Origin: a virus
Lineage: Duplodnaviria > Caudoviricetes
Reading direction: 5' to 3' (one strand)
Length of the DNA: 30,710 nt
IMG/VR virus record: IMGVR_UViG_3300017754_001551
Location: 1 to 30,710 of that record
Part shown: piece by piece, positions 1 to 30,710 of the stretch
Numbering within the stretch: position 1 is the first letter of the stretch
Layout of the letters: the number at the start of each line of letters is the position of its first letter
Notes under the pieces: generated by a model
The model's database searches: none
What the model was told of the DNA's origin: nothing
What the model saw: only the letters and a program-made list of their open reading frames with translations
Program-made: the position numbers and the translations under genes

Positions 1-123
1 AACCCGGCATTTGAACAAATCCCGGCGCTGATGCGCCTTGGCGCGGACAGCCTGCGCCGAAACATTGTGGTGAGCTAATGGCAACGACAAACGGCAATCG
101 CGCGATTCTTGACCTCAAGCGTT
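1..123. repeat. Terminal direct repeat, left copy (identical to 30588-30710); circular assembly overlap
   Basis: aacccggcatttgaac...gacctcaagcgtt occurs at both ends. It spans the end of ORF 30099..30665 and the start of ORF 78..1520, so genes run through the junction. Confidence 0.97.
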
Positions 124-1520
124 GGGAGTTCTGTGCGCCAGCGCCGATCGCGACAGCAGCGGGCTCGTTTATCGCCAGCAGCCGGCATTACCGCCAGCGC
201 CAGTTGTACGTCGCCAATGCCACCACCCATTACATTTATGACCCAGCCGAGGACGGATGGGCACAGATCCCGTCTGGCGCTTTAGCCGGCACGTTTGCGG
301 TCGGCGCGTGCGGCACCGCTACCGCAATCGGCCCGTCCGGCACGGCAACGGCAGGGACGACCAGCACCATCACCACCAACCTGACGCTAACGCAGGATTT
401 GCGCGGATATTCGATCCACATCACAGGCGGTCCAAACGCTGGCCTGACAACGCCGATCCTGTCCAACACGACAGGCGCCAATTCGGTAATTACCGTGGCG
501 ACGCAGGCGTCCGCGTTTACGGTAGCCACGACCTACCGTCTGCTCACTCCGCGCTGGTACGTCCTGAATGCCATCACGGCAGCCGGCACGACTACGGCCA
601 ACGTTTTCAAATACTACGATTTGGCCACCAACACATGGGCAGCCGCTGAGACCGGCGCAACGGACGGCATTGCCCCTGCTGCCGTCATTGGCACCGACAG
701 CAAACTGATTTGCACGCCGTCGTGGCAGGGTTCTGGTTACAAGTCGTTTGCGACCGGCACCGCAACGGCAGGCGGCGCATCCACGCTGACCAATTCCGCA
801 AAAACGTGGACCGTCAACCAGTGGACCAATTCGCAGGTCCGCATTGTCAGCGGCACTGGCGCGGGCCAGATTCGCACCATTGCGTCAAACACGGCGACCG
901 TGCTCACGACCTCTGCCGCGTGGACCACGAACCCGGACGCAACCTCGGTCTACAGCATCGAGGGCAATGACGATTTCATTTACTACATGGGCAGCAACGC
1001 TGTGACGCTGTACCGCTACAGCATCAGCGCCGGCACATGGACGACGCTAAGCCCTGGCGTTGCACGCGCTGCTGCGCCCGGCGCCGGCATGTCCGGCCAT
1101 TGGATCTGGGAAACGACTAATTCCGCTTGGAACAATGAGTCGGCCATTTTGTCGGGTCGGTATATTTATTCGTTTCGAGGCGGTGCCGGCGCGGTTCTCG
1201 ACCGCTACGACATTGCAGGCAACACATGGACCAATGCGCTTACCTATGCGCCTGCGACAGAGACGTTTACTACCGGCACCAAATGGACGTACCGGGAAGA
1301 TTATCTCTACGCGCAGAAGGACGCGACCGGTCGATGGCTTAAATACAACATCGTGACCGGTGAACAAGGCGGCTGGTCTGTGATGACGTACACGCAGGGC
1401 GCGGCCATTGCTGGCGACACGTCGTTTGACGTGCATTACGCGGACGGAGCCACCGAGATTGATTACGTCTACATGGTCCTGAACACCAGCACCGTCATGC
1501 TGCGCTGTATGGTGATTTGA
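78..1520 (+). CDS. Putative virion accessory protein; Kelch-like beta-propeller blades with two inserted Thr/Gly-rich modules
   Basis: 480 aa, Thr/Ala/Gly rich. Blade-like motifs YIYDPAEDGW, YYDLATNTW, YRYSISAGTW and RYDIAGNTW. Two GTATAG-starting repeats. Coupled to the upstream gene by TAATG. Confidence 0.6.
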   Translation: MATTNGNRAILDLKRWEFCAPAPIATAAGSFIASSRHYRQRQLYVANATTHYIYDPAEDGWAQIPSGALAGTFAVGACGTATAIGPSGTATAGTTSTITTNLTLTQDLRGYSIHITGGPNAGLTTPILSNTTGANSVITVATQASAFTVATTYRLLTPRWYVLNAITAAGTTTANVFKYYDLATNTWAAAETGATDGIAPAAVIGTDSKLICTPSWQGSGYKSFATGTATAGGASTLTNSAKTWTVNQWTNSQVRIVSGTGAGQIRTIASNTATVLTTSAAWTTNPDATSVYSIEGNDDFIYYMGSNAVTLYRYSISAGTWTTLSPGVARAAAPGAGMSGHWIWETTNSAWNNESAILSGRYIYSFRGGAGAVLDRYDIAGNTWTNALTYAPATETFTTGTKWTYREDYLYAQKDATGRWLKYNIVTGEQGGWSVMTYTQGAAIAGDTSFDVHYADGATEIDYVYMVLNTSTVMLRCMVI

Positions 1521-1684
1521 TGAACGCCACCGATTTGATCGAGCAGGCGCAGCGGTGGCTGGCGCGGCAGACCCAGCTGCGAGCCGAGGCGGAGCGATTG
1601 GGCGATGCGCAGTCTATCGCTGCAATTGATGCCGAAATTGCGGAGACCGAGTCCACGATTGCGCAGCTGCAAACGCTGGAGTAA
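1520..1684 (+). CDS. Small coiled-coil protein (54 aa, MNATDLIEQAQRWLARQ...AQLQTLE), not in the ORF track
   Basis: ATG overlaps the upstream TGA (TGATG at 1518-1522). TAA at 1682-1684 lies 3 nt before the next ATG, filling the gap exactly. Confidence 0.8.
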   Translation: MNATDLIEQAQRWLARQTQLRAEAERLGDAQSIAAIDAEIAETESTIAQLQTLE

Positions 1685-1687
1685 CCC

Positions 1688-2020
1688 ATGCTGTTGACGC
1701 TGCTCCAGAGCGTAACGACTCCGGTGCCGCCAGTCGTTGTCCCGACCAAGGTCGGTGGCGACGATGTTCCGCGAATCGAAATATGGGAAACCAGACAGGC
1801 CAGGCGTAAGGCGCGCGAAGTCAGGCGCTCGATTGACATTCTGCGCGAGGAATTGCCGCAGGAAGTCGAAGTCGAGGCGCTGCCGCCGATTCCGATTCGG
1901 GTCGATAGCCCGGACTGGTCGGCCTACCTGCGCCAGTTAAGCGACATCGAGCAGCAGCTGCGCATCGTGCGCGAGCGACTGGCGGAACAGGACGACGAAG
2001 AGGTTTTGTTGCTGTTATGA
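1688..2020 (+). CDS. Hypothetical head-region protein ending in DDEEVLLLL
   Basis: 110-aa ORF in tight operon spacing, with ATGA overlap to the next gene. Confidence 0.7.
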   Translation: MLLTLLQSVTTPVPPVVVPTKVGGDDVPRIEIWETRQARRKAREVRRSIDILREELPQEVEVEALPPIPIRVDSPDWSAYLRQLSDIEQQLRIVRERLAEQDDEEVLLLL

Positions 2021-2355
2021 GAACTCGATACATCCAGCATCCCGAGACCGGAGAGCTAATTCTGGCCGAGGACTACCGCGCTCCGCACCGGCCGACGTTC
2101 TACGTTCAGCCCGATTTGCCCGACTATGAGAGCCCGATCGACGGGCGCGTGGTGCATGGCCGCGCAGGCCGGCGCGAAGACCTGCGGCGCAGCGGTTCGC
2201 GTCCGTATGAGGGCCGCGAGGTTGAGGCGCGCGAGGCAGCCCGAGTGCGCAGGAATCACGAGGCGGCTCAGGAACGCGCAATTGAGCGCACCGCGCAGGC
2301 GGTCTTGGCCAACATGTCCCCAGAGAAAAAACGCGCCCTGATGCGCGGAATGTGA
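2017..2355 (+). CDS. Hypothetical phage protein upstream of the scaffold
   Basis: 112 aa with ATGA coupling. The YESPIDGRVVHGR...RREDLRRSG motif resembles small proteins I recall between portal and scaffold in similar podoviruses. Confidence 0.75.
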   Translation: MRTRYIQHPETGELILAEDYRAPHRPTFYVQPDLPDYESPIDGRVVHGRAGRREDLRRSGSRPYEGREVEAREAARVRRNHEAAQERAIERTAQAVLANMSPEKKRALMRGM

Positions 2356-2363
2356 GGTAGCAA

Positions 2364-2582
2364 ATGGCGTTTACCGAAGCCCAGTTGATCGCAGAGGCCG
2401 ACCCCGCCGGCACTGCTCGCACTGTTGTTTTTGACAATTTCATCCCGGTTGGCACCACCCTGACTGACGTTTATGCGGTCGGTGTGGTGGCGCCTTATGC
2501 GGGCCGCAGCCGCTGGGTTCAGCTGTCGCAGACTCGCACGCCTGCGCAGGCCTGGAGCGATGTTCAGGCCGCATTGGCCTAA
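2364..2582 (+). CDS. Hypothetical small protein
   Basis: 72 aa with a GAGG RBS upstream; fills the gap before the scaffold gene. Confidence 0.7.
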   Translation: MAFTEAQLIAEADPAGTARTVVFDNFIPVGTTLTDVYAVGVVAPYAGRSRWVQLSQTRTPAQAWSDVQAALA

Positions 2583-2591
2583 GGAGATTTC

Positions 2592-3560
2592 ATGCTCGGA
2601 AACGAAGGCGCAACCGCCGAAGTTGAGAACGCAGCCGAGGCCGAAGCGCCCCGGACAATGGAAGAAACAATTCGCGAAACCCTGCACAGCATCAGGGACC
2701 GTGGCGACAGCGAGCCTGTAGAGGCCGAGGACGAAGTCCCGGAAACGCAGGCCGAGGCAGAGCCTGAGCCGGAAACGGAATCAGCCCGCCCGGCGCCCAA
2801 CACATGGCGCAAGGATGTGGCTGCGAAATGGGCCACGTTGCCGCCAGAAGTGCAAGCCGAGGTCGAACGCCGAGAGTCCGACTTCCACAAAGGCATCGAG
2901 AAATACAAAGCCGCGGCGCAGTTTCAGGACGACGTTCAGAAAGCCGTGGCGCCGTATGTGCCGACGTTTCGTTCGCTTGGCATATCGCCTGCGGAAGCCA
3001 TTCAAGGCCTGATGTCGACCGATGCGGTTCTGCGCAACGGAACGCCGCATGAAAAATTGGCCACGTTCCAGTCGCTGGCTCAGCAGTACGGCATCGACCT
3101 TGGGCAGGCACAGAGTTTTCAGGGCGCAGATCCACAGGTGTCTGCGCTTCAGCAACAGATTCAGCATCTGCAGAGCTATCTGCAGCAGCAAGAGACCAAG
3201 GGCCAGCAGGCTGAGCAGGCAGCGGTTAACACCGAGATCGCCCGTTTTGCCTCTGATCCAAAGCATGGGCACTTTGATCAGGTTCGAGAGCACATGGCTG
3301 CGCTTCTACAAGCCGGCCTTGCCAAGGACTTGTCCGATGCCTATGCGCAGGCTGTCTACGCCAACCCCACGACCAGAGCCGCTGTTCAACAGCAGCAGGC
3401 CAAGGCGTCGAAAGGGAGCGCGGCACAGGCGGCCAAGGTGGCAAAACAGGCGGCGAGCGTGAATGTGCGCTCAAGACCCGCAATGGCACCTGAAATGGCC
3501 GCCGGCCAAACAATGGACGAAACCATTCGTGCCACCCTGAGACGCCTCAGGGGCGCGTAA
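2592..3560 (+). CDS. Capsid scaffolding protein
   Basis: AAGGAG RBS, acidic N-terminus, PNTWRKD...WATLPPEVQAEV..RE motif and Gln/Ala-rich helices; immediately upstream of the capsid gene. Confidence 0.85.
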   Translation: MLGNEGATAEVENAAEAEAPRTMEETIRETLHSIRDRGDSEPVEAEDEVPETQAEAEPEPETESARPAPNTWRKDVAAKWATLPPEVQAEVERRESDFHKGIEKYKAAAQFQDDVQKAVAPYVPTFRSLGISPAEAIQGLMSTDAVLRNGTPHEKLATFQSLAQQYGIDLGQAQSFQGADPQVSALQQQIQHLQSYLQQQETKGQQAEQAAVNTEIARFASDPKHGHFDQVREHMAALLQAGLAKDLSDAYAQAVYANPTTRAAVQQQQAKASKGSAAQAAKVAKQAASVNVRSRPAMAPEMAAGQTMDETIRATLRRLRGA

Positions 3561-3583
3561 TCAACTTTTTTTAGGAGTTCACC

Positions 3584-4579
3584 ATGCCTTCACCCGGACA
3601 GGGCTACGCTGCTGGTGCGTTCAACGTGTTCAGCGAACTGGTCGCCACGACCTATCGCCTGCACTCGAAGGACGTTGCCGACAACGTGTCCAAACACAAC
3701 GCTCTTTTCCGTCGCTTGACCGAGGCCGGTAAAATCCGCCTTGAAGATGGCGGCCTTTCCATCGTGCAGCCGCTCGAATATGCGGCCAACAGCACCTACA
3801 CCCGGTACTCGGGCTTCGACGTTCTGGCGATCAACGCCGTTGACGTGCTGAGCGCCGCCGAATATCCGTGGCGTCAGGTGGCCGTGAATGTTGCGATTTC
3901 CGGTCTGGAAATGCGCACCAACAGCGGCGAGGCTCGCATCATTAATTTCGTGAAAGCGAAGATTAAGAATGCGCAGAACTCGCTGGCCAACGGCCTGTCG
4001 GTCGACCTGTACAGCGACGGCACTGCTGCCAACCAGATGAACGGTCTGCAGGCGCTTATCGCCGACGCTGGCACCGGCACTGTCGGTGGCATCAACAGCA
4101 GCACCTACAGCTTCTGGCAGAACGTGGTCCAGTCCGCTGGCGCCCCGCTGCAGGGTGGTTCTGCGATTACCCCGAGCGCGTCCACCATCGAGTCGCTGAT
4201 GCTTCCGCTGTGGATTCGCACGACCCGTGGCAATGACACGCCGGACCTGATCGTCATGAGCGACGATTACTTCACGTTCTTCGAGCAGTCCCAGACCAGC
4301 CTCAAGCGCTACACCAGCGACGAGGATGGCCGTGGCGGTATGCTGAGCATGAAGTACAAGACCGCTGACGTCTTCTTCGACAGCTCGGGCGGCATTCCGG
4401 CCGCGCACGCCTACTTCATCAACACCGACTATTTGGATCTGGTGGTTCACCAAGACGCCAACATGGCGATGTTGCCCGAGGTGGAATCCATCAACCAGGA
4501 CGCCATGGTCCGCACGATCATTTTTCAGGGCAACCTTGCCCTGTCGAATCGTTCGCTGCAGGGCGTGATGAAGGCTTAA
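3584..4579 (+). CDS. Major capsid protein (HK97 fold expected)
   Basis: TAGGAG RBS, 331 aa, strongly C-ending codons. Motifs DNVSKHNALF, LYSDGT, NGLQALI and GTVGGI. Follows the scaffold gene. Confidence 0.9.
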   Translation: MPSPGQGYAAGAFNVFSELVATTYRLHSKDVADNVSKHNALFRRLTEAGKIRLEDGGLSIVQPLEYAANSTYTRYSGFDVLAINAVDVLSAAEYPWRQVAVNVAISGLEMRTNSGEARIINFVKAKIKNAQNSLANGLSVDLYSDGTAANQMNGLQALIADAGTGTVGGINSSTYSFWQNVVQSAGAPLQGGSAITPSASTIESLMLPLWIRTTRGNDTPDLIVMSDDYFTFFEQSQTSLKRYTSDEDGRGGMLSMKYKTADVFFDSSGGIPAAHAYFINTDYLDLVVHQDANMAMLPEVESINQDAMVRTIIFQGNLALSNRSLQGVMKA

Positions 4580-4591
4580 AGGAGCAACATC

Positions 4592-5332
4592 ATGACAACC
4601 GCTGCCTCCATGTTCTCTGTCTGTGGCACTCAGGCCATCGGCAACTGGAACACCCCCGACACCACTCAGCGTCACCCGCTGGGCACCATCATGAACGTGG
4701 TCGACCCGTACTGGGGCGGTCAGGAACTGATCTACCTTCAGTTCTCGTTCACCACCGGCACGCCGCTGCGCACTGGCGCCGTTTTGGCGTTCGATACCGC
4801 CACGTCGTTCATTGCGACGCTGGTGGCGAACACCGCCAACCTTGGCAAGTCGCTGGCGTTCAACCTCAACGCGATTCCCTCCGCCAACGCGACCGGCACC
4901 TACTACCTGTGGGCTGTCGTTAGCGGTTCCTGCCCGGTGTGGAGCTCTGCGTCGGTTGCTGCTGACACGGGCATTGGCATCGTGGCTGCTGGTCAGGCGG
5001 GCGCTCAGGCCGCAGGCAAGCAGATCGTCAACTGCCGCAACACCAAGGCTGCGACCACTACCGTGGCCAAGGCGAACACCGTCACTCAGAACGGCTCGCC
5101 GATTCTGAAGGTGTCCAACACTGACGGCTGGTTCGTCGGTGGCTCGGTGTCCGGCACTGGCATCACGACCTCGCTGATCACCGCCATTGATCCGGACAAC
5201 CGGACCGTGACGCTGGCCAGCAACTCGTCCGCCACCGGCTCAGTGACTGCTACTCAGACGAACAACGACGGCACGAACTACTTCAACACCGTCACTTGTG
5301 ATCGTCCGTTCGCTCAGGGTGCTATCACCTAA
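4592..5332 (+). CDS. Putative capsid cement/decoration protein
   Basis: AAGGAG RBS; directly after the MCP with the same biased codon usage and before a strong terminator; Thr/Gly/Ala-rich beta composition. Confidence 0.65.
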   Translation: MTTAASMFSVCGTQAIGNWNTPDTTQRHPLGTIMNVVDPYWGGQELIYLQFSFTTGTPLRTGAVLAFDTATSFIATLVANTANLGKSLAFNLNAIPSANATGTYYLWAVVSGSCPVWSSASVAADTGIGIVAAGQAGAQAAGKQIVNCRNTKAATTTVAKANTVTQNGSPILKVSNTDGWFVGGSVSGTGITTSLITAIDPDNRTVTLASNSSATGSVTATQTNNDGTNYFNTVTCDRPFAQGAIT

Positions 5333-5350
5333 GATTGCCGTTGGCAGTCA

Positions 5351-5381
5351 CAGCGGGGGCTTCGGCCCCCGTTGTTTTTTT
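5351..5381 (+). terminator. Intrinsic terminator after the capsid genes
   Basis: cagcgggggc-ttcg-gcccccgttg hairpin (cUUCGg loop) followed by a 7-T run. Confidence 0.9.
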
Positions 5382-5409
5382 CAATCCAAAGCGCAACCGC
5401 AGAGGAATT

Positions 5410-6012
5410 ATGGAATCACGAATCCCGTACTTTGATTTTGTCCAGCGTGAGCATGGCGTTGATTCGGAGCAATCCGAAGAGGCCGGCTACGAAGTCCCGA
5501 AAATCGTCACGTTTATCCGAATCACTCCGCACGGACATCGCGGAGATCCGATGGAGTTTTTCGCAGACGAGTTTATCGAGCGCAAAGGCCTTGAGGCCCG
5601 GGCGGGTCGATATGAGCATTCATGGGTTGCCCGATTCAAAGACGGTTTGGCCGAGTTCCGCGAGGGGAGAGAACTGCCGCGCGAAGGCACGCCGCTGCTG
5701 ACGTGGGAACGAATTCTGAAAAGCCGCCGCGAGCAATTGGCCGCGCGGTTTCCGACAATTGAAGATTTGGCGGCATGCCCGGATTCGAACCTGGGCGAGA
5801 TTGGTCTTGATGGGCGCGTGTTGCGAGACATGGCGCGGGCTGAGATTCAGGCCAAAAAGGATTTAGAGCCGGTGGTGCGCGAGCTCGCCGTGGCTAAAGA
5901 AGAAAACCGGCAGTTGCGTGAGCAGCTGCAGAGACTCGAGGCGCGGTTTGACGCGCTCGAGGACGACAAACCTAGACGCGGGCGACCGCGACTGACTGAC
6001 GAGGCTGCGTGA
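5410..6012 (+). CDS. Hypothetical protein with an HhH-like segment, coiled coil and C-terminal AT-hook-like RRGRPR
   Basis: Start moved to the ATG at 5410 (AGAGGA RBS) because the track start lies across the terminator. Contains TIEDLAACPDSNLGEIG and KPRRGRPR. Confidence 0.7.
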   Translation: MESRIPYFDFVQREHGVDSEQSEEAGYEVPKIVTFIRITPHGHRGDPMEFFADEFIERKGLEARAGRYEHSWVARFKDGLAEFREGRELPREGTPLLTWERILKSRREQLAARFPTIEDLAACPDSNLGEIGLDGRVLRDMARAEIQAKKDLEPVVRELAVAKEENRQLREQLQRLEARFDALEDDKPRRGRPRLTDEAA

Positions 6013-6722
6013 TGGCACTGAATTGTCTGCAGATCATCCAGAGTGCATGCCGGCGCATCGGGATTTTGAGCCCGAATACCGCAGTCACGAGCACAGATCC
6101 GCAGATAATTCAGCTAGTGGAAATGTGCAACGAGGAGGGCCGAGAGCAGGCCTCACGTTACGCATGGCAGGCTTTGCAGCGAGAGGCGACGTTTCCGACC
6201 GTGGCGGTCGAATTGCAAATCTCGCTGGCGGCCATCACGCAGGGCTTTGAGTACATCGTCAACAACACGATCTGGAATCGCGACCTGCGCCGCCCTGTTT
6301 ACGGCCCAGACAGCGAACAGGACTGGCAGAAGGCCAAGGCCACGCAAATCAACGGCCCGTTTAACCGGTTTCGGATCATCGGGAGCAGTATTTATTTCTA
6401 CCCCGTCCCGACTGCAGGCCAAGATTGCTATTTTGAATACCTGAGCAATTTCTGGGCAGCCGACACCAACGGAAACGGTTCAGCGGTTTTCGAGAACGAC
6501 ACCGATGTCACGGTGTTGGACGACCAGCTGGTGATCCTCGGCACGGTGTGGCGCTGGAAGGCGGCCAAAGGCCTGGCTTATGCCGAAGACTTCCGCAAGT
6601 ACGAGGCCAGATTGCTCGACGTCCAGAACCGCGACGGTGGCAAACCCACCCTCACCATGACCGGGGCCAAGTACGACATTAATCCGGTTGTAATTGTGCC
6701 GGCCGGCAGCTGGAGTTACTGA
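6012..6722 (+). CDS. Head-tail adaptor / tail tubular protein A-like
   Basis: ~236 aa with LQIIQSACRRIG N-terminus, IYFYPVP and LGTVWRWKAAKGLAY motifs; precedes the large tail protein. GTG 6009 is an alternative start. Confidence 0.7.
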   Translation: MALNCLQIIQSACRRIGILSPNTAVTSTDPQIIQLVEMCNEEGREQASRYAWQALQREATFPTVAVELQISLAAITQGFEYIVNNTIWNRDLRRPVYGPDSEQDWQKAKATQINGPFNRFRIIGSSIYFYPVPTAGQDCYFEYLSNFWAADTNGNGSAVFENDTDVTVLDDQLVILGTVWRWKAAKGLAYAEDFRKYEARLLDVQNRDGGKPTLTMTGAKYDINPVVIVPAGSWSY

Positions 6723-8506
6723 TGCGCCGACCGGCAATTCGCCAGCAGGTATCCCGCACGCTGTCTGTCCCAGCGCCTGTTGGCGGATGGAACACGCGCG
6801 ACATGTTGGCCGAAATGAAGCCAAACGAGGCGGTGATCCTCGACAACATGTTCTGCCTGACTAGCTCGGTTCGTGTTCGCCCCGGCAGCGTCGATTACGT
6901 CACGGCGATTCCGGATGACGCTCATACGCTGATGGCCTACAGGTCTATTACCGGCACCTCGAAATTGTTTGCCGCTGCTGGAACCGAAATTTACGACGTC
7001 AGCGTAGCCGGCTTGTGCGGGTCTCCGGTGCTGGCCGGGCTGTCAAACGACGATTGGCAGCACATCATTTTCGGCACGTCCGCCGGCAATTACATGATTG
7101 CGGTCAACGGCGCGCACCTGCCTATCATTTACAACGGATCTGCGTGGGGAAACATTTTCTCCGCGACGTTCAGCAACGCCATTTCTGGCGGCGGCCTCAC
7201 CAGCGTTGGCACGCTCTGCACCTGCGTCATGACCAACCCGCACAACATGCACACAGGCATGTCGATCACCGTCAGCGGCGCGTCTCAGACGGCCTACAAC
7301 GGCACGTTTGTTATCACGGTCACAAACGCCACCACGTTTACCTATGTGGCCCTATCCGTTCCAAGCGCAACCCCAGCGACGGGCAGCCCATCCGCCGTTC
7401 CGACCGTCAACTTTGCGATCACCGTCGCCAACCCGCTTAATTTCATCGCCATCACGCAGCACAAAAACCGCATTTGGTTTGCCGAGAAAGACACGCTTAA
7501 GGCGTGGTACATGGGCACAAACGCGATCGGTGGCGCAGCTGCTGCGTTCGACCTGTCTGCGCTGTTCTCGCGCGGCGGTTATCTGATGGCTCTCGGCACA
7601 TGGACGCTCGATGGCGGCGCCGGCCTCGATGACCTGTTGGTTTTCGTGACCAGCGAGGGGCAGGTGGCTGTCTACCGTGGCACAGATCCAGCGGTGGCGG
7701 CAAACTGGACGCTGGTCGGCGTCTACATGCTGGCCCAGCCAATCGGCAGGAATTGCCTGCAGAAGTTTGGCGGCGACCTGCTGATGCTGACGCGCCAGGG
7801 CATGTTGCCGTTGAGCAAGGCGCTGATTTCTGCGGACGTTACCGACCGCATGACCGCATCGGACAAAATCGCGCAGACGTTTTCCGATTACGGAACGCTG
7901 TATGCCGCAAACGATGGCTGGCAGCAGGTGCTGTTTTATGAAGAGAACGCGCTGCTGGTCAATGTGCCGGTGTCGATCGACGTCAGCTATCAGCTGGTGA
8001 TGAACACGACGACCGGCGCGTGGTCACGGTTTACTGGTTGGAATGCTCGGTGCTGGGAAAGGTTTGAATCCGGCATTTATTTTGCCGCCGGGGACAAGGT
8101 GGTGCAGGCGTGGACCGGCAACACGGATTCGGGCGCGCCGATTTCGTTTGAGGGGCTGCAGGCCTTTACCTACGCCAATGCGCCGACGCAGCTGAAGCAG
8201 GTCAAAATGCTTCGGCCAATTATCGCAACGGAAAGCCAGCCAAACATTTTGCTCGGGGTCAACGCCGACTTTGATACCAGCGCGCCAACCGGGATTCCGA
8301 CATTCGTTCCGGCCACCGCCGGCCTTTGGGACACTGCCGAGTGGGATTTGGATTACTGGGGCGGAGATCAGGTGATTCGGCGAGAATGGCAAACGGCCTT
8401 TGCCATGGGCTACTCGTTCGCTGCGCACATGGTCGGAACCATTAGCGCTAGTTCATTCAACTGGATTTCAACGGACTATGTGGTTGAAGGCGGGGGCGTG
8501 ATATGA
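6722..8506 (+). CDS. Tail tubular protein B / DNA stabilization (nozzle) protein
   Basis: 594 aa, beta-propeller-like. PAPVGGWNTRD N-terminus, HKNRIWFAEKD, TWTLDGGAGLDD, YRGTDP and WDTAEWD motifs; podovirus gene order. Confidence 0.75.
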   Translation: MRRPAIRQQVSRTLSVPAPVGGWNTRDMLAEMKPNEAVILDNMFCLTSSVRVRPGSVDYVTAIPDDAHTLMAYRSITGTSKLFAAAGTEIYDVSVAGLCGSPVLAGLSNDDWQHIIFGTSAGNYMIAVNGAHLPIIYNGSAWGNIFSATFSNAISGGGLTSVGTLCTCVMTNPHNMHTGMSITVSGASQTAYNGTFVITVTNATTFTYVALSVPSATPATGSPSAVPTVNFAITVANPLNFIAITQHKNRIWFAEKDTLKAWYMGTNAIGGAAAAFDLSALFSRGGYLMALGTWTLDGGAGLDDLLVFVTSEGQVAVYRGTDPAVAANWTLVGVYMLAQPIGRNCLQKFGGDLLMLTRQGMLPLSKALISADVTDRMTASDKIAQTFSDYGTLYAANDGWQQVLFYEENALLVNVPVSIDVSYQLVMNTTTGAWSRFTGWNARCWERFESGIYFAAGDKVVQAWTGNTDSGAPISFEGLQAFTYANAPTQLKQVKMLRPIIATESQPNILLGVNADFDTSAPTGIPTFVPATAGLWDTAEWDLDYWGGDQVIRREWQTAFAMGYSFAAHMVGTISASSFNWISTDYVVEGGGVI

Positions 8507-8853
8507 CCGACGAAAAACTGCGCGAGCTGCTGCAGCGGGCAATTGATCGAAGCCTCGGCGTGGTCTCGGTGGACGACGTACTGGAGCGGGTTCAGGCCGG
8601 CAGGCTAGCGCTGTGGTTCGCCGAAAACAGCGTGGCGGTTAGCGAACTAAACCGACTGCCGCAAAAGACGGTGGTCAATGTCGTGCTGGCCGCCGGAGAA
8701 TTAGAAGAGCTGCGTGGTGTCATGCGCGACATCGAGGCCTACGCCCAGTCGGTAGATGCTGCCTTGGTAACGATTGTTGGCCGTCGTGGCTGGGGCCGGG
8801 TGCTTGGTTATGTCGAAACGGCATCGCTGATGTCGAAACCTGTGGGGATGTGA
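8503..8853 (+). CDS. Small tail-assembly protein, possibly GNAT-like fold
   Basis: 116 aa ending GRRGWGRVLGY; lies between the nozzle and ejection genes as in other podoviruses. Confidence 0.55.
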   Translation: MTDEKLRELLQRAIDRSLGVVSVDDVLERVQAGRLALWFAENSVAVSELNRLPQKTVVNVVLAAGELEELRGVMRDIEAYAQSVDAALVTIVGRRGWGRVLGYVETASLMSKPVGM

Positions 8854-8854
8854 A

Positions 8855-9895
8855 ATGAGCGATTTATTCGACAGCATTTTTGGTGGTGGCCCGGATACGC
8901 CAGAGCCTCCGGACTATCAGGCGTTGGCGGCCCAGCAGGCAAACCTAAATCGTCAGTTTGCTCAGGAAGCCACGCAGGCGAACCGCCCAGGGCAGGTCAC
9001 GCCGTTTGGCTCCGTCAACTGGACGCGCGACGCCAAAGGAAACTGGACGCAGACGACCACGCTTTCGCCCGAGCAAAAGCGCCTGCTTGATGCGCAGAAC
9101 AAAGCCAGCCAGCAGATGGCGCAGAACTTTGGCTTTTTCGGCGGCAAAATCAACCAAGCCTTCAAAAATCCAATCACCGCGCGAGACCTTCCGGCATCGA
9201 TGATCAACGCTGGCGAGACCGGCCAGCAGGCGATTATGCGCCGCCTAGCGCCCGAGATTGCCCGCGACCGCGCTGCCCTACAGCAGCAGCTGGCAAACCA
9301 AGGCCTGCCCCCGGGCAGCGAGGCATACAACAACGCCATGTCGTTGCAGCAGCAGCAGGAAAACGACCTGCTTAGCCAAGCGGCGCAGGCCGGCATCAAA
9401 ATCGGACAGGACGCGCAGAACCAGCAGTTCCTGCTGAAGAACTCGATCGCCATGCAGCCTTACAACATGGCAGACGCTGCGTTTGGCCTTTACTCAAAGG
9501 CTCGTGGCGCGGCTGCGCCGACCATGCCGAGTTTCCCTAATTTCTCAACGCAGGCGCAAACGTCTGGCCCGGACTCGCTGACCGCAGGAACCAATGCGTA
9601 CAACTCGGCGCTTGGCCAGTACAACGCGCAGGTGGCGCAGGCAAACAAGAATGCGGAAAATCAGGCCAATATGGCGTTGGCCATTTATTCAATGTCCGAC
9701 GTCAGGGTAAAGGCCGATGTTCTGCGCATTGGCGAAATGCCAAGCGGTTTGCCGGTATACAAGTTCCGATATGTCTGGGACGAACCCGGCACCGAGCGCG
9801 TCGGCGTTATGGCGCAGGATGTCGTCGAGGTCATGCCTGACGCGGTCAAAATGAACGACGACGGCCTGATGATGGTCGACTACGCGAGGCTCTGA
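8855..9895 (+). CDS. Internal virion/ejection protein with C-terminal Peptidase_S74 intramolecular chaperone domain
   Basis: Gln/Ala-rich helical body (PDTPEPPDY, ANRPGQVTPFGS). The C-terminus SDVRVKAD...YKFRY...GVMAQDV...PDAV...VDY matches the S74 consensus. Confidence 0.8.
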   Translation: MSDLFDSIFGGGPDTPEPPDYQALAAQQANLNRQFAQEATQANRPGQVTPFGSVNWTRDAKGNWTQTTTLSPEQKRLLDAQNKASQQMAQNFGFFGGKINQAFKNPITARDLPASMINAGETGQQAIMRRLAPEIARDRAALQQQLANQGLPPGSEAYNNAMSLQQQQENDLLSQAAQAGIKIGQDAQNQQFLLKNSIAMQPYNMADAAFGLYSKARGAAAPTMPSFPNFSTQAQTSGPDSLTAGTNAYNSALGQYNAQVAQANKNAENQANMALAIYSMSDVRVKADVLRIGEMPSGLPVYKFRYVWDEPGTERVGVMAQDVVEVMPDAVKMNDDGLMMVDYARL

Positions 9896-9896
9896 A

Positions 9897-11453
9897 ATGG
9901 CAAATCCGTTTGTGAACTCTGCGATCAACCCGCTGCAGTTTTTTGCCCCCGATGTAGCAGCAGACGCAACGCAGCTTGCTCGTCAGCAGGCGATGGTCGA
10001 CGCCCTGCGGCAGCGGGCCACGGCAGAAGACCCAACGCAGGTTGTTTCCGGCATCGCTCTGAAAAACTCGCAGCTGGGCCGCATCGCAAGTTCGCTGCTG
10101 GCCGACTACAAGCAAAAGGACATCGACCAGAAGCAGGTCGAAATGGCGAAGCGCTATGCGGAGGCGTTGGGCGGCGCTGGTGGAGCCACCACGGGGACCG
10201 GTGGTGTCGTCGACCCGGAAACGCTGCGGCAGGCTGCAATCCTCGACGCGGTTTCGCCGGGCGCCGGAAAATCGCTCATTCAGTCGCGCATTGAACAAAG
10301 CAAACCTGTGGATGTGGTTCGCACCGCGCAGCAACTGTTCCCTAACGACCCCGTGGCTCAGCAGCAGTACCTGCAGGGCTACGCGCGAAAACAAACGGAG
10401 CTCACGCGCACGCCAGGTTCCTACGTCGTTGGCATGGACGGCGAACTGGTCGAAACCCCGATGTCTGCCGCTGACAAGCGCCGACTTGAGTTGCAGGAGC
10501 GTTCTACGGCTGCGCAGGAAAGCCGCGCCCAGACTGCGGCTCGTCAGGCTCAGCAGGCGACTGGATCTGGTGGCGGGTTTGGTGGGACTAGCATGGAGGC
10601 GCAGGCCAGCAACCGTTATCGCAATCTGTTGATAAAACAGCAGAGGGGCGAGCCGTTGACCCCCGAGGAGCAAGTCGACTTTGGTTTGGCAAAAGGCTTT
10701 TTGGAGCGCCCGCAGTTTTTCGGCAATTTAGACACGGGGGTCATGGCCGTTGACAAACGGCTTCTGCCGACTCTGCCGGCTTCCACCCTTGCCCCAATGC
10801 CTGCCGGAACGCCTGCTCAAGCCGCCGCGCCCGGCACGCCAGCCGCCGCACCAGCGGTTCCACCGGCTATTGGTGCGCCTCGAGAAGTTGTTGCGCCTAA
10901 GCCCAGAACAGAACAGCAGGTGCGGGATAAGGCGCGAGCCGAAGCCGGGCTGGCTTTGCCAAACATCGAGTCTGATGCTGCGCAGTCCATACAGCAGGTC
11001 GAGCGCATTTTGAAAGATCCAAACCTCAATTCTCTTATTGGCAATCCAGCAGGCATGCTTACCAAACGGATTCCCGGACAGCCAGCGGCAAACATCAGCG
11101 CGGCGCTTAAGCAAATCCAAGGCGGCGCATTTTTGGCCGCAATTCAGAAAATGAAGGGCTCTGGCGCTGTTAGCGAAGCAGAAGGTGCTGCAGCAACGGC
11201 AGCCATCACGCGCATGTCAGAATCGCAATCGGTGGATGAGTTCAAGGCGGCCGGTCAGGAATACATCGATATTTTGAAACGAGGCGTGGAAAACCAGCGC
11301 CGTTTAGCCGCACCGGAGAACGCGCCTGCCGCTCCCAGCACTGGAGCAAGCCCGTTGACCCCTGAAGAGCAAACAGAGTTAGAAATGCGTCGTCAGCAAA
11401 TCAAAGAATTAGAAATGCGTCGTCAGCAGTTCAATCAGACCGGGGGGCAGTGA
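9897..11453 (+). CDS. Putative internal virion (DNA ejection) protein
   Basis: 518 aa, Ala/Gln-rich, with AFLAAIQKMKGSGAVSEAEG motif; position after the tail tube genes. Confidence 0.6.
   Translation: MANPFVNSAINPLQFFAPDVAADATQLARQQAMVDALRQRATAEDPTQVVSGIALKNSQLGRIASSLLADYKQKDIDQKQVEMAKRYAEALGGAGGATTGTGGVVDPETLRQAAILDAVSPGAGKSLIQSRIEQSKPVDVVRTAQQLFPNDPVAQQQYLQGYARKQTELTRTPGSYVVGMDGELVETPMSAADKRRLELQERSTAAQESRAQTAARQAQQATGSGGGFGGTSMEAQASNRYRNLLIKQQRGEPLTPEEQVDFGLAKGFLERPQFFGNLDTGVMAVDKRLLPTLPASTLAPMPAGTPAQAAAPGTPAAAPAVPPAIGAPREVVAPKPRTEQQVRDKARAEAGLALPNIESDAAQSIQQVERILKDPNLNSLIGNPAGMLTKRIPGQPAANISAALKQIQGGAFLAAIQKMKGSGAVSEAEGAAATAAITRMSESQSVDEFKAAGQEYIDILKRGVENQRRLAAPENAPAAPSTGASPLTPEEQTELEMRRQQIKELEMRRQQFNQTGGQ
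11375..11434 (+). repeat. 30-bp tandem duplication (27/30 identical) encoding ELEMRRQQ twice
   Basis: agagttagaaatgcgtcgtcagcaaatcaa followed by agaattagaaatgcgtcgtcagcagttcaa. Confidence 0.9.
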
Positions 11454-13240
11454 TGACGCCACGGGAAGAACTTGAAACGCTTCGCCGCATCAAAGAGCTC
11501 GAGGCCAAGGCGCGCCCGACGTTTGAGCAGCGCGTAGCCGCGCAGCCGGCGATTGACCCAACGGCTGACATGTCCGTTACCGAAAAGCTGCTTGCTGGCG
11601 CCGGCAAAGGGTTTGTTGATGTCGGGCGTGGCGTGCAGCAGGTTTTCGGCGGAGACCAAGAACTGCAGGCCTTGATTGACGAACAGGCGAGGCTCGACAA
11701 GCCGTTGATGGCAACCGGGGCTGGGTTGACTGGGAACATCATTGGCGGCGCCGCAGCGCTTGCGCCAACGTTTGCGATTCCGGGTGCAGGCACGGTCGCC
11801 GGCTCAACTGCGTTGGGCGCGATCGGCGGCGGCCTCCAGCCCGTAACGTCAGACCAGAACCGAGTCACCAACATCGCGACCGGCGGCCTGTTCGGCGCTA
11901 CGGGGCAGGCACTGGGGAATCTGGCGCCTCGCGCACTGTCTGCGGTCACCGCGCCGTTTCGAGAAGGCGGACGCGCTCGAATCATTGCTGAGACCCTGCG
12001 AGAGTTTGCAACCGACCCAACTGCGATTGCGCGGGCCGCAGGCAGTCGCGTCCCGGGCGTTGAGATGACGACCGCAGAGGCAACGCGAGATCCTGGCCTT
12101 GCCATTCTGCAGCGCGTCGCTCAGTCGGAAAACCCAAGGTTTGCCGGCGACTTGGCGGCGCAGGAGCTGCAGAACATCGCGTCTGCGGCAAACGTCGTCC
12201 GAGGCATCGCGCAAACGCCGCAAGCAATGGCCGCCGCCGTAACCGCACGAGAAGCCGCCGCCGCGCCGTACTACGAGCTAGCACGTAATACGACGGTCCG
12301 CGCTGATGAAGACCTTGCGCGGCTTATGCGGCGTCCAGAAATCGCCGCAGCATTCCGGCAGGCTCAGGAAAATGCAGCCAATGCCGGTGCTGTCATTCCG
12401 GGGAATTTTTATCAACCCGCTCAGCGCGTGCCGGCCGGCTTGTCCGGGTTCAGGGAAGTTCCCGAGCAGTTCGGAGAGGTAAGCGGGGAGACGTTGCACC
12501 AGATGAAAATGGCGCTTGATGCGTCGCTATCCTCTGGCCCTCAGCGAGGCATCGCGGGAGCGAACGCCAGAGCAGCCAGATCCGCCAGAGACGATTTCCT
12601 CAGCTGGATCGAGGACAGAATCCCCGCCTATCAAACGGCCCGCGAAACATTTGCCGGGGCCAGTCGGCCAATCAACCAGATGGAAACTGGCAATGAGTTG
12701 ATTCGGAAAATGATTGGCAGCGCTCAAGAGGTCTCGGATTATGACCCTGTGCTAGTTAGCACCGAAAAGTTCGGACGTGCATTGCAAAATCTTGACGATG
12801 TGGTCAGAAGCGCGACTGGGCGCAACGAGTTATCTGCGGATGTGCTGACGCCCGCGCAACGGCAGTCTTTGCTTGACGTCAACGATTACCTTGCCAACCG
12901 CCAGTTTGTGCAAAACGCCGGTCGCGGCTCGGGCTCGAACACGGCGCAAAACCTTGCAGGCCAAAACTTCATGCGTTCGATTGCCGGTCCGCTTGGGTTG
13001 CCGTCGGGTTTCCTCGAATCGCAAGTGGCGGAAAATCTTTCCGCACTGGCGAGCCTTGGGGGCATAGCGCCCTACGAAAGAAACCTTCAGCGAGAACTGG
13101 CGGCGGCATTGCTCAATCCTCAGACGGCCTCAGGTGTTTTGCAGGCTGGCATCCCTAGTGGCGCATCGCCAGCCCTGCTTGAGGCGTACACGCGAGCCCT
13201 GGGCGCCCTTTCAGTTGGGGCCGGCACGGCGGGTCAGTAG
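11450..13240 (+). CDS. Putative large internal virion (DNA ejection) protein
   Basis: 596 aa with Gly/Ala hydrophobic stretches near the N-terminus, LHQMKMALD and GSNTAQNL motifs; last gene before the tail fibre. Confidence 0.6.
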   Translation: MMTPREELETLRRIKELEAKARPTFEQRVAAQPAIDPTADMSVTEKLLAGAGKGFVDVGRGVQQVFGGDQELQALIDEQARLDKPLMATGAGLTGNIIGGAAALAPTFAIPGAGTVAGSTALGAIGGGLQPVTSDQNRVTNIATGGLFGATGQALGNLAPRALSAVTAPFREGGRARIIAETLREFATDPTAIARAAGSRVPGVEMTTAEATRDPGLAILQRVAQSENPRFAGDLAAQELQNIASAANVVRGIAQTPQAMAAAVTAREAAAAPYYELARNTTVRADEDLARLMRRPEIAAAFRQAQENAANAGAVIPGNFYQPAQRVPAGLSGFREVPEQFGEVSGETLHQMKMALDASLSSGPQRGIAGANARAARSARDDFLSWIEDRIPAYQTARETFAGASRPINQMETGNELIRKMIGSAQEVSDYDPVLVSTEKFGRALQNLDDVVRSATGRNELSADVLTPAQRQSLLDVNDYLANRQFVQNAGRGSGSNTAQNLAGQNFMRSIAGPLGLPSGFLESQVAENLSALASLGGIAPYERNLQRELAAALLNPQTASGVLQAGIPSGASPALLEAYTRALGALSVGAGTAGQ

Positions 13241-13363
13241 GCGTTTGACGCGGCCTTCTGGGATTAACGGCAAAATGACAAACCGGGACAGCACGCCAGC
13301 GATAAAAAACAGGGCGAGCGCGACGAGCGGTTTGATCAACAACGACAACAGAAACGGCGACAT
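13211..13363 (-). CDS. Antisense small membrane protein (50 aa), not in the ORF track
   Basis: MSPFLLSLLIKPLVALALFFIAGVLSRFVILPLIPEGRVKRLLTRRAGPN; GGAG RBS 5 nt upstream of the ATG; occupies the 13241-13416 gap. Confidence 0.8.
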   Translation of the reverse strand: MSPFLLSLLIKPLVALALFFIAGVLSRFVILPLIPEGRVKRLLTRRAGPN

Positions 13364-13416
13364 GATTGCTCCAGCGATTGGCACGATCGCGCTACTTTAA
13401 CGAAGGGGATTGACCC

Positions 13417-14622
13417 ATGCCACGAAATGGATCCGGCACATACCAATTGCCAGCAGGCCAGCCAGTCGTTACTGGTACGGTCATCAGTTCGTCGACGTTC
13501 AACACGCTGACAAATGACATTTCCAATGCCCTGACGCAAAGCCTATCGAAGGACGGCCAAACCCCGGCGACCGCGAATTTGCCGATGGGCGGGTTCAAGC
13601 TAACCGGCTTGGCCAACGGCAGCGCTAGCACCGACAGCATCACCTATGGGCAGGTGCAGGGGCTCATTTCGGCCGACCGGAAAAGCCGGAACCGGATCAT
13701 TAACGGCGGGTTCAACGTCGATCAGCGTTACAACGGGTTATCGCACACGATCACCGCTGGCGCCGCCTTGGCGTATGGGGTCGACCGCTGGTATGCGTAT
13801 TCGACTGGCGCCAACGTCGCAGGGCAGCGGGGCAGCGCTTCGGGCCCAGGATTAGGCGCCTACACGATCACGGGCGCTGCGAGCGTGACCGGCGCCGGGG
13901 TAGGCCAGCGCATTGAGCGCGCCAACTCGTTTGACCTAGCCGGCTCAAGCGCCACGCTTAGCGTGTATTTGTCCAATTCGCTCCTGACGTCGGTCAGCTG
14001 GGCTCTGTACTACGCCAACACGAACGACACCTTCGGCACGCTGGCCTCGCCGACTCGAACGCTCATTTCAAACGGCACGTTCACCGTTACGCCGTCTCTT
14101 GCCCGTTACACCGCCACCGTCAGCGTGCCGGGGGCTGCCACCACTGGCCTCGAGCTCGTGCTGAGCGTCGGCGCACAGACCAGCGGTTTGTGGGTAATAG
14201 CGGGCGCGCAGCTTGAAAAGGGCACGGCGGTTTCAGACTTCGAGCAGCGGTCGATCGAGGAAACGACTGCCGAGTGTCAGCGCTATTATCAATCGACGCG
14301 CTACCTGAGCGGTTTTGACGCGCTTGTGATTACAGGCCAAGCGCTGACTACCACGCGAATTATTATTTCCGGTGTGACGTTCCCCGTCCGTATGCGCACG
14401 ACGCCAACCGTCACCGTCTATTCTGGATCGTCTGGCAGCGGCAATGGCGCCGCCGGCTCGGTCGTCGCATATAACGCGATTAGCGTCGCGGTGGGGTCGT
14501 CGTTTGTCGTGAACACCCCGCAACCGCAAGGCTTTGGAAACCGGCTCGATACGTCCGTGGGAACACCGCTGACGGTTGGTGAATGGTACAGCTTTACCTA
14601 CGTTGCAGACGCCGAGTTGTAA
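13417..14622 (+). CDS. Tail fibre / receptor-binding protein
   Basis: N-terminal anchor MPRNGSGTYQLPAG...DISNALTQSLSKDGQT..TANLPMGGFKLTGL, then an RNRIINGGF..DQR / DRW / QLEKG / CQRYY / ADAEL carbohydrate-binding-like module. Confidence 0.85.
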   Translation: MPRNGSGTYQLPAGQPVVTGTVISSSTFNTLTNDISNALTQSLSKDGQTPATANLPMGGFKLTGLANGSASTDSITYGQVQGLISADRKSRNRIINGGFNVDQRYNGLSHTITAGAALAYGVDRWYAYSTGANVAGQRGSASGPGLGAYTITGAASVTGAGVGQRIERANSFDLAGSSATLSVYLSNSLLTSVSWALYYANTNDTFGTLASPTRTLISNGTFTVTPSLARYTATVSVPGAATTGLELVLSVGAQTSGLWVIAGAQLEKGTAVSDFEQRSIEETTAECQRYYQSTRYLSGFDALVITGQALTTTRIIISGVTFPVRMRTTPTVTVYSGSSGSGNGAAGSVVAYNAISVAVGSSFVVNTPQPQGFGNRLDTSVGTPLTVGEWYSFTYVADAEL

Positions 14623-14665
14623 ACGGGAAATTCTCCTAATTAATGATGCCAAGGGTTCGCATAAA

Positions 14666-14911
14666 ATGGATGTTGTGATTGATTTTCAAGCCATCGTTAA
14701 CGCAATCCTCGGCGCGCTCGTCACCGTCATCGCTTGGCTTGCCCGCGAATTGTGGGGCGCCGTCAAAGAGCTAAAGGCCGACCTTGGCAAATTGCGGGAA
14801 GACCTGCCACGAACTTACGTCCTGAAAGAGGATTACCGCAGGGACATCTACGATATGAAGGACATGCTCGCGAAAATCTGGGACAAACTTGACGGAAAGG
14901 CTGACAAATGA
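14666..14911 (+). CDS. Single-TM plus coiled-coil lysis-associated (holin/antiholin-like) protein
   Basis: Start moved to ATG 14666; TM segment IVNAILGALVTVIAWLA; ATGA-coupled to the endolysin. Confidence 0.65.
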   Translation: MDVVIDFQAIVNAILGALVTVIAWLARELWGAVKELKADLGKLREDLPRTYVLKEDYRRDIYDMKDMLAKIWDKLDGKADK

Positions 14912-15252
14912 CCCTCGGCGAGAAACAGCGCCTGTTCACCAGGCTTATTGGGAAACTCATCGAATACGCCTATGCCAGCGGCTATGAGCTCACGTTCGGC
15001 GACGCCTACCGCAGCCCGGAGCAGGCCAAGCTCAACGCCGCCGCCGGCAAAGGCATCGTCAACAGCTTGCACTGCGAGCGGCTGGCGATAGATCTAAACC
15101 TGTTCCGAAACGGCAAATACCTGACCGATTCCGCCGACTATAAACTGCTCGGCGAATACTGGGAGTCGCTTGGGCCGGACTGCGCTTGGGGCGGGCGGTT
15201 CAGCAAACCGGACGGCAACCACTTCTCAATCAAACACGCAGGCCGCTCGTGA
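14908..15252 (+). CDS. Endolysin, M15-family metallopeptidase
   Basis: YRSPEQ, SLHCERLAIDL (SxHxxxxAxD), WGGRF and DGNHFS zinc-peptidase motifs. Confidence 0.9.
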   Translation: MTLGEKQRLFTRLIGKLIEYAYASGYELTFGDAYRSPEQAKLNAAAGKGIVNSLHCERLAIDLNLFRNGKYLTDSADYKLLGEYWESLGPDCAWGGRFSKPDGNHFSIKHAGRS

Positions 15253-15659
15253 TCGGAGACCTGATCGCTGGCCTGCTCGGCAAGGTGCTTGACCGCGCGT
15301 GGCCGGACCCCGCGCAAAAAGCCGCCGCCGCTCAGGCGATTGCGGAGCTCCAGCAGGCCGGCGAGTTCAAGCGCCTCGATGTCGAGCTCGCGCAGCTGCA
15401 GATGCAGGCCGACATCAACAAGGCCGAGGCGGCCAGTGGCGACCCGTTCGCGTCGCGCTGGCGCCCGTTCATCGGATGGATCTGCGGGGCCGCATTTGGC
15501 TGGAACTTCGTTGGTCTCCCGGTGGCTCGCCTTTTGTGCGACCTATCCGGCAATCCGATTGCGATTGCGCCGGCCGACATGTCCGAAATGATGCCCGTGC
15601 TCCTTGGCCTTCTGGGCCTCGGCGGACTGCGAACGTATGAAAAGGTGGCAAAGAAATGA
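15249..15659 (+). CDS. Holin (3TM holin of the GTA_holin_3TM type)
   Basis: GTGA coupling at 15249; INKAEAASG..F.SRWRPFIGWICG and LLGLLGLGGLRTYEK signature. Confidence 0.85.
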   Translation: MIGDLIAGLLGKVLDRAWPDPAQKAAAAQAIAELQQAGEFKRLDVELAQLQMQADINKAEAASGDPFASRWRPFIGWICGAAFGWNFVGLPVARLLCDLSGNPIAIAPADMSEMMPVLLGLLGLGGLRTYEKVAKK

Positions 15660-16129
15660 TGCTGGCCATTGCCGTTTTTGCAGCGCTGGCCGACCGGATG
15701 CGCGGCGGCTTCCCGGAGCGCCGCTTCTGGGGCCGCGACATCGTCCGCATGGCCGCCTGGTACGCCAGTGGCGCGCTGGTCGCCATGCTCATCCGCCCCG
15801 ACTGGTGGTGTCTGCTGGCCGGGATTTTGTTCGCGCAGGGCGACCGCCAGGACATGTCGGTAATGGCCGAGCTTATCCGCCCGGACGGGAAACGGCTGAA
15901 GGGATGGCTTGGCCAATTTCGCATAGGGTCCGTGTTTGCGGCCTGCACAGCGCCGATGCTGGCCGTGGATGTGGCCTACTGGCCAATGGTCGTGGCGTGC
16001 CTGCTAGCGCCTGCTGTGGGCGCTCTGGTGGCGCATCCGTTCCCGGGCAACCGATGGGCGTGGATGGAACTATGGCGCGGGTTTTTTGTGGCAGTTTTGA
16101 CGGGGGCGATCCATGCAACGCAAATTTGA
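15656..16129 (+). CDS. Hypothetical multi-pass membrane protein
   Basis: 157 aa with several hydrophobic segments and a DRMRGG motif; ATGA-coupled to the holin. Confidence 0.65.
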   Translation: MMLAIAVFAALADRMRGGFPERRFWGRDIVRMAAWYASGALVAMLIRPDWWCLLAGILFAQGDRQDMSVMAELIRPDGKRLKGWLGQFRIGSVFAACTAPMLAVDVAYWPMVVACLLAPAVGALVAHPFPGNRWAWMELWRGFFVAVLTGAIHATQI

Positions 16130-16463
16130 CTCAAACCAACTGGCGCAAGCGCTTGGCAATTTTGGCCGGATGCCGATGCAGTCGGGCATGGGGCCGACTA
16201 GGCCGACCTCCGCGCAGGCCCAGCAGCCAGAGCCGCAGCCGTATGGCCCGGTATCGTTTGAGACTGCGCTGGGCGCTTTAGGGCCGTCGATGGATAACGG
16301 GCAGGTCTACACCAACCCGCAGGCGTTTCAGGGCTACCAGAGCGCCGCAAGAGCCGTCGGGGCCATGTATGGCATGCAACCGCGAGGATATTTCACGCGG
16401 GCCACGCCAGACGCTTTTGCGCCGACCCGTCCGCTGCCGCCAGGGTTCCAAATCCGGCGCTGA
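16113..16463 (+). CDS. Hypothetical low-complexity Gln/Pro/Gly-rich protein
   Basis: 116-aa ORF filling the gap, with a GGGGG run upstream as a possible RBS. Confidence 0.55.
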   Translation: MQRKFDSNQLAQALGNFGRMPMQSGMGPTRPTSAQAQQPEPQPYGPVSFETALGALGPSMDNGQVYTNPQAFQGYQSAARAVGAMYGMQPRGYFTRATPDAFAPTRPLPPGFQIRR

Positions 16464-16489
16464 TTTTGTGAAGCTGGAGACGCTTACAA

Positions 16490-17638
16490 ATGCCGCAAAA
16501 GGCGTTGACACGAGAAGAGTGCGAAAAGGTCGTTCAGGTCGTGCGGGAATGCCTAGCTGAGGGATTCCTTTGGAACGCGCAGCCAGCGGCCATTCCCGAG
16601 GCCGCGCGACGTTTGGGGATCCAAGCCAAACAGGTTGAGCACCGCATCAAATCGGCTGCTAAACGCTTTAACATCGAAATGCCGACGCCTAGTAGCATGG
16701 CATCTATGAAAGTTACCGAGCGGCGCAAGATGTTGGATTTCGGCGATTCTCAGCGCCCACCTACGCTGCCGGATTTCCCCGATGACGACATCCCGATTGG
16801 CGAAATCATTGATTTGATGTGCCGCCGGTATGAACGCCGCGCCGAGCACAAATCGAGCAAGGCTTGGTTTCGCATCGAAATGCCTGACGATGGCCCTTTT
16901 GCCGTTATGTGGTGGGGCGACCCACACCTTGACTCAAATGGGACTAATTTCCCGCTGATCCGCGAGCACGCCGTTTTGGCGCAAACGCCGCACGTTTACT
17001 CTGTCAACATTGGTGACACGCTCGACAACTGGCCGCACGGGTCGCGGCTCATCAAACTCTATGCCGAATCTGACCAGTCGGTAGGCACCGCGCAGAAACT
17101 GGCGCGCTGGTTCATTCAATCGGCCGGCATTCGCTGGCTGGTTTGGCTGCAGGGCAACCATGACTCATGGGGCGGCCACACCACAACCGAGTTTCTGCGC
17201 GAGCTGGTCGGCAACCGGGTTGTCCTCGAAGACTGGGGCGCCAAGTTTGTCCTGGCGTGCCCTGGTGGCCATGAGTACCGCGTCTGGGCGTCGCACAACT
17301 TCCCCGGTCACTCGCAGTGGAACAGCCTGCATGGCCCACAGAAGGCAGCCTCGATGCGCGAGGAAGCTGACATTTACGTCTGCGGCCACACGCACAATTG
17401 GGCGATCCACAAAGAGGAAAACGCGCAGCGCGGGTTCACTTATTCGCTCATCCGCGCCAGAGGCTACAAGTACATTGACAGCTACGGCGAAAAGCTGGGC
17501 TATCCACCGCAGCAGCACGGCGCCAGCGTGGTGACGGTTTTTGTGCCCAAGCGAGGCCGGCATTACTCGTTTGAGCATGTCGACGACGGTTTAGAATTTA
17601 TGCAGCAATTGAGGGCGGTGTATGAGCGAAATCATTGA
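16490..17638 (+). CDS. Calcineurin-like metallophosphoesterase with N-terminal HTH-like region
   Basis: GGAG RBS. Motifs GDPH (DxH), GDTLD, GNHD, SH and GHTH in canonical order; N-terminal IPEAARRLGIQAKQVEHRI. Confidence 0.85.
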   Translation: MPQKALTREECEKVVQVVRECLAEGFLWNAQPAAIPEAARRLGIQAKQVEHRIKSAAKRFNIEMPTPSSMASMKVTERRKMLDFGDSQRPPTLPDFPDDDIPIGEIIDLMCRRYERRAEHKSSKAWFRIEMPDDGPFAVMWWGDPHLDSNGTNFPLIREHAVLAQTPHVYSVNIGDTLDNWPHGSRLIKLYAESDQSVGTAQKLARWFIQSAGIRWLVWLQGNHDSWGGHTTTEFLRELVGNRVVLEDWGAKFVLACPGGHEYRVWASHNFPGHSQWNSLHGPQKAASMREEADIYVCGHTHNWAIHKEENAQRGFTYSLIRARGYKYIDSYGEKLGYPPQQHGASVVTVFVPKRGRHYSFEHVDDGLEFMQQLRAVYERNH

Positions 17639-17810
17639 CCTCGACGCTCACCGCAGCAAACCGCCAGACCGGTGCATACTATCTTGCGCCTGTGGGTGTG
17701 GAATGTTCCGCCTGTTCGACGATGGGACGGTGGAATGCCTGAACTGCGGCGGCCTAGCGCAAAACCTGCGCGCTGATTTCAACGAGGACAACCTTTCCCC
17801 GGCATCGTGA
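17622..17810 (+). CDS. Small zinc-ribbon-like protein
   Basis: 62 aa with CACGC...ECLNCG; GAGG RBS upstream. Confidence 0.65.
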   Translation: MSEIIDLDAHRSKPPDRCILSCACGCGMFRLFDDGTVECLNCGGLAQNLRADFNEDNLSPAS

Positions 17811-17991
17811 CCTCGAGCGCCACTGGCGCCGTTTCCGTGGCTTCTACGGCCTCCATCGCGCCGAATGTATCAACCAGCGCGCGTACCAGCTTGGCAAACT
17901 CAGGATCTGTCCGCAGCAGCGTTGCGACTGCGGGCAGCCTCTTGATGCTTTCCCAGGTCTGGCGATCAGCGGACTGATTTGTGCGTTGCAT
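17779..17991 (-). CDS. Hypothetical protein, last gene of the leftward arm
   Basis: 70-aa ORF overlapping the upstream - strand gene; no strong RBS. Confidence 0.5.
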   Translation of the reverse strand: MQRTNQSADRQTWESIKRLPAVATLLRTDPEFAKLVRALVDTFGAMEAVEATETAPVALEVTMPGKGCPR

Positions 17992-18355
17992 AGTTTTGAA
18001 CCAGCCAAACGGTTTGCGAGTGCAGGCCTAACCGTCTCGCAATGCCGGCCTGCGTCAATTCTCGATACTGCAAAAGCAACTCGCATTTTTCATCATCGAG
18101 CGTGCGCAGCTGCTCCGCAATGCGTGCATGGCGCATCGGCAGTTTGTAATGGCCAATCCGTGCCCGCCAAATCGTCACAGTTCCGCAGTGGAGCCGTTTG
18201 GCTAACGCAGCATCGCTGTATTCGTCTCGCAGCCGACGTTTGATTGCGTTGCGCTGGTCAACCATTGCTCGGATCGAGCGAACTGTCTCCGCATCGAGCT
18301 TTGTATTGCCCGGCATCCGCTGTTTGCGCCGACTATTTGTTTCGGAGATAATCAT
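17966..18355 (-). CDS. DNA-binding protein with two HTH-like repeats
   Basis: Start moved to ATG 18355 (AGGAGG RBS); YSDAALAKRLHCGTVTIWRA and LTQAGIARRLGLHSQTVWLV. Confidence 0.7.
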   Translation of the reverse strand: MIISETNSRRKQRMPGNTKLDAETVRSIRAMVDQRNAIKRRLRDEYSDAALAKRLHCGTVTIWRARIGHYKLPMRHARIAEQLRTLDDEKCELLLQYRELTQAGIARRLGLHSQTVWLVQNYATHKSVR

Positions 18356-18379
18356 CAGCGTTCCTCCTGTCCTCTCCCT

Positions 18380-18406
18380 TGCCCGGGCCGTCCCGGGCAT
18401 TTTTTT
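18380..18406 (+). terminator. Intrinsic terminator oriented for + strand transcripts
   Basis: tgcccggg-ccgt-cccgggca perfect 8-bp stem, then TTTTTTT; no U-run on the - strand side. Confidence 0.8.
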
Positions 18407-19076
18407 ATCTGATTCTAGGCAACGGATCGCGACGCTTCGCGAACCATTCCTCGTCTGATTCTCGCTCCCCGCCCAACGGGGTCCATTTGAGTGGCGAGGT
18501 GCTGGGGGCGTCGCGGATGATCGCCTTGGCCACTCTGGCCGACCACTGCGCCCACGTCTCCCCGTCCAGCTTCGGATAGCGGTCGCGCATGAACTGTGGG
18601 CGCCACTTCATCACCGCCATATCAGTCGAGCGCTTCGTTGCCTCCTTCCACTCCTCGATGTGACACGCTCTGCATTGTGGTCGCCCGAAGCCGTCAACGC
18701 CGAAAAACTCGCCGCCGCACTTGCATTTCATCGCCGCAGACGACTCCTGCCGCTTGAGGTCGCCAGATCCCTCGCGCACCTCTGCCTCGAAACGGAACTG
18801 GTTGAGATATGTGCTGACCATTGGCAGCGGCGCCACGAATTTATTTGGCACCCGTCGCGCGTTACGCCTGTTGTTAGCGTGCAGAGCATACCCGTGACGA
18901 ACAGTTGACGAGAACCGGGCCTCGTCCTCCGGGATGCCTTCCTCTCGGCACCACTTCTTGCACGCCTTTTGCCAGGCCTCGAAAGCCTTGCGCTTCGAGC
19001 CCTTCGCCGTGACGTCCATGCGCTCGTCCTGACCGTACACGCTCCAGAATGCGTCGAAAGCGTCGCTATAGACCAT
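18405..19076 (-). CDS. Protein resembling the C-terminal domain of phage replication initiators, plus a Cys cluster
   Basis: Start at ATG 19076 (AGGGGG RBS). FDAFWSVY...KGSKRKAFEAW...PMVSTYLNQFRFE resembles the F.xFW..YP.K..K..A...W / P.TWLN..RW motif; also CKCG...CRAC. Confidence 0.6.
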   Translation of the reverse strand: MVYSDAFDAFWSVYGQDERMDVTAKGSKRKAFEAWQKACKKWCREEGIPEDEARFSSTVRHGYALHANNRRNARRVPNKFVAPLPMVSTYLNQFRFEAEVREGSGDLKRQESSAAMKCKCGGEFFGVDGFGRPQCRACHIEEWKEATKRSTDMAVMKWRPQFMRDRYPKLDGETWAQWSARVAKAIIRDAPSTSPLKWTPLGGERESDEEWFAKRRDPLPRIR

Positions 19077-19365
19077 TGATTGCCCCCTGCAGTTTTTTGC
19101 TTGGATATAGTCGGACAACCCGCCGATCAGTTTCCAGCGGTTTTGCGTCCGCCCAACCGTGCAGCCGCATGTGATTCATTATCCTAATCGCTGTTGATTC
19201 TCCGCAGCTGGCGTCGGCTAGGTAATGCTTGACCGAGGCACGCTTGTCGTTGCGAGTCAGCAGCCAGATCAGGCACACCACGGCATTTGGAATCGACGCT
19301 GGCGGGTCGATCAACTCGGCCACTTGGCGCAACTGTGCCCATGCGTTGCAGACGTTGTTGTTCAT
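19066..19365 (-). CDS. MarR-like winged-helix protein
   Basis: Start at ATG 19365 (GGGGGAAGG RBS); ESTAIRIMNHMRLHGW....DRRVVRLY wing motif. Confidence 0.65.
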   Translation of the reverse strand: MNNNVCNAWAQLRQVAELIDPPASIPNAVVCLIWLLTRNDKRASVKHYLADASCGESTAIRIMNHMRLHGWADAKPLETDRRVVRLYPSKKLQGAINGL

Positions 19366-19482
19366 TCCTTCCCCCTTTCGCGGATTGCCGCGGCGCCTTC
19401 TGACAGTCTCCAAGCCGTGCTTCGGAGGGCATCGACAGGGCTGGTGCTGGGCTAGGCGCCCCCACATGTCGTTGATGTTCAT
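19362..19482 (-). pseudogene. Probable chimeric gene remnant (deletion scar)
   Basis: Frame A gives MNINDMWGRLAQHQP, ATGA-coupled to the upstream gene. A shifted frame gives VDALRSTAWRLSEGAAAIRERGKE*, whose TGA is ATGA-coupled to the downstream gene. Confidence 0.55.
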
Positions 19483-19916
19483 TTGCACAACTCCTGCAGT
19501 TTCCTGAAGTTTTCTGGAGTTATTCCTCCATTCCTGAACCAGCCTCTAACCGTGTTATGCGAAACGCCGATGCGGCGCGAAATCGCCCATATCGAAAGCC
19601 CCAGAGACTCAGCCATTGCTCGAACGACGCCAGGCTCTATTGCTACTGCGGGCCGTCCGCAGTCGTCCGAGGTGTCACGCGGTGGCGGCATCCGCGCCGG
19701 CTGCTCACCGTCGAGGTTCCAGCGCACACGCCAAGCGCGGCGATGGAGCCCCTTTGCCTCAAGCCGGGCGGCCAGCGCCATCGCGACGCGGAACGATTTA
19801 GGATCCGGGAAATGCAGCCGATAGCTAGCGTCGCCCGCGACAGGGCCAGCGTGCGGGTCATACGAGGTACGACCCAGCCCAGACCCTGACGCAGACGGTT
19901 TGTGATGCGCTGGCAT
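19479..19916 (-). CDS. Protein with C-terminal XRE/Cro-type HTH
   Basis: LGLSIWAISRRIGVSHNTVRGWFRNG. Confidence 0.65.
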   Translation of the reverse strand: MPAHHKPSASGSGLGRTSYDPHAGPVAGDASYRLHFPDPKSFRVAMALAARLEAKGLHRRAWRVRWNLDGEQPARMPPPRDTSDDCGRPAVAIEPGVVRAMAESLGLSIWAISRRIGVSHNTVRGWFRNGGITPENFRKLQELCK

Positions 19917-19924
19917 GAAGGCAA

Positions 19925-20353
19925 CTAAAACGGCAGGTCGTCGTCGAGCTCGCCCCGGTCGTCATCCGTGCCGGGCTCTCTGTTGCGGCTCGAGCGTTTG
20001 TCCCCATTAGCCGGATAGCGAGGCTCTGACCCTTCGCTGCGCTCCGACTTTCCGCCCAGCAAGTCGAGACTGTGGACCCGCACCTCCGTGATGCTGCGGG
20101 TCTCGCCGTCCTTGACGTACTCCCGAATCTGCAATTCGCCGCTAATGGCGATTTGAGACCCCTTTCTGCAGTACTGGTCGACTATTCCGGCGAGTTTGTC
20201 CCAAAAAACGAGGCGCACCCACGTGGTCTGCTCTTCGCCGCCTTTGATCCGTTTGCCGACCGCCAGGGTCGCGTTGACTACAGGCGTGCCGCCCTGCGTG
20301 TTGCGGGTTTCGGGGTCGCGGCCAAGGCGGCCGATTAGGTGAACGGTGTTCAT
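19925..20353 (-). CDS. ssb: Single-stranded DNA-binding protein
   Basis: AGGAGG RBS before ATG 20353; MNTVHLIGRLGRDPE, KGSQIAISGEL and an acidic tail ending DDDLPF. Confidence 0.95.
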   Translation of the reverse strand: MNTVHLIGRLGRDPETRNTQGGTPVVNATLAVGKRIKGGEEQTTWVRLVFWDKLAGIVDQYCRKGSQIAISGELQIREYVKDGETRSITEVRVHSLDLLGGKSERSEGSEPRYPANGDKRSSRNREPGTDDDRGELDDDLPF

Positions 20354-20532
20354 GTTTCCTCCTGCTGTTTCGGTGCGGACATGGTTTTGAGTGCGAAATC
20401 CCAGCATTTCAGCAGCGTTTCAAACGCTGTGCAGACCTGCAGGACATCGCCCCTCGTTTCGTCGTCCATCAGCGACATTTTGTTTTTGAGGCGCTCGCAC
20501 GCCTCGATGGTTTTGCGGTCGTGGTCGGTCAT
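20350..20532 (-). CDS. Hypothetical small protein
   Basis: 60 aa, GAGG RBS, ATGA-coupled to ssb. Confidence 0.7.
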   Translation of the reverse strand: MTDHDRKTIEACERLKNKMSLMDDETRGDVLQVCTAFETLLKCWDFALKTMSAPKQQEET

Positions 20533-20534
20533 AG

Positions 20535-21074
20535 CTACCTCATGTAACGGTTATAAAGTCGTTCGACGCGCGCAGCGTTGCGCACGGTGATCTGTTGCTT
20601 GCCCAGCTGCAGCCCGCGCCCTTTTTGCCCGAGCTCGCGGGCAATGCGCAGCTTGGTGAAGCCCTCCTCGAGGAGGAGCGCGACGAGGCGCCAGGTCGGT
20701 TTTGCCGATACCAGCGCGCCGTCTTCGCGGCAAGCTGGCGTCACGGCCAGAATCTTTCGCTCGGTGCGGGCGCGGATTCTGGTTTTCTCTCCGCGCGCAA
20801 TCTGCTGTATGACGGAGCACGCAACGTCGCTTGCCGCGCGGACGGCATCCCTGCCCACGCCCTTCTTGCGCAGCGCTAGCAGGTGCTGGCGCGCTTTGGT
20901 GGCGTCGACAATGCCATTCCAGTCGCCGGCTTTTCTGGCGGCACTGCGCTGGCGCTCGTAACCGCTGTTGGCGGTGCGGCACTGGTAGCACCGGCACCCA
21001 GCCATGTACTGCAGGCGCGTCCCGCAGCCGCGACTGAGTTCGCCGTGAGTCTTCAGGCCGTTCAGCGCGGGCAT
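20535..21074 (-). CDS. Zn-finger plus HTH DNA-binding protein
   Basis: Start at ATG 21074 (GAGGA RBS); GT..QY..GCRCYQCR motif, ARQHLLALR.KGVG...V.AAS and RARTERKILAV. Confidence 0.7.
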   Translation of the reverse strand: MPALNGLKTHGELSRGCGTRLQYMAGCRCYQCRTANSGYERQRSAARKAGDWNGIVDATKARQHLLALRKKGVGRDAVRAASDVACSVIQQIARGEKTRIRARTERKILAVTPACREDGALVSAKPTWRLVALLLEEGFTKLRIARELGQKGRGLQLGKQQITVRNAARVERLYNRYMR

Positions 21075-21304
21075 GACGAGTCCTCGACGCGAATAAAGGT
21101 TCCAGCGGGAGACATCGGCAACGGTGCCCAGTGCGAAACCTCGGCCAGCGGCATACCGTCCAAGTCGCGCCATTGTCCGTCGAACGTCGCCACCCACGCC
21201 TCGCCCTTCATCGCCACGAGCACCGGGTCGTCGTCTTCCGGAAGCCCATACGTGACGGGCGTCCAGCGCAACAAGACATTTGCGGGCTCTTCATACCTGA
21301 TCAT
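21062..21304 (-). CDS. DUF551-like phage protein
   Basis: Start at ATG 21304 (GGAGG RBS); WTPVTYGLPEDDDPVLV...VSHWAPLP signature. Confidence 0.8.
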   Translation of the reverse strand: MIRYEEPANVLLRWTPVTYGLPEDDDPVLVAMKGEAWVATFDGQWRDLDGMPLAEVSHWAPLPMSPAGTFIRVEDSSCPR

Positions 21305-21929
21305 GACGCTTCCTCCGCAGCGTGCTCTCGACGTTGTCGACGAGGTCAAGAAACCCGTATACCTCTCGGTCGAGGCGCTCGTACGCCTCCTGCGACATGT
21401 TGTGCCGGACGATGTGCAGGTCCATGCCGCTGTGCGTGAGCCGTGGGTCATAAATGGCCACGTCGCACCAGTCTCGCTCAAGAATCCACATCTGCCACTC
21501 GACCTGCGGCACGTAGTCGCTGATGTCATCGGTTGCCCAGATTCTAGCAATGCGTGCCTGGTCAAACGGGCATTTGATTTCCAGCAGCCCATCCGTGCCA
21601 ATCAATCCATCCGGAGAGGCGCCGGCCTGCATCTTATCGTGCAGCGCGAACCCCATCTGGTCGACCAGTACGCCAGTCCGGGCTTCGTAGGCTGCGCGAG
21701 CTTCGGGCTCAAGTTCTGAGCCCCGAGACATGGCGACGGTCACTGCCTTGTCGATCGCGCTGCCGTTGACTCGCTCGAACGCGAGTTCAATGGCGTAATC
21801 CTGCGCCGCTTTCGCCCACGTCCCGGTTTTCAGTTTTGCCAGCGCATCCGCTGCCCGGCTGGCGGTGGCAACACCGAGCCGAGCACGCAGCCATTCGGCA
21901 GTCCCCTGTTCGCAGTCTATGATTCTCAT
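21291..21929 (-). CDS. YqaJ / lambda-exonuclease family 5'-3' exonuclease
   Basis: QGTAEWLRARLGVATAS, GSELEPEAR, GASPDGL, LEIKCP and YVPQVEWQM. Confidence 0.93.
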   Translation of the reverse strand: MRIIDCEQGTAEWLRARLGVATASRAADALAKLKTGTWAKAAQDYAIELAFERVNGSAIDKAVTVAMSRGSELEPEARAAYEARTGVLVDQMGFALHDKMQAGASPDGLIGTDGLLEIKCPFDQARIARIWATDDISDYVPQVEWQMWILERDWCDVAIYDPRLTHSGMDLHIVRHNMSQEAYERLDREVYGFLDLVDNVESTLRRKRHDQV

Positions 21930-22525
21930 TCGGCCACCTCCTGCGCCGCCTGTGACGCGCTCAGGCGCGTTTTGGCCGAGTCCTTCTCTTCAGCCAGCGC
22001 TTTGCGGGCGTCGGCGCTCAGGTCGCGCCAGATTGCGCCCAGCTCGGACAGGCTCCCGGCGTCGCGCAGTGCCTGGCGGGCGTCGACGTACCGTTCCGGG
22101 TCCGCCTTGCGGCTGGTGACCGGGGTGGGCCTGCCAGCGTGTTGGGCGCTGTTGCCGTCGTCATCCTCCTGCGCAACCGCAGCCATCGCGGCGAGGCTGT
22201 AGCGGCGCAGGTAAGTGGTGGCCGCACCGATGCCCTGCGCATCGACCTTGGCCGGCACGCAAGACGAGCAGCTGCTGACCCAGCCGCCATCCTTGTGGCA
22301 AAAAACGGTCGAGACCGACACCGTTGAGCCGTCGAAGCCGGTCGACTGCATGATCGCGATGCCGTGGCGGGCAAGAACCGGGCGCACGGTGTTCAGGACT
22401 TCTGCGAGGTCGGCATACTTTGACCGGAAGGCCGGGTTAACCGACCCTTTCGTTGCGTTCTCAATCTCCGCCTGAGCCGTGGCCAGAGCGGCCATCAGCT
22501 GCGGGTTCGCGTTTGTCATATCCAT
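21926..22525 (-). CDS. erf: ERF-family single-strand annealing protein
   Basis: NPAFRSKYADLAEV and QGIGAATTYLRRYSLAAM..V..EDDDGN signature. Confidence 0.93.
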   Translation of the reverse strand: MDMTNANPQLMAALATAQAEIENATKGSVNPAFRSKYADLAEVLNTVRPVLARHGIAIMQSTGFDGSTVSVSTVFCHKDGGWVSSCSSCVPAKVDAQGIGAATTYLRRYSLAAMAAVAQEDDDGNSAQHAGRPTPVTSRKADPERYVDARQALRDAGSLSELGAIWRDLSADARKALAEEKDSAKTRLSASQAAQEVAE

Positions 22526-22534
22526 GGTGTTCCC

Positions 22535-22912
22535 CTAAATGTCTGCAGGCTGGTTGGATTCCCAGACCAGTTCTGACCAATTGTCGTCAATGTGGTTATC
22601 AATCTGCTCCTGCGCGTAGCGGTGCGCATGGTTGAGCAGCTGCCGGCCGAGGTTGGCCAGCGCCAGTTCGCGCGGCACCACTGCGGCGCCAGCTTTGGTC
22701 AGGTCGCTGCGGATTGCCTGCTGGAGAGCGGCGACGAACGACGCCAGGTTCTGCTCGTGCTCGGGCCGGCATTCCACCAGGCCGACCAGCATGTGGTAGA
22801 CGCTGTCCTCTTGGTCGAAGTAGTCGGCCAGCGCGTCGGCCTGTTCGCTCGGACGGATGGCGTCCAAGCAGTTTCTGTTCTCGTCGAAACGAATTCCTGC
22901 GATGCAGTGCAT
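22535..22912 (-). CDS. Hypothetical acidic early protein
   Basis: 125 aa with AGGAGG RBS. Confidence 0.75.
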   Translation of the reverse strand: MHCIAGIRFDENRNCLDAIRPSEQADALADYFDQEDSVYHMLVGLVECRPEHEQNLASFVAALQQAIRSDLTKAGAAVVPRELALANLGRQLLNHAHRYAQEQIDNHIDDNWSELVWESNQPADI

Positions 22913-22921
22913 GATGTCCTC

Positions 22922-23104
22922 CTAGTTCAGTTGCGAATAAAGACGCCCGACGTATTCGAGCGCCCACATGTAGGCCGAGAAAGCAGTCCCGGCGAGCAGC
23001 CATATGACGGCTACCGAGACGATGGCCTCGGCAGCTGTCATGGGCCGTTTGCGCACCGCCATCGGGCGGCGCTGGATGTAACGGTTGGGTCCGTAGTCGT
23101 CCAT
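22922..23104 (-). CDS. Small single-TM early protein (first leftward gene)
   Basis: GGAG RBS; hydrophobic segment AIVSVAVIWLLAGTAFSAYMWAL. Confidence 0.7.
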   Translation of the reverse strand: MDDYGPNRYIQRRPMAVRKRPMTAAEAIVSVAVIWLLAGTAFSAYMWALEYVGRLYSQLN

Positions 23105-23148
23105 TTGCTCTCCAGTGTATTGAGGCGGGATTGCCTGCTACGGGTTAA

Positions 23149-23196
23149 ATGCTATTCCACCGAAAATGGAATTGCAACAGCCTTGATATTTTTTTT
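23149..23196 (-). promoter_or_regulatory. Leftward sigma70-type promoter with UP-like A tract and palindromic spacer
   Basis: On the - strand: A8 tract, then TTGCAA (23177-23172), 17 nt, TAGCAT (23154-23149). Inverted repeat attcca-N7-tggaat at 23154-23172. Confidence 0.75.
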
Positions 23197-23209
23197 ATTG
23201 CAGTATCTG

Positions 23210-23238
23210 TTGCGGGCTGCTTGGCCAGTTGCTATAAG
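23210..23238 (+). promoter_or_regulatory. Rightward sigma70-type promoter with extended -10
   Basis: TTGCGG (23210-15), 17 nt, TATAAG (23233-38) preceded by TGc; predicted start about 23245. Confidence 0.6.
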
Positions 23239-23244
23239 GGTTCC

Positions 23245-23477
23245 GGGCGATGCGGAACGTCGGTGGTCGCCTAGGGTTTCAACCTCGATACACGAGCAGG
23301 CCAGATCGAGGGCGGTGGGCTGAGTCTAGCGCCGGGTGGTAGTCGGGAAACCGATGCAAGGCTGGACAGCGCGATGCGACGGATCGGCTCCGATGGGCAG
23401 GTTCTCGGGCGCAGGCGAAACTGTAGGGAAACTTACGGTATAGGCTGCGCTCGCTCAGGATCTCACCAATGGGCAGG
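23245..23477 (+). ncRNA. Candidate structured non-coding RNA (~230 nt), family unassigned
   Basis: No credible ORF; at least seven predicted helices, including two GAAA tetraloops and a long-range closing stem (see findings). Confidence 0.65.
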
Positions 23478-23504
23478 GGTTAAGAGAGAACATCTGGGGA
23501 TAAC

Positions 23505-23756
23505 ATGGATACGGTAGAGGATCAGAAAAAACGCCGGCAGCGGCCATTGCACGCCAGCCCTGAGCGGGCCTTGCAATACTGGGTCGACGTTGTCGGTATG
23601 AAGCAAACAGACATCTGCAGGGCAGCAGGCATTCGCCCGCCGAAACTCAACGACATGCTGCACGGTCGCCGCCCATTCGATGACCAGCTGCTTGACTGGT
23701 TAGGGTTTGAACGAGTCGTAATTTACCGACGCAAAAGGAGTCCCCCCGATGCCTAA
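23505..23756 (+). CDS. Cro-like HTH regulator
   Basis: GGGGA RBS; GMKQTDICRAAGIRPPKLNDMLHGRRP...LLDWLGFERVVIYRRK. Confidence 0.75.
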   Translation: MDTVEDQKKRRQRPLHASPERALQYWVDVVGMKQTDICRAAGIRPPKLNDMLHGRRPFDDQLLDWLGFERVVIYRRKRSPPDA

Positions 23757-24012
23757 AAAAAATGGCCCATCCCTGTCTGTTGGCCGAGGCGAGAAACTGC
23801 CCGTGTCGCGCGGTGCGGGCCTGACCGAAAAGGGCCGGGAAAAGTACAACCGGGAGACTGGCAGCAATCTGAAGGCTCCAGCACCAAACCCGAAAACGGC
23901 TGCCGATAAGGCCCGGAAGGATTCGTTCTGCGCCAGAATGGGCGCGGTGGCATCAAAAGCGGAAAATGGCGAACGCGCAAAGGCTGCGCTCAGGAGATGG
24001 AAATGCCCTTGA
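23749..24012 (+). CDS. Small basic phage protein (DUF6321-like)
   Basis: AAGGAG RBS; GLTEKGREKYNRETGSNLKAP and RKDSFCARM...ALRRWKC. Confidence 0.8.
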   Translation: MPKKNGPSLSVGRGEKLPVSRGAGLTEKGREKYNRETGSNLKAPAPNPKTAADKARKDSFCARMGAVASKAENGERAKAALRRWKCP

Positions 24013-24134
24013 AAAAATCTGCGTCTGAAAAGGCGTTCAAGCAGAACATCAAGACCGAAATCAAGTCTGGCAAACCGCCAAAACAGGCCGTGGCCATTGC
24101 CTACTCTGTCAAACGCGAGGCAAAGAAAAAATGA
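24003..24134 (+). CDS. Small Lys-rich protein (43 aa, MPLKKSASEKAFKQNIKTEIKSGKPPKQAVAIAYSVKREAKKK), not in the ORF track
   Basis: AGGAG RBS; the MPLKK...NI..E...GKP.KQAVAIA motif is common in phage micro-proteins; ATGA-coupled to the next gene. Confidence 0.85.
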   Translation: MPLKKSASEKAFKQNIKTEIKSGKPPKQAVAIAYSVKREAKKK

Positions 24135-24298
24135 AGGGAAGCAAACCCGGCCTGTACGCCAACATCAACGCCAAGCGCGAACGCATCGAGGCCGGCAGCG
24201 GCGAGAAAATGCGCAAGCCGGGCAGCCCTGGCGCACCCAGCGCAAAGGCCTTCAAGGAATCGGCAAAAACACCGGCAAAGCCAGCGTCAAAAAAGTGA
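24131..24298 (+). CDS. Small Lys-rich protein (55 aa, MKGSKPGLYANINAKRERIEAGSGEKMRKPGSPGAPSAKAFKESAKT...), not in the ORF track
   Basis: ATGA and GTGA couplings on the two sides; the GLYANI.AKR.RI..GSGEKMRKPG motif is familiar from aquatic podoviruses. Confidence 0.85.
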   Translation: MKGSKPGLYANINAKRERIEAGSGEKMRKPGSPGAPSAKAFKESAKTPAKPASKK

Positions 24299-24705
24299 CG
24301 GAAATCACGCTTGCGCTGCCTTGGCCGCCATCGGCTAACCAGTGCTACCGGCTGATTCGCTCCGGCAAATTGATGGGCCGCGTGCTGATGTCTGCGGAGG
24401 GGCGGGCCTACCGCAAGGCCGTGGACGCCGTCGTTCGGCAGGCTAAAGGCCGGATGTGCTGGGCAACGCGGTTGCGGGTCGAGATTCTTGCATATCCGCC
24501 AGACCGGCGGGCGCGCGACATCGATAACCTGTTCAAGGCGGTCCTAGATGCGCTGCAGGCCAGCGGCGTTTTCCTCAATGACGCGCAAATCGACCAGCTA
24601 GAAATCATGCGTGGGGAACCGGTAAAGGGCGGTTCGATCGTGGCGCGCGTCGAGCAGCTGCACCAGCCCGCTTCGTGGCGCAAGGCTCTGGGGGACGACC
24701 CGTGA
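24295..24705 (+). CDS. rusA: RusA-family Holliday junction resolvase
   Basis: True start GTG 24295; LPWPPSAN, PPDRRARDIDNLFKAVLDAL and NDAQID catalytic motifs. Confidence 0.92.
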   Translation: MTEITLALPWPPSANQCYRLIRSGKLMGRVLMSAEGRAYRKAVDAVVRQAKGRMCWATRLRVEILAYPPDRRARDIDNLFKAVLDALQASGVFLNDAQIDQLEIMRGEPVKGGSIVARVEQLHQPASWRKALGDDP

Positions 24706-24884
24706 AAAACCGCGAGATGCACGACGTGCTGGCGTTTGTGATGGCGCAGCTGCGCACGGAAATCGAATCGGCTGACAAACAGGAGAGCAGGACCGCATGG
24801 TTGAACAACTCGCTGTTGCATTTGATCGAGGCCAGGCACGCCTTGGACCGCGCAGGAGCGCAAACGTGGGCACGAGAGAGCTAG
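24702..24884 (+). CDS. Hypothetical small helical protein
   Basis: GTGA-coupled to rusA with a GGGGG RBS; 60 aa. Confidence 0.6.
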   Translation: MKNREMHDVLAFVMAQLRTEIESADKQESRTAWLNNSLLHLIEARHALDRAGAQTWARES

Positions 24885-25231
24885 AGCGCGGCCATGGGCG
24901 CCTACGGAACTGGGCCGACTGGGCACTGGCGTACAGCGCACGCACCGGGTATCCGCAGGCCAGCGCCTTCGCGAGACTGTACCGGCCAGAGGCTGGAGAC
25001 GTCTGGGACGGCATCGAGCCCGACGAGGCCAGAACCGTGGCCGACGAGTCCGATGCGGAACAGGTCGAGCGGTTTGTGCGCAGGTTGCCACTGGCGAACC
25101 GCCGGGTCGTCATGTCGTTCTACATCGGCCGGGAGTCGCCTGTGGTAGCCGCTCGCCGATTCGGCCATTCCCGGGAGCGTTTCTACATCCTGCTCGATGA
25201 AGCTGCGGCTTGGTGCGGCGAGGTGACGTGA
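24866..25231 (+). CDS. Antiterminator Q-like late-gene regulator
   Basis: AGGAG RBS before GTG 24866; RLRNWADW N-terminus and C-terminal HTH-like AARRFGHSRERFYILLDEA; directly upstream of a promoter-terminator pair and the terminase genes. Confidence 0.65.
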   Translation: MGTRELERGHGRLRNWADWALAYSARTGYPQASAFARLYRPEAGDVWDGIEPDEARTVADESDAEQVERFVRRLPLANRRVVMSFYIGRESPVVAARRFGHSRERFYILLDEAAAWCGEVT

Positions 25232-25235
25232 TTGC

Positions 25236-25263
25236 TTGCAAGCCGGCTTCATTCGGCTACAAT
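25236..25263 (+). promoter_or_regulatory. Late promoter (pR'-like)
   Basis: TTGCAA, 16 nt, TACAAT immediately after the Q-like stop codon; the spacer holds an imperfect inverted repeat agccgg...tcggct. Confidence 0.7.
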
Positions 25264-25293
25264 TAGTCCGGGGCGAAGCTATGCCCGAAATCT

Positions 25294-25320
25294 GCCGGCC
25301 ATGTGCCGGTTTTTTTGTTT
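25294..25320 (+). terminator. Intrinsic terminator (tR'-like) ~30 nt after the late promoter
   Basis: gccggc-catgt-gccggt hairpin followed by ttttttgttt. Confidence 0.75.
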
Positions 25321-25374
25321 CTGGGCTGGGCTACCCCGGCTACAGGAGGCTGCGCAAACAGCGCAGAGTTGCGC

Positions 25375-25623
25375 ATGGGCGGAAAAACCAAAACCAGCGG
25401 GCAGGGTAGGCCGAAGGGCGTACCCAACCGCAACACGCAGGCCGTGAAGGACATGATCCTCGAGGCTTTGTCAAAAAAGGGCGGCGCCGACTATCTGGCC
25501 CGTCAGGCCGATGAAAACCCGGCTGCCTTCATGACTCTTGTGGGAAAAGTTCTGCCGCTGCAGGTCACTGGTGACGGCGGTGGCGCGCTAGCAGTGACAT
25601 GGCTGCCGCCCAGCGAGTCATAA
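25375..25623 (+). CDS. terS: Terminase small subunit
   Basis: Start at ATG 25375; GRPKGVPN..T..VKDMILEAL...GG.DYL...A.ENPAAFMTLVGKVLP; overlaps terL. Confidence 0.8.
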   Translation: MGGKTKTSGQGRPKGVPNRNTQAVKDMILEALSKKGGADYLARQADENPAAFMTLVGKVLPLQVTGDGGGALAVTWLPPSES

Positions 25624-26909
25624 CGATCCCATATTCGCCCCGCCGCGCGTTCCTGCCGCTCCACAGGCGGTCCCAGCGCTGGGCTGTAGTGGTTGCCCAC
25701 CGCCGAGCCGGCAAGACGGTGGCGTGCATCAATGAACTGATTGCGAAGGCCATTCAAAAGCCGGGTGGCCGGTTCGCGTATGTCGCGCCGTTCTTTCGCC
25801 AGGCTAAGGCGGTGGCGTGGGATTACCTCAAAACGTTTTCTCGCCCGCTGCCGGGGCTGAGCATCAATGAGGCTGAGCTTCGGGTTGATTTCCCAAACGG
25901 CGCGCGCATCCAGTTGTTCGGCGCAGACAATGCTGACGCGCTGCGAGGGCTCGGCTTCGACGGGCTGGTGGCTGACGAATACGGCGACTGGAAACCCTCG
26001 GTTTGGGGCTACGTCATTCGCCCCGCGCTGGCCGACAAGTCCGGCTGGGCGATCGTCATAGGAACGCCCAAAGGCCGGAACAGTTTCTACGAGCTGTACC
26101 GCGACGCGAAAGCCAGCCCCGACTGGTTCGCTGCCGAGATCAAGGCCAGCGAGTCCGGCCTGCTGCCCGCTGCTGAACTCGACGCACTGCGTACTGAGTT
26201 GACCGACGACGCGTGGCGCCAAGAAATGGAATGCGACTTCGACGCCGCACTCCCGGGCGCCATATTTGGCAAGGAGCTGTACGAGCTGGAGAACTCCGGG
26301 CGGTTGCGGACCGGGCTCTACGACCCAGCGCTTCCCGTACATGCGGTACTCGATTTGGGTTATAGCGACGACACCGCTATCTGGTGGTTTCAGGCCCGCA
26401 ACGAGCTGCGTTTGATCGACTGCTATTCGTCGAACGGTATGCCGATCGCGCATTACAACGACGTTTTGCAGGCCAAGCGCTGGAAATACGGCGAATGGCT
26501 TTGGCTGCCACACGACGCCAGGGCCAAGTCGCTGCAGACTGGTCGCAGCATCGAGGAGCAGTTCCGTAGCCTCGGCTGGAAGCCGCGCATTGTCCCTGAA
26601 CTTGGGCTGGTCGACGGCATACAGGCCGCGCGCCTGACGCTGGCCGACGCGCAGGCAGACGAGGCGTGCCGTGAAGGCCTCGACGCGCTGAAGCAGTACC
26701 AGCGCGAGTTCGACGAGGACAAAAAGTGCTTCAGGGACCGACCACGGCATGATTGGACGTCGCACTACGCCGACGCCTTCCGCTATGCCTGTTTGGTCTG
26801 GCGCGAGGAAATGAAACCGAAATCGGCGCCAGCTGCGCGGTTTCCTGAGCATCGAACGATCAACGAAATGATTCGCCGGCAAACACGTCGCCGGCTTGAG
26901 GATGCATAA
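25599..26909 (+). CDS. terL: Terminase large subunit
   Basis: Walker A HRRAGKT, Walker B LVADE, coupling motif GTPKG, and nuclease motifs DLGYSD, LPHDA and HYADAFRY. Confidence 0.95.
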   Translation: MAAAQRVITIPYSPRRAFLPLHRRSQRWAVVVAHRRAGKTVACINELIAKAIQKPGGRFAYVAPFFRQAKAVAWDYLKTFSRPLPGLSINEAELRVDFPNGARIQLFGADNADALRGLGFDGLVADEYGDWKPSVWGYVIRPALADKSGWAIVIGTPKGRNSFYELYRDAKASPDWFAAEIKASESGLLPAAELDALRTELTDDAWRQEMECDFDAALPGAIFGKELYELENSGRLRTGLYDPALPVHAVLDLGYSDDTAIWWFQARNELRLIDCYSSNGMPIAHYNDVLQAKRWKYGEWLWLPHDARAKSLQTGRSIEEQFRSLGWKPRIVPELGLVDGIQAARLTLADAQADEACREGLDALKQYQREFDEDKKCFRDRPRHDWTSHYADAFRYACLVWREEMKPKSAPAARFPEHRTINEMIRRQTRRRLEDA

Positions 26910-27680
26910 ATGCCGGCCGGAATAGATCCGCAGGACATTTTCCAGAACGGGCAGTGGTACAGCCGCGGAGGCTTGCCTATCGTCCCGCAGATGCTGTCTC
27001 TGTCCAGTGTTCCCGTTGGCATTGGGTCGTCCGGTTCGGTGGCCGCAAACGGCGCAGTGACGTTAACCACCGCCATGGCTCTGACGTACCCCAGCATCTG
27101 GCTGTACTTCCCCGCCGGCGCTTTGTTCGCCGCCAGTTCGGCGGGTTTCTACTATTGCACCATGTCGTCAACGACTGCGGCGCAGGCCTACAACATTCGG
27201 CTGACCTCTGGCGCGCCCTACTTGCCGTCCGCTGCTGATTTGGCTGCAGGCGCAATTGTTGCTGCTGGTCCTGGGGCATATACGCAGACGACATCTACGC
27301 AGCTGGACGCGATTACCATTAGCATCCCCGGCGGAACGATGGGGCCGAATGGAATGCTCATGCTCACAAACGAAGCGACAGCCCCATCCAACGCGAACGC
27401 CAAGGCTATCTGGCACACGTTCGGCGGTTCGTCGTTGTCAAACGTGACCCTCATCAACACATCGACGGTTGCCAGGCTTAAGAAGGTGGTGGCGAACCGT
27501 GGCGTACAGAACCAGCAGTATGTGAGCCCATTAAACAGCCAAATCGTGGCAACCGGAGCTCCAACTCTGCTGACGGTGGATTCGTCCGTTGCGCAAAACA
27601 TCGTCACGCGCGTCCAGCTAACGGTGGCAACCGATTATCTGGTTATTGAAAGCCAGCTGCTCGAAGCGTTGCCGGCCTAG
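26910..27680 (+). CDS. Putative virion accessory beta-rich protein inserted between terL and portal
   Basis: 256 aa, Ala/Ser/Thr/Gly rich, GAGG RBS; abuts both neighbours. Confidence 0.6.
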   Translation: MPAGIDPQDIFQNGQWYSRGGLPIVPQMLSLSSVPVGIGSSGSVAANGAVTLTTAMALTYPSIWLYFPAGALFAASSAGFYYCTMSSTTAAQAYNIRLTSGAPYLPSAADLAAGAIVAAGPGAYTQTTSTQLDAITISIPGGTMGPNGMLMLTNEATAPSNANAKAIWHTFGGSSLSNVTLINTSTVARLKKVVANRGVQNQQYVSPLNSQIVATGAPTLLTVDSSVAQNIVTRVQLTVATDYLVIESQLLEALPA

Positions 27681-27681
27681 A

Positions 27682-30099
27682 ATGGAACCCGTCGAACTCG
27701 AAAAAGTCACCGACCTCGGCACGTCGCCGCAGGCGGTGGCGCGCCGCTGGAAGCTGGAGCTGAAGCTGGCGGCCAAGCGCGAGGAAGCGTGGCGCAAAAA
27801 GGCGCGCGACGTTTGCGAGTTATACACGCCGGACAACCCGGTTGCGAATTCGTTCAACATCCTCTGGACCAACACCGAGACCCTGCGCCAAGCCGTCTAC
27901 AACTCGCTGCCGCAGCCGCAGGTTCGCCGCCGGTACAACGACGAGGACATGGTCGGTCAGGCCGTCTCGCAGGTTCTGCAGCGTTCGCTGGAGTTCTGTC
28001 AGGAGGCCTATGATTTTGATGGCGTGATCAAGGGCGACGTGCTTGCCATGCTGCTCCCGGGCCGCGCGGTGTCCCGCGTCCGCTATGTTCCTAGCCTTCG
28101 CCAGATGCCCGCAGAACAGCCGGAGTCCGAGGGCGAGGACTACGAGGCTGAAGACGAGGATGAGGGCGAGGACAGCGCAGAAGCCACGGTTGAGGAGGGC
28201 GAGGAAGTCGACTGGGAACAGGTCGTCGTCGAGCGCGTCCAGTGGGACGATTTTCGCTGCTCCGATGGTCGGGTGTGGGACGATGTTTGTTGGGTGGCGT
28301 TCCGCCATCACCTGAGCCGCGACGAGCTTGAGGACAAGTTCGGCGACGTCGGGATGCGCGTGCCGCTGAACTCAGTGGCCGACGATGACGTCAAGGCCTA
28401 CGAAATGGAGGCGCTTTTCCGCACCGCCGAGGTGTGGGAAATCTGGGACCGCGACGAAAAGGAAGTCATCTGGATTGCCCAGGGCTACCCGGTCCCGCTC
28501 AAGGTTCAGGACGACCCGCTCGGCCTGCAGGGCTTTTACCCATGCCCGCGCCCGCTCTACGCCATCGAGCAGCACGACACGCTGGTGCCGTCTACGCTGT
28601 TCTCGCAGTACGAGCAGCAGGCGCGAGAACTGAACCGCATCAGCCGGCGCATCAACAGTCTGGTCGAGGCGCTGCGTGTTCGTGGCATTTATGACGCGAC
28701 GCTGACGGAACTCAGCGAGCTGATGAAGGCCGGCGACAACGAATTAGTGCCGGCAGCGAACGTGACCGCTCTGCTTGAGCGTGGCGGTCTCGACAAGGCC
28801 ATCTGGTTCATGCCGATGCAGGTGGCGGCTGGCGTGCTCCAGCAGTTGTATGCGCAGCGTGAGCAGTGCAAGGCGGTGATTTACGAGATTACCGGGATTG
28901 CCGACATCATGCGGTCGGCGACCAACCCAGCCGAGACTTTCGGCGCGCAGCGGCTCAAAACGCAGTGGGGAACCCAGCGTCTGCAGCGGCTGCAACGCGA
29001 AACGCAGCGCTACATCCGCGACATTTTGCGCCTGAAGGCAGAAATCATTGCCGAAAAGTTCCAGCCGGAAACGCTGAAACAAATGACGCTGGTGGATTTG
29101 CCCACGGACGCCGATGTGCAGCGCGAACTGGCGCAGCAGATGCAGCAGTACCAGATGGCTGCCATGCAGGCTGCGCAACAGGGCCAGCCGCCGCCCCCGC
29201 CGCCGCAGCCGCCTCAGGTCGTGACGTGGGAGCTTGCGATCGAGACGATGCGCAATGACTCCGCCAGGACCTATCGCATTGACATCGAGACCGACAGCAC
29301 GCTGGGCGCCTCGCAGGATGAAGACGTTGCCGGGATTGCGCAGCTGATGGGCGGCGTTTCGCAGCTGATTCAGGGCCTCGGTCCAGCGGTTGCATCTGGC
29401 ATGATGCCGAGCGAAGCGGTCAAGGAAATCGTCATGGCGGCGGTCCGGCGCGCTCGCATGGGCAGTGCCGTTGAGATGGCGCTGTCGAAAATGCAGCCCC
29501 CGGCGCCTCCGCAGGACAACGCAGGGCAGGCTGAGCAACAGAAACTGCAGATGCAGGCCGAGCAGCACGCTGCAGAGTTGCAACAGCAGGCGCAGCTTGA
29601 GCAGATGAAGGCGCAGCTCTCGATCCAGACCGAACAGGCCAAGCAGCAGGCGCAGGCCGAGCAGGCGGCGCAGGAAAACGAACTGCAGGCTCAGCGCGAA
29701 CTGCAGAAACAGCAGCTGCAGGCCGAGCTGGACCAGCGCAAGGCGGAACTCGACGCCATGGCCACGCAACAGCAGATGGAGTTTGAGCGATGGAAATCGG
29801 AGCTGGAAGCGTCTACGCGGATAGTTATAGCAGAGATTGGCGCGGGCTCGCGCGGCGATGGGATGACGGAGCCAATGCGTCCGACGACCAGCTATCTGGG
29901 GTCGATGGTGGGCGACGCCGTGAAGGCTGCGAATGCCGAGGTTGTCGGTGCGCTGGGCCAGCAGATGGCGATACAGGCGCAGCAGAACGCCGCCAGCGTC
30001 GCCGCGATGATTGAAGGCCTTAGCAGGCTGGTCGAAGGCATGAATCGCCCGAAACGCATTGTGCGTGGCCCTGACGGGCGGGCGCTGGGGGTTGAGTAG
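27682..30099 (+). CDS. Portal protein with long Gln/Ala-rich C-terminal coiled coil (P22-like barrel)
   Basis: Start at ATG 27682; FNILWTNTETL..AVY, FYPCPRPL, IYEITGIADIMR and YRIDIETDST motifs; follows the terminase. Confidence 0.9.
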   Translation: MEPVELEKVTDLGTSPQAVARRWKLELKLAAKREEAWRKKARDVCELYTPDNPVANSFNILWTNTETLRQAVYNSLPQPQVRRRYNDEDMVGQAVSQVLQRSLEFCQEAYDFDGVIKGDVLAMLLPGRAVSRVRYVPSLRQMPAEQPESEGEDYEAEDEDEGEDSAEATVEEGEEVDWEQVVVERVQWDDFRCSDGRVWDDVCWVAFRHHLSRDELEDKFGDVGMRVPLNSVADDDVKAYEMEALFRTAEVWEIWDRDEKEVIWIAQGYPVPLKVQDDPLGLQGFYPCPRPLYAIEQHDTLVPSTLFSQYEQQARELNRISRRINSLVEALRVRGIYDATLTELSELMKAGDNELVPAANVTALLERGGLDKAIWFMPMQVAAGVLQQLYAQREQCKAVIYEITGIADIMRSATNPAETFGAQRLKTQWGTQRLQRLQRETQRYIRDILRLKAEIIAEKFQPETLKQMTLVDLPTDADVQRELAQQMQQYQMAAMQAAQQGQPPPPPPQPPQVVTWELAIETMRNDSARTYRIDIETDSTLGASQDEDVAGIAQLMGGVSQLIQGLGPAVASGMMPSEAVKEIVMAAVRRARMGSAVEMALSKMQPPAPPQDNAGQAEQQKLQMQAEQHAAELQQQAQLEQMKAQLSIQTEQAKQQAQAEQAAQENELQAQRELQKQQLQAELDQRKAELDAMATQQQMEFERWKSELEASTRIVIAEIGAGSRGDGMTEPMRPTTSYLGSMVGDAVKAANAEVVGALGQQMAIQAQQNAASVAAMIEGLSRLVEGMNRPKRIVRGPDGRALGVE

Positions 30100-30665
30100 T
30101 GGCTGACAACGTAGGTTATACGCCAGGGTCCGGCGCAATCGTTGCGGCTGATGACATTGGTGGCGTGCTGCACCAGCGCGTCAAATTGGCGCTCGGCGCA
30201 GACGGCACCAACGACGGCGACCTGTCAGCCACCAACCCGATGCCGGTGACGGGCAGCGTTGCCGTAACGACCGCGACCCCTCTCGACGTCACTGCCAGTA
30301 CGCCGCTCGAGGTCACTGCCAGCACGCCGCTTGATGTCGACGTCACCAACGTGGTCGAGGCGACGATTCCCAATGGCGAATTGATCGAGGCCCTTGAGGC
30401 CATGCGAATGGCCGTGCATTCGCTGACGCGCTCCATTGGCCAGACGATGCCAGACGTCGCCGGCAGAATGCGAATCGCGCTCGACGCCATCTCCGCCTCG
30501 CTGACACTGGCCACGGTCACGACAGTGGGCACGGTGACGACCGTCACAACGTGCTCGACATTGACCAACCAGACGCAGCTGGGCGGCAACCCGGCATTTG
30601 AACAAATCCCGGCGCTGATGCGCCTTGGCGCGGACAGCCTGCGCCGAAACATTGTGGTGAGCTAA
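30099..30665 (+). CDS. Putative virion accessory / head-fibre-like protein
   Basis: GTG start overlaps the portal stop; AADDIGGVLHQRVKL..GADG....LSATNPMPV N-terminus and Thr/Val repeats. Its 3' end is also represented at 1..78. Confidence 0.65.
   Translation: MADNVGYTPGSGAIVAADDIGGVLHQRVKLALGADGTNDGDLSATNPMPVTGSVAVTTATPLDVTASTPLEVTASTPLDVDVTNVVEATIPNGELIEALEAMRMAVHSLTRSIGQTMPDVAGRMRIALDAISASLTLATVTTVGTVTTVTTCSTLTNQTQLGGNPAFEQIPALMRLGADSLRRNIVVS
30276..30338 (+). repeat. 24-bp degenerate tandem repeat (~2.6 copies), TPL[DE]VTAS
   Basis: acccctctcgacgtcactgccagt / acgccgctcgaggtcactgccagc / acgccgcttgatgtc. Confidence 0.85.
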
Positions 30666-30710
30666 TGGCAACGACAAACGGCAATCGCGCGATTCTTGAC
30701 CTCAAGCGTT
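30588..30710. repeat. Terminal direct repeat, right copy (identical to 1-123)
   Basis: Direct base-by-base comparison of the two ends. Confidence 0.97.

Follow-up and report, generated by a model that had tools for sequence, protein, structure and literature searches.

The window analysed here, the whole stretch of 30,710 nucleotides, makes up a phage record of 30.7 kb that is complete and carries direct repeats at its termini. PHROG matches identify terminase, portal, capsid and tail genes running rightward and Erf, exonuclease and SSB genes running leftward, and the element described here sits in the divergent intergenic gap at 23104-23505. A first-pass annotation, made from the sequence alone, had proposed that this gap holds a large structured non-coding RNA behind its own promoter, possibly acting in replication. 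The stems that it listed and its candidate sigma-70 promoter (TTGCGG-17-TATAAG, 23210-23238, + strand) are all found where it placed them. Similar hexamers occur at the matching place in two homologues (L168 and L338); the window's own hexamers score below the threshold of a consensus promoter scan and are unlisted there. One close homologue carries TTTACA-17-TACTGT at the corresponding place, and promoter-like hexamers lie directly ahead of the first hairpin, P1, in the clade of the window. The first gene downstream encodes an 83-aa HTH-like protein (23505-23756, + strand; phrog_1468, E = 3.2e-4) and is not kept beside the element across the family. Further on, before the terminase genes, lies a 144-aa ORF (24797-25231) whose sole PHROG match is unnamed and which we take to resemble a Q-type antiterminator.

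Searched against Rfam, the whole window gives no match at the gathering thresholds and, at E ≤ 10, two chance matches, both outside the element. Homologues were collected by pattern: the neighbouring Erf gene together with one pattern yielded three close homologues of the window element, and a pattern drawn from the 3′ part of the close homologues yielded 40 viral loci. A second GCA, which the pattern did not request, is present in 26 of 26 distinct rows (window included) and in none of 14 matches from bacterial genomes; none of those 14 has the second repeat, and they served as a chance control. A tighter pattern returned at least 119 loci among an estimated 290. The family comprises 160 loci, which reduce to 111 distinct sequences and to 72 clusters at 92%: 34 of the long type, to which the window belongs, 35 of a short type and 3 others. 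The element is present as a single copy in all 25 records checked. Pattern scans with too few fixed bases returned chance matches, family members making up 0 of 47, 0 of 119 and 3 of 74 loci, and a metagenome scan returned one member among 120, identical to the window element. L693, a chance match, was left out of the repeat counts, and L578 out of the helix and mismatch counts. The latter (G002:6122-6208 and upstream) comes from a genome that is 97% complete and has lost the whole interval from P1 to repeat A, by natural deletion or misassembly. By blastn, the window element finds nothing meaningful among named phages, and a long-type query has no match among phages or plasmids; the short type with both repeats was found by blastn, not by pattern, in the cultured Acidovorax phage AP1 and in a Burkholderia megaplasmid.

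The first-pass annotation could assign no named family, but the element is assignable through sister loci that match RF02932 (Betaproteobacteria-1). This model, which reportedly comes from Weinberg et al. 2017, is matched by 12 of 20 family loci tested, all of the short type, at 76–103 bits; the window and the other long-type loci fall below its gathering threshold (49.4 bits), and none of the long-type loci among the 20 matches. Among 151 genomes sampled from a single order, one contains RF02932. The crossing helix pair described below and the whole 3′ repeat-hairpin-repeat domain are common to the window and the short-type loci, and a third-domain helix behind a conserved GG(G)CGAA-like linker is present. 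Both first hairpins occur in the window and the long type, but the conserved P1 and P2 loops differ. The Rfam model stops just short of the shared 3′ domain, before repeat A, and leaves helix A undrawn. The window element is thus the long sister of RF02932, and its 3′ repeat domain lies beyond what that model covers. Short-type loci (e.g., L522, L525, and L597) have an additional pseudoknot, formed where the second hairpin's loop pairs with the segment that follows helix A (alignment columns 98-145); it too is missing from the Rfam drawing. Our literature searches found no function for RF02932, and 'Betaproteobacteria-1' retrieved unrelated papers only. Five motifs have no match in the six files searched from the supplement of PMC10690425, and the family may be among the 10,000 candidates of that study.

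The + strand of 23240-23485 folds better than its dinucleotide shuffles (z = −2.61; 1 of 200 shuffles as good), whereas the − strand does no better than its own (z = +0.80). Helix support was counted on motif-anchored alignments of 33 long-type clusters against 2000 shuffles that take no account of relatedness; some of the invariant columns are fixed by the anchors. P1 (23245-51/23266-72, + strand), with a conserved 16-nt loop, is paired in 189 of 198 cells (shuffle maximum 142), and P2 (23283-89/23305-11, + strand), whose conserved loop contains GAGC at 23294-97, in 197 of 198 (maximum 180). Helix A (23313-16/23331-34) is paired in all 132 cells (maximum 111) and helix B (23324-30/23361-67) in all 231 (maximum 196). 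Across P1, P2, A, and B, up to 19 clusters per pair have both sides changed. All four helices covary, and A and B cross to form a pseudoknot (23313-23367, + strand) that was absent from the first-pass annotation; short-type loci show covariation of the crossing pair as well. Helices A and B each retain one T-G pair in 31 of 33 clusters, and this sets the strand as +. The element combines this tight pseudoknot with many invariant unpaired nucleotides.

The covariation upholds three of the stems first listed (P1, P2, and what is now helix B), each with compensatory changes. The hairpin between the repeats (23407-14/23445-52, + strand) and its inner stem (23420-39) are likewise supported, by RNAalifold pairs with compensatory changes and by the MFE fold. 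Two other stems fall away on comparison, the atcg/cgat stem at 23383-94 being fully paired in 2 of 33 long-type clusters and the ctgag/ctcag part of the long-range helix in 4 of 33. Of the two GNRA loops, that of the 23420-39 hairpin is lost in homologues, and that of the optional hairpin 23342-55, within the pseudoknot, is retained in L168, L169, and L338. A suggested kiss between the P2-loop GAGC and GCTC at 23387-90 has both sides nearly invariant and hence gives no covariation signal. A conserved protein-coding ORF was considered as the explanation of the element and rejected: no frame is open in more than 12 of the 33 long-type clusters, and the lengths of the core are spread over all three phases (11/14/8). 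In sum, fold and covariation support well the proposal of a conserved, strand-specific, multi-helix non-coding element.

The last hairpin is flanked by a degenerate direct repeat of ~30 nt, the other feature that the first-pass annotation did not contain. Repeat A (23367-23401, + strand) has its core at 23390-401 and repeat B (23445-23477, + strand) at 23466-77, each core following a GGATC in the window (23381-85 and 23458-62, respectively). The two copies co-vary by identity. The variable core 4-mer is the same in A and B in 57 of 71 clusters, against a mean of 13.7 and a maximum of 25 over 10,000 shuffles. Position by position, 63, 66, 69, and 70 of the 71 clusters agree (shuffled means 48.6, 53.7, 35.5, and 46.8), the last two of the four positions being forced to purine by the search pattern. 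Columns upstream of the core also covary by identity between the repeats. On trees built from the 5′ domain, the types of repeat show a scattered distribution (21 changes against 22.8 shuffled in the long type, 17 against 19.3 in the short type), and both copies therefore change often and together. Among elements fetched by a neighbouring protein, 3 of 11 distinct 3′ domains (L779, L756, and L775) co-change even at the GCA that the pattern fixes, and two more differ by offset. We note that the window has a second 11-nt direct repeat (23434-23444/23510-23520) with the same 76-nt spacing, which extends into the next gene and is accompanied by a third GGATC at 23519-23; it is absent from L168 and is probably due to chance.

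Where the two copies differ, the mismatches run mostly one way. In the core, 70 clusters give 18 cases of G in A facing A in B, 3 of the reverse and 12 others; in the upstream block, the 33 long-type clusters give 14, 0, and 5, respectively. With both blocks pooled, the upstream copy has G against A 32 times and the reverse occurs 3 times, with the caveat that clusters are not independent and that base composition or shared ancestry could contribute. A duplex-energy comparison of the repeats restates this mismatch count and is not independent of it. An A of copy B is faced by a T on the opposite strand, with which a G of copy A can form a wobble pair; the reverse combination creates an A-C clash. 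The one-way mismatches thus suggest that the partner of repeat A is the strand complementary to B, be it template DNA or an antisense RNA. No complement of the repeat 8-mer exists anywhere on the + strand of the window, and mutual information finds no internal pairing partner for the variable repeat columns of long-type elements; the short type has a single column that pairs with a repeat position, on the strength of 4 variant rows. The tail of the upstream terminator was tried as a partner of the repeats and rejected, the match being confined to one clade and the same tail preceding the X elements described below. The 40 nt after repeat B have an AT content of 65.7%, against 51.3% for the loci as a whole (n = 57), a background that includes overlapping genes; the window's own sequence after repeat B is not AT-rich.

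The missing primase and helicase had been used to argue for a replication role. None is found among the 45 window ORFs scanned against PHROG, and a DnaB-family profile search is also blank, but the argument carries little weight, a primase-helicase being encoded in 4 of the 26 carrier genomes. In 19 further genomes, the commonest layout is a cro-like gene, a leader, the element and a 114–124-aa protein whose similarity to initiator profiles is confined to their C-terminal part (phrog_270 positions 176-258). Among four longer relatives of this protein, one has an N-terminal DUF1376 and one an HTH_36. The window contains a 223-aa ORF (18405-19076, − strand) that is similar, over its first ~105 residues, to the C-terminal domain of lambda-O-like initiators (phrog_270 positions 170-291, E = 3.3e-4), with no N-terminal origin-binding domain ahead of the match and no tandem iteron array at 17900-19600. 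Profile–profile comparison of this ORF with the stand-alone C-terminal proteins gives 73% and E = 3.1e-5, and its L169 orthologue matches phrog_270 at 6.6e-9; for the window's own copy, the C-terminal-initiator assignment is weak, and the ORF lies 4.3 kb from the element. A C-terminal-only initiator is present in 17 of 26 carrier genomes (15 by profile search, plus G007 and, weakly, the window); the others comprise 2 with a full-length initiator, the 4 with primase-helicase and 3 in which no initiator was found. A structure search with a model of the stand-alone domain returned nothing above Z 4.6 (SPP1 G39P, at Z 4.5, is within noise), a sequence search of the PDB returned nothing, and an Atlas search gave unnamed viral clusters only.

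The position of the element is not fixed. Copies are found after TerL, between the scaffold and capsid genes, and before primase-helicase, DUF1376 or RusA genes, so that some stand in late operons, including those of both full-length-initiator genomes among the 26. Full-length initiators occur in at least four carriers (G008, G021, L543, and L553); in L543 and L553, which are outside the 26-genome set, a DUF1376 initiator stands directly behind the element. The N- and C-terminal domains of the L553 protein (3110-3715), encoded behind the element and an HNH gene, abut with little linker. In Acidovorax phage AP1, the short type directly follows the helicase and primase genes. The Burkholderia megaplasmid copy (L816:3990-4190, NZ_AP022319.1), of the short type with both repeats, lies among metabolic genes, and the record has two places. 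Five consecutive T, mostly in terminator-like tails, occur within 60 nt upstream of the element in 31 of 34 long-type clusters.

We also fetched 80 loci by the stand-alone C-terminal protein (the half-initiator) alone; the fetch is biased toward the carriers' clade because its query alignment was built from carriers. At most 63 open codons precede the half-gene in all of these loci, and in one the frame runs off the locus. The 73 loci with at least 400 nt upstream divide into 26 with this element, 35 with a second, unrelated element (X), 3 with a third, likewise unrelated (Y) and 9 with none; the slot is thus filled by one of three elements in 64 of 73 loci, and no locus has two. Counted by cluster, 12 of 31 have this element. 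Five loci with a full-length initiator, among 160 picked by two other genes, have no element in the fetched flank, a small control. The half-proteins of L735 and L737 are 100% identical and accompany different elements, and the protein therefore appears not to read the element sequence. Element X (L735, L755, L762, L774, L782, and others) is a conserved, structured stretch of ~190 nt, about 50-330 nt upstream of the half-initiator at 2501, with covarying helices of its own that likely include a pseudoknot. Element Y (L785, L795, and L801) is longer and GC-rich, about 50-430 nt upstream of the half-initiator, and is represented by two distinct sequences; at its 3′ end a direct repeat flanks a long hairpin. 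Just upstream, carriers of this element, X, and Y alike (L523, L526, L528, L544, L755, and others) share a conserved hairpin in the leader that has a large loop and a T-run. Rfam has no match for X, Y or this leader hairpin.

From its structure, concerted repeats, G-over-A bias, single copy and frequent place beside a C-terminal-only initiator gene, we infer an origin function for the element. Our leading explanation, to which we give a little less than an even chance, is that the element is transcribed into a pseudoknotted RNA whose upstream repeat pairs with the template strand at the position of the downstream one, and that this pairing opens the origin from which the phage replicates. The 5′ pseudoknot domain would present repeat A, the putative guide, and the hairpin 23407-14/23445-52 would tie up the 5′ portion of repeat B as present in the RNA, repeat B in the DNA being the putative target and opening site. 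Behind the passing RNA polymerase, repeat A could then replace the RNA's repeat-B copy on the template, leaving a persistent R-loop. That R-loop might prime synthesis or expose a strand for loading of the host helicase, aided by the truncated initiator, and the RNA would stand in for the iterons and the origin-binding domain that the phage's initiator appears to lack. The replication role gains new indirect support from the usual place of the element, which is the lambdoid origin site adjoining a C-terminal-only initiator gene. Counting against this reading are the full-length initiators of at least four carriers, the primase-helicase of 4 of 26 and the 3 of 26 without an initiator found. The late-operon and megaplasmid copies, which it does not explain, and the distance and weak match of the window ORF count against it too, as does the slot after cro, which in lambdoid phages also houses transcription-control elements. 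More tentatively, and as a possibility that we would not bet on, small lambdoid phages may have swapped the protein-DNA half of their origin for interchangeable RNA modules, at least three unrelated folds occupying the slot, in which an internal guide captures the template and the stand-alone C-terminal domain of the initiator takes over.

Two known origins frame the RNA-opened origin proposed here. The rG stretch of the ColE1 RNA is located far upstream in the transcript. It pairs with a dC stretch of the template, and the origin is opened by the persistent RNA-DNA hybrid, as described in the part of PMC4412123 consulted. The proposed logic is alike, a structured segment of the transcript pairing with the template to leave a persistent hybrid (PMC4412123 and PMC5043065, each in the part consulted), of which the direction of the wobbles is an indirect sign in the element. 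However, RNA II is 550 nt long and uses a G/C run, whereas the element is about 235 nt and uses a mixed-sequence, co-varying repeat; the element lies in a phage beside a half-initiator, no equivalent of RNA I is seen, and the window has no Rfam match for RNA I/RNA II homology. Lambda has its origin within the O gene, which stands behind cro; the origin contains iterons and a tract rich in AT, and it depends on transcription (the same part of PMC5043065). The family shares the slot behind cro, keeps the initiator C-terminal domain and has an AT-rich tract downstream. In contrast to lambda, the N-terminal DNA-binding domain and the iteron array are missing in most carriers, a structured non-coding element taking their place; in the window, the match is to the C-terminal part of phrog_270 only. 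ARRPOF, GEBRO and PAGEV, to which the element had been likened, are described in PMC5737381 as structured, replicon-linked motifs of 223–349 nt, possibly RNA or single-stranded DNA, and ARRPOF is described in PMC12990946 as multi-pseudoknotted. These motifs are plasmid-borne, whereas the long-type query found no plasmid match, and their Rfam models do not match the element. Literature searches for phage RNA origins returned nothing or general reviews; the parts seen of bioRxiv 2026.10.21.760802 hold nothing relevant to the element, and those of bioRxiv 2026.09.15.751765 no term matches.

The alternative that survives best, though we consider it unlikely, is cis-acting transcription control in a leader, in the form of a put-like antiterminator, a pause or attenuator, or a target of an antisense RNA complementary to repeat B, with no origin. 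The element heads gene blocks and follows a five-T run in most long-type clusters, and the late-operon copies fit such a role. However, the terminator-like site precedes the element and does not follow it, and transcription control leaves the absent origin-binding half of the neighbouring initiator unexplained. The antisense variant would produce the same G/A bias, in that an RNA matching B also binds A through G-U wobbles. It has a precedent in the P1/P7 c4 and P4 CI antisense RNAs, which occupy a phage leader position and have two repeated target sites and a defining complementary loop, so that one antisense RNA has two targets. The element shares the leader position and the two repeated sites, but the defining complementary loop is absent from its transcript, the long type has no complementary covarying columns, and the C4 model has no Rfam match in the window. 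Nor is the window's 8-mer complemented anywhere on the + strand of the genome.

A trans-acting or catalytic RNA, in which the pseudoknot core docks repeat A and then B for cleavage, ligation or circularisation, or in which the RNA dimerises or binds one protein at both repeats, seems to us distinctly doubtful. The invariant unpaired nucleotides and tight pseudoknot would suit it, as would a copy number that stays at one as genome position varies, and pairing is possible between the GTGC-like part of either repeat and the middle hairpin's 5′ strand. Against this, the long type has no internal guide to the variable 4-mer and the short type just the one column on 4 variant rows, 20 genomes contain no carrier-specific protein family, and the one-way G/A bias would be unexpected for protein binding at both repeats. 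Rfam places no known self-cleaving or self-splicing ribozyme family, a possibility raised at the outset, in the window.

We regard as improbable a + strand that acts as folded single-stranded DNA, with no role for RNA, as a priming or helicase-loading signal or through a slipped-strand structure between the repeats. Covariation is compatible with it, being unable to tell single-stranded DNA from RNA (PMC5737381, in the part consulted); G-T wobbles would yield the same strand bias, and the origin-slot context fits equally well. However, a slipped duplex pairs A with the complement of B and B with the complement of A together, and therefore favours no mismatch direction, and both the promoter-like hexamers just ahead of P1 in the window's clade and the GNRA loops kept by the optional hairpin in three homologues argue for RNA. 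It is very improbable that the RNA structure is functional and the repeat identity only an incidental result of gene conversion, or of slippage on the template at the hairpin: the repeats do change fast and jointly, and the deletion in L578 implies that rearrangement or misassembly occurs here, but fixed differences persist between identical blocks and the mismatches are directional.

The orphan Rfam motif RF02932 gains the 3′ half that it lacked, together with a sister form and a function that can be put to the test. The repeat pair provides a built-in compensatory test with a predicted direction, and elements X and Y offer natural swaps. If the origin-opening explanation is true, an RNA replaces the origin-binding domain of a phage initiator, which would amount to RNA-guided origin opening in cis, a mechanism of which our literature searches found no description, and it would bear on the workings of replicon-linked RNAs such as ARRPOF and PAGEV.
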